Of a stretch of DNA of 64,000 nt, positions 1-64,000 are shown one piece after another. Both the position numbers and the translations under genes were made by a program. The first letter of the stretch is position 1. Every line of letters begins with the position of its first letter. Location: assembly GCA_965602015.1 (NCBI GenBank), contig OZ271918.1, positions 1,344,001 through 1,408,000 on the forward strand, written 5' to 3'. Under the pieces are notes generated by a model. The model worked only from the letters and a program-made list of their open reading frames with translations, made no database searches and was not told the origin of the DNA. The DNA comes from Salinispira sp. Its GTDB lineage: Bacteria; Spirochaetota; Spirochaetia; DSM-27196; Salinispiraceae.

Positions 1-1
1 C

Positions 2-937
2 TGTAGTTACTGCGGGAGTACAAACCGGGGCAGGGGCATGAACTGCTCGGCCTGCGGCAGACGGCGGGATCCCAGCGTGACATTTTATCTTGATGATGAC
101 GCGCAGGAGGTCGAAGACCAGGCGGTGCTGAAGCGGGCCAAGTCCGGAGCCGATTGGACCTGCCGGTTCTGCGGTACCGATAACCCAGCCGGCGAGCCTA
201 CCTGCCGGCAGTGCCATGCCGAACGGGGAGAGTCGGAATCCCGCTCAACCCGTACCATACCCATAGATTCCCCCGCCGGCGGCGGCCCGGAGGCCGGTAC
301 TCCAAACACCGGATCAAAAACAGGATGGATAAAAGTCCTCGGAGCCGCGGCAGTGGTGGTTATTCTCGCAATTATCGGCTTTCTCATTTTCGGCGGCCGG
401 GAGGAGCTGGTCACCGTCGATTCCCTGCGCTGGGAGCGGGTCGTGGAAATCGAAGCCCAGGCGCTCAATCGCTATGAGCGGCGGGAAAGCGAGGTACCCG
501 CCGGCGCGACCATCCTCGGTTCCCGCACAGCGCAGGACGGAACCGAACGGGTACAGGTGGGAAGCGAACGGGTCAGAACCGGGTCCCGGGATTTGGGAAA
601 CGGCTTCTTTGAAGATGTCTATGAGGACCGTCCGGTGTATGAGGAACGGCCGGTGTACGTAACCATGGTTGAATACGAAATTCTCGAGTGGGAAACCGTC
701 CGCCGGGCGGAGAGTTCTGGCGATGAAAATACCGCGCCTTTTTGGGCGGACTTTACCCTGGGCCCTGGGGAGCGGGAAGGGGACCGCAGTGAGAATGCGA
801 CCCTCTTTCTGAGTTCGGAGGAGGAAAGCTATGAATACCGCATTCCCGTAGGTGAAATTTCCAAGTACCCCGTCGGGTCGCGATGGAATGCCCGGATCGG
901 CGCCTTTGGGGGAATCCGTTCGCTCGAGGGGCCTTGA
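2..937 (+). CDS. Zinc-ribbon (RanBP2-like CxxC) membrane protein, 5'-partial
   Basis: Frame is open from the window edge (CSYCGSTN...MNCSACG). Second WTCRFCGTDN..CRQC zinc finger and one TM segment. Confidence 0.7.
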   Translation, partial: CSYCGSTNRGRGMNCSACGRRRDPSVTFYLDDDAQEVEDQAVLKRAKSGADWTCRFCGTDNPAGEPTCRQCHAERGESESRSTRTIPIDSPAGGGPEAGTPNTGSKTGWIKVLGAAAVVVILAIIGFLIFGGREELVTVDSLRWERVVEIEAQALNRYERRESEVPAGATILGSRTAQDGTERVQVGSERVRTGSRDLGNGFFEDVYEDRPVYEERPVYVTMVEYEILEWETVRRAESSGDENTAPFWADFTLGPGEREGDRSENATLFLSSEEESYEYRIPVGEISKYPVGSRWNARIGAFGGIRSLEGP

Positions 938-993
938 CTCACTGCTCTAAGAACTTCCCCCGGTGAATCCTTGTAAAGTAAGGAGTTGCAATT

Positions 994-1908
994 GTGATAA
1001 ATAAACCGCTGGTTGTTCCACTATTACTGGTATTCCTCTCTTCCTGCGGATTACTGGGACTAAATATAACAAAAGAATATCCGGACCCCATACCCGCCGC
1101 CTCTGCCGTCAGTTTTGATTTTGAGTCGGATTTTGAAGCGTGGATAGCTTTGGGAGGATCGGGCGAAAGCGCTACCGATCCCGAAGATTCGAACCCCGAC
1201 GACGACATACGCCTAGCTGCCGATCCCCTTAACAGCGGAAATCAGACCGCACGCTTTCGGATAACGTCCGAAAGCTACGTTGCCAATGGAATCCGCGCAG
1301 AGCTGACCTTCGATGCCCACCAGCGGGAAGGAGAGACCGGTATGTACCGTTGGAAGGTGTTGATCCCTATCGACTACTCCGACGTACGCATCGAAGATTC
1401 CGAAGGCGCCCCGAACTGGCAGCTGATGGGCCAGTGGCATCAACAACCGGTCTGGTTCGCCGGAGAGACCTGGGATCGTTTCCAGGGACAGGGAGAGTCA
1501 CCGGCTATCGGGATCAACTACTATTTCATTGATCAAAGCGACCCGTCGTATCAGCAGGAGATGGCCTCTGATCCGCAGGTGCTCGAGGTGCACGGATTCG
1601 ATGCAAGTTGGGATCAGCAACCGGTTTTTTTGCTGACCTATGGAACGCCCCCTCTGCCGATTGCTTTTTATCCCATAGAAAAAGGTCGGTGGATTGAACT
1701 TGAGCTGACAATTGAATGGTCCCAAGGACCGGACGGAAGCGTTCTCGCCACAATCGATGGCGCCCCTTTTACAAACGGTGTTGAATACGGGGCGAACATG
1801 TGGAATCGCGAATCCCAGTACTTCAAATTCGGGCTCTATCGAAATCCAAACATCTTGCCCGATCAAACTGTGTACTACGATGATTTTGCATATACTCCAG
1901 TGTATTAG
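994..1908 (+). CDS. Lipoprotein, polysaccharide lyase/heparin lyase I-like family
   Basis: Lipobox LSSC; RAEL, GQWHQ and YFKFGLYR motifs; C-terminal VYYDDF. Confidence 0.7.
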   Translation: MINKPLVVPLLLVFLSSCGLLGLNITKEYPDPIPAASAVSFDFESDFEAWIALGGSGESATDPEDSNPDDDIRLAADPLNSGNQTARFRITSESYVANGIRAELTFDAHQREGETGMYRWKVLIPIDYSDVRIEDSEGAPNWQLMGQWHQQPVWFAGETWDRFQGQGESPAIGINYYFIDQSDPSYQQEMASDPQVLEVHGFDASWDQQPVFLLTYGTPPLPIAFYPIEKGRWIELELTIEWSQGPDGSVLATIDGAPFTNGVEYGANMWNRESQYFKFGLYRNPNILPDQTVYYDDFAYTPVY

Positions 1909-2057
1909 AACGTCGTGCACACGTGTCGTGGCGACCGTCTGAGGTACATGCTGTCAAAATGGGTGACAGTAAAACCTGCCCGCCTCTGGAAGTTTTTTGA
2001 CATAACGCAACAAAAAGCAGTAGTTTTTCAAAGCAATAGGCAATACAGGAGCGCACA

Positions 2058-2714
2058 ATGAACACGGGACTGATTCTCGATTTTCTCACCTCCCTTCGGC
2101 AGCATAACGACAGGCAATGGTTTGATGCTCACCGGGGCGAATACGAGAATGCCCGGGAAGGCTTCCTTGAATTGCTTGATGAGCTGCTGATACGCTTCCC
2201 CGACAAAAGAGCTTTGCCCCAAGCGGAGGCAAAGAGCCTGATGTTTCGCATAAATCGGGACGTGCGCTTTTCAAAAGATAAATCACCCTACAAGGTCAAC
2301 ATGTCGGCCCTCATCGGCCCCCATGGTCGAAAGAGCCAGAGCCGGTACTATTACATCAGCATCGAGCCCGGCGGCCGCTCAATTGCCGCAAGCGGCTTAA
2401 AGTCCCCCGACGCCAAAACCCTGAGAGCTGTTCGCCAACGCATAGCCGACAATAGCGAAGACCTGCGGTCAATAATAGAAGCCGAATCAATTGTCAGCAT
2501 GTTCGGCGGCCTGGAGGGCGAAAAGCTCAAGACAGCCCCACGGGATTTTGCCCAGGACCATCCGGCAATCGACCTGCTCCGCTACAAGGAATATATGGCT
2601 TCCCGCAGTTTCAGCGACGAAGAAGTACTCCAAGACACATTCATCGATGAGCTGCTCGAGAGCTTTCGCCGGCTGCAGCCCCTGGTTGAGTATTTTGACG
2701 GGATTGTTGGGTAG
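2058..2714 (+). CDS. DUF2461 (TIGR02453) family protein
   Basis: HNDRQWF..R..YE and FRINRDVRFSKDKSPYK signature. Confidence 0.9.
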   Translation: MNTGLILDFLTSLRQHNDRQWFDAHRGEYENAREGFLELLDELLIRFPDKRALPQAEAKSLMFRINRDVRFSKDKSPYKVNMSALIGPHGRKSQSRYYYISIEPGGRSIAASGLKSPDAKTLRAVRQRIADNSEDLRSIIEAESIVSMFGGLEGEKLKTAPRDFAQDHPAIDLLRYKEYMASRSFSDEEVLQDTFIDELLESFRRLQPLVEYFDGIVG

Positions 2715-2715
2715 G

Positions 2716-2848
2716 GGTTTCTAGCTTTGAAAAAAGCGATCAACAGCTGAACATCAGCGAGCTCACCGACTTTTGGTATCGAGTCGATAACAGCAACGGC
2801 CGGGTCGGCTGGGCCTACGGGGCGTTTTTGCGGATGGACGGGCAGTAA
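2716..2848 (+). pseudogene. Orphan 3' remnant of SH3-domain gene (copy 1 of SH3-tail repeat)
   Basis: Encodes ..EKSDQQLNISELTDFWYRVDNSNGRVGWAYGAFLRMDGQ*. Near-identical to 4787-4919 and 7688-7820; has no 5' part. Confidence 0.85.
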
Positions 2849-2849
2849 G

Positions 2850-3134
2850 CTAAGAAGCTTCGTGCAATCTATTATTCACATATTTATGCAAAACACTCGA
2901 GACAAGTGTCTGGTAGGGTATTCCTTCCTCGAGGGCTTTTGCCTTCAATTTGCTTATGTCTGCAGAACTCATACGAATATTCATTCTCTGATCTTTTTTT
3001 CCGGTATTATCCGCCGCTGTTTTGAACCTAACCAACTCTTGTTCAGTGAGCGTCACGATCTCAAACTCATCATTTTCTATCGAAGCTATCAAATCCTGCT
3101 CATAATCATCAAGCGGGGTAAATTCATCGTTCAT
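2850..3134 (-). CDS. Antitoxin, BrnA/CopG (ribbon-helix-helix)-like
   Basis: KDQRMNIRMS..D..KLK.KA...GIPYQTLVSSVLHKY motif; overlaps the upstream toxin. Confidence 0.8.
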   Translation of the reverse strand: MNDEFTPLDDYEQDLIASIENDEFEIVTLTEQELVRFKTAADNTGKKDQRMNIRMSSADISKLKAKALEEGIPYQTLVSSVLHKYVNNRLHEAS

Positions 3135-3405
3135 TTGTTCCTCCCAGGATCAAGCGGGTGTACTTTCTGCTTTTGTAAATGGTCTTTAGAAAATATCCAT
3201 TTTCTGTCGGTACAGCCGGAACCACGTATACATAATTATTGAGGATAACCAGCAGTAGTTCCTGGTCAGCATACTTCTCAGGATTGGTATGCCGTAGTTT
3301 CCTGACCAAACCGCCATTCTGAATGGCGACAACAATCTCTTCAAACTGAATATTCCGTTCCTTTTTCAGTTTTTCATTTTTATCCTGGCTCCAGTCGAAA
3401 ACCAT
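3124..3405 (-). CDS. Toxin, BrnT-like (type II TA)
   Basis: FDWSQDKNEKLKKERNIQFE...FLKTIYKSRK. Start placed at MVFDW, 5 nt downstream of a -10 box. Confidence 0.8.
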   Translation of the reverse strand: MVFDWSQDKNEKLKKERNIQFEEIVVAIQNGGLVRKLRHTNPEKYADQELLLVILNNYVYVVPAVPTENGYFLKTIYKSRKYTRLILGGTNER

Positions 3406-3410
3406 GGGTA

Positions 3411-3439
3411 ACAATATTCGCATGTGTGCCTGAAGTCAA
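3411..3439 (-). promoter_or_regulatory. sigma70-type promoter of the TA operon (leaderless)
   Basis: TTGACT-N17-TATTGT, then 5 nt to ATG 3405. Confidence 0.6.
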
Positions 3440-3444
3440 TACAT

Positions 3445-3628
3445 ACCGACGACTGCGTGGGCCTCTTCCACCGCAACATCGCCTATGCCCCGGATTCCGC
3501 ATGGGCAGCCTATATCGTATCATCCTATACCGGTGCAGAGCGCTATCTCTCCAACGCCAGCAGTGCCGAACCCTGAGCAAATCCCGAGAAAATGGCAAAT
3601 TGTGAGGTTAAGATCAAATGAAAACTAA
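3445..3628 (+). pseudogene. Internally deleted remnant of an NlpC/P60-like peptidase C-terminus
   Basis: TDDCVGLFHRNIAY (3445-), then in another frame PEQIPRKWQIVRLRSNEN* (3572-3628), matching the end PRDWVVVRLVGE* of 6073-6630. Overlaps the ATG of the next gene. Confidence 0.6.
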
Positions 3629-4919
3629 GCTGATAGGCATTAGCATAATATGTTTTTTTCTTATCTTCCCGACGTTGTACAGTCAGGAGATTCAAACGCG
3701 TGGACTCGAATCAGTTGCGGCATATCGAGAAGGTAGCGGTTACGGAGAATTAGGGACGATTGAGGAACGCAGAGGGTATTCCGGACCTTCTGCACCTGCC
3801 TTTGTTCTATTTTCACCGGTTCTTGGTTTGAATGACCGTTTTAATTCACGGGTGGCATTTGTGGACAGCTCGGGCAATTGGTTATCAATGGTACTACTCA
3901 AACAGAGCGTCCCGTCTGGAGTGTTATTCAATCACCAGCAAGATCACCTGATACTCATGTCAGGAGTGAGCTATCCTGAATTATATATTTACCCCCCCGA
4001 TGGAGACAAAGTTGCCGAGTTATTTTTCCAAGGTAATGAGCGCGGTGCACCTGATAATGTCAGCTCTGATTTAGCATTAGGATACTTTGAGTATTACAAT
4101 GGTCTGCTCTTGCTTAAAGATAGCGAAAACCAGTTTCACTCCATCCTCAACCCCGGCATGGATCAGGCGGAAAACCGGGCAAATCTTATGAATACCCGTC
4201 AGACCCGGGATTACCTTCAGGCGACCTACGGAACCTCAGATGATGCCGAACTTCGCCTGGACGCGCAGGGCCGGCTCTTTATCAACGGCAGACTTCTCAC
4301 CTACGACTGGGTCACCTTCCGGGACTACTTTGCCGAGGAAACCGCCGGGCTTGAGCCTCCGCCGTATGCTGCTGAGCGGCCTTACAGTGGTTATATTAGT
4401 ACTTTTAATACAAGCTCAAATTTCATAGGATTCGACGCATATTGGAATTATTATTGGAACATTGGCAGAAGCTTTGTAGCAGTTTTCAGCCCCGATGGAT
4501 GGATAATATAATTATTCCGAATTGATATCGAAGCCGTCGACAGCACCCCTGTGGTCACCGCCAATGGCGATCTCTACTTTTACAGCTTTCAGGGAGAACA
4601 GGGAACCATCGAACTGCTCACTATACGAAACACCTGGGACCCCATCGATGAAGAGTTCGCCATACCAGGTACATCATCTTCCAACCAGGCAATCCCCCAG
4701 GCCACCGTCATCAACTCCCGCCTGCGGGTTCGAAGCGCCCCCTCGTTGGACGGGGAAATGCTCGGCATGCTGGAAATCGGGGAAGCGGTTTCTATCCTTG
4801 AGAAAAGCGATCAACAGCTGAATATCGGCGAGCTCAGCGATTTCTGGTACCGGGTCGACAATGGCAACGGCCTGGTCGGCTGGGCCTACGGGGCTTTTTT
4901 GCGGATGGACGGGGAGTAA
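3618..4919 (+). pseudogene. Secreted protein with C-terminal SH3 domain, interrupted by an in-frame TAA at 4509-4511
   Basis: ORFs 3618-4511 and 4551-4919 share a frame (GWII*LFRIDIEAVDSTPVVTANGDLY). Signal peptide present; full-length paralog at 6630-7820. Confidence 0.85.
4699..4919 (+). repeat. SH3-tail repeat copy 2
   Basis: About 220 bp near-identical to 7600-7820 (QATVINSRLRVRS.PSL.GEMLGMLEIGE...GWAYGAFLRMDG). Confidence 0.9.
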
Positions 4920-5298
4920 GAAAGGGAGCTGGCTTTTTTACGGCCTTTCCTGCTGGGGTGCCCGGGCATAGAAGGACCGTCGCGTACGGTGGTGCCGAAG
5001 CTTGGAGATAGGGTAGATATCTGGCGTCTTATGCAGCCTATACCTACTGGCCTCGGTAGCATTCTCGCAATCCTGGATTTTTCCTACAACTGCAAGTCTC
5101 CGGTAAACCGTGTGTCTACGACAGGTATGGGGAGTATTTCCCTCCCGTCCAACAGCATGGCACCACTGTAAAGCATCAGTGCGGACTGGGATCATGAGCC
5201 TACTACTTCAACTCGGTAACCTCTGGATATAGAGAGGCTAATTGCCAGGATATAGTATATAATAACCTTGGAAGAGTGTTTTGCGGCTGGGGGAATCG

Positions 5299-5604
5299 AT
5301 GGACGTGCGGATTCACAATGTAATTAATAGACTGAAGGTAGCGTTCCCTGAAGCAAAGTTTATTGTATTTGGGTCGCATGCCAGCGGTCGACAGGAAAGG
5401 GATAGCGACCTGGATTTATGTGCAGTTTTTTCTGTTCTCGAAAAAGATCCTTTTGAAATTGCTTATGACGTCCGTGTTGAGGCTCAGAAGTACATCGATA
5501 TCCCCATGGATATTTTTGTCGTCAGCGAATACGACTACAATGAACGGCGTCATGAAGTTGGAGCGTTGGAGCACATAGTGGCTACGGAAGGAGTAGCGGT
5601 TTAG
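5299..5604 (+). CDS. Minimal nucleotidyltransferase (MNT) antitoxin-like
   Basis: FGSHASG...SDLDL (GS-x10-DxD); coupled to the HEPN gene. Start could be 5281. Confidence 0.85.
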   Translation: MDVRIHNVINRLKVAFPEAKFIVFGSHASGRQERDSDLDLCAVFSVLEKDPFEIAYDVRVEAQKYIDIPMDIFVVSEYDYNERRHEVGALEHIVATEGVAV

Positions 5605-5990
5605 TGAAGAAGCTCACCAACGAATGGCTGGAGTATGCGGCAAATGATTTAACAGCAGCTCGGACCCTACATCAATCCTCAAACCCTCCGTATGAAATAA
5701 TTACATATCATTGTCAACAATCTGTTGAAAAGAATCTGAAAGCGATTCTCATTGAGCAAAATTTTACCGTACCGCGCACTCATGATCTAAAAATCATTAT
5801 TCAGGAAGTCTTAAAGATCGCTGATGATTTCGCGGATATGCTTTCGGATTGTAATCGATTAACTCCGTTTGGCGTGATAACCAGATACCCGGGTTCATCA
5901 ATGACAGTCACGAAAGATCACGTGGATTTTGCTCTTACTGCGGCAGAGCGAATAGAAAAACGCATAGTCAGTTACCTGGAAAAAACCTAG
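5604..5990 (+). CDS. HEPN domain protein (MNT-HEPN pair)
   Basis: W...A..DL..A, YHCQQSVEKNLKA, RTHDL and TRYP motifs. Confidence 0.85.
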   Translation: MKKLTNEWLEYAANDLTAARTLHQSSNPPYEIITYHCQQSVEKNLKAILIEQNFTVPRTHDLKIIIQEVLKIADDFADMLSDCNRLTPFGVITRYPGSSMTVTKDHVDFALTAAERIEKRIVSYLEKT

Positions 5991-6072
5991 GTCTTTGAGT
6001 TTATCTACAACTCACTCCTAAATGCAGATTTTCTTATGGGTTAGACAGTCAATTGTGCCAGATATTTTTTGA

Positions 6073-6630
6073 TGCCACGGTAGTATTGCCGGATACTTAG
6101 CCAGAACCGACCGCGTAGACTTTACCTATCGAAGCATGAGCTATGAAGGAAGCGATTATGAGCTTCTGTCAGGCGAAAACTCCAGTCGATTTTTGGATGA
6201 TGCGACAAATGGCGCAGTGTATTGGGGCGAAAGCCGCGTGTTGCTTCGTTACCCGTACCCCGGTGATAATGATGCGGTGGTGATAACTGCCAGGTCCGAG
6301 CCTCAATACAGAGAAAATGAGGTAACTGGATTGCAAGAACCCTTCTGGCCAAATCTACAAATTGTCAAAACCGGCGATCTAATGTATTACGATTACACCG
6401 GTGAAAATCAGAACCAGGACGGAGCGCATCTGGCGATCGTCCTGTGGGTTCAAGATGAAGATGGCAAAGGCGAGATTGAGCCCGATGAGGTGTGGTTGAT
6501 TGAGAGTACGTATGGGACTGAGCAAGGGGTCGTCTTTGGTAATGTCCATGCCCTTCGCACACTGGATACATATGGCACTGATCCTGATCGACCGAGAGAT
6601 TGGGTAGTAGTCCGATTGGTTGGAGAGTAA
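6073..6630 (+). pseudogene. Orphan NlpC/P60-like (papain-fold) peptidase C-terminal fragment
   Basis: Open frame from 6073: YLARTDRVDFTYRSMSY (decayed AGTDCVGF), VKTGDLMYY, GAHLAIV, LIEST. No signal peptide or N-terminus. TAATG coupling to the next gene. Confidence 0.65.
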
Positions 6631-7820
6631 TGATGAAACGAATACCGATTTGCATTTTTTTATCGTTCTTTGTCTTTGGAATATACGCTCAAAACATTGC
6701 TGAGAAAAGTTATGAACAGGTAATGAGCTATCAATCCGGGTCTCGAATGGAAAATCTCGCCATCGGGGAAACTGGCCCATTGGGAGTACCCTCTGGGCCG
6801 ATCATGGGGCAATCAATTAATGGGTTGTTGATTTTTAATATATTAAATAACCGTTTGGTTATGCTTAATGAGGCGTATCGATTTGAACAAGTAGTGAACT
6901 TACGGACGGAAATTGATATCACGCCGTATGATTTCAATTCACCCTCTGAGTTTTTACTTGCGACCACTCTGCAAGTATTTGCGATTTTTAATTCTGAATC
7001 TGGGGAAACTCAGGAATTATGGATCGCCCATTTCCCTGAGTTTCGCAACTACCGCTCCTTCGCCTATTACGAGGATGTCCTGTTCGTCCACGATGCCGAG
7101 CTGAACCTGTGGAGCATCCCTGAGCCGGTGGATGATCAGGATGAGAACCGGGATAAGCTGCTGAATGAACGGCAAACCGGTGAGTATGTGCGCGAGCGAT
7201 GGGGCGCCACCGGTGAGGTGCAGGTCGATAGTGAGGGAAGGTTGTTCATCGATGGGCAGTTGGTGACCCGGGATTTTCCTACATGGCTTGGATACCGCGG
7301 TATTCAAACTGATCTCGAACCCCGATTAATCGGTACAGATCAAGCAGGCACCACTTACTGGACACTGTATTCACTAATATATATATACGAATCTGGAAGT
7401 ACTCGCGCGAAAACTATTCGATATGATCCAAACCTCGTGAGTGGATATCCGACAGTTGAATATCAGACCGGAGACCTGTACTTCCTGGGCCGGCCGATCT
7501 CCAATAACACGCAAATTCCCCTCTACCGCATAGCCAACGATTGGGATCCAGTCCAGCCAGGCAGCACCACAGGCGCGCAAGATAATGGATCATTCAGCCA
7601 AGCTACCGTCATCAACTCCCGCCTGCGTGTTCGAAGTGTCCCCTCGTTGGAAGGGGAAATGCTCGGCATGCTTGAAATCGGGGAAGAGGTTTCTCTCCTT
7701 GAGAAAAGCGATCAACCGCTGAACATCGGCGAGCTCACCGACTTTTGGTACCGCGTCGATAACGGCAACGGCCTTATCGGCTGGGCCTACGGGGCTTTTT
7801 TGCGGATGGACGGACAGTAA
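6630..7820 (+). CDS. Secreted protein with C-terminal SH3 domain (candidate immunity protein)
   Basis: Signal peptide MMKRIPICIFLSFFVFGIYA; SH3b-like LRVRS.PS...WYRV...GWAYG; paralog of 3618-4919. Confidence 0.8.
   Translation: MMKRIPICIFLSFFVFGIYAQNIAEKSYEQVMSYQSGSRMENLAIGETGPLGVPSGPIMGQSINGLLIFNILNNRLVMLNEAYRFEQVVNLRTEIDITPYDFNSPSEFLLATTLQVFAIFNSESGETQELWIAHFPEFRNYRSFAYYEDVLFVHDAELNLWSIPEPVDDQDENRDKLLNERQTGEYVRERWGATGEVQVDSEGRLFIDGQLVTRDFPTWLGYRGIQTDLEPRLIGTDQAGTTYWTLYSLIYIYESGSTRAKTIRYDPNLVSGYPTVEYQTGDLYFLGRPISNNTQIPLYRIANDWDPVQPGSTTGAQDNGSFSQATVINSRLRVRSVPSLEGEMLGMLEIGEEVSLLEKSDQPLNIGELTDFWYRVDNGNGLIGWAYGAFLRMDGQ
7600..7820 (+). repeat. SH3-tail repeat copy 3
   Basis: Near-identical to 4699-4919 and 2716-2848. 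Confidence 0.9.
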
Positions 7821-7892
7821 GCTAAAAAGCTTCTTGTTTCAACTCGCAGCTCCCGGTAATACTGTTCCTGCTATGGCCAGTTTGATGAGGAT

Positions 7893-8177
7893 TCAGGAAG
7901 CTTCGTGTAATCGATTATTCACATATTTATTCAAAACACTCGAGACAAGGGTCTGGTAGGGTATTCCTTCCTCGAGGGCTTTTGCCTTCAATTTGCTTAT
8001 GTCTGCAGAACTCATACGAATATTCATTCTCTGATCTTTTATTCCGGTATTATCCGCCGCTGTTTTGAACCTAACCAACTCTTGTTCAGTGAGCGTCACG
8101 ATCTCAAACTCATCATTTTCTATCGAAGCTATCAAATCCTGCTCATAATCATCAAGCGGGGTAAATTCATCGTTCAT
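7893..8177 (-). CDS. Antitoxin, second copy of 2850-3134
   Basis: 94-aa protein differing from copy 1 at two residues (K>I, H>N). Confidence 0.85.
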   Translation of the reverse strand: MNDEFTPLDDYEQDLIASIENDEFEIVTLTEQELVRFKTAADNTGIKDQRMNIRMSSADISKLKAKALEEGIPYQTLVSSVLNKYVNNRLHEAS

Positions 8178-8325
8178 TTGTTCCTCCCAGGATCAAGCGG
8201 GTGTACTTTCTGCTTTTGTAAATGGTCTTTAGAAAATATCCATTTTCTGTCGGTACAGCCGGAACCACGTATACATAATTATTGAGGATAACCAGCAGCA
8301 GTTCCTGGTCGGTATACTTCTAAGG
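8167..8325 (-). pseudogene. 5'-truncated BrnT-like toxin (3' half only)
   Basis: Near-identical to about 3124-3282; similarity stops abruptly at the tRNA 3'-end repeat at 8326. Confidence 0.85.
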
Positions 8326-8344
8326 TTAGCAGGGGCAGGACTCG
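8326..8344 (-). repeat. 19-bp direct repeat of the tRNA-fMet 3' end (att-like site)
   Basis: ttagcaggggcaggactcg at 8326-8344 and 8511-8529. Confidence 0.85.
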
Positions 8345-8473
8345 GTCTCCAGTCGTCCACTTCCTGTGGACTCCTTCCGACCCGTCCCGAATCCTCTCGC
8401 CCCATCCGGGGGCTCGGCGCTCTAAGTATTCGCGCCCGGAATCGGGCTTCGAGTCCATGGCCAATTTAAAAAC

Positions 8474-8507
8474 ATAAAGTCCATCACCTTGCGGTAATGG
8501 ACTTTAT
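8474..8507 (-). terminator. Rho-independent terminator after tRNA-fMet
   Basis: ATAAAGTCCAT...ATGGACTTTAT inverted repeat followed by GTTTTT on the minus strand. Confidence 0.75.
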
Positions 8508-8511
8508 CTTT

Positions 8512-8584
8512 TAGCAGGGGCAGGACTCGAACCTGCGACCTCCGGGTTATGAGCCCGACGAGCTGCCAACTGCTCTACCCTGCG
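8512..8584 (-). tRNA. tRNA-fMet (CAT, initiator)
   Basis: CGCAGGG.../CCCTGCT-A with an unpaired first position; three G-C pairs in the anticodon stem (TCGGG-CTCATAA-CCCGG); GGTTCGAGTCC T-arm. Confidence 0.95.
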
Positions 8585-8598
8585 TCGATTGAGTTGGT

Positions 8599-8627
8599 AA
8601 TATACCGGCGCTCTGGGAAAGTGTCAA
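8599..8627 (-). promoter_or_regulatory. sigma70 promoter of tRNA-fMet
   Basis: TTGACA-N17-TATATT. Confidence 0.75.
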
Positions 8628-8669
8628 GGGAACCGGGGAAAAAATATCAAAAGCCAAACACCGCCCTAA

Positions 8670-9323
8670 TCAGCCGCCCGGGCTGTAGTCTCGAGGGCTG
8701 GTAATGGAGTTCAGGAGAAATATGGCCCCGGCAAGCAGAAGTAGAAATGAGATGTATGACAGGGGTATGGGCAGCTGTACAATTTGATTGTAGCCGAGGT
8801 GGAGGGCTATCACCGCCAGAACCAGGATGAACTTGCGTACGCCGCTCCTTTGTATTGCGCTAATGTAGCCAAGCAGGCCGCCGCTGACCATGTGCAGGGG
8901 AATGCTTCCCAGCAGCATGCTGGTGGTGAACAAGGTGATATTCGAAAAAAAATAGAGGTAGGTCTCAACCAGGCCAAATGACAGTCCGAGGATTATACCT
9001 GCCAGCACCCGTTGGCGGAATCGCTGGAGGGGCTCCTGTGCCAGAAGAAGCCGACCCACCGCGGCGGCGAGCAGCAGGTATTTAACAAGTTCTTCGCTGA
9101 AGGGAGATATGAGCATTCCCAACCCGCCTTCATATCCCGGCACCATATCTTTTGCGGTAAGCAGGATTATATAGGTGATCATTGTTGCCCCGGCTCCGAA
9201 TAGAGAGTAGGCGGTAATTCCGATAATTCGTATGCTCAGGCCTGTGGTGCGAATGAACGCCTTGGTATAGATGATTATCAGCATGGCATAGACTGCTGCG
9301 GGAAACAGCAACAGGGCGGGCAT
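8670..9323 (-). CDS. PrsW-family intramembrane metalloprotease
   Basis: EELVK, GLSFGLVE, H..S and LHLGYN motifs; multiple TM segments. Confidence 0.8.
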   Translation of the reverse strand: MPALLLFPAAVYAMLIIIYTKAFIRTTGLSIRIIGITAYSLFGAGATMITYIILLTAKDMVPGYEGGLGMLISPFSEELVKYLLLAAAVGRLLLAQEPLQRFRQRVLAGIILGLSFGLVETYLYFFSNITLFTTSMLLGSIPLHMVSGGLLGYISAIQRSGVRKFILVLAVIALHLGYNQIVQLPIPLSYISFLLLLAGAIFLLNSITSPRDYSPGG

Positions 9324-10375
9324 TATAGCTCTCCGAGAATTTCTGCGATCCGGGCCATCAGCTCAGGTTCTGCCAGGGTGATGCGCAGGTATTCCGGCAT
9401 CCCGAAGCTGCACAGGTCTCTGACGCTGATTCCCCGGCTTTCCAGCAGGGCTGCGGCTTCTGCCGCGTTGCCCGTCGGACTTTTTACGCAAATAAAGTTT
9501 CCCTGGGTTTCGAGATAGCCGATGTTGCGACGGCTCAGTTCCCGGGAGAACCGCTTTCGGCTCGACCTGTTGAGTTCCAGGCTTTGTTCGGCAAAATCCC
9601 GGTCGTTAATGGCTGCAATGGCCCCGGCCTGAGCCGAGCTGTTGATGTTAAACGGGCTCTTCACCTTGAGAAGCTGCTTGATGATATTCCTGTCGGCCAG
9701 GCCGTAGCCTATTCTCAGGGCTGCCAGCCCGAAGAGTTTCGAAAAAGTTCCGGTAACCAGAACATTCTTGTGCTTGCCGATGAGGGTCGCGGCATCGAGG
9801 TATTCCGCTGAGTCGGCATATTCCCGGTAGGCCTGATCTATCACAATGAGAATATCATCTCGTGTGGTTTCGACGAAATTCCGTAGATCGGCGGCGGGAA
9901 TTATCCTTCCCGTGGGATTATTGGGACTGCACAGGAAGACGATGCGGGTGTCTTTATCAATCGCCCCGGCTATGGCCGTCAAATCGAAGTGCAGGTCGTT
10001 CATCTCGACTGCCCGGTACTCGCCGCCGAATAGGCTCGTGGAAAACTCGTACTGGCTGAAGCTGTGCCGGCTGCCCACTGCATTTGTGCCTTCTTCGATG
10101 AGGGCCGCTGCGCAGAAGCTGAACACCTCGTCGCTGCCGTTTCCCGCAATTACCTGGTCAGCCTGGACGCCCCGCCAGGAGGCGATGGCTTCATTGAGTT
10201 CTGCCGAAACCATGGATGGATACACTGCAACCTGCGAGGCCTGCCGTTGTACCGCCACGATGGCCAGCGGGCTGGGACCCAGGGGGTTTTCATTCGAGGA
10301 TAACTTGATGTTTCCCGGTCGCTTCTTTCCGGGATGATAGTCGTTGATTCCGCTCAGGGCGTTACGCCATTTCAT
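9323..10375 (-). CDS. hisC: Histidinol-phosphate aminotransferase
   Basis: KLSSNENP, GNGSDE, CSPNNPTG, TFSKLFGLAALRIGY. Confidence 0.9.
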   Translation of the reverse strand: MKWRNALSGINDYHPGKKRPGNIKLSSNENPLGPSPLAIVAVQRQASQVAVYPSMVSAELNEAIASWRGVQADQVIAGNGSDEVFSFCAAALIEEGTNAVGSRHSFSQYEFSTSLFGGEYRAVEMNDLHFDLTAIAGAIDKDTRIVFLCSPNNPTGRIIPAADLRNFVETTRDDILIVIDQAYREYADSAEYLDAATLIGKHKNVLVTGTFSKLFGLAALRIGYGLADRNIIKQLLKVKSPFNINSSAQAGAIAAINDRDFAEQSLELNRSSRKRFSRELSRRNIGYLETQGNFICVKSPTGNAAEAAALLESRGISVRDLCSFGMPEYLRITLAEPELMARIAEILGEL

Positions 10376-10422
10376 AGTTTATAGAGTATAATAAATGCTC
10401 ACAGCGTGGTACAGGAGGTAAT

Positions 10423-11184
10423 ATGAACGCCCAGACTGTCGAACTCTTTGGTTATGCCGCCAGCGTATTTGTGGCCATTTCCCTGCTCATGGTATCCCTG
10501 GTTAAGCTTCGAATTCTCAATCTGATCGGCTGTACGTTTTTTGTGATTTACGGCTCGCTTCTCGGGTCGATTCCCATCGTCCTGACCAACGGCTTTATTA
10601 TGCTGGTGAATATATACTTCCTGGTACAGATGTACCGCAAGGATATTTCCAGTTTCGAATATGTATCTGCAGACAAGAGGCTTCCCGAGCTCATGGATTT
10701 CTATCGGCTGCGGCAGAAGGACATTGCCCGGTATTACCCGGATTTTCGCGAATGCCACCTTCGTGCTGCCTCGGAGGGACGGGGTCTGGTCTATGCTGCG
10801 CGAAAAGGGGCCAGGATTCAGGGCTTTGCCATAGCCCTGGGCGAGGAATCGATGAATCTCGGTCAGTACTGCGACGATTCCCAAGGCTTCAAATCGGCAA
10901 TTCAAACTGTCAGGGATTCGCAATATAGCGGGGAACCCCTATTTCTCGCTGATTACATCGTCCGCAAATACCGTGATCTCGGGCTCGCCCGGATCTTCCA
11001 CGAAAAACTGGTTGAAGATCTTTCAGACAGCCACGGGGCGTTTTTGTGGCTGAATCACCGGGATAACCGCAGAATGAAACGCTTGCTGCTTTCCCTCGGC
11101 TACGAACAGGTCGAGCAGACCGAAGATTATCAGCTGCTCAGGCTCGACATCAAAAGCAAGGGCCTGGCGGCCCCGGCTTCCTAA
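10423..11184 (+). CDS. YgjV-like N-terminal membrane domain fused to a GNAT-like domain
   Basis: GYAAS..VAISL.M..LR.LNL.G...F.IYG N-terminus; DYIVRKYRDLGLA acetyl-CoA-binding-like motif. Confidence 0.65.
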   Translation: MNAQTVELFGYAASVFVAISLLMVSLVKLRILNLIGCTFFVIYGSLLGSIPIVLTNGFIMLVNIYFLVQMYRKDISSFEYVSADKRLPELMDFYRLRQKDIARYYPDFRECHLRAASEGRGLVYAARKGARIQGFAIALGEESMNLGQYCDDSQGFKSAIQTVRDSQYSGEPLFLADYIVRKYRDLGLARIFHEKLVEDLSDSHGAFLWLNHRDNRRMKRLLLSLGYEQVEQTEDYQLLRLDIKSKGLAAPAS

Positions 11185-11423
11185 TCTTTCTTCCTGGGAA
11201 TCTGCGGAGGATTTGCTTTCAAATACGCGTGATCTCCGCTGAGGTCCTCGATGAGCTCGTCGAGGGTCATTTTGATGGAATTAGGGGTGGTTTTTGCGAA
11301 AATCAGATCCCCGGGGTTCTCGAACTGCTGTTTTACCACCTTCATTATGGTCACGATTTCATCATTACTGAATCCGTTAAGGATTATCACCTTGTTTTCC
11401 AAATGCTTGCTGTTCTCACTCAT
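11181..11423 (-). CDS. DUF3783-like small protein
   Basis: VIILNGFS.DE....M...K, IFA.TT.NS....L.ELIE.L..DH. Confidence 0.7.
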   Translation of the reverse strand: MSENSKHLENKVIILNGFSNDEIVTIMKVVKQQFENPGDLIFAKTTPNSIKMTLDELIEDLSGDHAYLKANPPQIPRKKD

Positions 11424-11518
11424 ACCCTCAAAAATAGTACGGCCGGGGCGCGGCTGTCCAGCTCAAAGCGGCATAACTTCAGCTTGCCCGGATTGGACAG
11501 TCTCGGTACATTTTAGCC

Positions 11519-14104
11519 ATGAACTACGAACGAATGACCACCAAGGCCCGTGAGGCGGTGCAGCAGGCATCGTCCCACGTATTAAAAGCAAACCAGAGCA
11601 ATCTCACTCCCTGGCACCTCCTGCTTGCTCTCCTGGAACAGGAAAACGGCATGGTGCCGGTAATTTTTAATCATCTCGGAATCGAAATAGACAGCCGTAT
11701 TTCGGAGATTCAGCAGAAAATCTCCACCTTTCCCAAGATCTACGGCGATTCTGCTCAGATTCAGATGGATCAGCACAGCGCCCGGGTACTGGCGGTGGCC
11801 GAAGAACAGGCATCCCAGATGAACGATGAGTACGTTTCAACCGAGCACTTCCTCCTGGCCATGCTTTCCATCGGCGCCGAGACCGGCAAGTGGCTAAAAG
11901 GCATCGGACTTGAACTTGAGGGACTCACCCGGGCAATAAAGGATGTGCGCGGCAATCGCCGGATCTCCGATGAAAACCCCGAGAACAAGGTGAGGGTTCT
12001 CGAAAAATACACCAGAGATTACACGGCCCTCGCCCGGGAGGAAAAACTTGATCCGGTTATCGGTAGGGACGAGGAGATTCGCCGGGTCATGCAGGTCCTC
12101 AGCCGCCGTACAAAAAACAATCCGGTTCTTATCGGAGAGCCGGGGGTTGGAAAAACTGCAATAGTCGAAGGTCTGGCCCGGCGCATCGTCAGCGGCGATG
12201 TGCCGGATTCTCTCAAGGACAAACGGGTCCTTGCCCTCGACCTGGGAGCCCTTCTTGCAGGCACCAAATTCCGCGGGGAGTTTGAAGAACGCCTCAAGGC
12301 GGTAATTGAGGAAATTGTCGCCTCCAAGGGCCGGATCATCTTATTTATCGATGAATTACACACCCTCATGGGCGCCGGAGCCGCCGAAGGGGCTATGGAT
12401 GCTTCAAACCTTCTCAAGCCGCCCCTTGCCAGAGGAGAGCTTCGGACCGTGGGGGCCACGACCCTCGACGAGTATCGGAAGCATATTGAAAAAGACGCGG
12501 CCTTCGAACGGCGCTTCCAAACGGTATTTACCGAAGAGCCGAACGTGGAAAACACCATTTCCATACTTAGGGGGCTTCGCGAGCGCTATGAAGTGCATCA
12601 CGGGGTCCGCATAAAGGATGAAGCCCTGGTTGCCGCGGCGACCCTTTCAGACCGCTACATTACCAGCAGGTTCCTGCCGGACAAAGCCATCGATTTGGTG
12701 GATGAGGCCGCCAGCCGCCTCAAAATGGAAATTGAAAGCCAACCCACCGAGCTCGATCAACTCGAACGGCGCATTCTCCAACTCACCATAGAGAAACAGG
12801 CCCTCTCCAAGGAATCCGACCAGGCTTCCAGAAAACGTCTGGAGACCATCTCCGATGAACTGGTAGCCCTCCAGGAAGACCGCGACAGGCTGGCCACCCA
12901 ATGGAACCGGGAGAAGGGTGAAATCGGCCGCATCAGGGAAATCAAGGAACAGCTTGAGAAGATGCACGCCCAGGAAATTCTCTACACCCGGGAGGGCAAC
13001 CTGGAGAAAGCGGCGGAAATTCACCATGGTCAAATTCCCGCCCTTAACCGCGAGCTTGAAGAAGTGAGCCGACGGATGGGCGGTCAGCAGGAAGGCCAAT
13101 CCCTGCTTCGGGAAGAGGTGAGCGAAGAAGACATTGCCAAGGTGGTGTCGGTCTGGACGGGAATCCCGGTAAGCAAAATGCTTAAAAGCGAGATGGAAAA
13201 GCTGCTGAATCTCGAGTCCATCCTCGGGCAGCGGGTCGTCGGCCAGGCTGCGGCTCTTGAGGCCGTGGCCGATGCCATCCGTAGGAATAAAAGCGGCCTG
13301 TCCGATATCAACAGACCTATGGGCGTGTTCATGTTTATGGGACCCACGGGGGTCGGAAAAACCGAAACCGCCAAGACCCTCGCCGAGTTTCTTTTTGATG
13401 ACGAGCGGGCTCTGACACGGATCGATATGAGCGAATATATGGAGAAATTCGCCGTCAGCCGGCTTATCGGCGCCCCTCCGGGATACGTGGGCTATGAACA
13501 GGGGGGACAACTCACCGAAGTCATCAGGCGGCGGCCGTATTCGGTAATTTTGCTGGATGAAATCGAAAAGGCACATCCCGACGTGTTTAACATTCTCCTG
13601 CAGCTATTTGATGACGGTAGACTGACCGATGGTCAGGGAAGGGTGGTCAATTTTCGGAATACCATCATTATAATGACCAGCAACATTGCCAGCGATGTCA
13701 TTCTGGAGTCCGAAAATGTGGACGAAATCATGCCGCTGATAGAGCAGCAGTTAAAAAACCACTTCAGGCCGGAGTTTCTCAACCGCCTGGATGAGGTTAT
13801 CAGCTTCCACCGCCTCGACCGCAGCCATCTGAATCGAATTTTTGATATCGAACTGTCCAAGCTTCAGCGCCGCCTGAGCGAACAGCGCCTGACTCTTGAG
13901 GTCAGCGACAAGGCCAGGGAGTACGTAATCTCCTTGAGCTTCGACCCCCAATTCGGCGCCCGGCCGCTCAAGCGGGCGGTTCAGGCTCACATCCAAAATC
14001 CCCTTGCCAAACTGCTTCTCGGCGGCGATTACGAGCCCGGTTCGGTCATCCGCGCGGATGTGGAGGACGGAAGCGAAGGCCGGCTCACATTTTCCCGGCG
14101 TTGA
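11519..14104 (+). CDS. clpB: ATP-dependent chaperone ClpB
   Basis: Two AAA+ modules ([16 protein letters not shown]), coiled-coil middle domain, 861 aa. Confidence 0.97.
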
Positions 14105-14124
14105 CAGGCTAAAATCGATTGTTT

Positions 14125-14164
14125 AAGGTTTTGCCAGCTGATCAAAGGTTTGGCCAGCTGATCA
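14125..14164 (+). repeat. 20-bp tandem duplication upstream of argH
   Basis: aaggttttgccagctgatca / aaggtttggccagctgatca (one mismatch). Confidence 0.85.
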
Positions 14165-14204
14165 ATAGACGCTCCCCGGATTCCCCGGGGAGGGCGGAGG
14201 AAGC

Positions 14205-15581
14205 ATGGCGAAACTGTGGCAGAAATCGTATCAGGTAGATACCCTTCTGGAGAAGTTCACTGTCGGCCGGGATTTTATTCTCGACAGGGAGCTCGGTGTG
14301 GCCGACTGCGCCGGCAGCATAGCCCATGCGAGAATGCTTTCATCCCGGGGCTACCTCAGTATTGATGATCTGAAGAATCTCGAAGTGGGTCTGCGCCGCA
14401 TCGCCCGGGATTTTTACGAGGGTCTTGTGGAGATCCCCCGGGAGGACGAGGACTGCCATACCACAATAGAGCAGATGCTCACCGCCCGCTGCGGCGAAGC
14501 GGGAAAGCGCATCCACCTGGGGCGTTCGAGAAACGACCAGGTCATGACCATGATCAGGCTTTTCGGCCGGGAATACATTCTTGAAATACAGCAGTCCCTC
14601 CTGGATCTCATCGGCACCTTGGAGGCATTCGCCCATCGGCACCAGAAGGTACCCATGCCCGGTCGAACCCATATGCAAATCGCCATGCCATCCACCGTCG
14701 GACTGTGGGCGGCATCCTGGGCAGAAGACCTGATGGACTCGGCCCGGCTGTTGGAAGGTGCCTTCGAGCTGTTCAACCGGTCGCCCCTTGGTACCGCCGC
14801 GGGTTACGGTGTTCCCCTGGACATAGACCGGGAGTACAGCGCGAAGCAGATGGGTTTTCCCGAGGTGCAAAACAACGTTCTTGCGGTTCAGAACAGCAGG
14901 GGTAAGCTCGAATCGGTCGTGGCCTCGGCCATCGATCAGGCCACCCTTTCGCTCAGCAAGGCCGCCCAGGATCTTATCCTCTTTTCACTGCCTGAGTTCG
15001 GCTATTTCTCTCTCCCCGATGAGCTGTGCACCGGATCTTCAATTATGCCCCAGAAGAAAAATCCCGACGGCCTGGAACTATTGAGAAGCCGGGCTGCGAG
15101 CATCAGCGGCTGGACCGATCAGATGAAGCGCATAATTCAATCCCTTCCCAGCGGGTACAACAGGGATTTCCAGGACAGCAAGGAACCGTTTCTCAGAGTG
15201 CTCCATACCGGCCTGGTTTCAATTCGGATAGCCGGACTGACATTTGAAAAGCTCGAGGTTCATGAAGAGCGGCTGCGGCAGGCGCACAGACCCGAGATTT
15301 TCGCCACTGACGAGGCCGTCCGCCTGGTCAAAGACGGCAAGAGCTTCCGCGACGCCTACCGGCAGGTGGGAGGCGCATTGGACGAACTTGGCAGTTATAA
15401 TCTGGATGATGTGCTTGAGAGCCGGAAAGCCACGGGTTATCCGGCGAACCTCAATCTCTCCGGTTTGATAGCCCGATTGCATGAAAGCCGCCAGCGGCTT
15501 GCGGCACATCGGGAAGCCCACTTTGCCGCAGTGGAGAGCCTGCTTGGCCGGGACATCCGGCTTATTCCCCGGAGCGTCTGA
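14205..15581 (+). CDS. argH: Argininosuccinate lyase
   Basis: HLGRSRNDQ, MPGRTHMQ, GSSIMPQKKNPD. Confidence 0.95.
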   Translation: MAKLWQKSYQVDTLLEKFTVGRDFILDRELGVADCAGSIAHARMLSSRGYLSIDDLKNLEVGLRRIARDFYEGLVEIPREDEDCHTTIEQMLTARCGEAGKRIHLGRSRNDQVMTMIRLFGREYILEIQQSLLDLIGTLEAFAHRHQKVPMPGRTHMQIAMPSTVGLWAASWAEDLMDSARLLEGAFELFNRSPLGTAAGYGVPLDIDREYSAKQMGFPEVQNNVLAVQNSRGKLESVVASAIDQATLSLSKAAQDLILFSLPEFGYFSLPDELCTGSSIMPQKKNPDGLELLRSRAASISGWTDQMKRIIQSLPSGYNRDFQDSKEPFLRVLHTGLVSIRIAGLTFEKLEVHEERLRQAHRPEIFATDEAVRLVKDGKSFRDAYRQVGGALDELGSYNLDDVLESRKATGYPANLNLSGLIARLHESRQRLAAHREAHFAAVESLLGRDIRLIPRSV

Positions 15582-16407
15582 TTCCCTGCTTGCGGGCAGC
15601 GGATATCGCCCGATAGCTGATTAACGCCGCAAGGGTAATCAGGTAGGGCATGCCCAGAAGTATACCCGGCGCCGAAATGAAGCGCTGAGCTTCATTGGAG
15701 AGAAGCTGGCTCAAGGCGAAAACCGCCGCGGCGCCCAGCATGCTCAAGGGCCGGCGGTTGCCCAGATAAATAATCACCAGGGCTATCCAGCCCTTTCCGG
15801 CGCTCAAATTCGGGACATAACTGCCCAAATGCAGGCTGATCAGCCCTCCGGCCAGGGCTGAAAGCGCAGATGACAGTATGAGCGCTGAGAACTGGTAGGC
15901 TGCCACGTCGGTTCCCTGAATGGCCGCGCTGGTTTCGTCCAGGTGAATCTTGCGCAGCCTGATGCCCGTGCTGTGCCGGGCGAGAAAGAGAGAAAGCGCT
16001 GCGCCGATTACCACCGCAGCCCCGAGACCCGTCCAGCCCGCCTGGTTCTGGAACTGGCTGTCCACCAAAAGATTAACCACCCCCTTGGAGCCGAAGAGCA
16101 CCTGGCTGAGCAGGGGTATGAATCCCCAGGCCATCAGGTTGATTCCCAGCCCAACAATGAACACATTGGCCTGCCTGCGTATGCTCAAGTAGCCGCTCAC
16201 CCAGCCGAGAACCGCTCCTGATGCCGTAGCGGCAAGAAGGGCCAGGGGCAGGGAGGGCAGGGCCAGGTAGCTGGCGGCCGCCGCAAAGGCGCCGAAGAGT
16301 ATGGCACCTTCAAGCCCGATATTGAGTCTTCCCGAGAGCTCGCTGAGAAGTCCCCCGAGAGCGGCAATATACAGCGGTGCGGTTTGAATAATGAGGGCGA
16401 GAATCAC
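15562..16407 (-). CDS. Nucleoside/sugar ABC transporter permease
   Basis: SELSGRLNIGLEG, AGKGWIAL; hydrophobic. Confidence 0.85.
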   Translation of the reverse strand: MILALIIQTAPLYIAALGGLLSELSGRLNIGLEGAILFGAFAAAASYLALPSLPLALLAATASGAVLGWVSGYLSIRRQANVFIVGLGINLMAWGFIPLLSQVLFGSKGVVNLLVDSQFQNQAGWTGLGAAVVIGAALSLFLARHSTGIRLRKIHLDETSAAIQGTDVAAYQFSALILSSALSALAGGLISLHLGSYVPNLSAGKGWIALVIIYLGNRRPLSMLGAAAVFALSQLLSNEAQRFISAPGILLGMPYLITLAALISYRAISAARKQGIRRSGE

Positions 16408-17474
16408 CGGGAACCTCCGGGCGTTTTTTCTGGCGAAGCGGGGGCCCTTCTGAGGGATCGAAGCCGTGGAGGGGTTTTTATGGTGAAATTTACCGATATA
16501 AGCAAAAACACCGTGGCCTGAATTACCGTCGACAGTTCAAAGCTGAAGTCGGTGAAAATCATGGCGGCATTCCCCGCGCTGATTAAATATGAAAAAATCA
16601 GCGAGGCCAGAGGCAGGTTCTTCAGGCGGTTTCCCCCGACAAGGCTTACGGCTATGCCGTTCCACCCGATTCCCGAGCTGAAGCCCAGGACCGCCGCCCC
16701 GTGCACTCCGGTCAGCGCGATAAAACCGGCGATCCCGTGGAAACTGGCGCTGAGCGTGAGGGCCAAAATCATCATGCCCGAAACCGGAAGTCCGGCAAAC
16801 CGGGCGAAGTTCCCGTTTGCCCCGGAAATCTTGAGCTCGAAGCCTCTGCGGCTGTGGTGGTACCACAAAGTGACTATCAGCCAGAACATCAGGGCCATAA
16901 AAATGCCCAGGTGTATTTTCGGAAGCGAGGCAATATAGGGCAGCCGGACCCCCTGGGGGATGCGGGGCATGGTCAGGAGGTTGGAATTCACATCCCTCAA
17001 GGGACCGATTATCAGACTGTCCATTACGGGTATAAGACCGGCGGAGAGCAGGAAACTGCTTATGAGCGGGTCAATATCGAGCTTTGTTTTGAGCACCGCA
17101 GCCAGGAGTCCCTGAAATGCGGAAACTACCACCGCAGCAAGTATGGCCAGAATAAACAGCAGGGCCAGAAGACCCGCGCCCTGGGACTGCGAACCGGAGG
17201 CCAGGAGAAACACCAGGGCCGCCGCCAGCCCTCCGGAATAGCTCTGGCCTTCGCCTCCCAGATTAAACGAACCGGCGCTAAAGGCGATGCTGACCCCGGT
17301 ACCGCTGAGAAGAAGCAGCGCAGCGGTGGAGAGCATTGAACTGAAATAGAATCCGTTGGTCAGCGGGGCGAGAAAAAACGCCCTGAGAGCGGCGGGAACC
17401 GAGTCGGTTCCAAGTACTATGAGAACGACGGCGACCGCCGTGGCGATTCCCAGGGGGAGGAGGGATTTACGCAT
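16404..17474 (-). CDS. Nucleoside/sugar ABC transporter permease
   Basis: FNLGGEGQ, GWNGIAVSL; multiple TM segments. Confidence 0.85.
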   Translation of the reverse strand: MRKSLLPLGIATAVAVVLIVLGTDSVPAALRAFFLAPLTNGFYFSSMLSTAALLLLSGTGVSIAFSAGSFNLGGEGQSYSGGLAAALVFLLASGSQSQGAGLLALLFILAILAAVVVSAFQGLLAAVLKTKLDIDPLISSFLLSAGLIPVMDSLIIGPLRDVNSNLLTMPRIPQGVRLPYIASLPKIHLGIFMALMFWLIVTLWYHHSRRGFELKISGANGNFARFAGLPVSGMMILALTLSASFHGIAGFIALTGVHGAAVLGFSSGIGWNGIAVSLVGGNRLKNLPLASLIFSYLISAGNAAMIFTDFSFELSTVIQATVFLLISVNFTIKTPPRLRSLRRAPASPEKTPGGSR

Positions 17475-19023
17475 TGCCGATGCCCTGCCAGCGGCCCAAA
17501 AAGCAGGCTTCCATTATGCCTTTGTCGGTGTACAGCTCGGGTTGGGGGTAGAAAATTTCTCCATTATTTACAAAAGCGATTCTGCTTCCCAGAATGAGCG
17601 CCTCATCGAGTTCAGTGCTGATAATCAAAACAGCCGAGCCTTCCCGGGCTTTTTGCCTGATAAGCCGGTAAATTTCCCGGCGCTGCAGGGGGTCCAGCCC
17701 CCATCCGGGGCTGGCAATTATAAGAAGCGGGGGAATCGCAGCGGTCGAATCCGACGGCCGGATTTCCCGCTGCACAATCAGCCGTTGAAGCATTCCACCG
17801 GAGTACTGAGAAGCACCGGCTTCAAGGTCAAGGCCGACATCGGCGAAGCGGGAGAGCACAAGTTCCTTGAACCGCCGGCGGGGGCTGATGGACCGGGAGG
17901 TCATCAGGTTTACCCCCCTCAGGTATATTCCGATATTCTCCCAGGCCTTGGCCCCCAGGGCTACGCCCCGGGTTTTTCTCTGGCTGGGCACGATGCCGCA
18001 GTTTCTCCGTCTCAGGTTTCGGATGTCGCCCAGATCGATTTCTTCGCCGTTCAAAAAACATCTGCCCCGGTAGTCATCGGCCCGGCCCGACAGCAGCCGC
18101 TCCAACTGCTCCAGGCCCTCATCGCGTATGCCGCAGACCGACAATATTTCCCCGGCTTTGATGCGTATATTGATATCACGGAGGCTGCAGAGGTCGGCAA
18201 AATCCCGGCTAAGCGAGTGCAGCTCAAAAACCGGATCCCCCTGGACGCCGGTTGCGGCATTCTGCGGCTCCTGATCATCCTCAAAGAAGGGAAGGGAGTC
18301 CTTGTTTTCCGGGTGAACAAACATTTGCCGGTGGATGTCCTCAAGCGGGGGAAAGTTCTCCCTGCTGTAGCTGGCCACCGCCAAGCCCCGCCTCATGAGG
18401 GTTATTCTCTGAGCATGCGTCAAAGCCTCTGCTATGCGGTGGGTAATAAGCAGTACTGCGGCTCCCTTGGAAACCACCCGGGAGAGGGCGTGGTAAAACA
18501 GCCTGCTCTCGGTTTCAGACAGGACGGCGGTGGGCTCATCGAGAATAAATGTGCGGATATCGTCCCGGCTGAGCAGCACCGCCGCGCAGTAAATATGCAA
18601 TAGGTTACTGCTTATCGAGGCAACGTCATCATGGAGCATTTGGCGGTCGGGTTCGCCGTCCAGCACTGAACTGATTCTTTCGCAGAGGATGTGCCGCCTC
18701 TGATTCCCGCTGGTCCACCGGGGCAGACTCCGGTGCCCCTGGGAATAATAGAGCCAAAGGTACTCCTCAAGACTGGTCTCGGGATAGCTGAGTAAATGCT
18801 GGGGCAGGTAAAGGCTTTGGGGAATTGCAAACTCCCCCTCATCGGCAGTGAGTCTGCCATGGAGAATTTTCGCCAGGGTCGTTTTCCCGGCCCCGTTCTC
18901 TCCCACCAGCAAATGAAGTTCGCCCGGAGCAATATTGAGGCTCACCCCGTCCACCGCAGGGCGCTCGGCCCCGGGGTAGCGGAATGCAATATTGTGTACG
19001 TTTACCGGAGTATCAGTTTTCAC
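17467..19023 (-). CDS. ABC transporter ATP-binding protein (tandem NBD, CUT2 type)
   Basis: GENGAGKT, ILDEPT; second half SGGMLQ, ISTELDE. Confidence 0.85.
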   Translation of the reverse strand: MKTDTPVNVHNIAFRYPGAERPAVDGVSLNIAPGELHLLVGENGAGKTTLAKILHGRLTADEGEFAIPQSLYLPQHLLSYPETSLEEYLWLYYSQGHRSLPRWTSGNQRRHILCERISSVLDGEPDRQMLHDDVASISSNLLHIYCAAVLLSRDDIRTFILDEPTAVLSETESRLFYHALSRVVSKGAAVLLITHRIAEALTHAQRITLMRRGLAVASYSRENFPPLEDIHRQMFVHPENKDSLPFFEDDQEPQNAATGVQGDPVFELHSLSRDFADLCSLRDINIRIKAGEILSVCGIRDEGLEQLERLLSGRADDYRGRCFLNGEEIDLGDIRNLRRRNCGIVPSQRKTRGVALGAKAWENIGIYLRGVNLMTSRSISPRRRFKELVLSRFADVGLDLEAGASQYSGGMLQRLIVQREIRPSDSTAAIPPLLIIASPGWGLDPLQRREIYRLIRQKAREGSAVLIISTELDEALILGSRIAFVNNGEIFYPQPELYTDKGIMEACFLGRWQGIGNA

Positions 19024-20056
19024 TGCCGAGCACTAGGGTCCCGGAACGCACGGCGCCGATGAGTTCATCCATGGCCTGGCGAATGCTTTCAGGAACAAAC
19101 TGCTCGTATTCCGGCTCTTCGGTGGCGTAGCCCACAGCCCCTTCGCGGATGCCCGCATAGCGGGTGCTGCCGTATTCCAGGTTGCCGGCAATTGCCGAGG
19201 AGACGATTTCTGCGGTCAGTCCGTCAATGTTAACCACCGAACTTCCCAGGACGGTTCCCGGCGAATATTCGTAGCCCGGGGAATCATACCAGAGCACATA
19301 GTTTCCGGCGTTTTCCGCAGCGGCAATTACTCCCTGGTTTCCGCTTCCCGCAATGGTCAGAATGACGTCGCCCCCCTGCCGGATAATGGAATCCGCCAGC
19401 TCCCGGGCCCGTTCGGCATCAAACCAATTGCCGAGAACCCGGAACTCAACGCTCGCCGCTTCGCCGGCGGCATCCCGAAAACCCGACTCAAACCCCGGTC
19501 GAATTTCGTTGTTCATCACGGGGTATTCCTGTCCGGCAATAAGGCCGGCGACGAGTTCGGGGTTTGCGCCGTCAAGCTCCGCCGAACTGGTTACCAGCCC
19601 GGCAAAGTATCCCGAAAGATATGCCTGTTCAAACTGATTGAGCATAACCGCTGCAAGATTGCCGATGCCCGGGTTTTCCGCATCCATAACAATAAAGCGC
19701 TGACGGGGAAACAGTTCGGTAATGCCTGCGACCAGGTCCGGTATGGAAGGGTTTGAGCTGACGATGAGATCGTATTCTTCGGTGGCGGCCAGGTTCCTGA
19801 GCTTTTCACCCCATTCTGCCTGGTTAAACCCCGCCTCGAAAACCTTCACTTCGACGGTGCCGCCGTTTGCCGAGGCAGTGTCAGCGGCCTGTCGGACCCC
19901 ATCAACCAGTAGTTCATAGGTGGGGCTGCCGGCGACCTGGCCGGGAATAAACACGCCGATGGAATAGACGCCTGTTTCATCTTCGCCGGAACCTCCGGCG
20001 AAAATACATAGCGACAGCAATAGGGTAAAAACCGTAAATGTAATTCGAGAACGCAT
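19013..20056 (-). CDS. BMP-family (PnrA-like) substrate-binding protein
   Basis: Start MRSRITF with AGGAAGG SD; AYLSGYFAG, GNWFDAERA, GNQGVI.AA. Confidence 0.85.
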   Translation of the reverse strand: MRSRITFTVFTLLLSLCIFAGGSGEDETGVYSIGVFIPGQVAGSPTYELLVDGVRQAADTASANGGTVEVKVFEAGFNQAEWGEKLRNLAATEEYDLIVSSNPSIPDLVAGITELFPRQRFIVMDAENPGIGNLAAVMLNQFEQAYLSGYFAGLVTSSAELDGANPELVAGLIAGQEYPVMNNEIRPGFESGFRDAAGEAASVEFRVLGNWFDAERARELADSIIRQGGDVILTIAGSGNQGVIAAAENAGNYVLWYDSPGYEYSPGTVLGSSVVNIDGLTAEIVSSAIAGNLEYGSTRYAGIREGAVGYATEEPEYEQFVPESIRQAMDELIGAVRSGTLVLGSEN

Positions 20057-20193
20057 GCAGCACCTTCCTGATATATCGTCAATTATAGAGTTAGACACCC
20101 TGCAGGTGTACTGTGAAGATATAAATTTTACGCGCTTATGAAAAGCCGGCACTTCGTGTATAGTGACGGGAGGGCAAATCAATCGCAAACAGG

Positions 20194-21633
20194 ATGCAAA
20201 ACATGAGTGGTAAAACCGTCCTATGCCTCGACTTCGGCACATCATCGGTGAAAGCGGGAATCATCGATTCCGGAGGCGGGCTGTTGTGGACTGGAAATCA
20301 GGTGTTCCCCCGGGTACCCGATTATAATAACTGGGAAACCAATCAATGGCTGTACGCCCTCGAGCAGTTGTTTTCCGATTTGTCCGCTGTCCGCAGAAAT
20401 GGGGAACTTGAGCATCCGGACGCCGTGGTGGTGAGCGGAAACGGGCCGACAATCGCCGTCCTGGGAGAGAATTACGCTGACCGCCGGCTCTTCAGCTGGC
20501 CGGTGCTCCTGTGGATGAAGGCCCCGGATCTACGGGTTGCCGGCCACAAGAGTTTCTATCTGCCCAAGATCAACTGGTACCGAAGCACAGAATCGGACGA
20601 TTTCGCACGGGCCCGGCGTTTTCTATCGGGGCCGGAATATATTTCCTGGGTTCTGAGCGGGGAGGAGTTTACCGTTACGCCTCATGACGAGTTTACCCCC
20701 TTCATCTGGAATGACGAGAGTATTGAAGCTTATGGATTGAATGCCGATCTGTTTCCGCCCTTTGCCTCGGTTGGCCAGGCAGTGGGAAAAATCGATCGCC
20801 GGGGCAGCGAAATCAGCGGATTGCCCGAGGGTCTTCCCCTGTATGCCGGCGGGTCTGATTTCCTCATGAGCTTGCTGGGTACCGGCGTCATTGAACCCGG
20901 ACTGACATGCGACCGGGCGGGGACCAGCGAGGGAATAAACTACTGCAGCGACAAGGCGGTGGAGAACGAATCCCTCAGGACTCTGCCGCATATAATCCCC
21001 GGACGCTACAATGTGGCGGGAATACTCTCCAGCACCGGACGGATGTTCGAGTGGTTCCGCACATTTTCCCACCAGCGCGAAATTTCCTACCATGAAATGA
21101 TGGAGAGAATTGAGGCGGTGAGAAGCAAAGGCCCCTCGCCATACTTTTTTCCCTCGGTTCATCAGGGCAATTCCTGGGATTTCAAAGGCGGCATGTTCGC
21201 CGGACTCCAGCCTGAGCACAGCAGCGCCGACCTCGGCCGCGCGGTGGTTAATGCCATCGGTTACAGTATTCGCAGCGCCCTTGAATATCTTCGCGACAGT
21301 TCCTGTACAGTACATAGTATGAGAAGCTGCGGCGGGCAGGCAAAGAACGCTCTTTGGTGTCAAATGAAGGCTGACATAAGCGGTGTGGCCATCGAGGTTC
21401 CCCTCATAAAGGACGCCGAGCTCAGCGGATGCGCGGCCGTGGGGTTTTACGGCATGGGGGAGTTTTCCTCAATATCCGAAGCCGTCGGCTCCCTGGTTCG
21501 CATAGAGTCCCGATATGAACCGAGGGCTGAAGAGGTTGAGTTCCATCAGCGTAATTTCCTTGCCTGGAAGGAATCCTATGCATACATTCGGGAAGCAGCC
21601 AGGCACCTGCCGCATTTGACGGAGGCACAATAA
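20194..21633 (+). CDS. FGGY-family carbohydrate kinase (xylulokinase-like)
   Basis: LDFGTSSVKA, GGSD, GTS, GGQAKN.LW.Q.KAD. Confidence 0.85.
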   Translation: MQNMSGKTVLCLDFGTSSVKAGIIDSGGGLLWTGNQVFPRVPDYNNWETNQWLYALEQLFSDLSAVRRNGELEHPDAVVVSGNGPTIAVLGENYADRRLFSWPVLLWMKAPDLRVAGHKSFYLPKINWYRSTESDDFARARRFLSGPEYISWVLSGEEFTVTPHDEFTPFIWNDESIEAYGLNADLFPPFASVGQAVGKIDRRGSEISGLPEGLPLYAGGSDFLMSLLGTGVIEPGLTCDRAGTSEGINYCSDKAVENESLRTLPHIIPGRYNVAGILSSTGRMFEWFRTFSHQREISYHEMMERIEAVRSKGPSPYFFPSVHQGNSWDFKGGMFAGLQPEHSSADLGRAVVNAIGYSIRSALEYLRDSSCTVHSMRSCGGQAKNALWCQMKADISGVAIEVPLIKDAELSGCAAVGFYGMGEFSSISEAVGSLVRIESRYEPRAEEVEFHQRNFLAWKESYAYIREAARHLPHLTEAQ

Positions 21634-22010
21634 TGTTCTTTTTTTGGTCTTTCCCCTTTTACATTTTCGTCCCGTTTATCCTGTTTTCCATTATTTTCCG
21701 GGTGATGAGGCATATCAATATCCGCCAGCTGGAAGAAAGGCGAACGGACCGCTCTCATCTTCCAAAAGTCCTTCGCCGGGGCAATGTATCCTCCGAAAGC
21801 AGCAGCGATGACTTTGAAGTCTATGTCTACCGCCTCGCAGCCAAGTACAAAGGCCGCTTGACTCCGGCAAAAATTGTCGTCGATTCGGGACTTCCGATGA
21901 AAGAAGTAGAGAAGCGAATGAGTGCCCTGGTTGATAATCTGCATGTGCGCATGGAAGTCAGTGATGAAGGCTTGATTTACTACGATTTCCCCGAACTCGA
22001 GGGGCAATAA
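21633..22010 (+). CDS. Hypothetical membrane-anchored protein
   Basis: N-terminal TM segment; C-terminal G.I.YDFPE motif; coupled to the kinase gene. Confidence 0.6.
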   Translation: MFFFWSFPFYIFVPFILFSIIFRVMRHINIRQLEERRTDRSHLPKVLRRGNVSSESSSDDFEVYVYRLAAKYKGRLTPAKIVVDSGLPMKEVEKRMSALVDNLHVRMEVSDEGLIYYDFPELEGQ

Positions 22011-22036
22011 CGCGGAGTATGCATTAGCATGTAGCT

Positions 22037-22723
22037 ATGGGCAGAAAACCTCTCAGCGAATCACAGCGACAGGAAAAAATACGCAACTTATGTAATTCCG
22101 CTTTGGCATTGCTCGCAGACGCCCACTACGACGACCTCAAGGTTTCCGATATCGCCCACAATGCGGGTGTGGCGAAGGGAACAGTGTTTCTCTATTTTTC
22201 AAGCAAAGAAGAGCTGTTTCTCGAGGCCGCCCGACTCGAATTGTATCAGTGGTTCAGTGATTTGTCTGACGGTCTGAAGCCCCTCTTAGAGAGGGACCAA
22301 ACCCATGATGTCGAAAGCTTCCTGAGGATTCTCGCTCAGGTTACCGGTAATCACGTTATTCTCAGCAGGCTCATGAGAGATACGGTTAGCCGGTTTTTTC
22401 ACGGAGCCGGCGAAAAAGCCCGGTACCGGTATTTTTCAAGTTTTACCGCCCTGGTTGATTCCGGCGGACAGCTGATAGAGGAGTTTTTTCCCTATCTCGA
22501 ACGTCGGAAAGGCCAGGGGATCTTTTCCCGGATTCTCGCAGCCCTCGAACTCATATCCGGTTACGGGGTGCTGTGGGGTGAGTACGTCCGCCAGACCGGC
22601 ATGGAAACCGAGGACGCCCTTATCAGTGAATCCCCCGCAAGAAAAGAAGAGGGAATCCTGCCTGCTTCTGATTTTTTTATTCACAGCATCCGACGAATTC
22701 TCAAGGGTTACTCCATCCAATAA
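22037..22723 (+). CDS. TetR/AcrR family regulator
   Basis: VSDIAHNAGVAKGTVFLYFSSKEELF HTH. Confidence 0.9.
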   Translation: MGRKPLSESQRQEKIRNLCNSALALLADAHYDDLKVSDIAHNAGVAKGTVFLYFSSKEELFLEAARLELYQWFSDLSDGLKPLLERDQTHDVESFLRILAQVTGNHVILSRLMRDTVSRFFHGAGEKARYRYFSSFTALVDSGGQLIEEFFPYLERRKGQGIFSRILAALELISGYGVLWGEYVRQTGMETEDALISESPARKEEGILPASDFFIHSIRRILKGYSIQ

Positions 22724-22745
22724 GCCCGAGTAAAGAGAAAAATTG

Positions 22746-22896
22746 GTACTGCCCCCAAAACAGCTGATTTTACTCTAATAAATCATTATGTGAGAACGAC
22801 TAGGTTGGACTTGGGCGATGCTTGTAGTGAAACGCGGGTAAATCGTCTTCCACCAACGGATAAGATGATTTAAATCAGCTGTTTTGGGGGCAGTAC
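22746..22896. mobile_element. MITE (non-autonomous element), 151 bp
   Basis: Perfect 25-bp TIR gtactgcccccaaaacagctgattt; same core as the IS ends at 48639/49890; no ORF. Confidence 0.9.
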
Positions 22897-22899
22897 ACA

Positions 22900-23259
22900 T
22901 CAAATCTGAAATAGCCGGTCTACGGCGATCAGAACCCGACCCGGATCAAAGGGTTTGACGATAAAGTCCTTGGCCCCGATTCCCAGGGCATTAAACACCA
23001 TGCGTTTTTGGCCCACCGCCGATACGATTATAACCCGCGCTATGGGATCAAAATCCATCAGACGCTCAAGCACCTCAATCCCGTTTAGCTTCGGCATGGT
23101 GATGTCCAGGGTGACAAAATCAGGCGCGGAACTCTTGTAGAGATCAATGGCCTGTTCGCCGTTTTCCGCCTCGGCTATTACCTGGTAACGGGGTTCAAGA
23201 ATATCCTTTAATCTCATCCGCATTACGGCGGCATCGTCCACGATCAGTACGCTTCTCAT
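22900..23259 (-). CDS. cheY: CheY-like response regulator
   Basis: LIVDD, LDITMP..NG, SA, FIVKPF. Confidence 0.85.
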   Translation of the reverse strand: MRSVLIVDDAAVMRMRLKDILEPRYQVIAEAENGEQAIDLYKSSAPDFVTLDITMPKLNGIEVLERLMDFDPIARVIIVSAVGQKRMVFNALGIGAKDFIVKPFDPGRVLIAVDRLFQI

Positions 23260-23262
23260 TGA

Positions 23263-23739
23263 TTATTTCCCGTCTGAATTTTCGGCCAGAGCGATATTAA
23301 TTTCCATAGTTCCCAGCTGAGAAATGAAATTCAAACTGATCGTCGGAAGATTTAAAAAATCGATTCGCAGGGCTGGACCGGAAAACACCGTGGGCGGGGT
23401 TATGTTTATGAGCTTGTCCTCCCCGGCAAGCTCAATGGACGCCATACCGGTAATCATGTTTGCAATCTCGCTCACTGCGCTGTGAGTGAGCTTTCGCACC
23501 TCCGCCGGCACCTTGCCGGGGAGCATGGCGCGGCACACCGCCTCGGCGAAGTTGGCGTCCATGGAGTATACCACCTGTCCCTTCAGCGGCCCGGTTACCC
23601 CGATAATTATGGACATATCCTGACTGGGCATGGGGCTGGTCCGTTTAGTCAGGCCTTTACGAGCCAGCTCGACACCCACTTCCTTGCGAAAAACCTTCAC
23701 CGCCGATGTGATAAACGGATTTGCGTACTCTGCTTTCAT
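23263..23739 (-). CDS. cheX: Chemotaxis phosphatase CheX
   Basis: NPFI, IIGVTG...G, EIANMITG (ExxN), ITPP. Confidence 0.9.
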   Translation of the reverse strand: MKAEYANPFITSAVKVFRKEVGVELARKGLTKRTSPMPSQDMSIIIGVTGPLKGQVVYSMDANFAEAVCRAMLPGKVPAEVRKLTHSAVSEIANMITGMASIELAGEDKLINITPPTVFSGPALRIDFLNLPTISLNFISQLGTMEINIALAENSDGK

Positions 23740-25394
23740 GAATCCTCATCCTTGTAGGGTATTCGAATGGTAAACACCGTGCCCTTGGTGTCCTGGGTTT
23801 TGACGCTGATGGTTCCGCCGAGTTTTTTAACCGCAGCCTTCACCGCTGATAATCCCACTCCCCGGCCGGATATGCTGTCTGCACTTTCGGAAGTGCTGAA
23901 CCCGCTGCGAAAGAGAAGCTTAATGAGTTCGCCCCGACTGGCATTGTTGCCGTCGCTCAAGAGTCCCCGGGAAATGGCTCTCTGGGCAACCTTTGAGTAA
24001 TCGATTCCCCGCCCGTCGTCGGCGAAGCGTATGCTGATGTCCCTGTTTTGATGGGAAATCCTGATATTCACCGAGCCTGCTTCGGCTTTACCTAGTTCGG
24101 CGCGCTCCCACGGGGCCTCGATTCCGTGGTCGATCATGTTTCGGATTAAGTGAACCGATGTTCCGGAAAGTTCCCGGTACCGGTCGGGCAATACGGGGAA
24201 ATCGCCCCCCTCAATCTCAACTTCTTCAAGCCGTTTTCCCAGCCGGGCTGCGATACCCCTGGCGAGATGGGGATATTGGCTGAACAGGCTGCGGAATGGA
24301 ACCTTGTAAAAACCGCGCAACGAACTCGTGAGTTTTTCATCACCCTTATAGTGGTCTTCTATGTAGCGCAGAAGCTGCTGAAATTGACGGCGGGGTACCC
24401 GCACCGCATCCACACCCTGCAGCCAGTCCTCTCCGAGGGTATCGACAATTTTCCGCAGTTCCTGGAAGTAAATTCTCTTAAGCGCCAATCCCTGTCCCCG
24501 GAAATCCACCGGCTCTTCAAGACTGAGCATATCTCCGATGTAGGTTTCAAGTTCATCTACAAGTTCATGGGTGTTGGAAAAATGAAAGAATGAGCAGTTC
24601 CCCTTAAAGGTATGAAGGTGGCGTTGGAGCTTTTGAATGCGGGGTATCTCCTGGCTTCCGCTGGCGATAATAGAATCGAGCTGGAAAAACAGCTCCTCGG
24701 CATCCCGGAGCAGATCCCGGAAATAGTTTTGATGGCTGACTGCGGTGAACACCATTTCCTTATTTCGCTCCTCCTGAACGAGTTGAAGAGAGAGGGACTT
24801 GCTTTCAGTGATATCCGTCAGACCGACCAGTATCCTGTCCGGAGGGATGAATCGGTACACAATCTGTGAAAGCCGGCCGTTGATCAGCCGCTCGCTCTCA
24901 AAGAGGTCGAAAACAACCTGGGGCTGGGCTTTTTGATCGAATAACAGCTGTATTCCCTGAGCGAAATCTTCCCGGTCGTCGGGCTGCTCAAAAAGCAGCC
25001 TACGCACATCTTCACCGGCGATCTCCTTGCCGAAGAATTCCCGGCATACCGTAGAGTGTTCCGGGAGCACCAAAAAGCTGCTGTCGAAAGTGAATACCGC
25101 CTGACCACTGATATCCAGCATACTCCGTATTGATGAGGTTCTCTGGGTAACCGCAAACTCCAATTCGGCATTGGCCTCTTTGAGAAGGTCCCTGTTCCTC
25201 CCGATGAAGAAGCCGCCGGCGGCCATTACTAACGGCGCAGACGAAATAATCACCAGCAGGCTGACGGGTCCTGCGGAAAAGGCATAGGTGATGAGGAACC
25301 CCGATAGGGGGAACAGAAGGCCGAGGAGAAATCCGGTGAAGCTGTAGCGCAGGCTGTCGGTACGTGTTTTTTGCATTCGCTCGCTGTTTTTCAT
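23736..25394 (-). CDS. Membrane-anchored CheA-like histidine kinase (2 TM-PAS-like-Hpt-HATPase, no CheW/P5 domain)
   Basis: LHTFKG Hpt, HLIRNMIDHGIE, DDGRG, SGFST, SGRGVGL; ends right after the HATPase domain. Confidence 0.8.
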   Translation of the reverse strand: MKNSERMQKTRTDSLRYSFTGFLLGLLFPLSGFLITYAFSAGPVSLLVIISSAPLVMAAGGFFIGRNRDLLKEANAELEFAVTQRTSSIRSMLDISGQAVFTFDSSFLVLPEHSTVCREFFGKEIAGEDVRRLLFEQPDDREDFAQGIQLLFDQKAQPQVVFDLFESERLINGRLSQIVYRFIPPDRILVGLTDITESKSLSLQLVQEERNKEMVFTAVSHQNYFRDLLRDAEELFFQLDSIIASGSQEIPRIQKLQRHLHTFKGNCSFFHFSNTHELVDELETYIGDMLSLEEPVDFRGQGLALKRIYFQELRKIVDTLGEDWLQGVDAVRVPRRQFQQLLRYIEDHYKGDEKLTSSLRGFYKVPFRSLFSQYPHLARGIAARLGKRLEEVEIEGGDFPVLPDRYRELSGTSVHLIRNMIDHGIEAPWERAELGKAEAGSVNIRISHQNRDISIRFADDGRGIDYSKVAQRAISRGLLSDGNNASRGELIKLLFRSGFSTSESADSISGRGVGLSAVKAAVKKLGGTISVKTQDTKGTVFTIRIPYKDEDS

Positions 25395-25486
25395 GTTATA
25401 GAGTTTTTATAGCTGCGTCAAATTCCTCTTTGCTTTTTATTCTCACGCGCCTTGATATAGTCGGCGAGCCCACTTACTATCAGCAC

Positions 25487-26350
25487 ATGTTTCGTCGAAT
25501 AGGATATATGCTGGCCGCAAGCCTGAGCTTTGCGATAATGGGCGTCTTTGTCAGATCGGCAGCCGAAACCCATCTGATTTGGAAGGTGTTCTTCCGCAAT
25601 GCCATCGTACTGGTAATTATCGTTCTCAGCATGCCTGTTGCGCAATGGGGGATTTTGGTCGGGAACCGGGGAAACCGTCTGGCCCTGTCTGCCCGGGGTA
25701 TTTCGGGCACCCTGGGCGTTCTGGGATACTTTATCGGCATCCAGTATCTGCCCCTTGCCAACGCATCCATCCTCAACAGACTCAATCCGTTCTTCGTGGC
25801 GGGCTTCGCAGCCCTCTTCCTCGGACAAAAACTCAAAACCGCTCAGGTTGTATCCCTTTTATTGGCATTTGCCGGCGCGGTGCTGGTTGTCGGACCGGGA
25901 TCCGGTTTTCCCCTGCTGCCCACCGCCGCGGCCCTGTCCTCCGCCCTGTTCGCCGGGCTGGCCTATACAATAATCAGGTATATCGGTGAGCGGGAGGACC
26001 CTCGTACAATCATGGCCTATTTCGCGTTTATGAGTTTACTGTCCACCCTGCCGCTTATTATTCTGTGGGGCGCGGAAATCCGTCTGGTTGAACTGCCGTA
26101 TCTTTTGGGAATAGGAGTATTTGCGGCCTCAGGTCAGGGATTGCTGACCCTCGCTTACCGCGGCGGGCATGCGGCAACGGTTTCCGCCTTCGGGTATTCC
26201 AATGCGGTTTTTGCAGGCATCCTCGGATTTTTACTGTATGCTGAAAAGGGCAGCCCCGCCTTTTACATCGGCGCGGCCATTATTTTGTTCAGTCTGTTGA
26301 TTCTGTACCGGCAGAACAGTCATATCCGGAAAGGAGGCAAACGTGCCTGA
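25487..26350 (+). CDS. DMT/EamA family transporter
   Basis: About 10 TM segments; LPLANAS.L....PFF. Start MFRRIG after TTGATA-N17-TACTAT. Confidence 0.85.
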   Translation: MFRRIGYMLAASLSFAIMGVFVRSAAETHLIWKVFFRNAIVLVIIVLSMPVAQWGILVGNRGNRLALSARGISGTLGVLGYFIGIQYLPLANASILNRLNPFFVAGFAALFLGQKLKTAQVVSLLLAFAGAVLVVGPGSGFPLLPTAAALSSALFAGLAYTIIRYIGEREDPRTIMAYFAFMSLLSTLPLIILWGAEIRLVELPYLLGIGVFAASGQGLLTLAYRGGHAATVSAFGYSNAVFAGILGFLLYAEKGSPAFYIGAAIILFSLLILYRQNSHIRKGGKRA

Positions 26351-26843
26351 CAGGGATGAGAAAATACGAATTATCATTACCGGCGGGACCTTCGATAAGG
26401 AATATGATGCGATTAAGGGCGAACTGAGCTTCATCGACAGTCATCTCCCGGACATCATTAAAACCGTCCGCTGCACCCTTCCCATATCCCTGGAGATTAA
26501 TCAGTTGAGGGACAGCCTCGATATGAGCGACGATGACCGGAAAAGTATTGCCGAAAGCTGTCGGAATGCCGCTGAGACAAAAATCCTGATTACCCACGGC
26601 ACAGACACCATGACCCAAACAGCAGAACTCCTGGCCGCCCTCGGCTTACAAAAAACAATTATGCTAACCGGGGCAATGGTCCCATATTCCGTACGAGGCT
26701 CGGATGCCCTGTTCAACCTGGGAACTGCCGTCGCCGCCGTCGAGCTGCTCCCCGCTGGGGTCTACATCGCCATGAACGGGCGAATCTTCCCGGCGGGTTC
26801 GGTCGTCAAGGACAGGAGCAGGGGCGTCTTCATCGATAGGTGA
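26343..26843 (+). CDS. Short L-asparaginase-domain protein
   Basis: TGGTFDK, HGTDTM, LTGAM, DALFNLG. Confidence 0.9.
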   Translation: MPDRDEKIRIIITGGTFDKEYDAIKGELSFIDSHLPDIIKTVRCTLPISLEINQLRDSLDMSDDDRKSIAESCRNAAETKILITHGTDTMTQTAELLAALGLQKTIMLTGAMVPYSVRGSDALFNLGTAVAAVELLPAGVYIAMNGRIFPAGSVVKDRSRGVFIDR

Positions 26844-27974
26844 AGAATCCTGCGGCTTGCCGTCCCGCAGCATGGTGGCCGAGACCAGCAAGCCCGGACG
26901 GAATACCGTTGTGCGATTGCGACCGGCGTTTTTACTTTGATACAGGGCGCTGTCCGCCTGCTCGATGAGCTTCTCACCGCTGACCTGGTTAAGGGGATGA
27001 ATGGCAGCGCAGCCCATGCTTGCGGTTACCGAGAGCACCTGGCCCTGGTAGGTGATTTTCTGTTCACTAATGCTGAGTCGCAATCTCTCGGCGATGAGCC
27101 AGGTTTGCTGCCGATTGGTGAGCGGCAGAAGAACGGTGAACTCCTCACCGCCGAATCGGGCGGCAATATCGCTTCTGCGCAGGGAATGGCTCAATACCCC
27201 GGCAATCCGTTTGATAACCAGGTCGCCTGCAAGATGACCGTAGCTGTCGTTGAAATTCTTGAAATTATCGATATCGAGCACAATCAACCCCGCGCCATGG
27301 TCATATTCCCTGGCGACGGCAATTTCCTCATTGAGCCGTTTCATAAAAAAAATGTGGTTGTATAGATGAGTTTTTGCGTCAGTCACCGCACTGAGATAAT
27401 GGATGTTGTTCTGAATCGAAATTGACGTGAAATTCATCAGCCGGTCGAGATAATGAATTTCCTCATCACTGTAATGTGGCTCGAGGATTTTCCGGCTTAC
27501 GAGAATTATTCCGTAGAGCCCGTTTAGTCCCACGATGGGAACAACGATTTCCGGATTGAACAGCTTGAGCTTCTCGGAAATATCCGGTCTTTCAAATTTG
27601 AACTCGAAGAGTTCGAAATGGATTGTTCTCGGGTACTTAATAAAGAATTCTTCAAAGGGTTCCAGACTGGTTAATTGAAGGTCGAAATCATGGCGCCTGA
27701 GATTCTGGAAGCCGTAATACTGAACCTGACGGTTTCGGTCCTGGAGGATAAAGACCAGCTTGCCGGGAATGAACTTGTTGGAGATGCAATCAACGACGTA
27801 TTCCAGAAGACCTTCCAGGCTGGTTTTGGAGAACACCTCCGTGGCCTGTTGCAGCAGCTCTTCCAGTTCCGCCACCCGCTTTTGCTGGTTGTCTATTTCC
27901 TGAAAGACACCGATATCCTGGAGAAGATTGTAATGCTCTATTATTTTCGGATTGTTGGCGAACTCAGGTACCAT
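26664..27974 (-). CDS. Diguanylate cyclase (GAF-like + GGDEF)
   Basis: LDIDNFK..NDSYGHLAGD, RRSD (I-site), RFGGEEF, ADSALY.SK..GRN. Confidence 0.9.
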   Translation of the reverse strand: MVPEFANNPKIIEHYNLLQDIGVFQEIDNQQKRVAELEELLQQATEVFSKTSLEGLLEYVVDCISNKFIPGKLVFILQDRNRQVQYYGFQNLRRHDFDLQLTSLEPFEEFFIKYPRTIHFELFEFKFERPDISEKLKLFNPEIVVPIVGLNGLYGIILVSRKILEPHYSDEEIHYLDRLMNFTSISIQNNIHYLSAVTDAKTHLYNHIFFMKRLNEEIAVAREYDHGAGLIVLDIDNFKNFNDSYGHLAGDLVIKRIAGVLSHSLRRSDIAARFGGEEFTVLLPLTNRQQTWLIAERLRLSISEQKITYQGQVLSVTASMGCAAIHPLNQVSGEKLIEQADSALYQSKNAGRNRTTVFRPGLLVSATMLRDGKPQDSSPIDEDAPAPVLDDRTRREDSPVHGDVDPSGEQLDGGDGSSQVEQGIRASYGIWDHCPG

Positions 27975-27982
27975 AATCCCGT

Positions 27983-28474
27983 TTAATGATCGTGTTGATG
28001 GCCGTGTTCATCGTGCACATGACCATGATCAAGTTCCTCTTTGGTCGCATCCCAAATGTCCAAGACGCTGGCCTTGAAATGAATGTCGGTTCCCGCCAGC
28101 GGGTGGTTGGCATTAATGGTAACCTCACCACCGCTGATCTTCTCAATTCTGCAATATCTCAGTTCACCGTGAATTTCCGCTTCGAACTCCAGCTCTTCCT
28201 GAAGGTCGTCATCGGAAATATTCATATCCTTCCGGTTCACCGTAAAAATCAGTTCGGGGTCGTATTCTCCGAAGGCATCGGCGGCGGAAACTGTGGTGTC
28301 TACAGAATCGCCGACGCTTTTACCCTCGAGGCTCTTTTCCAGACCCGGGGCAAGAAATTCCGTCCCGTGTATGTAGGGAAGGTTTCCATTCTCATCCGAA
28401 CTATCGAGCAGTTCTCCGTCGGTCTTGGAAAGCTCGTATGAAATGGTAACTACTTTGTTTTTCTCAATTTTCAT
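27983..28474 (-). CDS. slyD: FKBP-type peptidyl-prolyl isomerase SlyD
   Basis: NHPLAG, ATKEELDHGHVH, His-rich tail. Confidence 0.9.
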   Translation of the reverse strand: MKIEKNKVVTISYELSKTDGELLDSSDENGNLPYIHGTEFLAPGLEKSLEGKSVGDSVDTTVSAADAFGEYDPELIFTVNRKDMNISDDDLQEELEFEAEIHGELRYCRIEKISGGEVTINANHPLAGTDIHFKASVLDIWDATKEELDHGHVHDEHGHQHDH

Positions 28475-30720
28475 GTATCACCGCCTGCTGCAGTAAACGT
28501 GGCAAGCCACTGTTCAAATTCTTCGGGGGGGAGGGGTTTGCTGAAATAAAAACCTTGTACATCGCGGCAGCCCAGCTTCCTGATAAAATCAAGTTGGCCG
28601 GGAGTTTCAATTCCCTCCGCAATTGTCAGCAGCCCCAGGTTATTGGCCATGCTGACGATCAGTCCGCTGATTGTTCGAGCTTTCTCATCGCTCTCAAGAT
28701 TCATAACGAAGGACCTATCCACCTTGAGGCGCTGAATCGGCAATCTCAGAAGATAGGCGAGAGAAGAATATCCGGTGCCGAAATCATCTATCGATATGGC
28801 GAATCCGATTTCCTTTATTTCCTCGAGCAGATGAATGACCGACTCCACCTCATTCATGAGGGTGCTTTCGGTAATTTCCAGTTCGAAATGCTCTGCGCTG
28901 ATTTCCTCTTCCCGGAGTATTTGCTTAAAACTGCTGATAAAGTCGGGATCCATAAACTGCCGAACCGATACATTTATTGCAATTTTGAAATCAAGCAGAC
29001 CCTGTTTTTTCCATTCCCGGGCCTGCCTGCAGCTTTTCCTGAAAATCTCCTTCCCGATATCGATAATCAATCCGGTGGATTCGGCCACCGGAATAAAATG
29101 CGTCGGCGGAACCAGGGTTCCGTCGTTTTTGACCCATCTAACCAGCGATTCGACACCGCTTATTTTGTTGCTCTGAATGTCCACCTGCGGCTGATAGTAT
29201 ATAACAAACTCATCCCGGCTCAGCGCCGGATGAAGATCTTTGGTGATTTCGAGGCGGGTTTCCGCCGAACGGGCCATTTCGTCGGAGTAATACTCCCAGT
29301 GACCGCTGTGGGAGTCTTTGGCGATTTTCATCGCCATGTCCGCATTTTTTAATAGCTCGAGAGCCTCCAACCCGCCGCGTTCAAGGCGGGTGAGGCCGAT
29401 GGTAGCCGAAATGGGAAAGGGGGTGTTTTTAATGACAAAGGGCCGGTTGAACGGCGCCAGCAATTGGCTGGGATGCATATTCTCTTCGGGGCCGAGAATG
29501 CCGAAGGTGTCGCCACCGATGCGGGCGATGGTATATTCGGCGGGCAGGGAATTGGCCAGCCGGTCTGCGATGGCCTGAATGAGAAGGTCGCCGTTTTTGT
29601 GGCCCAGGGCATTGTTGACGGCGGAAAAATTATCCACATCGAGGACGGCCAGGAAAAAAGTTTTCCCGTCGGTCTTTAGTGCGTTGATATCGAGCAAAAA
29701 TCGGGTTCTGTTCGGTAGGCGGCACAGTTGATCGAAATAGGCGTACTGGTTCAATTGTGAAATCAGATTGATATTGTTGAAGCCGATCCCTATGCTTACC
29801 GCGAAAATATCCAGCAGGTTGCGTGAAAGGTCATCGAGTTCCTTGAAGGTTTCGATGACAAGGCAGCCGTCCCGTCCGTCGTTGCCGGCGATATACTGAT
29901 AGTACAATCCGTCCCGAAACAGGCTCATTTTGCCGCTGAGACATTCTTTAATGCTGGCCAGGAGTTTTTCATCGGGCAGCTCGTCTGCGGAAAGGTCCGC
30001 AAGTCCTTCGAAGCTGCCGACTGCGCCGTTTGAGTACAGGTTTTTCCGGGATCCGCCGCCTCCAACGGAACGCATTTCCATCAGCAGCAGGGCGTTCGGC
30101 GATTCGATGCCCAAAAGCTGTGCGCTGTGATTCAGAACGTCGAGAGAATAGCGGTCGCTGTCCGGCGAATTAAATATCGCGTTGGTGGCGTCGACAATTT
30201 TACGCATGCCCAGTTCGCCGCGCTGGATGGCGTGGACTTGCTGGTAGCTGCGAATCGCCGTGGTCAAGGCGGTAACAAGTCTGGTCCGGGTAAGTTCGGA
30301 CTTCATGCGGTAATCGTTTATGTCGTAATTTTGAATGACTTCCAGCTCCGGGGCATAGCCGGGCTGTCCGGTACGGAGGATAATGCGGGGCGCTTCGAGC
30401 TTTAATTCGGTTCTTATGACCTTTGCCAGTTCAAGCCCCGAATCATCCCGCTCCATAACGACATCCAGCAGGATGACCGCCACGTCCCGTTCAGTTTCCA
30501 GCAAGGCCTTTGCCTCTGCCGCCGAGTACGCGTGAAGAAAGGTGAGGGGGGCGTCGAGAATTTTTATATCTGACAGAGCCAGGGAGGTTACTTTGTGAAC
30601 CTGTTCGTCATCGTCGACGACCAGAACCTTCCATGGTTCTTCGCTATCAGTTCCCGGATGATCATCGGTTTCCGAGCGAAATACCAGAAGATCATCAGTG
30701 GGTGCCGCATTTGCTGCCAA
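28471..30720 (-). CDS. REC-DUF3369-like-GGDEF(degenerate)-EAL c-di-GMP phosphodiesterase
   Basis: VLVVDDD, LLDVVME, IILRTGQPG; GGDTF; ESLVR, DDFGTGYSSL, EGIET. Confidence 0.9.
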   Translation of the reverse strand: MAANAAPTDDLLVFRSETDDHPGTDSEEPWKVLVVDDDEQVHKVTSLALSDIKILDAPLTFLHAYSAAEAKALLETERDVAVILLDVVMERDDSGLELAKVIRTELKLEAPRIILRTGQPGYAPELEVIQNYDINDYRMKSELTRTRLVTALTTAIRSYQQVHAIQRGELGMRKIVDATNAIFNSPDSDRYSLDVLNHSAQLLGIESPNALLLMEMRSVGGGGSRKNLYSNGAVGSFEGLADLSADELPDEKLLASIKECLSGKMSLFRDGLYYQYIAGNDGRDGCLVIETFKELDDLSRNLLDIFAVSIGIGFNNINLISQLNQYAYFDQLCRLPNRTRFLLDINALKTDGKTFFLAVLDVDNFSAVNNALGHKNGDLLIQAIADRLANSLPAEYTIARIGGDTFGILGPEENMHPSQLLAPFNRPFVIKNTPFPISATIGLTRLERGGLEALELLKNADMAMKIAKDSHSGHWEYYSDEMARSAETRLEITKDLHPALSRDEFVIYYQPQVDIQSNKISGVESLVRWVKNDGTLVPPTHFIPVAESTGLIIDIGKEIFRKSCRQAREWKKQGLLDFKIAINVSVRQFMDPDFISSFKQILREEEISAEHFELEITESTLMNEVESVIHLLEEIKEIGFAISIDDFGTGYSSLAYLLRLPIQRLKVDRSFVMNLESDEKARTISGLIVSMANNLGLLTIAEGIETPGQLDFIRKLGCRDVQGFYFSKPLPPEEFEQWLATFTAAGGDT

Positions 30721-30813
30721 AAGGCATCCTCCTTGATGTAGAAAATCAGCTCGTCACTCGTTTTAAGTCTAAATCATAATCCGCGGTTTTACTATTCACA
30801 CGGGGTATTTTCT

Positions 30814-31344
30814 TTATTCCTTGTCGGGAGTTATCTCGGCAAGCAGGGCATCGATGTCATCCTGACGGGCGTCATCCTTGCGCTCGTAGGCTAATTCGGC
30901 GTTCACGCCCCTCAGCTTGCTCAAGAGGCCGAAGATGATCATGAACATGAACTTTACCGCTGCCTTTGGGCGCTTGTTTATGCTTTTGAGAAATCCGCTG
31001 CGGGTTATCTGGATGAGCTTCACCTCATCCTGCGCGACGATGCTTGCCGTGCGCTCGGTGTTGCTGAAAAGCCCCGCCTCGCCGAAAATTTCCCCTGGCC
31101 CCAAGGACGCGATGTACACAGAGCGGCCGTCATTTTCCACCTCGACGGAGACCGTCCCGCCGACAAGAAGATACATGTTTTGGTCTATCTCCCCTTCTGC
31201 GATAATGGATTCAGTGGGCGAGAATTCATACACCGATGCGAATTCGACGATGGCATCGAGTTCTTCTTCCACAAGGTGGGTGCCCAATGGTGATTCGGCA
31301 ATGGCTTTGTGAATGGTTTCTAACGGAAGCTCAATCTTTTTCAT
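30814..31344 (-). CDS. Cyclic nucleotide-binding domain protein
   Basis: GPGEIFGE.GL....RTASI. Confidence 0.85.
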   Translation of the reverse strand: MKKIELPLETIHKAIAESPLGTHLVEEELDAIVEFASVYEFSPTESIIAEGEIDQNMYLLVGGTVSVEVENDGRSVYIASLGPGEIFGEAGLFSNTERTASIVAQDEVKLIQITRSGFLKSINKRPKAAVKFMFMIIFGLLSKLRGVNAELAYERKDDARQDDIDALLAEITPDKE

Positions 31345-31368
31345 ATGCCCAGTATAATGGCGAGGCGT

Positions 31369-32628
31369 TTAAATTTCATCTTTTAGATCAATTTTCTGTA
31401 TATCTTTTCCGGTTTCCGCCCCGAGTTCCTTCAGGGCACGTACTCGATTGATGAGGTTTCCCCTGCCGCTGCTCAGTTTTCGGCCGGCGCTTTGCCAGGC
31501 TTCCCGGGCCTCGGCCAATTTGTCTCCGATTTTCTGAACATCGGCGGCAAAGCCGGCGAATTTATCGTGGAGGGCTCCGGCCTTTTCGGCGATTTCCCGG
31601 GCGTTGCGCTGCTGACGGTCCCCTTTCCACATCTGTTCGACGATGCGCAGCGAAAGATACAGACTCGCCGGCCCCACCATGAGGATTTTCCTATCCATCG
31701 CAGTTTGGAACAGAGTCGGATCCGATTGCTGGGCGGTACTCAGTGCACCCTCTACCGGAACGAACATCAGAACAAAATCCGGTGCCTGCAGGCCGTCCAA
31801 ACGATCATACTCCTTGGCCGAAAGCTCGTTGACGTGCTGCCTGAGGCTCACCAGGTGCTTTTTGAGATGGGCCTGCCGCTCATCTTCGGTCAAAGCGTTG
31901 TGGGCCCGTTCATATGAAAGCATGCTCACCTTCGAATCAATGATGATATTTCGTCCCTCGGGCAGGTAGAGTACCGCATCCGGGCGGTACCGCCGGCCGT
32001 CACCGGCCTTGAACTCCTGCTGCAGCCGGTATTCCCTGCCGGCCTCAAGGCCTGAGCTTTCCAGGACCCTGCTGAGAATCAGTTCGCCCCAGGTGCCCAT
32101 TGTTTTGTTGCTGCCCTTGAGTGCATCGGTGAGATTTCGCGCATCGTCGCTCATTTGCCGGTTCAGCTCCATCAGCTGCTCAAGTTCCTTTTTAAGGAAG
32201 CCCCGGTCCTGGGCGTCTTTTGCGCGGTAGTCCTGCATTTGCCGGGAAAAGCCCTGGATGGTGTCCTGAAGCGGTTTGAGCAGCTGGTTGATTTGACGGG
32301 AGCTGTCCTGGGAAAACTGACGCTGCCGGTTTTCCATCATGCTGCCGGCAGACGCCTTGAAATCGCTGAGCAGCTGATTTCTCGCATCCTGCAGTATTTC
32401 CAGTTGGCGCTGATGATGTTCCCTGTCGGCTTCAATCCGGCTTTCCAGCTTTGCCTGGCTTGCCCGGCTATCAATGAGTGACTGGCGAAGTTCACGCAGT
32501 TCGCCTTCATGTGCTCCGTTTTTGCCCTGACCGACACGTTTTACTATGGCGATGCCCAATAACAGGCCGATGAGGATGCCGAAAAAAAATGCCGCCGCAA
32601 TAAGGGCGTAGCCAATGCTGATTTCCAT
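31369..32628 (-). CDS. rmuC: DNA recombination protein RmuC
   Basis: GTWGE..L..VLE.SGL, RPD...LP, IIDSK, DFVLMFVP.E. Confidence 0.92.
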   Translation of the reverse strand: MEISIGYALIAAAFFFGILIGLLLGIAIVKRVGQGKNGAHEGELRELRQSLIDSRASQAKLESRIEADREHHQRQLEILQDARNQLLSDFKASAGSMMENRQRQFSQDSSRQINQLLKPLQDTIQGFSRQMQDYRAKDAQDRGFLKKELEQLMELNRQMSDDARNLTDALKGSNKTMGTWGELILSRVLESSGLEAGREYRLQQEFKAGDGRRYRPDAVLYLPEGRNIIIDSKVSMLSYERAHNALTEDERQAHLKKHLVSLRQHVNELSAKEYDRLDGLQAPDFVLMFVPVEGALSTAQQSDPTLFQTAMDRKILMVGPASLYLSLRIVEQMWKGDRQQRNAREIAEKAGALHDKFAGFAADVQKIGDKLAEAREAWQSAGRKLSSGRGNLINRVRALKELGAETGKDIQKIDLKDEI

Positions 32629-32696
32629 GTATTCTCCGTGATGCTTATGCGCGACCAACGTGATGGTTCTGCGCGGCTACACGCTTGCCGAATGTT

Positions 32697-33767
32697 TTAG
32701 CGCCAGGCCCGGGCGTACTGAATCGGAATGGGCAACTCGGCTCCAAGTTCCCTGGCGGCATGCTGGGGCCAGTAAGGATTGCGCAGAAGTTCGCGGCCCA
32801 AGGCGACCAGTTTCGCTTTTCCGGTGGTAAGTATTTCTTCTGCATGACGGGGGTCGGTAATCATTCCGACGGCGGCGCATGATATTCCGCTTTCTTTTTG
32901 AATCGCTTCGCTCAACGATACCTGGTAGTGCCTGGATGACGACGAAGGTTTGCCGCTGGGGGAAATGCCTCCGCTGGAAACATGAATTACATCAACCGGC
33001 AGATTCTTAAGTCTGCGGGCCAATTCAATGCTCTGACCTAAATCCCATCCGCCGTCCATCCAGTCGTCTGCAGAGATTCGAATAAACAACGCTGCCTGAT
33101 CCGAGCAGACCGCCCTCAGCTCCCCGGCGATTTCCATAAGGAAGCGCGTTCTGCCGTCAAAATCTCCGCCGTACTCGTCGGTACGCTGATTCGAAAGGGG
33201 AGACAGGAAGGAATGGATGAGGTAGCCATGGGCGCTGTGAAGCTCGATTACCCTATAACCGGCGCCGATAGCCCGGCGGGCCGCAAGAATGAATGACTCC
33301 TGAATTTCCTGAATGTCATCGATGCTTAATTCCGCCGGGTGAGGGTAGCTCTCCGAATAGGGGATCGGACTTGGGGCCACCACCTGCCAGCCCCCGTTGT
33401 TCTTTTCCAGGGGGCCGAAGCCGTCGAAGGGTCGGGATGTGCTTGCCTTCCTGCCGGCATGGGCAAGCTGGATTCCCGCTACAGCGCCGCCTGCGGTTAT
33501 CGACTCAGCCAGGTTCTGTAAGCCGGGAATGTGAGCGTCTTTCCATATTCCCAGGTCGTTAGGGGAGATTCTGCCCCGCTCTTCTACGGCGCTCGCCTCG
33601 AGTATGATCAGCGAAGCTCCGCCGTAAGCCCGAGCGGCATAGTGCTGAAGATGCCAGGGCGCAACAAAACCGTCCTGACTTGAGTATTGGCACATGGGGG
33701 CCATAACTATGCGGTTCTTGAGTCTCACCGGACCAGCGTCATAGGGACTGAAAAGCATTGATTTCAT
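32697..33767 (-). CDS. namA: NADH:flavin oxidoreductase / old yellow enzyme (YqjM/NamA-like)
   Basis: NRIVMAPMCQYS, QLAHAGRKAS, HSAHGYL, NQRTDEYGG, GRELLRNPYW. Confidence 0.88.
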   Translation of the reverse strand: MKSMLFSPYDAGPVRLKNRIVMAPMCQYSSQDGFVAPWHLQHYAARAYGGASLIILEASAVEERGRISPNDLGIWKDAHIPGLQNLAESITAGGAVAGIQLAHAGRKASTSRPFDGFGPLEKNNGGWQVVAPSPIPYSESYPHPAELSIDDIQEIQESFILAARRAIGAGYRVIELHSAHGYLIHSFLSPLSNQRTDEYGGDFDGRTRFLMEIAGELRAVCSDQAALFIRISADDWMDGGWDLGQSIELARRLKNLPVDVIHVSSGGISPSGKPSSSSRHYQVSLSEAIQKESGISCAAVGMITDPRHAEEILTTGKAKLVALGRELLRNPYWPQHAARELGAELPIPIQYARAWR

Positions 33768-33895
33768 GGTAAACCTCCGCCGCGTCAGAATAGAGTGCAG
33801 GCAGGCTGGGTGCCCAACCCTGCATTAATAATTCTACTCCATCACCGGGATTATTACATGAGCCATGGGCTCATGGGAAATACCAGGGCAAAAAA

Positions 33896-33925
33896 AAACC
33901 GGTGAAGAAGAATCTTCACCGGTTT
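33896..33925 (-). terminator. Terminator after tRNA-Gly
   Basis: AAACCGGTGAAGA-loop-TCTTCACCGGTTT followed by a T run on the minus strand. Confidence 0.85.
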
Positions 33926-33930
33926 CAAAT

Positions 33931-34002
33931 AGCGACCGATCGGAATCGAACCGACATCATCAGCTTGGAAGGCTGAGGTAATAACCATTATACGACGGTC
34001 GC
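33931..34002 (-). tRNA. tRNA-Gly (TCC)
   Basis: GCGACCG/CGGTCGC acceptor; TCAGC-CTTCCAA-GCTGA anticodon arm; GGTTCGATTCC. Confidence 0.95.
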
Positions 34003-34110
34003 ATAGAGGAGCTATTTCTATCGCAGATCCGTCGGTACTGTCAATAACCTTCGGGAAAAATCCTCAGCACATCGATTGTACACATAGATCATTTCGCGTA
34101 TATTCGTCTC

Positions 34111-34539
34111 ATGGCATCCCGTGGCGAAATATATTCAACCAGAACCGACTCAGAACGCAGGACGTATTTTTTCAACGTCAAGGAAAACCGACGGGGAGAT
34201 GTGTTTCTCAACATCGTCGAAAGCAGCAAGAAAGACGACGGGGAGAATTTCGAGCGGCATCAGATCATGGTGTATGAGGAAGATCTCGCCAGCTTCATGA
34301 CCGAGTTGAAAAAAGCCGCGGGCATCGCGCTCAAAGGCGATGAAATACGGAACCAGCAATCCGGTCCCAAGAAATTCCGGAAGAAGGTTCCCGCCACGGC
34401 GAAAACCGGCGCCAAGCCAAAACCGGCAGCCAAAAGCCCGCAAAAACCCGCAGTCGGCGATGGAAAAAACGCCACCAACCTCCAGCGCAAGAAAGTGAGC
34501 CTCAAACTCAAAAAAAAGCGCCAGGAAGAGTCGGATTAG
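34111..34539 (+). CDS. PUR-alpha-like (DUF3276) DNA/RNA-binding protein
   Basis: [22 protein letters not shown]..., Lys-rich tail. Confidence 0.85.
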
Positions 34540-35147
34540 GATTTCTTCCAGCGGAAAGACATTCTTTGAATTGCGGACGGTCCGTGTCGCTCTATGGCTT
34601 CGCGGTGAAGGGCTGTGGGATAGCCTTTGTGCTTCGCAAAACCGTATTCCGGCTCCTGTTGTGCGTATTCGACCATCCAGGCATCCCGTTCCACCTTTGC
34701 CAGTATCGATGCGGCGGATATCGCCGGAATTTTTCCATCACCCTTAACGACCGCCTCCTGCCGATTAATAAGCCCGGCAATACCATCGCTGTATGTAGAC
34801 AGTGAAAAATCCGGCAGGAATTTCCCGTCGACCAGAATCTCCCAGCCTCCCTCTACGTGAAGGTGCCCAGAGCATTCATACAGCTCATCGACGGCCCGTA
34901 CCATGGCGAGCAGGCTGGCGAAGTGAATATTCATGCGGTCTATCTCATCCTGCCATACCCAGCCCAGACCATATGCCGGGGATTTCTTGCGTATTTCAAT
35001 GGAAAGCTCCTGGCGGCGCCGGGGGGAAAGGCTCTTGGAATCCGCCAATCCCGAAATTCCGCCGTCTCCCTCGAGAAGAACCGCAGAAGCGACAACGGGA
35101 CCCGCAATGGGGCCCCGGCCGACTTCGTCCAATCCACAAATCAGCAT
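34536..35147 (-). CDS. rnhB: Ribonuclease HII
   Basis: [37 protein letters not shown]. Confidence 0.95.
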
Positions 35148-35149
35148 AC

Positions 35150-35542
35150 TTAGCCGATGCTGATTGCTTTTTCCGATTCCCAGAGCCCGTGGATATTGCA
35201 ATAGCTCAAGGCGTGAATGGTACCGGATTTTTTTAATTTCACATCAACGCTTACTGCCGGCTCGCTCAGGGCCGAGCCATCATTGGCTCCCGCGGCTGAC
35301 TCCGCGTGTGCAGTAAAACGCGCTTCAGCGAGCTGGACCATGAATTTTTCCCCTTCGGGTTTGAAAAAAACCTGGATCCATGAAATGTAGTGCTCGGTGG
35401 TGTTCGGGTGGGCAATTTCCTTGCCCACGCTGGCGGTGATGGTGAACCGTTCTTCCGCTTGTACCGAATCCGGGAACTCAAGGACCGGAGCGTGTTTTTC
35501 CGCTTTCCAGTCAGCACTCTGGATTCCGTTTGCAATAGCCAT
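35150..35542 (-). CDS. Superoxide reductase (neelaredoxin/class II)
   Basis: EKHAP, HPNTTEHYISWI, YCNIHGLWE. Confidence 0.9.
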   Translation of the reverse strand: MAIANGIQSADWKAEKHAPVLEFPDSVQAEERFTITASVGKEIAHPNTTEHYISWIQVFFKPEGEKFMVQLAEARFTAHAESAAGANDGSALSEPAVSVDVKLKKSGTIHALSYCNIHGLWESEKAISIG

Positions 35543-35748
35543 AAGGCCTCCTTAACCGGTCTTTTGGGTACCCTGCACCGGTTAGCAGTGGTTTTGTCTC
35601 GTCACGGGACGAGCTGGTATGCTACTATACTAACAGGTTAAGGCAGATCATGCGATCACAAGCTTGACGGCCGCCGCCATCGGGTGCTAATTTCCTGCTC
35701 CCGCGACGTATCAAATTAGAAAACATAACTAATAAGAGAGCAATATCG

Positions 35749-38556
35749 GTGTATCTTAAGCGTATCGAATTATTCGGCTTCAAATCATTTGCCGACAAAA
35801 CGGAAATTGAATTCACCCAGGGAATTTCAGCCCTGCTCGGTCCGAACGGCTGCGGCAAAAGCAATGTGGTGGATGCAATAAAATGGGTTCTCGGCGAGCA
35901 GGCCACAAAGAGCCTCAGGGCCGAAAAAATGGAAGATGTCATTTTTAACGGCACCGAGGATCGAAAGCCCCTGAACGTCGCCGAAGTTACCCTCACGCTT
36001 GAAAACAGTGAAAACCTGCTGAGCCTGGACGCCCCGGAAATCGCCGTCAAGCGACGGCTTTTCCGGAACGGAGACAGCGAGTATTACATTAATAACACGC
36101 CGGTGAAACTCAGGGATCTCCGCGAGTTATTCCTGGACACTGGTATTGGAAAAAGCGCCTACTCGATTATGGAACAGGGAAAAATAGACCAGATCCTTTC
36201 TACCAAGCCCGAGGAGCGCCGGTACATTTTCGAAGAGGCTGCCAGCATAACCAAGTACAAGGCACGGGGTCTGGAAGCCGATCGGAAACTAAAAAGAACC
36301 GATGAAAATATTCGCCAGGTCGAGAGCATTCTCTCCGAAGTAAAAAGGACGCACGACAGTCTGGAGAAGCAGGCCGCCAAAACCCGCACCTACCATCGTC
36401 TGAAAGAGCGCCGGTTTGATCTTGAACGGGACATCCACCTGCTCCGGCTCCGGGAATATCTTGAAAAGCAGGATAAAAAGAACCGGGAGCTTCAGGAGGT
36501 AACCACTCAACGGGACGATGTGAAGTCGAATATCGATGCGATCAATGAGCACCTCGAGACTAACCTCGATCAGGTCAACAGTATGGAGAGCGAGCTCAAT
36601 GATTCGAACAAGAGGCTCTATGGTCTGACCATTGAAAAATCCAATATCACTTCTCAGATCGGGATAATCAACGAACGGGTCCGGGAGCTTGAAGAAAAGA
36701 TTCAGCAAGATAAGGCCAGAGAGCAGGGGTTCGCGCGCCGCAGGGACGAGTTTGCCGCAGAGCGTGAGGAAAAACTCAAGCAGGTCGCCCAGTTGGGTAT
36801 CAGGCTTGGGGAAGTGGCGTCCAACATCGGTGAGTTCGAAGACCGCATCAAGACCAGCGAGAAACGGGTGAGCAGCAATGAAGATGAGGAAAAGCGGCTG
36901 GAACTGGCCAACCTCGACTTGGATGTTCAAATGTCAAATCTCCAGGGAGACTTGCAGGAGCTCACTGACGATATTGTTCGGGAATTGGACGAAGGGCTAA
37001 AAGCGGGAAATATCGATCTTGAAGCCCAAAACCGCTACGCGCAAAGTATTGATGAGCGGCTCGAAGCGATGAGAAAGAGCATAGAGCGGGATCGGCAGAA
37101 GCTTGCAGATCTCGCCTCTCCCGAGGAACAGGGTGGCCTGCTCCATAATCTGTACACTGATTTCCTTGACGAGCTCTCCCGGTCCAGGGACGAGCTGTCA
37201 GCGGCCATCAGCGAATACCGCGGCACGGTTCCCGAGTTCCTCCGGGATTTTCTCGCTCCCGAGGGAATTATCACCCAAAAACGGGCAATCGATCAGCAGC
37301 TTTCGGATATCCGCAAAAACATGGATTCCAATCGAAAGCGGATCGGCGATCTCGGTGAAGAGAACAAGGGGTTGAGGGTAAAAATTCAGGAATACCGGAG
37401 TACTCTGCAAGAGCTTTTGGTGAACCAGGAGCGAATCAAGGCTCAGCAGAAAGCCGTAGAGAATGAAAGCGACAATCTGGAAGTGCAGATGCAGGAACTG
37501 GAAGCCAGAATTCTTGAAAACCGGCAAAAGATCGCTGAAGACCAAGGACGGCTGAACGGATTGCAGGAACGGATAGTGGAGCTTATCGGCGAGAAGGAAG
37601 CCCTGCAAAAAACCGAAAAAGATCTTCAGAAAGAACTTCAGAATCTGGAAAAAGGCATCTCAAGCAAAAATAAGGATCTCTCTAAAAAAGAGAAGGAGCT
37701 GCAGAAGAGCATGGAGGGTCTAGGCAAGCTTCAGGCCCGTCATGAAACGCTGCAAATGGAGCTCACGGAAACCAATACGGAAATCCGTAACCTGTATACG
37801 AATTTCAGGGATCGATACTCACGGGACCTCAGCGAATTCGAGCAGTCAGCCTTTGAGATTGCAGAGGATATCAAAACTCTCCGGCAGAATTCTTCCGATG
37901 TAAAGGAAGAGCTCCGTGCTCTCGGGTCGGTAAATCTTATGGCACTGGAAGAGTACAATGAGATTAAGGAACGCTTCGATTTTCTGAGCAATCAGCTGCA
38001 GGATTTGTACACCGCCAAAAAAGACCTGGAGGAAGTGACGGCGCAAATCCGGGACGAATCCGCCCGATTGTTTCTCGAGACCTACGAACAGATAAAAAAG
38101 AATTTTCACTCCATGTTCCGCCGGCTATTCGGCGGCGGCAGGGGAGAGCTTCGACTCACCGACCCTGAAAACGTCCTGGAATCGGGCATCGAGTTCTACG
38201 CCCAGCCACCGGGAAAAAAGCTGGAAAATATAGCCCTGTTGTCCGGTGGCGAGAGGAGCCTCACGGCGGTGGCCATGCTTTTCGCGACCTATATGGTCAA
38301 GCCGTCGCCGTTTTGTCTGCTCGACGAGATCGATGCTGCCCTCGATGAGAGCAACGTCGGGCGATTTATCAATATGCTGATGGAATTCGCCAACAGCTCC
38401 CAGTTCATCGTAATAACCCACAATAAAAAAACCGTCGCCGGTGCGAGCACCCTCCTCGGGGTTACCATGGAAGAGTCGGGGGTTTCGAAAGCCGTGTCCA
38501 TCCGTCTGGGCAGTGATGAGGAGCGCGGAAGGGTAAAGATGTATCACGAGAAATAG
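35749..38556 (+). CDS. smc: SMC chromosome segregation ATPase (short spirochaetal P115 type)
   Basis: GFKSF, GPNGCGKSN, coiled coil, LSGGE, LDEIDAALD; 935 aa. Confidence 0.92.
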   Translation: MYLKRIELFGFKSFADKTEIEFTQGISALLGPNGCGKSNVVDAIKWVLGEQATKSLRAEKMEDVIFNGTEDRKPLNVAEVTLTLENSENLLSLDAPEIAVKRRLFRNGDSEYYINNTPVKLRDLRELFLDTGIGKSAYSIMEQGKIDQILSTKPEERRYIFEEAASITKYKARGLEADRKLKRTDENIRQVESILSEVKRTHDSLEKQAAKTRTYHRLKERRFDLERDIHLLRLREYLEKQDKKNRELQEVTTQRDDVKSNIDAINEHLETNLDQVNSMESELNDSNKRLYGLTIEKSNITSQIGIINERVRELEEKIQQDKAREQGFARRRDEFAAEREEKLKQVAQLGIRLGEVASNIGEFEDRIKTSEKRVSSNEDEEKRLELANLDLDVQMSNLQGDLQELTDDIVRELDEGLKAGNIDLEAQNRYAQSIDERLEAMRKSIERDRQKLADLASPEEQGGLLHNLYTDFLDELSRSRDELSAAISEYRGTVPEFLRDFLAPEGIITQKRAIDQQLSDIRKNMDSNRKRIGDLGEENKGLRVKIQEYRSTLQELLVNQERIKAQQKAVENESDNLEVQMQELEARILENRQKIAEDQGRLNGLQERIVELIGEKEALQKTEKDLQKELQNLEKGISSKNKDLSKKEKELQKSMEGLGKLQARHETLQMELTETNTEIRNLYTNFRDRYSRDLSEFEQSAFEIAEDIKTLRQNSSDVKEELRALGSVNLMALEEYNEIKERFDFLSNQLQDLYTAKKDLEEVTAQIRDESARLFLETYEQIKKNFHSMFRRLFGGGRGELRLTDPENVLESGIEFYAQPPGKKLENIALLSGGERSLTAVAMLFATYMVKPSPFCLLDEIDAALDESNVGRFINMLMEFANSSQFIVITHNKKTVAGASTLLGVTMEESGVSKAVSIRLGSDEERGRVKMYHEK

Positions 38557-38557
38557 C

Positions 38558-38956
38558 ATGATTGATTTGGATCTCCGAAAGCACTGGAAAACCATAGCCC
38601 TCATTACGGCGGCTGCCGCCCTGCTGGCGGTCCTTATCAGCGTAATCATCGGATTGTTCCGCAATGCGGCGACACGACAAGCGCAGGAGGGGCTTTCTCC
38701 CGGCGCTGCCACTGAATCAGCGGCTTACACGCCGGAGCTCATCGACGAACTCGAGCTGCGTCCGGAAAAGCTCATGCTTTTTCCCAACATCGAGCAGTTT
38801 TACCGAGGCTGGTATGTTCCGCGGATAGAGCCGCGCCGCCAATGGGATATGGATGATTTCCGACGGTACTGGCACAATCCCCGGGAAATCGGCGGAGAGA
38901 GCCTGAGAGATCTCAACGCCCAACTCATCGATGAAATTCTCGAAGAGTACCGTTAA
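38558..38956 (+). CDS. Hypothetical membrane-anchored protein
   Basis: One N-terminal TM segment; follows smc by 1 nt. Confidence 0.65.
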   Translation: MIDLDLRKHWKTIALITAAAALLAVLISVIIGLFRNAATRQAQEGLSPGAATESAAYTPELIDELELRPEKLMLFPNIEQFYRGWYVPRIEPRRQWDMDDFRRYWHNPREIGGESLRDLNAQLIDEILEEYR

Positions 38957-39016
38957 GACAGCAGAGGATCCTTAAATTCCCAAACGCCCTGCCGATAATA
39001 AAATCGGGAGGGGACA

Positions 39017-40585
39017 ATGAAAACTGTTCTCTATATTTGCATAACAGCAATCATCATTTCTCTTGCTTCCTGCGCCACAGTGCCGAACCTGCCGGCAGAC
39101 CAGACAGTAGATGATCAGGAAGTCGAGGGGCAGGGTGCTGCAGCTGAGGAGAAGGGCCTCGTACAGGCCGAACCTCTCAAAGGCTTGGAGAACGCCGCAG
39201 GAAAAGCTCGCGCACAACTCATTTCCAAAGACCATGCTCCCGCCGAGCTCAGTTGGCGGCTTACTCCGCGCCAAGCAGAACCCCCGTTCGCCAGCCTCGC
39301 ATCTCCACGGCTTCACAATCCCGGTAAAAATACCGGCAGCGTAACCGAAGGCCTGCCGGAAACAATGGAAGGCGCCCTCAGGCTGACTGGCGAGACAGGC
39401 ACCAGGCTTTCGGAAGGCGCCGGATCGGAAAGCATTGATACTGATTCTGCGGACGCAGTTGCCCACTCAGAAATCCTTCTCCCCGCATCCGATCTTTCGG
39501 CAATCAGCCTGCGTGAACCCAGCCTCCCTGACAGTGTGGCGACAGCGTACTCCGGAGCTCAGCTCGCGGAAGGAGAATCGGCCGCGCCAGACCGGGTGAC
39601 CCCGTTATCCTTGCAATCTGCGCCGGCCGCCGAACGCGTGGCTGGGTCCGAGGAGACGTCGGCTGCGCCCGACGCCGTGACCCCGATATCCGCGGCTGCA
39701 GCGGTTCGGGAAGCTGCGGTCTCAGATTTTCAGGCATCCCGGGCAGTGAGCCGAACTGCCGGGTCTACCCAGCCAGCAAGTTCCGCCCAGCCGGAACGGT
39801 CTGGAGAAGCCGGCCAAACTTCGTCTCCAGCGGTCAACGTATCACGCCGATCTCCCGAACCGCCCATGGGCGTGGAATCCTCCGCCCGGTCAGCCCGGCA
39901 GGCAAGTCCAGCCGGTAGAAGCATGGCCGATGAAGATCATGATGATGCCGAGTATCGCTCCATTGAGCTTCCCATTTTGCAGGGCAATTCAATCGAGATT
40001 CGGCTGGAAGGTAGGGGATGGGTATTCCTCGGTTCAGACATGGACCTGCAGTTTCTCTCCAAAGAACGTGAAGAGAATGGAGAACGATTCTCCTTTTACC
40101 TGGCTGCAGCACAAAACGGTTATATTCGCTTTCAGCGCCAGGACCTGGTCAGCGGTATGCTTCAGCAAAGGAATCTTGACGCAACATTTGTTTCTGCCGA
40201 TTCCCAGCCTGGCTCTTCTGAGGCCGATGAGACTCCCCCCGCCGCCAATGACGGGACCAATGGAGCGCCGGATAGCGCTGTGCTCGTTGCTTTATCCCCC
40301 GGTAAAATAGAGACGGCGGCAATGGCGGCTGTGGACGCCGGGGAACTTTCTCGGGCCGTCGACCTTTTTTCTGAGATACTGGAAAAATTCCCTGCCTACC
40401 GATATGCCGACCGGGTACTTTTTTCAATGGGAACGATAATGGAGACGCCGGGGGTTCATCAGGATATTCCATCATCCCTGGGAATGTATCGTCTCCTCGT
40501 TGATTATCATCCGTTCTCCCGGTACGAAAGCCAGGCCCGGGAGCGAATACGGTATATCCAACGGAATTTCATCAGAGTCTTTTAA
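39017..40585 (+). CDS. Lipoprotein with low-complexity linker and C-terminal TPR/BamD-like region
   Basis: Lipobox LASC; GWVFLG; C-terminal helical repeats. Confidence 0.65.
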   Translation: MKTVLYICITAIIISLASCATVPNLPADQTVDDQEVEGQGAAAEEKGLVQAEPLKGLENAAGKARAQLISKDHAPAELSWRLTPRQAEPPFASLASPRLHNPGKNTGSVTEGLPETMEGALRLTGETGTRLSEGAGSESIDTDSADAVAHSEILLPASDLSAISLREPSLPDSVATAYSGAQLAEGESAAPDRVTPLSLQSAPAAERVAGSEETSAAPDAVTPISAAAAVREAAVSDFQASRAVSRTAGSTQPASSAQPERSGEAGQTSSPAVNVSRRSPEPPMGVESSARSARQASPAGRSMADEDHDDAEYRSIELPILQGNSIEIRLEGRGWVFLGSDMDLQFLSKEREENGERFSFYLAAAQNGYIRFQRQDLVSGMLQQRNLDATFVSADSQPGSSEADETPPAANDGTNGAPDSAVLVALSPGKIETAAMAAVDAGELSRAVDLFSEILEKFPAYRYADRVLFSMGTIMETPGVHQDIPSSLGMYRLLVDYHPFSRYESQARERIRYIQRNFIRVF

Positions 40586-40732
40586 AAACAGGCCGCACAT
40601 GCGCGGCCTCAGTCTGTTTTAACACTGCCGGATTTTTCATCGCGAGATATGAACTGAAAATATGCAGCTTGACATTGCTCGGTCCAAAACAGTATAAGTA
40701 ACACTAATTTTTTACAGGGAAGGGCTATAGAC

Positions 40733-42064
40733 GTGCTAGACCGCCTTTCGTCAAAGTTCGGCGATCTGTTTCGGCAGCTCGGCGGCAAAGCGACGATCAG
40801 CGAAAAAAATATACAGGACGCCGTTGAAGAAATAAAAATGGCGCTTCTCGAGGCGGACGTTAACCTCAGGGTGGTGCGGAGATTTGTCAACGCAACCATA
40901 AAAGAGGCCACCGGTGAACACGTGCTGCGTTCGGTCAGTCCCGGACAGCAGTTTATCAAAATTGTTCACGACCGCATCATCGGTCTCTTGGGCGATGAAC
41001 GCTCCCAGCTGGCGCTTAAAGGTCCTGATACCACCTCGGTCATCCTTCTACTCGGTCTCCAAGGTAGCGGCAAAACAACCACAGCCAGCAAACTCGCCAG
41101 GCATTTGCAAAAACAGGGACGAAAGCCGCTTTTAGTCGCCGCTGACCTGGTGAGACCCGCTGCGGTCGATCAGCTGGTGAAGCTGGGATCGGACCTTGCA
41201 ATAGATGTCTACCACGAGAACGGAGCGAAGGATCCGGTGAAGGTTGCCAAGGCGGGGCTTCGCGAAGGGAAAAAGAAGCTCTACGACACGGTAATTATTG
41301 ATACCTCGGGTCGCATGCATGTTGAAGCCGACCTGATGAAGGAGCTCAAGGCTGTGTACTCAGCCGTGAAGCCCGACGAAGCTCTCCTTGTTGCTGATGC
41401 CATGACGGGCCAGCACGCCGTGGATATTGCAAAAAGTTTCGACGAAGCCCTGGAGCTTAGCGGCGTTATCCTCAGCAAGTTTGATTCGGATACCAGGGGC
41501 GGAGCTGCACTCTCGCTCAAGTCGATTACCGGTAAGGCAATTAAGTTCATCGGTGTGGGCGAAAAGGCTGAAGACCTGGAGCCATTTATTCCCGAGAGGA
41601 TCGCCAGCCGAATACTTGGAATGGGAGATGTTGTTTCCCTTGTCGAGAAAGCCCAGGAAACCATAGACGAAGAAGAAGCCATCGAGCTGCAGAAAAAGAT
41701 GGCCAGTAAAAATTTTACTCTCGAGGATTATCTTGATCAGTTCAGCCGTATGCGGAAAATGGGCGGGCTTGAAAAAATTCTCGACATGATGCCCGGTATG
41801 CAGGGTGCCATGGAATTGGATGATGCCCAGCAAAAGCAGATGAAACGTCAGGAAGCGATTATATTATCTATGACTGTGCAGGAGCGGCAGAATCATACGA
41901 TAATCGGTCCGACCAGAAGAAAGCGCATCGCCAGGGGTAGCGGCACTTCGGTGCATATGGTAAACAAGCTCATTAAGGATTTTGAAAAAATGCGGCTCAT
42001 GATGAAGAAGGCCGCTAAGAACAAGAAGTATCAGCAGCAGATGATGCAGCAGTTCGGTGTGTAG
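40733..42064 (+). CDS. ffh: Signal recognition particle protein
   Basis: GLQGSGKTT, DTSGR, DTRGGAALS, Met-rich M domain. Confidence 0.97.
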   Translation: MLDRLSSKFGDLFRQLGGKATISEKNIQDAVEEIKMALLEADVNLRVVRRFVNATIKEATGEHVLRSVSPGQQFIKIVHDRIIGLLGDERSQLALKGPDTTSVILLLGLQGSGKTTTASKLARHLQKQGRKPLLVAADLVRPAAVDQLVKLGSDLAIDVYHENGAKDPVKVAKAGLREGKKKLYDTVIIDTSGRMHVEADLMKELKAVYSAVKPDEALLVADAMTGQHAVDIAKSFDEALELSGVILSKFDSDTRGGAALSLKSITGKAIKFIGVGEKAEDLEPFIPERIASRILGMGDVVSLVEKAQETIDEEEAIELQKKMASKNFTLEDYLDQFSRMRKMGGLEKILDMMPGMQGAMELDDAQQKQMKRQEAIILSMTVQERQNHTIIGPTRRKRIARGSGTSVHMVNKLIKDFEKMRLMMKKAAKNKKYQQQMMQQFGV

Positions 42065-42206
42065 AGGACCCTCCCTCTCGCGGCAACGCCGATTCTGACC
42101 GCCGGTTGGCGGGCATATATGCTGAGTAAAACCGCGGCTTATGGCCCCGGAAATAAATGTGAAACGAAACCTGTTGGATTGTACAGGATAGATCAGGAGG
42201 ATATCC

Positions 42207-42458
42207 GTGAGTGTGAAAATTCGCTTGAAGAGATTTGGTTCCAAGAAACGGCCTTATTACCGCATTGTGGTAATGGATTCCCGGACTGCCCGGGACGGCC
42301 GAGCCATTGAGGAACTCGGGTTCTACCATCCCATCGAAATGGAAGAGAAGCAGCTCGAGTTAAAAGAAGACAAAATCCGCCAATGGTTGGACAAAGGCGC
42401 GCAGCCTTCGGACACGGTTCGAAAACTGCTGAATAAAAAGAACTTTCATCTGAAATAG
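42207..42458 (+). CDS. rpsP: 30S ribosomal protein S16
   Basis: [25 protein letters not shown]. Confidence 0.97.
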
Positions 42459-42492
42459 TCTCTCTTCGGAAGAAAACAAAGAGAGGTGATGT

Positions 42493-42726
42493 ATGGTGAA
42501 GGACTTTGTTGAATATGTAGCGAAATCCCTGGTGGACGAGCCTGATAACGTAGAAGTAAACGTTATAGAAGGTGAAAAGTCCACCATACTGGAGCTTAGG
42601 GTCGCCGCCGATGATATCGGAAAGGTGATAGGCAAAAACGGGCGGATCGCAAAAGCGGTTAGAACCCTGTTAAATGCAACCGCAAGCAAATCCGGTAAAC
42701 GGGTGGTGCTGGAAATAATGGACTGA
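42493..42726 (+). CDS. khpA: KH domain RNA-binding protein
   Basis: DIGKVIGKNGRIAKAVR; lies between rpsP and rimM. Confidence 0.9.
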   Translation: MVKDFVEYVAKSLVDEPDNVEVNVIEGEKSTILELRVAADDIGKVIGKNGRIAKAVRTLLNATASKSGKRVVLEIMD

Positions 42727-43241
42727 TGTCCGGCTATCTCAAAATCGGACGAATTGTGTCTTCACACGGCGTACGCGGCGAGGTGAAGGTAAAGAGTTTT
42801 TCCGGAGATGATACCCATTTCAAAAGCGCCGATTCCCTGATTCTCCGTCGAAGTGTCGGCGGCACCGTCAGGGAGCGAAAAGTTAAGCTGCTTTCCCTGC
42901 GTGGAGCGCTGCCGAATTTGATTGCTGCATTCGAGGGCATATCAAGCCCCGAGGATGCCCGGGCTTATCGGGGCGCCGAGCTGCTTATTGAGCGAAACGC
43001 TGCGCAAGCGCTTAAAGATGGTGAGTATTATTTCGCCGACCTTGAAGGCTGTGCCCTGGAGTTCAACGGTGCAGAAGTGGGTAGGGTCAAGTCGGTGTGG
43101 GAAAACAGCAATTGCGATATGCTCGAAGTGGTTCTCACTGACGGCAGAATCGCGCAGGTTCCCCTCCAGGACAAATTTGTGGCTGAGGTGGATACGCAGA
43201 ACGCACGCATTGAATTACGGGTAGATTGGATTCTGGAATGA
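42726..43241 (+). CDS. rimM: Ribosome maturation factor RimM
   Basis: IGRI...HGVRGEVKV, EYYFADLEG. Confidence 0.93.
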   Translation: MSGYLKIGRIVSSHGVRGEVKVKSFSGDDTHFKSADSLILRRSVGGTVRERKVKLLSLRGALPNLIAAFEGISSPEDARAYRGAELLIERNAAQALKDGEYYFADLEGCALEFNGAEVGRVKSVWENSNCDMLEVVLTDGRIAQVPLQDKFVAEVDTQNARIELRVDWILE

Positions 43242-43975
43242 GAATAACCATTCTGACCCTGTTCCCTCAAATTATTGAGGGATACTTCAGTTCTTCTATC
43301 ATGGCAAAGGCCGTGGAAAAGGGGCTGATTGAGTATCAATGCATAGATTTTCGCGATTATGCAACGGACAAGCATCGAACTGCCGATGATTACCCCTATG
43401 GCGGGGGAGCCGGAATGGTGCTAAAATGCGAACCCCTCGCGGGGGCTCTTGATGCGGTGAATGCTTCGAAGAAGCGGGTTGTGTTTCCAACCCCTTCGGG
43501 GCGGCCTTTCACCCAGAAAAAAGCCCGCGATCTGGCCGAATCGGATGAACTGGTTTTTATCTGCGGCCGTTACGAGGGAGTCGACCAACGTATAATAGAC
43601 GAATACGTTGATGAAGAGATAACTGTGGGCGATTATGTTCTCTCCTCAGGGGAGATTGCCAGTTTGGTCATAATCGATGGGGTTTACCGTCTGCTCGACG
43701 GAGTGATTAACAGCGAGTCCCTCGCTGAAGAGAGTCACGAAGACGGAGTGCTGGAATATCCCCATTTTACCCGTCCCGAAGAATTCCGGGGCCTGACGGT
43801 CCCTCCGGTTCTTCTCTCGGGACACCATGAAAATATCCGGCGATGGCGCCGGAAGGAGGGTATAAAAAAGACCCTCCGGATGCGTCCCGATCTGCTGGAG
43901 AACCGGGAACTGCTTCAGGAAGACGCAGAGCTTCTTTCTGAGATCGAAAAGGAGGATAATCATGGATTTGATTAA
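43238..43975 (+). CDS. trmD: tRNA (guanine-N1)-methyltransferase
   Basis: [30 protein letters not shown]. Confidence 0.97.
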
Positions 43976-44324
43976 AGCGATTGAGAGCGAACAGCTCCGC
44001 GAAGTAAATGAGTTCCACATCGGCGATACGGTAAAAGTGCATTACCGAATTGTTGAGGGGAAAACCGAGCGTATCCAGGTATACGAGGGCACGGTAATTG
44101 CCCGAAACAACAGCGGGAGTTCCGCAACCTTCACCGTGCGGAAGATTTCATACGGCGTTGGAGTTGAGCGGGTTTTCCCCCTGCATTCTCCCCGTATCGA
44201 ACGGGTTGAAATGGTACGGCGCGGACGAATCCGCCGTTCCAAGCTGTATTACCTGCGTTCCCGGAAGGGTAAGGCTGCCAAGGTTCGCGAACTTATCAAG
44301 AAAAAGAGCAGCGTAAAAGGTTAG
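43962..44324 (+). CDS. rplS: 50S ribosomal protein L19
   Basis: [30 protein letters not shown]. Confidence 0.97.
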
Positions 44325-44342
44325 TCTCCGCCGGCATAATAC

Positions 44343-45353
44343 ATGCAGATATCCCCGGACGGGCCGAGGCCCGGACATACAGGAAATCAAAAAACCGCTC
44401 ATTTTACTGTAAAGGCCAGGTTAGCACCTGGTCTTTTTTCTATTTCCATGGGGGGACGGATCTTTTCCGCCCGTTCCGGACTGGATCTCACGGTGGGAAC
44501 CAGGTATTCAGGAAGACTGCAGGACTTGCAGGGCCGTCAAATCCTTAAAATCCATGAAGGCTCTCAACTAAAGGTTTCCCAACTCCTGGCGATATACCGC
44601 GACCAAAGCGGCGTACCTGACGATGCTCTGAGTCGGTTATTGCTCAGCAGATACCACCATTTTGAACGGCAGTTTTCCCCCGGAGAGTTTCGCCGGCTCT
44701 ACATGCAGCTGCAGTGGGCAACATCTCTGTTTAACCGGGAGAATGCAAAGGGCATGAATTCCCCGGGAAACCACCCGCCTTCCACCGATAGGCTGGATTC
44801 TCATATTCTCAGAATTTTGCTCACCGTGCGGGAAAAGAATTTATCCTGGGGGGATGAAGCCCTCAAAAGCTTTATCACCGCGCTAGCCGGACCGACCATC
44901 CAATCTGAGATGGCCACGCCGCATGCGGAAAACGAAGAATTGTACCGCCTCGTAGAACAGTTTAATCAAGCCGGTCAGGAAGGCGGCAAAAGCGAAGCCG
45001 GCTGGATAATTCTTCCTTTGGAAGATCGGGAGCATCCTGGGTATCGGGCATTTCTGCGATATAATGTGAAAAAACCCGACGAACCCGTCAGCTGCAGCAT
45101 AGAAGGCTGGCTTTTTCACTGGTTGCCCTCTGAAGCCCGGGTGATGTACTACTCACCGCCACATGTACCCGGCCATGAAGAGAAACGGCGTCCTTACCAC
45201 GAGATAAACGTCGATGATCAATTGCTCAACAGGCTCAAAGCTGTTAACTTTGAGAGAGTGGAAGAATTACGTTTAATACAAGACTTTGATGGATTCTCTA
45301 TCATTGGCGGCTTAGAAAGTCTTGAGCTTCAGGGCGACGACGATGCAAGATGA
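44343..45353 (+). CDS. Hypothetical protein
   Basis: 336-aa ORF in operon position between rplS and the FlhB-like gene. Confidence 0.6.
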   Translation: MQISPDGPRPGHTGNQKTAHFTVKARLAPGLFSISMGGRIFSARSGLDLTVGTRYSGRLQDLQGRQILKIHEGSQLKVSQLLAIYRDQSGVPDDALSRLLLSRYHHFERQFSPGEFRRLYMQLQWATSLFNRENAKGMNSPGNHPPSTDRLDSHILRILLTVREKNLSWGDEALKSFITALAGPTIQSEMATPHAENEELYRLVEQFNQAGQEGGKSEAGWIILPLEDREHPGYRAFLRYNVKKPDEPVSCSIEGWLFHWLPSEARVMYYSPPHVPGHEEKRRPYHEINVDDQLLNRLKAVNFERVEELRLIQDFDGFSIIGGLESLELQGDDDAR

Positions 45354-45627
45354 TCCTCACCGACCTGAGCGAAGGCGGGCGGTCGCGATTACATATAACA
45401 GGAATCTTCCGGCGCCCTTGGTACTGGCAAAGGGATTCGGCTACCGTGCCGAGGCAATTGTAGCTGCTGCTGAATCTTCCCAGGTGCCGGTGGTACGGAA
45501 TGATGAACTCAGCGGTGAGCTCATAACGCTAGAAATCGGGAATCAAATACCCGAATCATGTTACAAAGTTGTGGCTGAGCTCCTCGCTTTTGTTTACAGT
45601 ATAGATAGTAAAAAGGTTACCCAATGA
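45343..45627 (+). CDS. FlhB C-terminus-like (EscU/YscU switch-domain) protein
   Basis: AVA..Y....AP.V.AKG.G..A..I, IPE..Y.VVAELLAFVY. Confidence 0.85.
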   Translation: MQDDPHRPERRRAVAITYNRNLPAPLVLAKGFGYRAEAIVAAAESSQVPVVRNDELSGELITLEIGNQIPESCYKVVAELLAFVYSIDSKKVTQ

Positions 45628-46781
45628 GAGAAATATCCGTCGACACCCTTCAACCAGGAATGAAGTTCACCGAGGCCCTGTACATGGACGATGAAAACAT
45701 CGTTGTCCCCGAGAGGGTAGCGGTGAAGGCCAAGGACCTCGAACGCCTTAAAAAATGGAATATCAGTGTGGTCCGTACCGACGGCGAGGCAATTACCGCT
45801 GACGCCGAGGACGATGGCCCCGGCGGATTGCAGGGTTTGATTCAGAAAGCCTTCTCATCTCCCGCGCAGCGCGAAGTGACAAAGCTGTATATGAAGTATG
45901 CCCAGAAAATCAGGGATTTCTTTAGCGAAATTGATCAGCGCAACCCCCCGGACAGCGTTGAAATTAAAGACTTCATAGATAAAGTCCTAACGCTTATACA
46001 CGACCATAAAGAAGATGTCATTCAATATATTCTCTACGGAAAACACGGTGAGTCCGATGAGGCCGAAAATGCCCTTAATGCCACAATTTTGTCCATACTT
46101 ATTGGCATCGAATGCAACCTCATTTCCCATAAAATCCATCAGTTGGCCGCCTCGGCCCTGCTGCGCGACTCGGGCATGCTTCGCATCCCTCAGGCAATTC
46201 GCGAAAAGAAAGGCAGCCTCACACCTGAAGAGCTACAGCAAATCAAAACTCACCCTGTACATTCTTACCGGATAATCACCAGAGAAATCGGATTCTCGGA
46301 AGACGTCGGCATTCCTGCAATGCAGCATCAGGAGCGTTGGGACGGAAAAGGGTACCCTAAAGGAAGCAAGGGCGGTGAGATCTCACTTCATGCAAGAATC
46401 ATCTCGATAGCCGACGCCTTCGAGGCAATGGTCAGCGAACGCCCCCATCGAAGCGCCATGACCGGAAACCAGGCGATGAAGGCCATCCTCAGCGATAACG
46501 GCAGACGTTTCGACCCTGATATTTTGAAGATCGTGATCCGCACCCTTGGAATATACCCCATCGGTTCAATAGTCCAGCTCAGCAATGCTGCCATCGGCAG
46601 GGTCATTCAACACCATCCCGATGCGCCGGTGAAACCAAAAATCAAAATCATGATAAACGAGCAAGGCAAGGCCTACCTCGATGACGAGGGCGATGAAATA
46701 GACCTGGCCACCGCTAAGGGCATTTTTATCGCCAAAGCCGTAGATCCGAAGGCCGGAAGTGTAAAAGCCACCGCCGACTAA
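45624..46781 (+). CDS. HD-GYP domain protein
   Basis: QHQERWDGKGYP, IISIADAFEAM; the HD dyad appears as RD. Confidence 0.85.
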   Translation: MREISVDTLQPGMKFTEALYMDDENIVVPERVAVKAKDLERLKKWNISVVRTDGEAITADAEDDGPGGLQGLIQKAFSSPAQREVTKLYMKYAQKIRDFFSEIDQRNPPDSVEIKDFIDKVLTLIHDHKEDVIQYILYGKHGESDEAENALNATILSILIGIECNLISHKIHQLAASALLRDSGMLRIPQAIREKKGSLTPEELQQIKTHPVHSYRIITREIGFSEDVGIPAMQHQERWDGKGYPKGSKGGEISLHARIISIADAFEAMVSERPHRSAMTGNQAMKAILSDNGRRFDPDILKIVIRTLGIYPIGSIVQLSNAAIGRVIQHHPDAPVKPKIKIMINEQGKAYLDDEGDEIDLATAKGIFIAKAVDPKAGSVKATAD

Positions 46782-46823
46782 AAATCCCAACATCTCCCAT
46801 CACCTATCCCGAAGCAGAGCCGG

Positions 46824-47201
46824 TTGATGTTCGGTAAACCTCTTGTGAGGGATACTCGGAAAATCGGGCAGAAGGGCGAACATTTTTGTCGGCAGTTTCT
46901 CCAACAGTTCGGCTGGAAAATTCTGAAACAAAATTTAAGGACTCCATGGGGTGAGGTCGATATTATATGTGAGAGGCAAGGATGCCTCCGGGCAGTTGAG
47001 GTTAAAACCCGTAGCGGGATTAACGGAGACTGGATACCGGGAATCGTTTCCCGCGGCCAACGCCGCCGGGTGCAAAACGGTCTTGTGTGGTACGCAAAGG
47101 ATTGCGGAAAATACCCCTGCCGAGAAATGTCTGTGTATCTGGCCATCGTCGATCTCTTAAAACGGAAAATATCATTTTATCAATTGCCCGCAGAGGAATA
47201 G
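46824..47201 (+). CDS. YraN family protein
   Basis: G..GE, GEVDII, VEVKTR. Confidence 0.85.
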   Translation: MMFGKPLVRDTRKIGQKGEHFCRQFLQQFGWKILKQNLRTPWGEVDIICERQGCLRAVEVKTRSGINGDWIPGIVSRGQRRRVQNGLVWYAKDCGKYPCREMSVYLAIVDLLKRKISFYQLPAEE

Positions 47202-47206
47202 GGATC

Positions 47207-47368
47207 ATGGAAGATCGAATTTCACTCAGAAACCGGGAAACCCAGCTGGAGGATCTCAAGCGGAAAATCCGCGATCCGGGATATCTCCGCGAAGCGGTGA
47301 CAAGGCTTGCGGGAAATCTTACCCGGGAGTACTATCAGCGCACGGAAAATACTGCCGGCAAACACTGA
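47207..47368 (+). CDS. Small hypothetical protein (possible FlgM C-terminal-like)
   Basis: 53 aa, LEDLKRKIRDPGYL; GAGG upstream. Confidence 0.5.
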   Translation: MEDRISLRNRETQLEDLKRKIRDPGYLREAVTRLAGNLTREYYQRTENTAGKH

Positions 47369-47371
47369 GTT

Positions 47372-48094
47372 TTACTCAACATCTATCTCAACTCCGGCGA
47401 TGAGCCTGGCAAGATCTAGGGCCTGACGCCGCACCTCTATCCTCATCCCGGACTGGACTATCAAAAGCACTTCATCAAACAATTCCTGGCTCGTCATACT
47501 CCAGGTTCTCTCATGCATGCTCCGGATAGCCGATAGGATGGAAGAGGTCAGGCGCTCATCGCCCTCCACAATATTCGCTCTGCGGAGAACCGATGAGAAG
47601 CGCTCGTGGCGATGTTCATTGAACGGCGGGGCGATTTCCCTGTACACCACAAAAAGCTCGCTGAGAACCGCAGCATCTCTTTCCATGCCGAGCAGCTCAT
47701 CGACGGCGTCCAGACTGTAATCTCCACCCAAATAGCCCATGACCCGTACCGCCTCTATTCTATCAATAACAGCCGGATTGCTTACCCCGGCGGCGGACTG
47801 ACCGCTCCGGTATGGACTGAGGGCAATCCGTCGCAGGATGAGCACCGCAGCCCGGTCAGCTGAGCTAATTGAGCCGTTGATTGCCTGACGTTCAATAAAA
47901 TCGAGCGCCTGACTGAAGGCATCCTGATTTGCCGCCTGAGTCATGGCATCAAGCCACTGAAGCTCAGACCGTGAAAGCTGAGGCGATTCGAGGGGAACCC
48001 ATTGAATTTGGTCGCTGTCCTGTGCGGTAAGAGTGGCAAGCAGCGCGCAAAAGGGCAGCAGAAGAATAATGGGATTTCGACGATGTGCGCCCAT
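47372..48094 (-). CDS. Secreted HEAT-repeat-like hypothetical protein
   Basis: Signal peptide; helical repeats (RIEAVRVMGYLG). Confidence 0.55.
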   Translation of the reverse strand: MGAHRRNPIILLLPFCALLATLTAQDSDQIQWVPLESPQLSRSELQWLDAMTQAANQDAFSQALDFIERQAINGSISSADRAAVLILRRIALSPYRSGQSAAGVSNPAVIDRIEAVRVMGYLGGDYSLDAVDELLGMERDAAVLSELFVVYREIAPPFNEHRHERFSSVLRRANIVEGDERLTSSILSAIRSMHERTWSMTSQELFDEVLLIVQSGMRIEVRRQALDLARLIAGVEIDVE

Positions 48095-48159
48095 GAATAA
48101 AATAGTACCCGGAAAGACTGTGCTTGACCATAGAGCACAAGGGACCTATGATCAGGTCT

Positions 48160-48639
48160 ATGAAAAAAGCCCTTTTTCCCGGATCGTTTGATCCACCAAC
48201 GAACGGTCATCTGAACATCATCAGCCGGGCCATTGATATTTTCGATGAAATTCATGTGGTTATTGCCGTTAATCCCAATAAATCCTATGCGTTTTCCGCG
48301 GAGGAACGACATCAGATGATGGAGGAACTCTGTACCCCGTATGAAAATGTGCATGTTCATCTATGGGGAAAACTCATCGTCGATTTCGCTGAGAAGATAC
48401 AGGCGAAGGTCCTGCTCAGGGGAGTTCGGGCGCTGGCGGATTTTAATTATGAATTTGAGCTCTCAATGTTAAACCGAGGACTGAATTCACATATAGAGAC
48501 GCTGTTTATGCCGACTGACCCGAAGTACTTTGTGCTGCGCTCCAGCCAGATTCAAGAACTTGTGCGTTTGGGTGGTGATATCACCACGATGGTGCCGCAT
48601 GTGATTCTCGATCGGGTCACTGAGCGGTATCAATTTTAA
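48160..48639 (+). CDS. coaD: Phosphopantetheine adenylyltransferase
   Basis: FPGSFDPPTNGH, RGVR...DF.YE, SS. Confidence 0.95.
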   Translation: MKKALFPGSFDPPTNGHLNIISRAIDIFDEIHVVIAVNPNKSYAFSAEERHQMMEELCTPYENVHVHLWGKLIVDFAEKIQAKVLLRGVRALADFNYEFELSMLNRGLNSHIETLFMPTDPKYFVLRSSQIQELVRLGGDITTMVPHVILDRVTERYQF

Positions 48640-49890
48640 GTGCCCCCAAAACAGCTGATCGAATCAACATAACTCTTTTGCCAGTAGTCTTCTATGACAC
48701 GATTACCAGTTCATAGGAGATTGCCATGGCGTTTCACCCCCGTTTCTGTCCGTACTCGGACTGTTCTCAGCATCATCGCGACAGAGAATCAAGCCGGTGC
48801 TGGTTTGTCCGAAACGGTCACTATCACTGCCGCCGCCTCGGTTCTTCACAGCGCTATCGCTGTAAGCATTGCCGTCGATACTTCTGCGAAAGCGCGTTTC
48901 ACCTCGATTATCGCGCACATCATCGCCTCGATTACCGGCGCATCTTCTCTTCGATCAACTCGGCTTCCGGCATCCGCGACATTGCCCGGGAGTTTTATGT
49001 CACCGACAAGGTCATTCTCAATCGGCTGAGCCGATTGTCCCGTCAGGCAATCGCTGCCATGGCCCAGTTATTGAGCGATCATACAATCGATGAGGATATT
49101 GCCGTTGATGGGTTTGAAAGCTTTGTATATAGCCAATACTGGCCGAACAACTTCACCCTCGCGGTAGGTTCCGACAGCCAGGTTGTCTATGCCTGCGACT
49201 ATGCACAGATGCGGCGCAAAGGGCGGATGACCCCCGCACAAAAGCGCCGGCGCGATGAGCTCAATCGCCGGTATCCTATTGCAGGGGGACAAATTGCGCG
49301 ATCTTTCCGTGATGTGATAAACACCATTCTTCCCAGGTGGAGGGCTTATTCATCGAAGAAGCCATGCTATCTCTTGAGCGATGAAAAACTCGAATACCGC
49401 CGTGAGCTGTTCGCTCACCGGGACTGGGCGGCGTTGGAAAATGCAGGGCGGGTGATCCATCACCGAACCTCATCGAGGGTGGTCAGGACCACTGAGAACC
49501 CCCTGTTTCCGGTGAATTACCTGGATCGGGAGATACGAAAGGATCAATCCTGTCATGTCCGCCAGAGTGTCCAGTGGTCAAAATCGGTGAACAACAGCAT
49601 GGAGCGGATGATGATTTACATCGCCTATCATAACCTGCTCAAGCCGTATCGGATAAACGGACGAAACGATATCAGCCATGGTGAGGTTGCGGGGTTTGAC
49701 CGAAAGCGGGTACTCACGTTGGCAAAAAGGATGTTTACACAGCGGGCCTTCGTTCATCATCTGGTGCTGGACATCAGCCAATGGAAGACCTGGCACCGGA
49801 TCTGGAAGACACCGGTGAGTGCGCTGAAGATCGATCTTCCCGATTATGCGGTGGCCTGAGGAGGGGAAAATCAGCTGTTTTGGGGGCACT
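48639..49890 (+). mobile_element. Insertion sequence, IS1/IS1595-like, about 1.25 kb
   Basis: 21-bp TIR agtgcccccaaaacagctgat (48639-48659 and 49870-49890) bracketing a single transposase-like ORF; interrupts the coaD-rpmF adjacency. Confidence 0.88.
48726..49859 (+). CDS. Putative transposase (Zn ribbon-HTH-RNase H/DDE-like)
   Basis: CPYSDC...RYRCKHC; GIRDIAREF HTH; AVDGFE, LSDEK..Y, VNYLDREIR; YHN..KPY. Confidence 0.8.
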   Translation: MAFHPRFCPYSDCSQHHRDRESSRCWFVRNGHYHCRRLGSSQRYRCKHCRRYFCESAFHLDYRAHHRLDYRRIFSSINSASGIRDIAREFYVTDKVILNRLSRLSRQAIAAMAQLLSDHTIDEDIAVDGFESFVYSQYWPNNFTLAVGSDSQVVYACDYAQMRRKGRMTPAQKRRRDELNRRYPIAGGQIARSFRDVINTILPRWRAYSSKKPCYLLSDEKLEYRRELFAHRDWAALENAGRVIHHRTSSRVVRTTENPLFPVNYLDREIRKDQSCHVRQSVQWSKSVNNSMERMMIYIAYHNLLKPYRINGRNDISHGEVAGFDRKRVLTLAKRMFTQRAFVHHLVLDISQWKTWHRIWKTPVSALKIDLPDYAVA

Positions 49891-50045
49891 ACAATAATTA
49901 CCGAATGTAATTCGAGAATTTCAGGAAAATCTATTGCCAAAGTCACGTACTTCAGGGTAAATTGAATCACGTTCAAGTTAGCTTGACAAAAGGTACAGCT
50001 TCATGTAAGTTCTCTGGAATTAAAGAATAGAGTGAGGATAGTACT

Positions 50046-50234
50046 ATGGCTGTACCAAAGAAACGGGCATCCAAAGCCAGGACCCGTCGCCATCACTCCA
50101 TCAACCGCAAACTTCGTGTTGCGAATCTGGTGGTTTGTGATAACTGCGGCGCGAGCAAGATGCCCCATCGCGTATGTCCTAAATGCGGTTTTTACCGCGG
50201 AAAGCAGGTTATTGAGCCGGATACCCTCTCCTGA
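50046..50234 (+). CDS. rpmF: 50S ribosomal protein L32
   Basis: MAVPKKRASK, CDNCG, PHRVCPKCGFYRG. Confidence 0.96.
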   Translation: MAVPKKRASKARTRRHHSINRKLRVANLVVCDNCGASKMPHRVCPKCGFYRGKQVIEPDTLS

Positions 50235-50333
50235 GAGTGATCCGGCTTGCATGGCCGAACAGTATGCTGCACTTTACTGAGGTGTAGCTGCGGTTCACCG
50301 GCTGCTACACAAACAACACAATGGAGGATTTCC

Positions 50334-50573
50334 ATGGATGAACTGTTCGAGAAGATGAAGAAACTCATCGCCGATAAGCTGGAAGTTGAGGAAAGCAAGA
50401 TTACCCCTGAATCATCGTTCCGTCAGGATCTCGGTGCCGACAGCCTCGACACCTATGAGCTGGTCTACGCCATCGAAGAAGAGATGGGCATCACCATCCC
50501 CGATGAAAAGGCAAACGAATTCGAAACCGTTAAAGACGCTCTCGATTTCATTAAATCCCAACAGAACGGCTGA
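50334..50573 (+). CDS. acpP: Acyl carrier protein
   Basis: DLGADSLD; GGAGG SD. Confidence 0.96.
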   Translation: MDELFEKMKKLIADKLEVEESKITPESSFRQDLGADSLDTYELVYAIEEEMGITIPDEKANEFETVKDALDFIKSQQNG

Positions 50574-50575
50574 TA

Positions 50576-51334
50576 ATGGCCTTCCAAAGGGAAGGCGAAG
50601 CTCTGCGGGCTCCGCATGTTTCGCCCGACCGGAAGAAAGAGCTGCAGCTGTTCGAAAAACACGCTGGATTGAGGTTCAGGAGGCATGACCTTCTGAACCT
50701 TGCTTTTTCTCATCGGTCTTTCGCGAACGAACGGGAGGATCCGGTGGCTAATAACGAGAAACTCGAGTTCCTCGGGGATTCGGTTCTCGGCCTGGTTATC
50801 GCTGAATATCTGTACGATTTGCTTCCCGATGAAGAAGAGGGCAGACTGGCAAAGATTAAATCTTTTGTGGTTTCGGAGGAAAGTCTTGCTGATATTGCCC
50901 GCTCGCTCAAGGTTGACGCCTATTTGCTAATCGGTAAAGGAGAGGAATACTCCGGCGGCCGGTCTAAAAAGGCGCTGGTGGCAGACGCCATGGAAGCGAT
51001 TATCGGGGCGTATTTTTTAGATTCGGGTTTTTTGAAGGTCCGAAAGTTCATCCTCAAGTATTTTGTGCCGGAAATTAATAAAGTACTTGAGAATAAACAT
51101 CGCAAAGATTACAAAACTCTTCTGCAGGAGTTTCTGCAAAAGCGGCATCGGATATATCCGAAATATCACCTGGTCAAAAAAACTGGTCCCGATCACGCCA
51201 AGGAATTCTGGATGGAAGTACAGGTCCTCGACCGGCGATATGGTCCCGGCAGGGGCAGGAATAAGAAGGAAGCCGAGAGAAAGGCGGCCAGGCTGGCTTA
51301 TGAAGACCTTACGGCTGCCGACAAATCGCGCTAA
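50576..51334 (+). CDS. rnc: Ribonuclease III
   Basis: NEKLEFLGDSVL, ADAMEA, dsRBD. Confidence 0.96.
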   Translation: MAFQREGEALRAPHVSPDRKKELQLFEKHAGLRFRRHDLLNLAFSHRSFANEREDPVANNEKLEFLGDSVLGLVIAEYLYDLLPDEEEGRLAKIKSFVVSEESLADIARSLKVDAYLLIGKGEEYSGGRSKKALVADAMEAIIGAYFLDSGFLKVRKFILKYFVPEINKVLENKHRKDYKTLLQEFLQKRHRIYPKYHLVKKTGPDHAKEFWMEVQVLDRRYGPGRGRNKKEAERKAARLAYEDLTAADKSR

Positions 51335-51344
51335 TAACTTCCGC

Positions 51345-52748
51345 TCATCTATCCTTCAACGGCAAAATTTTCTCGCGGTAAAAGTTTTCCGCCAGGTGGA
51401 GCAAAGCTTCCTGTGTATTCATTTCCGGATCATCAATTACTGTCTCTAAAAGATAGTCTAACACCGTACCCATCTCCCGAGATTTGGGGATGCCGGCTTT
51501 TTCATGCAGTGCATTGCCATTAACCGCCAGATCCCCGATTGTCAATGCTGCCCGGTTTTTGAATTGAAGGGATATTAATTCGCGGAGATCCTCAATCCAC
51601 GGTACCGGAAGGGGAGTGAGAGAATCTGCCGTCGGTTGATCCCAAAACGGTCCCAACTTTCCCGCGAGATCTGCGGTCTTGAGTCTCAAAAGATCAAAAA
51701 CCGCATCGCTCCCGACCCGGTTAATAAATCGGCGGATATGCTTTGCTTCCATGTCCGGGCGGGTTTCGAACATGTGATGACGAATCAGACGACAGACGCT
51801 TTTTTCAACTGCTTTGGGGTATTTCATCCGGGTGAGAATTGCCCCGGCCATTTCTTCGGAAACCCGTTCATGACCGGGAGAGTACTCAGTGCCGTCGGGG
51901 CGTCGGACCGTGGTATGTGGAATCCCAATATCGTGCAGAAGCGCTGCAAGGCGAAGCTCGAGGCTCTCAGACGGACTATAATCACATGCGCAGAGCAGAT
52001 GGCTGTAGAGGTCTCTTTCTTCGGGCATTGAATCCCGGCGCACGTTCCGACAGGCATCGAGTTCCGGTAAAAACATCGAAAGGGCTCCGATTTGCCCTGC
52101 GATCGCAAGTCCGACACTCGGTCTGGGTGACAGAAGGATTTTGTTAAACTCATCCCGTATTCTCTCGACGGACACCGGACTGAGGTAATAAAGACGCTCT
52201 TTCATTGCGGAGATGGTCTGTTCATCAATGCTGAATCCGAGGCTGCTTGCGAAGCGGATGCCGCGAATTATCCGAAGTCCGTCTTCAGAAAATCGGTCAA
52301 GCGGATTTCCCACGGTGCGCACAATTTTGCTTTTTATGTCTCTGCGTCCGAAGTGGGGGTCAAGAAGCTCATGGCTGCGCAGGTTGTAGGCCATGGCGTT
52401 AATGGTAAAATCCCGGCGCTTTAGATCTTCGAAGATGTTTCCGGTGTACTCAACCGAATCCGGTCGGCGGGAATCGCTGTAATCGCCGTCGATGCGAAAG
52501 GTCGTTACCTCATAACTCTTTTTTTTGTATCGCAGCGTGACGGTTCCGTGCTCAATGCCTGTGGGTATCACATGGCGAAACAGGCCAATACTGTCTTCCG
52601 GTTTTGCATCGCTAGCCAAGTCCCAATCTTCAGGGCTCCGTCCGAGGACCATGTTCCTCACAGCGCCACCCACTAAAAACAAGGAAAATCCCCCGCTTCG
52701 AAAGATTTTTTCGATCTCAAACAGATCATCCGGAATTTTTGCTTTCAC
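51345..52748 (-). CDS. CCA-adding/poly(A)-polymerase family tRNA nucleotidyltransferase with HD domain
   Basis: LVGGAVR, DWD, RRDFTINA, EDGLR, LLHDIG. Confidence 0.9.
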   Translation of the reverse strand: MKAKIPDDLFEIEKIFRSGGFSLFLVGGAVRNMVLGRSPEDWDLASDAKPEDSIGLFRHVIPTGIEHGTVTLRYKKKSYEVTTFRIDGDYSDSRRPDSVEYTGNIFEDLKRRDFTINAMAYNLRSHELLDPHFGRRDIKSKIVRTVGNPLDRFSEDGLRIIRGIRFASSLGFSIDEQTISAMKERLYYLSPVSVERIRDEFNKILLSPRPSVGLAIAGQIGALSMFLPELDACRNVRRDSMPEERDLYSHLLCACDYSPSESLELRLAALLHDIGIPHTTVRRPDGTEYSPGHERVSEEMAGAILTRMKYPKAVEKSVCRLIRHHMFETRPDMEAKHIRRFINRVGSDAVFDLLRLKTADLAGKLGPFWDQPTADSLTPLPVPWIEDLRELISLQFKNRAALTIGDLAVNGNALHEKAGIPKSREMGTVLDYLLETVIDDPEMNTQEALLHLAENFYREKILPLKDR

Positions 52749-52764
52749 GTAACCAACTATATAT

Positions 52765-52795
52765 AAAAAAACCGGTCCCTTGAAGGGACCGGTTC
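52765..52795 (-). terminator. Terminator after flagellin
   Basis: AACCGGTCCCTT/AAGGGACCGGTT hairpin plus a T run on the minus strand. Confidence 0.85.
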
Positions 52796-52815
52796 TCTGT
52801 TCGGCGTTCTCTTTA

Positions 52816-53688
52816 TTACTGGAGAAGCTGGAGAACAGTCTGGGTCTGCTGGTTTGCCTGCGCCAGCATGGCGTTGGAGCTCTGAACCAGAATCTGATTC
52901 TTTACGAACTCAACCATTTCCGCAGCCATGTCGGTGTCACGAATCTGGCTTTCCGCTGCCTGCAGGTTTTCAGCACCAACTGTTATGCCGGTGCGAGCCA
53001 TTTCCAGCCGGTTCTGATAGGCGCCCAGGTCTGCTCTCTGCTTATTCAGCTTCTGAAGCGCAGTATCTACAACACCGATTACCTGGTTTGCATTGTCGGG
53101 GTTGGAAATGCTGATGAAACTTGCAGAGTGGGGAAGGCCGGCTGTGCCCTGGAGACCGAGACCCTGGGCGGTCATGGTGCCGATAAAGACGCGCTCGCGC
53201 TGATCCATATTGGCGCCGATGTGGAACCACATGCTGCCGGTTACCGCATTGGTACCGGTCTCGGCGGCGAATCGTCCGGTCAGCAGATTCATGCCGTTAA
53301 ACTGGGCATGACTGGCGACCCGGTTAATTTCGTCCACGAGCTGGCTTACCTCGACCTGGATCTGCATTCTGTCCTCGGAGCTGTAGATTCCGTTGGAAGC
53401 CTGAACAGCCAGTTCGCGGATGCGCTGCAGAACATCGCCGGTCGACTGAAGGTAGCCTTCTGTCGTCTGGATGAACGAAATGCCGTCTGCGGCGTTCCGG
53501 TCGGCCTGATTAAGACCGCGGATCTGAGCCCGCATTTTCTCGGAAACCGCAAGGCCCGAAGCATCGTCGCCGGCACGGTTGATCCTCAGGCCGGAAGACA
53601 GTTTTTCGATGCTCTTGTCGACGTCCATCGAGTTGAACTTGTTCTGCCGTTGGGCGAACATAGCGCTGAGATTGTGGTTGATAATCAT
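52816..53688 (-). CDS. flaB: Periplasmic flagellar filament core protein FlaB
   Basis: [45 protein letters not shown]; 290 aa. Confidence 0.96.
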
Positions 53689-53735
53689 ACAATCCTCCAT
53701 GATTGTTTGAATCTCTCCGCGTTCTGCGGAGAAGG

Positions 53736-53751
53736 CCGACATCCTTGTCGG
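53736..53751 (-). promoter_or_regulatory. CsrA-type GGA hairpin in the flaB leader
   Basis: CCGACA-AGGA-TGTCGG. Confidence 0.7.
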
Positions 53752-53766
53752 ACCTGTCTGTTATGT

Positions 53767-53793
53767 ACATCGGAAATCTGCTATCATGCTTTA
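53767..53793 (-). promoter_or_regulatory. sigma28 (FliA) promoter of flaB
   Basis: TAAA-N15-TCCGATGT. Confidence 0.75.
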
Positions 53794-53813
53794 GATCTTT
53801 TTTGGGAAATACT

Positions 53814-54488
53814 GTGAAATCTATCTGCGCCGTTATTACCGGGGGGTTGGCCCCAAAAAAACCTCTCGTTGAAGCCGCCCTGGCATACTGCAACAGAATA
53901 ATTGCCGCCGACAGCGGATATGACCGGGCCCTTGAGTGGAATGTGGAAGTCGATGAAGTGGTCGGCGATTTTGATTCAATGGCTAAGGGAGAAGATTCCC
54001 TGAGAGCCCGGGGGATAAAAACAGTCCGACATCCGGTGGATAAAGATTACAGCGATACCGAACTTGCCCTCTACAGAAGCCGTGACCTGGGTGACTCCCG
54101 TCGTATATTATTTGGCGGCGGGGGAGGCCGTCTCGACCACCTGTTGTCCATCATTGGCATGTTCTCCCGCAGTATTTCTCCTGATCTCTGGCTCAGTTCA
54201 GATTCTGAGATTCTCCCGGCCAGGAAAGGTCTGCTTCGACTCGATGGATTAAGGGACCGGCTCATCAGCATCATGCCCATCAGCCCGCCTCCTTTTTATG
54301 TGTATAGCAACGGTTTGCGCTGGGAATTACAGGATGCCGACTGGAAGGAACTGGGCTGCAGTTTGAGTAATATCGGCCGTTCCGATAGAATCGAGATTGA
54401 AGTTTTTCAGGGGGAGTTCCTGATAGTTTTACCCTATGCCGCCGATGACGTTGTACGCGCCCCATCCATAATCGAGAGCTGGAGATAA
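53814..54488 (+). CDS. thiN: Thiamine pyrophosphokinase
   Basis: IAADSG, VGDFDS, KDYSDTELAL, GGRLDH. Confidence 0.9.
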   Translation: MKSICAVITGGLAPKKPLVEAALAYCNRIIAADSGYDRALEWNVEVDEVVGDFDSMAKGEDSLRARGIKTVRHPVDKDYSDTELALYRSRDLGDSRRILFGGGGGRLDHLLSIIGMFSRSISPDLWLSSDSEILPARKGLLRLDGLRDRLISIMPISPPPFYVYSNGLRWELQDADWKELGCSLSNIGRSDRIEIEVFQGEFLIVLPYAADDVVRAPSIIESWR

Positions 54489-54490
54489 TC

Positions 54491-56350
54491 ATGGCAACTA
54501 AAAGCATCCGCGAACTGGCGCTTGCTCTCAGCGAAAACGAGCGCAAAACCCTTCTCTCGAAAATTCAGAAAAGCCTGCAAATTGATGCTGATGAGGCCGC
54601 CAGCATTTTCCATTCCGCCGGCGACAGCGAAAGCCGAAAGGCCGCTATCCGCGCCGAGAGGCAGCGGATGTCGATCTGGGCCAGAATTCTCTTATTTCTG
54701 AGAAAACTGTTTTCTACTAAAACCGAGGACGAACTGGTTGTGGTAATGAGCCTGGAAAAAATCCTCACCCGGCTTCGCGCCAGAAGCCAGGAGCTGATCC
54801 GGGTTGAAGGCCGCTTTCTCATGCCGGACTTTGCAGAATTGGTGTATACCATGTATTTGAGCCTGCTGCCCCTGTTGAATTTCTTCAGAAAATTCTGGAA
54901 GAACCCCCAGCTTCTTCAAGGTCTTGTGGAGTTTGTATTAGACCGCAAAGTGCCGAATGCAAAATCGAGCATCTTTAGGTTCATCACCTTCGATGAACTT
55001 CAGACTCTTTTCGAAAAGTACGAGAATAAGGATGCAATTAAGCGGGAACTCATCCGTCGAATCGACGGGTATCTGACAGATATTCCCCGGGAAGTGTTCG
55101 TGCAGATCGAGGACGGTATCTTTCCTCTGTACTACTACAAGGAACTGATCTTGTTCCCCTTTGAGGAATTTTTCTCCCGTTTTCAGGTCGATATACTGCG
55201 GGTCGCCGAAGGAGGGGAGGCGAGATTCAAGCCCGCCCGAGCCGACGGTTTGCTCAATGAGCTTGAACACCTGTATTACGCAAGCTATGCTGCCCGTCGG
55301 GCTCAAGCGGTGTCCACCCTCCATGAAGAAGTCTTTGTCTATTTTTCCAATATGAGCGACAAACCCCGGGAAGATGACAGTCCCATGCTCGGGAGCGTTC
55401 ACGATCAGAGCCTCGAACCGCCCCATGAGGATCTCGCGGAGATAGATGACAACCCCGAAAGTCAGAAAAGCTTCGAGGAAGTCTCACTCTTAGGTGCTGA
55501 GCAAAAGCGCATTTTCCGTGATGTCGCCGCCGCCGTCGAGAGCTTTTGGCAAAACTGCAACCTGGGCAATATCATCCGGTTTTTCCGGGGCGACCCGTTT
55601 TACCGCTTTATTGCCTACGCGCCCCGCCTGAATATCAGGGATTTCTACCAGTCCGCACTCCAGCTCAAGGTTCTCGAGGAACTGGATGAGCAATATTCCA
55701 ATGTACGCCAGCAGGTAATCAACCGGAAAAAAAATGACGTGTTCCCCCGGGGAATGCAGGGCTTCGAGTATTACCGCAGGTCCCTTTTATCATCATCGAA
55801 TGTGAAGCTGCCGGTTTTCCGCTACGTGGACAGTTTGACGTCCCTGTATCAGTTTCTTATCTATCGCTTTGAGCGGGACTACCTGGAGACCTTTCGCATC
55901 CTCGCCAGAATTTTGCCCGAGCGCTTCCGGGACCAGGGCTCAAGGCTTATCCTGTCGATTGCCAATATTGAGGAATTGCTCGATCACATACGCAGCTTCG
56001 ACTATAGTTTTTCTCCCTTGTCTGATGACGGTAAGAGTTTTTTCAGGCTGCGCTTCGCGGCGGAAAAAGATATCACCCAGTTAAAGGCCTACAGGACAGT
56101 GGTTTCCCAGAAGGATCGGGAAGTGCGCGAGCTGCTTACCAGGGGTAATGAAGCGTGTAAGAATTTGGAGCGCATCCTCAAACCCCTCCTTGAAGCTCCT
56201 CTGGAGAACATCGACGACAGGTTTCAAAGTCTGAGTTCAGTCGGGGACGGAAGCCTTAAAAAGCGGCTCACCAGGGCGAAGGAAGATCTCACGGCTATTC
56301 AGAAAATCATGTTTTACGAACAGCAGCTTGAGGAAGAGTTGGTTATCTAA
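54491..56350 (+). CDS. Conserved spirochaetal hypothetical protein (DUF5312-like)
   Basis: 619-aa helical ORF; LS..ER..LL.KI N-terminus. Confidence 0.6.
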   Translation: MATKSIRELALALSENERKTLLSKIQKSLQIDADEAASIFHSAGDSESRKAAIRAERQRMSIWARILLFLRKLFSTKTEDELVVVMSLEKILTRLRARSQELIRVEGRFLMPDFAELVYTMYLSLLPLLNFFRKFWKNPQLLQGLVEFVLDRKVPNAKSSIFRFITFDELQTLFEKYENKDAIKRELIRRIDGYLTDIPREVFVQIEDGIFPLYYYKELILFPFEEFFSRFQVDILRVAEGGEARFKPARADGLLNELEHLYYASYAARRAQAVSTLHEEVFVYFSNMSDKPREDDSPMLGSVHDQSLEPPHEDLAEIDDNPESQKSFEEVSLLGAEQKRIFRDVAAAVESFWQNCNLGNIIRFFRGDPFYRFIAYAPRLNIRDFYQSALQLKVLEELDEQYSNVRQQVINRKKNDVFPRGMQGFEYYRRSLLSSSNVKLPVFRYVDSLTSLYQFLIYRFERDYLETFRILARILPERFRDQGSRLILSIANIEELLDHIRSFDYSFSPLSDDGKSFFRLRFAAEKDITQLKAYRTVVSQKDREVRELLTRGNEACKNLERILKPLLEAPLENIDDRFQSLSSVGDGSLKKRLTRAKEDLTAIQKIMFYEQQLEEELVI

Positions 56351-56425
56351 TTTTCTATTACGACAGGAGGCATCCCGTATTGAAGTGATAAGCATCGCGC
56401 ACATTTCATCGCCCGCTTGTTTCCT

Positions 56426-56920
56426 TCATTTCCCGGACGAGATGGACGCGAACTCGGAGGCGATTTTATCCCGGGTGTCAAAGGGAGATTCAATCAGCAC
56501 CCTGCGGCCGGCAATAAGATCAGCGATGCCCACTTCGCGCTGGTATCGGGGGATGATGTGAAGGTGGAGGTGGTCAATAGAACCTCCGGCCGCCCCTCCC
56601 ATATTATAGCCCGTGTTATAACCCGCGGGACTCTGTACGCTGTCGAGGACATCAAGAGACAGTGCAGTCAGCCGATGGAGCTCCGCAGCCTCCTCAGGAC
56701 GGAGTTCTCGAATATCCGTTATATGCCGTATTGGGTAGATCAGCAGATGGCCGGGGTTGTATGGATAGAGGTTGACGCTTACGCAGAAAAATTCTCCCCG
56801 GTGCACCGTGAGGTCCACCAGCGATTCGTCCCCTTCGATGAGCCCGCAAAGAATGCATCCCTTATACCGAGGACCCCGCACATAATCGATTTTGTCGAAG
56901 TTCAGGAAATATGAGCTCAT
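56426..56920 (-). CDS. HIT family hydrolase
   Basis: CILC, NLYPYNPGHL, HLHLHIIPR. Confidence 0.92.
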   Translation of the reverse strand: MSSYFLNFDKIDYVRGPRYKGCILCGLIEGDESLVDLTVHRGEFFCVSVNLYPYNPGHLLIYPIRHITDIRELRPEEAAELHRLTALSLDVLDSVQSPAGYNTGYNMGGAAGGSIDHLHLHIIPRYQREVGIADLIAGRRVLIESPFDTRDKIASEFASISSGK

Positions 56921-57834
56921 AAATCTCCGCCGGCCGGGGCAGGAAGGGGAATGGAATCCAGAACATCGGCATTCCCCATCAGATTGGCAAACAGCGGCGA
57001 AAGTCCGATGGGATCGCTGCCGGTTTCGCTGATAATACGTAGATAATCCAAGAGCATTGGATTTTCTTCAAGAATTTGCCCGAGCACCATGAGGCTCTCC
57101 CGCTGAACGGTATTTATCAGCTCAATTCGGGCCAGGCTGCCGAGCGCCCGCTCACGTGCAGCTGTTTCGGTGGAGAGCACATCGAGATACCGCTGGCGTG
57201 CAATGGCATAGAGCTCGAGGTCGGGAAAGACTGCGTTCTCCACATAGAGGAAGACAAACTCGATTCTGGGATATTCGCCGCTTAGGTGCTCCTGGAGCTG
57301 ATTCTGGATTGCGGGCAAGGGAAGGGCCATCGGGCCCGCTGCCAATTCGGAAGATCCGGCCAGCTGCGCAATGATTTCCGGCAGCGCAGAAGAAATACTG
57401 GCCCTTATCCGATCTTCCAGGATGTCGAGGTACCCACCCTGGGTTCTCGGACGCAGGCCGTCATGCTCCGCAAGATAGGGCAGATCTTCTCCGCGGATGG
57501 TAAATGCCAGACGGGAACCGAGTTCCCAACTAAAATCAGGATTGTCGGGTACGTAATCTGCATACAGATCGCTGCCCGGCAGGGAGGCGCTGAGCTGGAC
57601 CGAAATGCTTCGCTCTTCTAGGGTAAAATCATACCGGCGAAGGACTGTGGGAAAGATTCCCTGCCAGCGCCAGACGAATTGGCCGGGATAAACCGGCTCG
57701 GCTTCCCATCCATGGGTCTTGGTGAATATTACCCCGATTTCGCTGTCATCAATTTGAATCTGGATCCACCCGAGAAAAAACACCACCGCAGAAACGGTGA
57801 TAAGTATAAACATTGTGATGATAAAACCTTTCAT
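56917..57834 (-). CDS. Hypothetical membrane-anchored protein (SPFH-like N-terminus)
   Basis: N-terminal TM segment, GVIFTKTHG, PG.F.WRW. Confidence 0.55.
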   Translation of the reverse strand: MKGFIITMFILITVSAVVFFLGWIQIQIDDSEIGVIFTKTHGWEAEPVYPGQFVWRWQGIFPTVLRRYDFTLEERSISVQLSASLPGSDLYADYVPDNPDFSWELGSRLAFTIRGEDLPYLAEHDGLRPRTQGGYLDILEDRIRASISSALPEIIAQLAGSSELAAGPMALPLPAIQNQLQEHLSGEYPRIEFVFLYVENAVFPDLELYAIARQRYLDVLSTETAARERALGSLARIELINTVQRESLMVLGQILEENPMLLDYLRIISETGSDPIGLSPLFANLMGNADVLDSIPLPAPAGGDL

Positions 57835-57899
57835 AATTCGCCCTCAGCACATTACTTGCCCTTACCGAATATTAAAGCATATATTGGGGCCGGTAAACC

Positions 57900-58277
57900 A
57901 TGAAACAGATCCGGGAATACTCCCGCCTGAAAAAAAGTATAGCTCATCATTTCCTTCTCCGCTCGGTGCACCTGCTGGAGTCTTCCAGCATTTTTTTTCT
58001 CAGCATCAGTATTTTGGGATTTCTGCTCTATATTTTGGGTAACTTTCAATCATTTCTTGAAGAAACGCAGCTACGCATTCTGCTCATCGTTCAGATAACG
58101 GGAATAATCGGCTTTGTGGTTTCGCTGTACTATCTGGTTTTTCTCATTGTGTGGATCATCAGGCGCCGGCGGGTTCCCATGTCCCGGGTGGCTTTTTCCT
58201 TGCTTGCCCTGCTGATTAACGTGGCCCTCGCAGGGGGCTCTCTTCTCATTCAGGATCTCAGTCAGGGTTTTGGCTGA
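57900..58277 (+). CDS. Hypothetical membrane protein
   Basis: Three TM segments; GNFQSFL motif. Confidence 0.6.
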   Translation: MKQIREYSRLKKSIAHHFLLRSVHLLESSSIFFLSISILGFLLYILGNFQSFLEETQLRILLIVQITGIIGFVVSLYYLVFLIVWIIRRRRVPMSRVAFSLLALLINVALAGGSLLIQDLSQGFG

Positions 58278-58323
58278 CTCCTTGCCGATTAGCGCAACTT
58301 TTATCATATACTGGTATTGAGGA

Positions 58324-58734
58324 ATGTACATGAATACAGATAACCGGATTTGGAGCGTCCGCGGCGCCGTTCAACTGTCCGAACTCACCGGGGACCCCAC
58401 GGAGAAAGAGCGGGACATGATCGAGCGTGTCGGAGAGTTGCTTTTATCCGTTATGGAGCAAAACGGAATCGATGATAACAATGCGGTTCATATATATTTC
58501 AGTCAAACCGAGGACCTGGATTTTCTAAACGCCGCTACGGCAGCCCGCCGCAGTGTTGTAAAAGAGGCGGTTTCACAGATACCGCTTTTTTGCTCATTAG
58601 AACCCCGGTATCCCAACGCTCTGGCACGCACGGTCAGGCTTATGCTGACCTACTATCAGGATAAGGAACACAACCCGGCGCCTGTCTACCTTCATGGCGC
58701 GGAAATCCTGCGAAAGGACTTGTTCGATGGCTAA
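58324..58734 (+). CDS. aroH: Chorismate mutase, AroH class
   Basis: VRGA, FSQTEDL, AATAAR, PVYLHGAE.LRKD. Confidence 0.88.
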   Translation: MYMNTDNRIWSVRGAVQLSELTGDPTEKERDMIERVGELLLSVMEQNGIDDNNAVHIYFSQTEDLDFLNAATAARRSVVKEAVSQIPLFCSLEPRYPNALARTVRLMLTYYQDKEHNPAPVYLHGAEILRKDLFDG

Positions 58735-59521
58735 GGACAGTCCGGTTAAAGCTGAATTCCAGGTTCGGCATCTGGCAAGGACCGCGGAAATCCTCTATCA
58801 GCTCTTTCTGCAGATCAAAGATTTTATGGGGCCGGGAAAAACCGGCCTGCAGATTCAGCAATTTATTCTTAATGAGCTGGCGCAGACTTCTGCGAAACCG
58901 GCGTTACGGGGCTACCGGGGATTTCGTGCCGATGTATCTATCTCGGTAAATGAGGTCGCAGCCCACGGCATCCCTGATGAGAGAAAATTCAAGCCCGGTG
59001 ACCTGGTAACCGTCGATGTGGCCGTTTTGCATGATGGATGGTATGGCGACATGGCATGGACTTTTGGCATACCGCCCCTCAATGTAACCGAGCGCAGATT
59101 GATAAGAGCGGCATGGCAGGCCTGCATCACCGGATGCCTCGCTTTGAAACCCGGAACTCCCATGGGGACTTTGGGCTCTCATGTAATTTCATCGGCCCAG
59201 AGATTGGGGGGGCGGGTTGTCAATCAATTTTGCGGCCACAGCATAGGGCAGGAACTGCACGAGGCCCCGCTGATTCCCTATACCCAGAGGCCGGGATTCG
59301 GCTGGACGGTTCGCACCGGTATGGTTCTCAACATCGAGCCGGTGGTGACCCTGGGAGAACCCCAGGCCCAGCTCAACTACGATGGAATTAGTTACTCTAC
59401 CATAGACAAGATGCCCACCGCACAGTTCGAACTAACCTGTGCGGTAGGAGCCAACGGCATACGGATTTTGAGTCTGCCCGGGCTGCCGGTGAAAAACATG
59501 TTGGAATATCCGCCGTTTTAA
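58727..59521 (+). CDS. map: Methionine aminopeptidase (type I)
   Basis: SVNE..AHGIP, D...D, GHSIG..LHE.P, IEP, QFE. Confidence 0.85.
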   Translation: MAKDSPVKAEFQVRHLARTAEILYQLFLQIKDFMGPGKTGLQIQQFILNELAQTSAKPALRGYRGFRADVSISVNEVAAHGIPDERKFKPGDLVTVDVAVLHDGWYGDMAWTFGIPPLNVTERRLIRAAWQACITGCLALKPGTPMGTLGSHVISSAQRLGGRVVNQFCGHSIGQELHEAPLIPYTQRPGFGWTVRTGMVLNIEPVVTLGEPQAQLNYDGISYSTIDKMPTAQFELTCAVGANGIRILSLPGLPVKNMLEYPPF

Positions 59522-59536
59522 TTTCTCGCTGCAGTG

Positions 59537-59565
59537 TTGACAAAGTGATGCCTGTCCGGTATTTT
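59537..59565 (+). promoter_or_regulatory. sigma70 promoter of the tRNA-Thr/Tyr operon
   Basis: TTGACA-N17-TATTTT. Confidence 0.7.
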
Positions 59566-59593
59566 CTGACCCCATGGCAATTTTGTCATATTT

Positions 59594-59667
59594 GCCGACA
59601 TAGCTCAGCTGGCCAGAGCACGTGACTTGTAATCTCGGGGTCTTCGGTTCGAATCCGAATGTCGGCT
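59594..59667 (+). tRNA. tRNA-Thr (TGT)
   Basis: GCCGACA/TGTCGGC acceptor; CTTGTAA loop; GGTTCGAATCC. Confidence 0.93.
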
Positions 59668-59729
59668 TGTTTTACAACAGGATACTTGCACAATGCAAAA
59701 GCATGTGGTACAAAAACATCCTGTTTTAC

Positions 59730-59811
59730 GGGGAGTTTCCCGAGCGGTCAAAGGGGGCAGACTGTAAATCTGTTGGCTACGCCTTCGCAAGTTCGAATCT
59801 TGCACTCCCCA
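59730..59811 (+). tRNA. tRNA-Tyr (GTA)
   Basis: GGGGAGT/ACTCCCC acceptor; CTGTAAA loop; long variable arm. Confidence 0.95.
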
Positions 59812-59851
59812 AAAGGCTGTCTGAGATCTGATCTCGGACAGCCTTTTTTTT
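59811..59851 (+). terminator. Terminator after tRNA-Tyr
   Basis: AAAAGGCTGTCTGAGATC-T-GATCTCGGACAGCCTTTTTTTT. Confidence 0.9.
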
Positions 59852-59901
59852 CGCCTGCTGTGCGCCTACGATCCGGTCGCCGCACTGATGGAGGATTATC
59901 T

Positions 59902-60348
59902 ATGGCAAAGCAAGTCCCCTGGTACGAAAAAGGACTCAATTTTACCTGTACCCGATGCTCCCGTTGCTGCAGACATGATTCCGGGTATGTTTTCCTTTCC
60001 AAATCAGACGTGGCGCGCCTTGCCGGGCATTTCTCTCTGTCAGAGAAGGATTTCAAAACCACATACTGCGTCGAGGTGGATCTCTCCCTGGCGAAACGCA
60101 TAAGCATAAAAGAACAGGAAAATTTTGACTGTGTCTTTTGGAAGGACGGCGGCTGCTCGGTATACGAAGCCCGTCCCCTGCAATGCCGGGCATATCCCTT
60201 TTGGTCCCATAATCTGGATTCGCCGGACAGCTGGAAGGCGGTGCGAAGCGAATGCCCCGGTATCGACATCGGAACTCGGCATTCACGGGAAGATATCGAT
60301 TCCTGGCTCGACCTGAGGTCCCGCGAGCCCTTTACCGACGGCCGTTAA
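59902..60348 (+). CDS. YkgJ-family cysteine-cluster protein
   Basis: F.C.RCS.CC, C.VYEARPLQCRAYPFW, CPG. Confidence 0.88.
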   Translation: MAKQVPWYEKGLNFTCTRCSRCCRHDSGYVFLSKSDVARLAGHFSLSEKDFKTTYCVEVDLSLAKRISIKEQENFDCVFWKDGGCSVYEARPLQCRAYPFWSHNLDSPDSWKAVRSECPGIDIGTRHSREDIDSWLDLRSREPFTDGR

Positions 60349-60378
60349 TTTCCGAGAATAGATACCTGGAAGGTAAGG

Positions 60379-61338
60379 ATGAAAATTCGCATTTGGGGCG
60401 CCCGGGGGTCCCACCCTCAACCGATGACCCCCGACAGGTTCCGGGACCGGGTTAAAAATATTGTGCAGCGAATCGGCCCGGATGATATCGCCAGCAACGA
60501 AAACCGGGAACGATTTTTAGCGGCTCTGCCCGACTGGCTCTGGGCTATGCCCGGAGGAAACACTCCCTGTATCGAAGTGCGCTTCGATGACAACAGCTGC
60601 ATCATCCTCGATGCGGGCACGGGCATAATTCCTCTGTCACGGCAGCTGTTCGGGGAAGAAAACCCTCCGCGTTCTTTTCATCTGTTTTTTTCCCATTTTC
60701 ATTATGATCATATACAGGGGCTGCCGTTTTTTTCCCAGGCATATATCCCATCGAACAGCATGCATTTTTACAGTCCCGAAAGGGATGTTGAGTACGTGCT
60801 AAAAGAGCATATGCGTCACCCGTTTTTTCCCGTAACGATGGAAGAAAAAATGACACCCAATCAGTTTTTTCATTACTTACAAGAAGATGATAATGGTGAA
60901 CGCGGCGTAGTCATCGGTAATGCGCGAATTCAATGGCTCCCGATTAATCATCCGGGTAATGCCTATGCTTTTCGCATCAGCGAGGGGGAACGCAGCCTGA
61001 TTTACGCCACTGATTATGAAATCGGCAGGGCTGATTTTGAAAAAACCCCTGAACGGCGAAACTTCTTCCCCGGGACCGATGTTTTAATACTCGACACCAT
61101 GTATACCCTGGGTGAAGCGATTGAAAAATTCAACTGGGGGCATTCGAGCTTCAGCATGGGGGTGGACTTTGCCCACGAGTGGGATGCCAAAAGGCTTTTG
61201 CTCTTCCATCATGAACCCCAATACGGAGACCAAAGGCTGTACAGCAATCTGAGAAATGCCCGCTGGTACGCCCAAAGGCAGGGCTATGACACGCTGACGA
61301 TCGACATTGCCGAGGAAGGCATGGAGATCGAGTTATAG
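60379..61338 (+). CDS. MBL-fold metallo-hydrolase
   Basis: WGARGS, GGNTPC, LDAGTG, SHFHYDHIQG, WGHS, FHHEP. Confidence 0.88.
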   Translation: MKIRIWGARGSHPQPMTPDRFRDRVKNIVQRIGPDDIASNENRERFLAALPDWLWAMPGGNTPCIEVRFDDNSCIILDAGTGIIPLSRQLFGEENPPRSFHLFFSHFHYDHIQGLPFFSQAYIPSNSMHFYSPERDVEYVLKEHMRHPFFPVTMEEKMTPNQFFHYLQEDDNGERGVVIGNARIQWLPINHPGNAYAFRISEGERSLIYATDYEIGRADFEKTPERRNFFPGTDVLILDTMYTLGEAIEKFNWGHSSFSMGVDFAHEWDAKRLLLFHHEPQYGDQRLYSNLRNARWYAQRQGYDTLTIDIAEEGMEIEL

Positions 61339-61541
61339 TGATACGTCTGAATTTGAGCTCAAGAGAGCTGGTGGCCCTGTATCTTGAACTCTTGAATAAT
61401 CCCGATCAGGGCAACATGGACATTTTGATGCTCCAGGAGCGCATCAGCAGAAGACTCTGTGAAGCCCTGTCCATCGAACAATTTGAAAAGCTTGATTCCC
61501 TGTACGATAAGGGATATGAGTTTAATGAACTTCACCGCTGA
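61338..61541 (+). CDS. Small hypothetical protein
   Basis: 67 aa, coupled to the upstream stop. Confidence 0.55.
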   Translation: MIRLNLSSRELVALYLELLNNPDQGNMDILMLQERISRRLCEALSIEQFEKLDSLYDKGYEFNELHR

Positions 61542-61558
61542 AATGAGGAAGGTAGGTT

Positions 61559-64000
61559 ATGAAGAAAGTGAGTAAATCAGCAGCGTTGGCAGTATTGCTT
61601 TTTATTTTTGTTGGCTGGGGTGCCGCAGCTCAGGCTGATCCGGCTTCGGCGGAATTTAATTCAAGCACCCTGGACAGCACCGCAGGATTTGTGGCCGGCG
61701 CTCATACCAGATTTCCTTATTCGCTGCCGTCCTATCTGAAAATTAATCCCGCGCTGTTTAATACCCTCGGTGTCCCGGTGGTGGAAGGCTCATACAGCGG
61801 AATTATTGATTTTAATCAGGGCAGCTATAGCGGCCACCGGGCTTCGGCATGGGGAAATATACCGCTTCCCAGCGGTCAGTTTAATACAGGACTCGAATTT
61901 CAATACCTGAATACCAGCATGGCAGCCACGGGTACGGCAATGAGGTTTCACGCCGGATGGTCAAATACGTTTTTGGAAAGCTTCCTGTTGGGAATCGGAC
62001 TGGAAACCGGATTCACCTCGTCCAGCGGTTCGAGTGATTGGGCGCTTAATGCCAAACTCGGAGCCTCCCAGAATCTTGGGCTTGTGGGGCCGTTTCAGGA
62101 ATTTACCTGGCATGCCGCCCTTACCGGTCTGGGAAGAGAGATGCGAACCACTGCCGACACATTTTATCGCAGTCCGTTTACCCTCCGTGGGGGCGTGAGC
62201 GGCGCGGTGGGAATCTCAGACAACCTGGTTCTCTTTAACGCTGTGGACCTGGCATTACCCCAGTTCACCGATGTAATGCTCAACATACGATCCTCCCTGG
62301 TTTTTCGCAGCCGTTTGGCTCTTTCCCTGGCCTGGGGAATAGACTTTCGCCAGCAGCTCAGCGATTCGCTTCAGAACGCATCTCTTCTTCCCCGGGTTTC
62401 GTTTTCCTACAGTCTTTTTGATGTAGTGCACCCCGATATCGACACCACCCTTGCGCTGTACTCTCCTTATGCGAACCACCTGGGGTACTCGCTGGGAGTC
62501 GCCCTGCCGGTTCAGCGGGTCGACCGGGACGGTCCGGACATTGAAATCGAATTACCCGAGGTAATTCATCTCTCCCCGAATAACGACGGTCGTCAGGACA
62601 GCTGGGATGAACCGATCGCGGTAACTGACGGATCCGGAGTTTCCAAAATGACCCTTCGGCTTCTGCAGAATGGCAATGAGCAGTTCGCCCAGGTATGGGA
62701 GCTCGAGCCTGTTCGCCCTGAAGGCATTTACGGAATCGTGCGCGAGGTATTTCAGGGTGTGCAGTCGGTTGTGATACCCGAAAGCATTCTGATCAATGGT
62801 AAAAACAGCGAGGGTACAGTGCTGCCCGACGGCCGCTATTCTCTGGAAATCTCCGCCGTTGACGTGTTGGGAAACCGGAGCGTCATTACCCCCAGCGACA
62901 TAATTCTCGACAGCGCTGCGCCGGAGATTATCATCGGCGAGCTTTCGGTTGAGGACAAAATCTTCTCCCCCAATAACGACGGCAACAAGGATTTTATCAG
63001 GATACAACAGGAAGGAAGCAGCGAGGTTCTGTGGGAGCAAAAAGTCTTCGATTCACGAGGCGAGCTTCGCTGGAGCCGGGAGATTCAAAATGCTGCGCCG
63101 GATCAATTCGACTGGAACGGCCAGGATGACTCGGGTCAGCGATTACCCGACGGGGTATATCGCTATGAAATCAGCGCGCGGGATTTGGCGGGCAACAGCA
63201 ATGCGGCGGCGGTGGAAAATATAATAATCAACTCCGTTGTCTCTCCGGTGCGCATCGAAATAGCAAGCGCGCACTTCTCACCTAATGCTGATGGCGTGCA
63301 GGACAGCATCAATCTTCTGCCAAAACCCGAGAGCCGCAACGGCATTGAGCGATGGACCATCGAGATTCTCAACGACCGGGAGGCAAAGGTTACCGAGCTT
63401 TCCGGGACTGGAGCTCCCGGGGAAATCGTGGTGTTTTCCGGTCGAGATGCCGACGGGAATGTTCTGTCGGAAGGCCGCTACCGGGGCCGATTTATCCTTT
63501 ATTACTTTTCGGGTAACGAACCCCGGGCACTCAGCCCCTGGTTTACCCTCGATGTAACGGCTCCGGAAATAAGCGTCGAGCTGAACTCCGACCTCTTATC
63601 TCCGAACAACGATGACCGAAGCGATGATATCAGCATTTTTCAGGAAGGCTCACGGGAAAGTCTGTGGATAGCAGCGGTAATCGACGATCAGGGAAATGAG
63701 GTCCGGGATTATCAGTTCAGGGGCGTTCCGGAATTCGAACTGGTGTGGGACGGCAGGAATAACCAGGGAGACCTGGCCCCTGACGGCGGCTACCGCTATC
63801 GAATAAGCTCCACCGATGAAGCGGGCAACAGCACCGAAAGGATCAGCCAGGAATTTACCCTGGACACTTCGGATGCAGAAGTGCTGGTAAACGCCAGTCT
63901 TGATGCATTCAGCCCGAATGCCGATGGTGTTCGCGATCTTCAGGATTTTTCAACACGGGTGAACAACAACGATCAGGTAGCGAGTTATCGCTTCACCGTT
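61559..64000 (+). CDS. Large secreted/outer-membrane protein with repeated FlgD-Ig-like (SPNxDG) domains, 3'-partial
   Basis: Not in the ORF track because it has no stop in the window. MKKVSK signal peptide; repeated SPNNDG/SPNADG, WxG....G...PDG.Y.Y, D.AGN motifs in one frame. Confidence 0.8.
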   Translation, partial: MKKVSKSAALAVLLFIFVGWGAAAQADPASAEFNSSTLDSTAGFVAGAHTRFPYSLPSYLKINPALFNTLGVPVVEGSYSGIIDFNQGSYSGHRASAWGNIPLPSGQFNTGLEFQYLNTSMAATGTAMRFHAGWSNTFLESFLLGIGLETGFTSSSGSSDWALNAKLGASQNLGLVGPFQEFTWHAALTGLGREMRTTADTFYRSPFTLRGGVSGAVGISDNLVLFNAVDLALPQFTDVMLNIRSSLVFRSRLALSLAWGIDFRQQLSDSLQNASLLPRVSFSYSLFDVVHPDIDTTLALYSPYANHLGYSLGVALPVQRVDRDGPDIEIELPEVIHLSPNNDGRQDSWDEPIAVTDGSGVSKMTLRLLQNGNEQFAQVWELEPVRPEGIYGIVREVFQGVQSVVIPESILINGKNSEGTVLPDGRYSLEISAVDVLGNRSVITPSDIILDSAAPEIIIGELSVEDKIFSPNNDGNKDFIRIQQEGSSEVLWEQKVFDSRGELRWSREIQNAAPDQFDWNGQDDSGQRLPDGVYRYEISARDLAGNSNAAAVENIIINSVVSPVRIEIASAHFSPNADGVQDSINLLPKPESRNGIERWTIEILNDREAKVTELSGTGAPGEIVVFSGRDADGNVLSEGRYRGRFILYYFSGNEPRALSPWFTLDVTAPEISVELNSDLLSPNNDDRSDDISIFQEGSRESLWIAAVIDDQGNEVRDYQFRGVPEFELVWDGRNNQGDLAPDGGYRYRISSTDEAGNSTERISQEFTLDTSDAEVLVNASLDAFSPNADGVRDLQDFSTRVNNNDQVASYRFTV

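Follow-up and report, generated by a model that had tools for sequence, protein, structure and literature searches.

At CdiA/CdiI and Rhs loci, orphan cassettes made of a headless toxin tip and an immunity gene lie 3′ of the full-length gene, with a conserved block before the tip. The spirochaetal locus described here is alike in having orphan cassettes with a common block just before the tip, whereas its carrier lacks a two-partner transporter, haemagglutinin or RHS repeats, its partner protein has a signal peptide and a second common block lies at the 3′ end of the partner gene. In polymorphic systems more widely, NlpC/P60 is a predicted wall-degrading toxin, and the parts covered of the relevant survey (PMC3482391) tabulate Tox-NLPC/P60 in Bacteroidetes and delta-proteobacteria, with export by T6SS, PVC or TcdB/TcaC, with RHS repeats and with no immunity family. 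As far as those parts go, such systems share with ours a conserved carrier, a variable C terminus, a downstream candidate immunity gene and standalone cassettes, and ours departs from Tox-NLPC/P60 in its spirochaete hosts, a carrier without a Pfam family, a propeller partner with SH3b or YARHG, an Ig-rich giant protein and a linked type II secretion cluster.

In Pseudomonas aeruginosa, the Tse1/Tsi1 (Tae1/Tai1) pair joins Tse1, a papain-fold peptidoglycan hydrolase carried as small cargo by the T6SS, to Tsi1, a periplasmic immunity protein that forms a partial β-propeller of three sheets (PMC3391265, in the parts covered). The same combination is predicted here, but the enzyme forms the end of a Sec-type protein of 1,100–1,960 residues, the model of the partner is a complete propeller, to which a wall-binding tail is added, and the cassettes stand in arrays; with its tip fused to a long signal-peptide carrier, the system does not share the small standalone T6SS effector of Tae/Tai. 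S8-PTS is likewise a three-part, signal-peptide-dependent polymorphic toxin locus found via gene neighbourhood, and the parts covered of its description (PMC9424270) give Gram-positive hosts, an S8 peptidase, a BetaH domain and mostly nuclease tips, whereas we saw no S8 peptidase, BetaH domain or majority of nuclease tips in hosts that are not Gram-positive. In the main texts of open-licence papers we found no described spirochaete interbacterial toxin system of such a build: PMC12236494 has no mention of toxin, secretion system, NlpC or T2SS, bioRxiv 10.1101/2021.10.19.465003 has none of NlpC or SH3, and the parts covered of PMC3482391, up to its final 57,000 characters, hold no such spirochaete system.

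We analysed a stretch of 64,000 nucleotides from a Salinispira genome (the window; Table 1). Our main reading, which we hold with a probability of roughly 70%, is that it contains a decayed array of headless cassettes of NlpC/P60 tip plus propeller, that the family likely works as a polymorphic toxin against cell walls, paired with a cognate immunity protein in the periplasm, and that the copy here is likely defence-only.

Table 1. Features of the cassette array and its surroundings (window positions).
Feature	Position	Strand	Remarks
Bare SH3b tail	2714..2848	+	Remainder of deleted third partner gene
Type II TA pair: CopG-type antitoxin 2850-3134 and BrnT/DUF4258-like toxin 3124-3408	2850..3408	-	Pfam
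Tip remnant 1	3445..3621	+	DCVG helix only, ~58 codons, internal TGA 3574-3576
Partner A: signal peptide, propeller-family body, SH3_3 tail	3618..4919	+	In-frame TAA 4509-4511
MNT 5281-5604 and HEPN 5604-5990 pair	5281..5990	+	Pfam
Tip 2, headless NlpC/P60-fold C terminus	6073..6630	+	Homology from ~6084
Partner B: signal peptide, propeller, SH3_3 (329-390)	6633..7820	+	Intact, 395 aa; candidate immunity protein
Second copy of CopG/BrnT-like TA pair	7893..8326	-	98% nt; toxin copy ends at 8326
18-nt duplicate of tRNA 3′ end, att-like	8327..8344	-	Two copies only, genome-wide
tRNA-Met(CAT), initiator type by sequence	8512..8584	-	

Results

Two broken tips and one intact partner in the window

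The preliminary description had given tip 2 an NlpC/P60 (papain-like) fold, and the assignment held. A structure model of tip 2 (pLDDT 78, pTM 0.76) best matched an NlpC/P60 domain in a wide fold search (Z 7.3, which falls within the range that the search tool labels common; r.m.s.d. 2.5; 92 residues aligned), with the best 38 rows all being NlpC/P60, CHAP or related papain-like folds and Tse1 in row 22 (Z 6.0), and Atlas rows for the tip read NlpC/CHAP at 0.90. Foldseek with the model gave no match at E ≤ 0.001, Pfam gave none in either tip, and a single-protein search with tip 2 across 401 genomes of the phylum returned the window alone, its relatives requiring an alignment-based search. Tip 2 is 77% identical to residues 1354–1522 of P0001 and is without a signal peptide. 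Its junction reads TDRVD where the parent has ADCVG, and the catalytic Cys is therefore absent: an Arg codon (6112–6114) stands at its position, with His119 and Glu144 retained.

The final stop of tip 1 overlaps the ATG of partner A, and its family resemblance is limited to the DCVG helix. The pattern DC[VI][GA][LFM]xx[RH]xxxY, derived from tip family sequences, had a single match, in tip 1, among 7.74 million six-frame positions of the genome; on the tip HMM this remnant scored 2.0 bits (rank 123 against 20,000 control segments, not significant). The catalytic triad is incomplete in both tips, by replacement of Cys with Arg in tip 2 and by retention of the Cys helix alone in tip 1. Of the repeated tip beginning at a DCxG motif that had been proposed, what stands is that both tips abut or overlap the start of a partner, but the motif is missing from tip 2, and tip 1 is a short fragment with an internal stop. 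The window is more decayed than earlier described, and neither tip is intact. The partner A stop and the tip 2 Arg codon have identical letters in contigs of three sequencing runs, which come from one sample, possibly the source, and so are not independent. We found no full-length parent, giant or secretin in the window's genome; since there is no parent and neither tip is intact, the window array itself cannot supply a toxin.

Comparison of the partners confirmed two predicted secreted proteins whose bodies diverge (15–45% identity per 40-residue block) and whose SH3_3 tails are nearly the same (88–89% in amino acids, 90.6% in nucleotides over 224 bp), as first described, but only partner B is intact. 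In partner A the in-frame stop cuts the body short and removes the SH3 domain; a frameshift was considered as the defect and rejected. Pfam found no match in the partner A body. Partner B is predicted to be a six-bladed NHL-like β-propeller, its model aligning to Brat NHL over 237 residues (Z 14.3, r.m.s.d. 4.4), and its residues 1–154 are 88% identical to the product of the gene that follows a long parent in another genome (G001). SH3 as the defining trait of the partner was rejected, the tails in relatives being SH3b, YARHG or none; since SH3 is merely one of several tails, the propeller body is the candidate immunity unit. YARHG-type partners gave no significant alignment with the window-type propeller (probability 1.3%).

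A third, bare SH3 tail is present as reported, with tblastn identities of 82–84% to the other two tails, 88% nucleotide identity and identical codons at 29 of the 34 residues in common with other tails. It forms the left end of a direct repeat between 2709–3282 (bare tail and first TA pair) and 7681–8325, at 88% and 98%, and sequencing-run contigs contained no joints between the repeats. The TA pairs placed between the modules were recovered too: the CopG-type antitoxin matched Pfam at E 1.9e-5, below the cut-off, its BrnT/DUF4258-like toxin weakly at E 0.017–0.048, the MNT gene NTP_transf_2 at E 2.5e-8 and the HEPN gene at E 1.8e-20. The adjoining tRNA-fMet likewise fits, with a C1 start and a GGG/CCC anticodon stem, which we take to be initiator tRNA features. 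An att-bounded island was considered and rejected, the tRNA 18-mer having no copy at the left end. Promoter and terminator scans scored close to shuffle level.

The carrier family and its C termini

The tip is the C-terminal end of the long signal-peptide carriers (202 clusters), and 62 of the 69 proteins longer than 1,000 residues end in it. Besides a signal-peptide-like N terminus, carriers have in their interior an NlpC-like copy that is non-catalytic, and they end in a Cys-His-Glu domain. In a family alignment of 54 rows, each of these catalytic residues is conserved to 90% or more; among proteins above 1,000 residues, all 47 terminal matches to the motif have Cys, and 37 of the 57 internal matches have Ser. 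Pfam CHAP and NLPC_P60 matched tip relatives weakly, and Pfam found nothing in P0001. Pfam matched no haemagglutinin or RHS-repeat stalk in P0001, in 31 relatives or in the carrier of G456, but gave E 4.9e-115 for a true Rhs protein encoded nearby. Sequences in the deep alignment varied too much for pattern scans to be of use, and metagenome scans with P0001 and P0096 yielded no loci.

Alternative C termini occur on carriers that are 29–40% identical over 1,100–1,300 residues: M23 (P0146, P0111, P0130, P0152 and P0161), a hydrophobic tail (P0116) and, as a lead only, an Ntox44-like end (P0067 and P0096; Atlas 0.90, with the family on 14% of members and no Pfam match for Ntox44). The carriers thus appear to bear unrelated C-terminal domains, as is demanded of a polymorphic toxin, with the alternative ends amounting to 5 of the 69 long proteins, which are known without genomic context and could be paralogues. 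These ends, like the Ig-rich giant and type II cluster described below, had been missed in the preliminary description. Most tips are of one fold, unlike those of Rhs or CdiA, which counts against the polymorphic-toxin reading.

Tip relatives on dockerin/CBM3 carriers (P0098 and P0142) and the use of two different wall-hydrolase folds would suit a predatory or scavenging exoenzyme, displayed on the giant and directed against unrelated bacteria, whose partner is a self-protection inhibitor and whose tip variety mirrors prey walls and not kin conflict. The fetched loci, in which no T6SS genes or injection apparatus were seen, are consistent with it as well. We nevertheless judge this account quite improbable, as several partners kept without a carrier, in the window's genome and in G005 with its many headless cassettes, fit protection from relatives better.

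Tips and partners in tandem arrays

Directly after 37 of 39 tips, at −25 to +20 nt, comes a signal-peptide-like ORF, and the partner gene 3′ of the tip encodes a propeller in the modelled case. Large proteins with an NlpC/P60 end followed by an SH3 gene had been anticipated; long parents with a direct partner do occur in relatives, but the tail may also be YARHG or none. Orphan cassettes of tip and partner were found as foreseen, in tandem headless arrays of six treponemal genomes: G708 (three cassettes and a remnant), G670 (two arrays), G664, G616, G677 and G388.

The DCxG region was rejected as the general 5′ recombination handle that it had been suggested to be. The usual 5′ block common to cassettes is RPGDD...YDKKMLWRANLY, some 170–300 residues before the Cys or further upstream, and among the arrays examined only the window's tips start near the DC motif. 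Within genomes, 5′ carrier blocks are shared over 812 bp at 93% (G616), 253 bp at 87% (G708) and 159 bp at 86% (G677), and the tips behind them are mostly 14–40% identical in amino acids. The SH3 tail, proposed as the conserved 3′ handle, is indeed a homogenised 3′ block: tails have from 29 of 33 to 38 of 39 identical codons, and adjacent bodies are 15–45% identical in the most divergent blocks.

Distances between tips correlated with those between partner bodies (Mantel rho 0.46, 0 of 2,000 permutations; kin are not independent). In a set of 32 of the 39 modules, seven with truncated or duplicate sequences being excluded, the best-tip module fell within the top three partners in 27 cases (expected 3.1; again, kin are not independent), and in multi-module genomes the closest tip was in another genome for 17 of 22 tips. 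The linked downstream gene appears to vary with the tip, a signal that could in part arise from linkage alone. Adjacent genes co-segregate through linkage alone, which counts against co-segregation as proof.

A sister species carries segment-mosaic tips and partners, in metagenome assemblies where chimeras are possible among the partners. Segmental mosaics between invariant blocks in both genes would also be expected from cassette variation of a surface structure (a phage receptor or adhesin), in which tips are silent donors, the partner is a structural subunit and there is no toxicity; spirochaetes provide a precedent in silent-cassette variation, for example vlsE and tprK. Such a role is highly improbable given that Cys, His and Glu are conserved in the terminal domains and Cys is lost in the internal copy, and that every donor has its own complete partner gene.

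Distribution and linkage to type II secretion

The tip is patchily spread, occurring in 5 of 99 genomes of the window's own order and, as strong matches, in 21 of 393 of the treponemal order; weak matches (E > 1e-9; 22 of 43 genomes) were removed as probable ordinary NlpC/P60 proteins. Complete loci often add an Ig-rich giant of ~5,000 residues and a type II secretion cluster. Of the 15 full-length loci whose upstream DNA is visible, 9 have the giant immediately upstream and 6 lack it. In 6 of the 21 strong-tip treponemal genomes a secretin shares a contig with a tip and lies within 30 kb of it. Secretins are present in 15 of these 21, compared with 125 of the 372 other treponemal genomes, and are common in the order as a whole (140 of 393). 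No secretin was found in G000, G001 or G002, and a search of G001, a long-parent genome whose assembly is 83% complete in 780 contigs, matched neither secretin nor giant, so that type II export is at most a candidate route in the window's genus.

Linkage of tip loci to type II genes and the giant could instead reflect a self-directed wall hydrolase that opens its owner's peptidoglycan so that the type II machine can be assembled and the giant adhesin exported; the propeller would then act as a regulator or a chaperone, and the arrays would be debris of duplication. Both NlpC/P60 and M23 are typical of autolysins, and the fold matches include solved autolysin–inhibitor pairs such as LytE–IseA. 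However, most secretin-bearing genomes searched lack the tip (found in 15 of 140), the cassettes are deeply divergent, move as tip plus partner and keep intact partners behind headless tips, and the same carrier bears ends that are not hydrolase-like; we consider a self-directed enzyme unlikely.

Discussion

Under the polymorphic-toxin reading, and as judged from sequence comparison, the tip likely kills rivals and the partner likely protects its owner. More tentatively, and at somewhat less than even odds, spirochaetes may possess a contact-dependent interbacterial weapon of their own, with a dedicated type II cluster exporting both the carrier and a stalk formed by the Ig-rich giant of ~5,000 residues. 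Tips of such a weapon (NlpC/P60 or M23, and possibly a membrane-active tail or an Ntox44-like RNase) would be exchanged jointly with the gene for a wall-anchored propeller immunity protein, through recombination between the carrier block and the SH3 or YARHG tail; segments would also be reshuffled within each of the two genes, and strains like the window's would give up the weapon but retain the shields. Under the main reading, Sec would take the carrier across the inner membrane and the linked type II system would take it across the outer one, and it would be displayed on or together with the giant. The tip would cleave a neighbour's peptidoglycan, and SH3b or YARHG would tether the propeller to the owner's wall, where it would obstruct the active site of the cognate tip in the way that Tsi1 obstructs that of Tse1. 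Joint swapping of tip and partner would occur via recombination between the common blocks. The window's genome would have lost its carrier and delivery genes and kept one intact partner, B, which may shield it against sister strains bearing the matching tip.

If true, the finding would add a new carrier family, its 202 clusters being without a Pfam family, and new wall-anchored immunity families. The type II clusters of about one-third of the treponemal genomes searched, with their 5,000-residue giants, would gain a role, and so would YARHG-tailed proteins, the role of the YARHG domain having been left open by its describers (PMC3355149, in the parts covered). The arrays would also provide naturally diversified peptidoglycan hydrolase–inhibitor pairs that are directly testable in E. 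coli.

A degraded array in the window

The window comes from a complete 3.87-Mb genome of the same genus as G001. Its array lies between a DUF2461 gene and tRNA-Met, with GC mostly 42–52% against 50–62% in the flanks, and 2709–3282 repeats 7681–8325. The preliminary description had proposed two modules, each a headless C-terminal NlpC/P60-like domain (tip) followed by a signal-peptide partner, plus a third bare SH3 tail. The tail is present and so are both modules, but in poor condition: tip 1 is reduced to its DCVG helix, tip 2 has no signal peptide and carries Arg at the Cys position, and an in-frame stop at 4509 interrupts partner A. The stop and Arg letters are identical in the run contigs (one sample). 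In a pattern scan, the family pattern of tip 1 was unique among 7.74 million positions; its HMM score was not significant.

Features of the array, in order from the DUF2461 gene to tRNA-Met
Feature	Position	Remark
Bare SH3 tail	2714–2848	First element after the DUF2461 gene
CopG/BrnT-like toxin–antitoxin (TA) pair		Between bare SH3 tail and tip remnant 1
Tip remnant (tip 1)	3445–3621	
Partner A	3618–4919	
MNT–HEPN pair		Between partner A and tip 2
Tip 2	6073–6630	
Partner B	6633–7820	
Second TA copy		After partner B; cut at 8326
18-nt copy of tRNA 3′ end	8327–8344	Between second TA copy and tRNA-Met

The original of the tRNA 18-mer (8512–8529) lies 185 bp from the copy, which cuts the second TA toxin; the duplication resembles the trace that an element using tRNA-Met would leave behind. 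Elsewhere in the window are a membrane-anchored protein with N-terminal RanBP-type zinc ribbons (2–937; weak Pfam matches) and a lipoprotein-like polysaccharide lyase (994–1908; PF14099, E 2.3e-19).

The tip ends long signal-peptide proteins

Tip 2 shares 77% identity with the end of P0001, whose 1,522 aa include a signal peptide, and in G001 a long P0001-type ORF directly precedes a homologue of partner B (88% identical). The expected NlpC/P60 fold of the tip 2 product was supported by a structural model whose best Z of 7.3 is modest but whose matches are uniformly NlpC/P60 and CHAP structures; Foldseek alone returned nothing significant with this model. A profile built from three such long proteins (carriers) gave 202 clusters. 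Among the best 150 of these plus P0001, the tip is the C-terminal end in 62 of 69 proteins longer than 1,000 aa, terminal motif matches in these long proteins have Cys (47/47), and an internal copy of the motif mostly has Ser (37/57). In the same set, two of the other seven long proteins appear truncated and five end differently: in M23 (P0146, and P0136, cut inside M23), in a shared domain with Ntox44 as a lead for its identity (P0067 and P0096) or in a hydrophobic tail (P0116). M23 also occurs on four shorter proteins, and carriers with alternative ends are 29–40% identical over 1,100–1,300 aa. That the tip is a hydrolase directed at the producer's own wall seems unlikely.

P0098 and P0142 bear the family's WRANLY-NlpC module on dockerin/CBM3 carriers, which suggests its transfer to cellulosome-type organisms.

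Partners and proposed swapping

A signal-peptide-like ORF begins −25 to +20 nt after the tip in 37 of 39 cases (20 genomes). Large proteins ending in the tip ahead of SH3 genes had been anticipated; carriers and partners were indeed found, but SH3 is one tail among several, the partners ending in SH3_3, YARHG, an F5/8-type domain or no tail. YARHG-type bodies gave no significant alignment to those of the window type, so the partners fall into at least two families. The body of partner B is a predicted six-bladed NHL-like propeller (model pLDDT 82; Z 14.3). A partner A homologue (83% nt) in G001 (L023, contig C672, 499–1869) lies ~370 bp from an apparent tRNA-Phe gene, judged from translation; the window tRNA differs.

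Within a genome, partner tails are nearly identical to the codon level and bodies divergent. In a sister species, partners and tips alike are mosaic, combining a few alleles between invariant blocks, a pattern to which assembly chimeras may contribute; the allele of tip 2 recurs in the longer protein P0006. Surface variation as the purpose of this diversity is the least probable reading, a very long shot.

Headless cassettes stand in tandem in G708, G670 (twice), G664, G616, G677 and G388, many behind a full-length gene. Within one array, cassettes of G616, G677 and G708 share 150–800 bp at 86–97% and then diverge, the common stretch either preceding the RPGDD...YDKKMLWRANLY block of the carrier or spanning it; those in G664 share less (67%), and one G670 array had no detectable shared block. 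Tip similarity predicted partner-body similarity (32 modules; rho 0.46; 27/32), and in multi-module genomes 17 of 22 tips had their closest relative in another genome. Linkage accounts for part of this covariation, but the modules clearly move as units. G005 has at least seven tip–partner contig pieces (L042–L044, L128, L130, L131) with shuffled tip segments, two adjoining a transposase gene; neither carrier nor giant (an Ig-rich protein of about 5,000 aa) was found there.

Delivery context

Of the 15 full-length loci whose upstream DNA could be seen, 9 have the carrier directly behind a giant of 4,800–5,800 aa (two of the nine giants are cut by the ends of the stretch examined), and a ~450–580-aa gene precedes the giant wherever that position is visible. 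Among the 21 treponemal genomes whose tip match is strong, 6 carry a secretin no more than 30 kb from a tip; 15 of these 21 have a secretin, against 125 of the 372 others, kin not being independent. Pfam confirmed GspD, E, F and prepilin peptidase in G670 and G658 and GspG in G456 and G658, and type II secretion fragments adjoin the G388 array. Searches found no carrier, giant or secretin in the window's genome (G000), and neither secretin nor giant in the incomplete G001 assembly. A predatory exoenzyme is improbable, slightly more so than a self-directed hydrolase.

All three complete G456 loci (L058 310–1974, L060 273–1895, L062 208–1836) start with an lnt-like gene (Pfam-checked in L058) and then a ~445-aa gene without Pfam family. 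Within the type II cluster of the G456 tip locus lies an Rhs protein that bears a separate NlpC/P60 tip and is followed by small genes (L059 13327–19845, L143 3–6890). G002 has an Rhs-core fragment with a C-terminal tip (L027 15979–16824); a broken SH3 tail lies about 6 kb away. G000 has two pairs of very large ORFs, each ORF 2,000–3,800 aa long (genome coordinates 2149179–2166672 and 3740478–3755581), unrelated to the giant apart from one weak match.

A putative cell-wall toxin system

Of the features by which PMC3482391 defines polymorphic toxin systems, the spirochaete organization shows four that are testable. The table of that paper, as far as consulted, places Tox-NLPC/P60 in other phyla only, with other export routes and no immunity family. 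The carrier sets the spirochaete organization apart from Tae, from CDI and from Rhs. Searches of open-licence papers, covering listings and abstract openings, turned up no description of such a system.

The carrier would cross the inner membrane by Sec export, be taken onward by type II secretion and be displayed together with the giant, so placing a tip that would cleave the peptidoglycan of a neighbouring cell. The wall-anchored propeller may inhibit the tip, by analogy with Tsi1, described in the consulted part of PMC3391265 as a partial-propeller inhibitor of Tse1. The type II and giant route is less certain than the toxin–immunity logic. Recombination between the carrier block and the partner tail would exchange a tip and its partner in one step. 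We favour, at roughly 70%, a polymorphic cell-wall toxin with a propeller immunity partner, of which the window would be a weaponless remnant retaining one intact partner.
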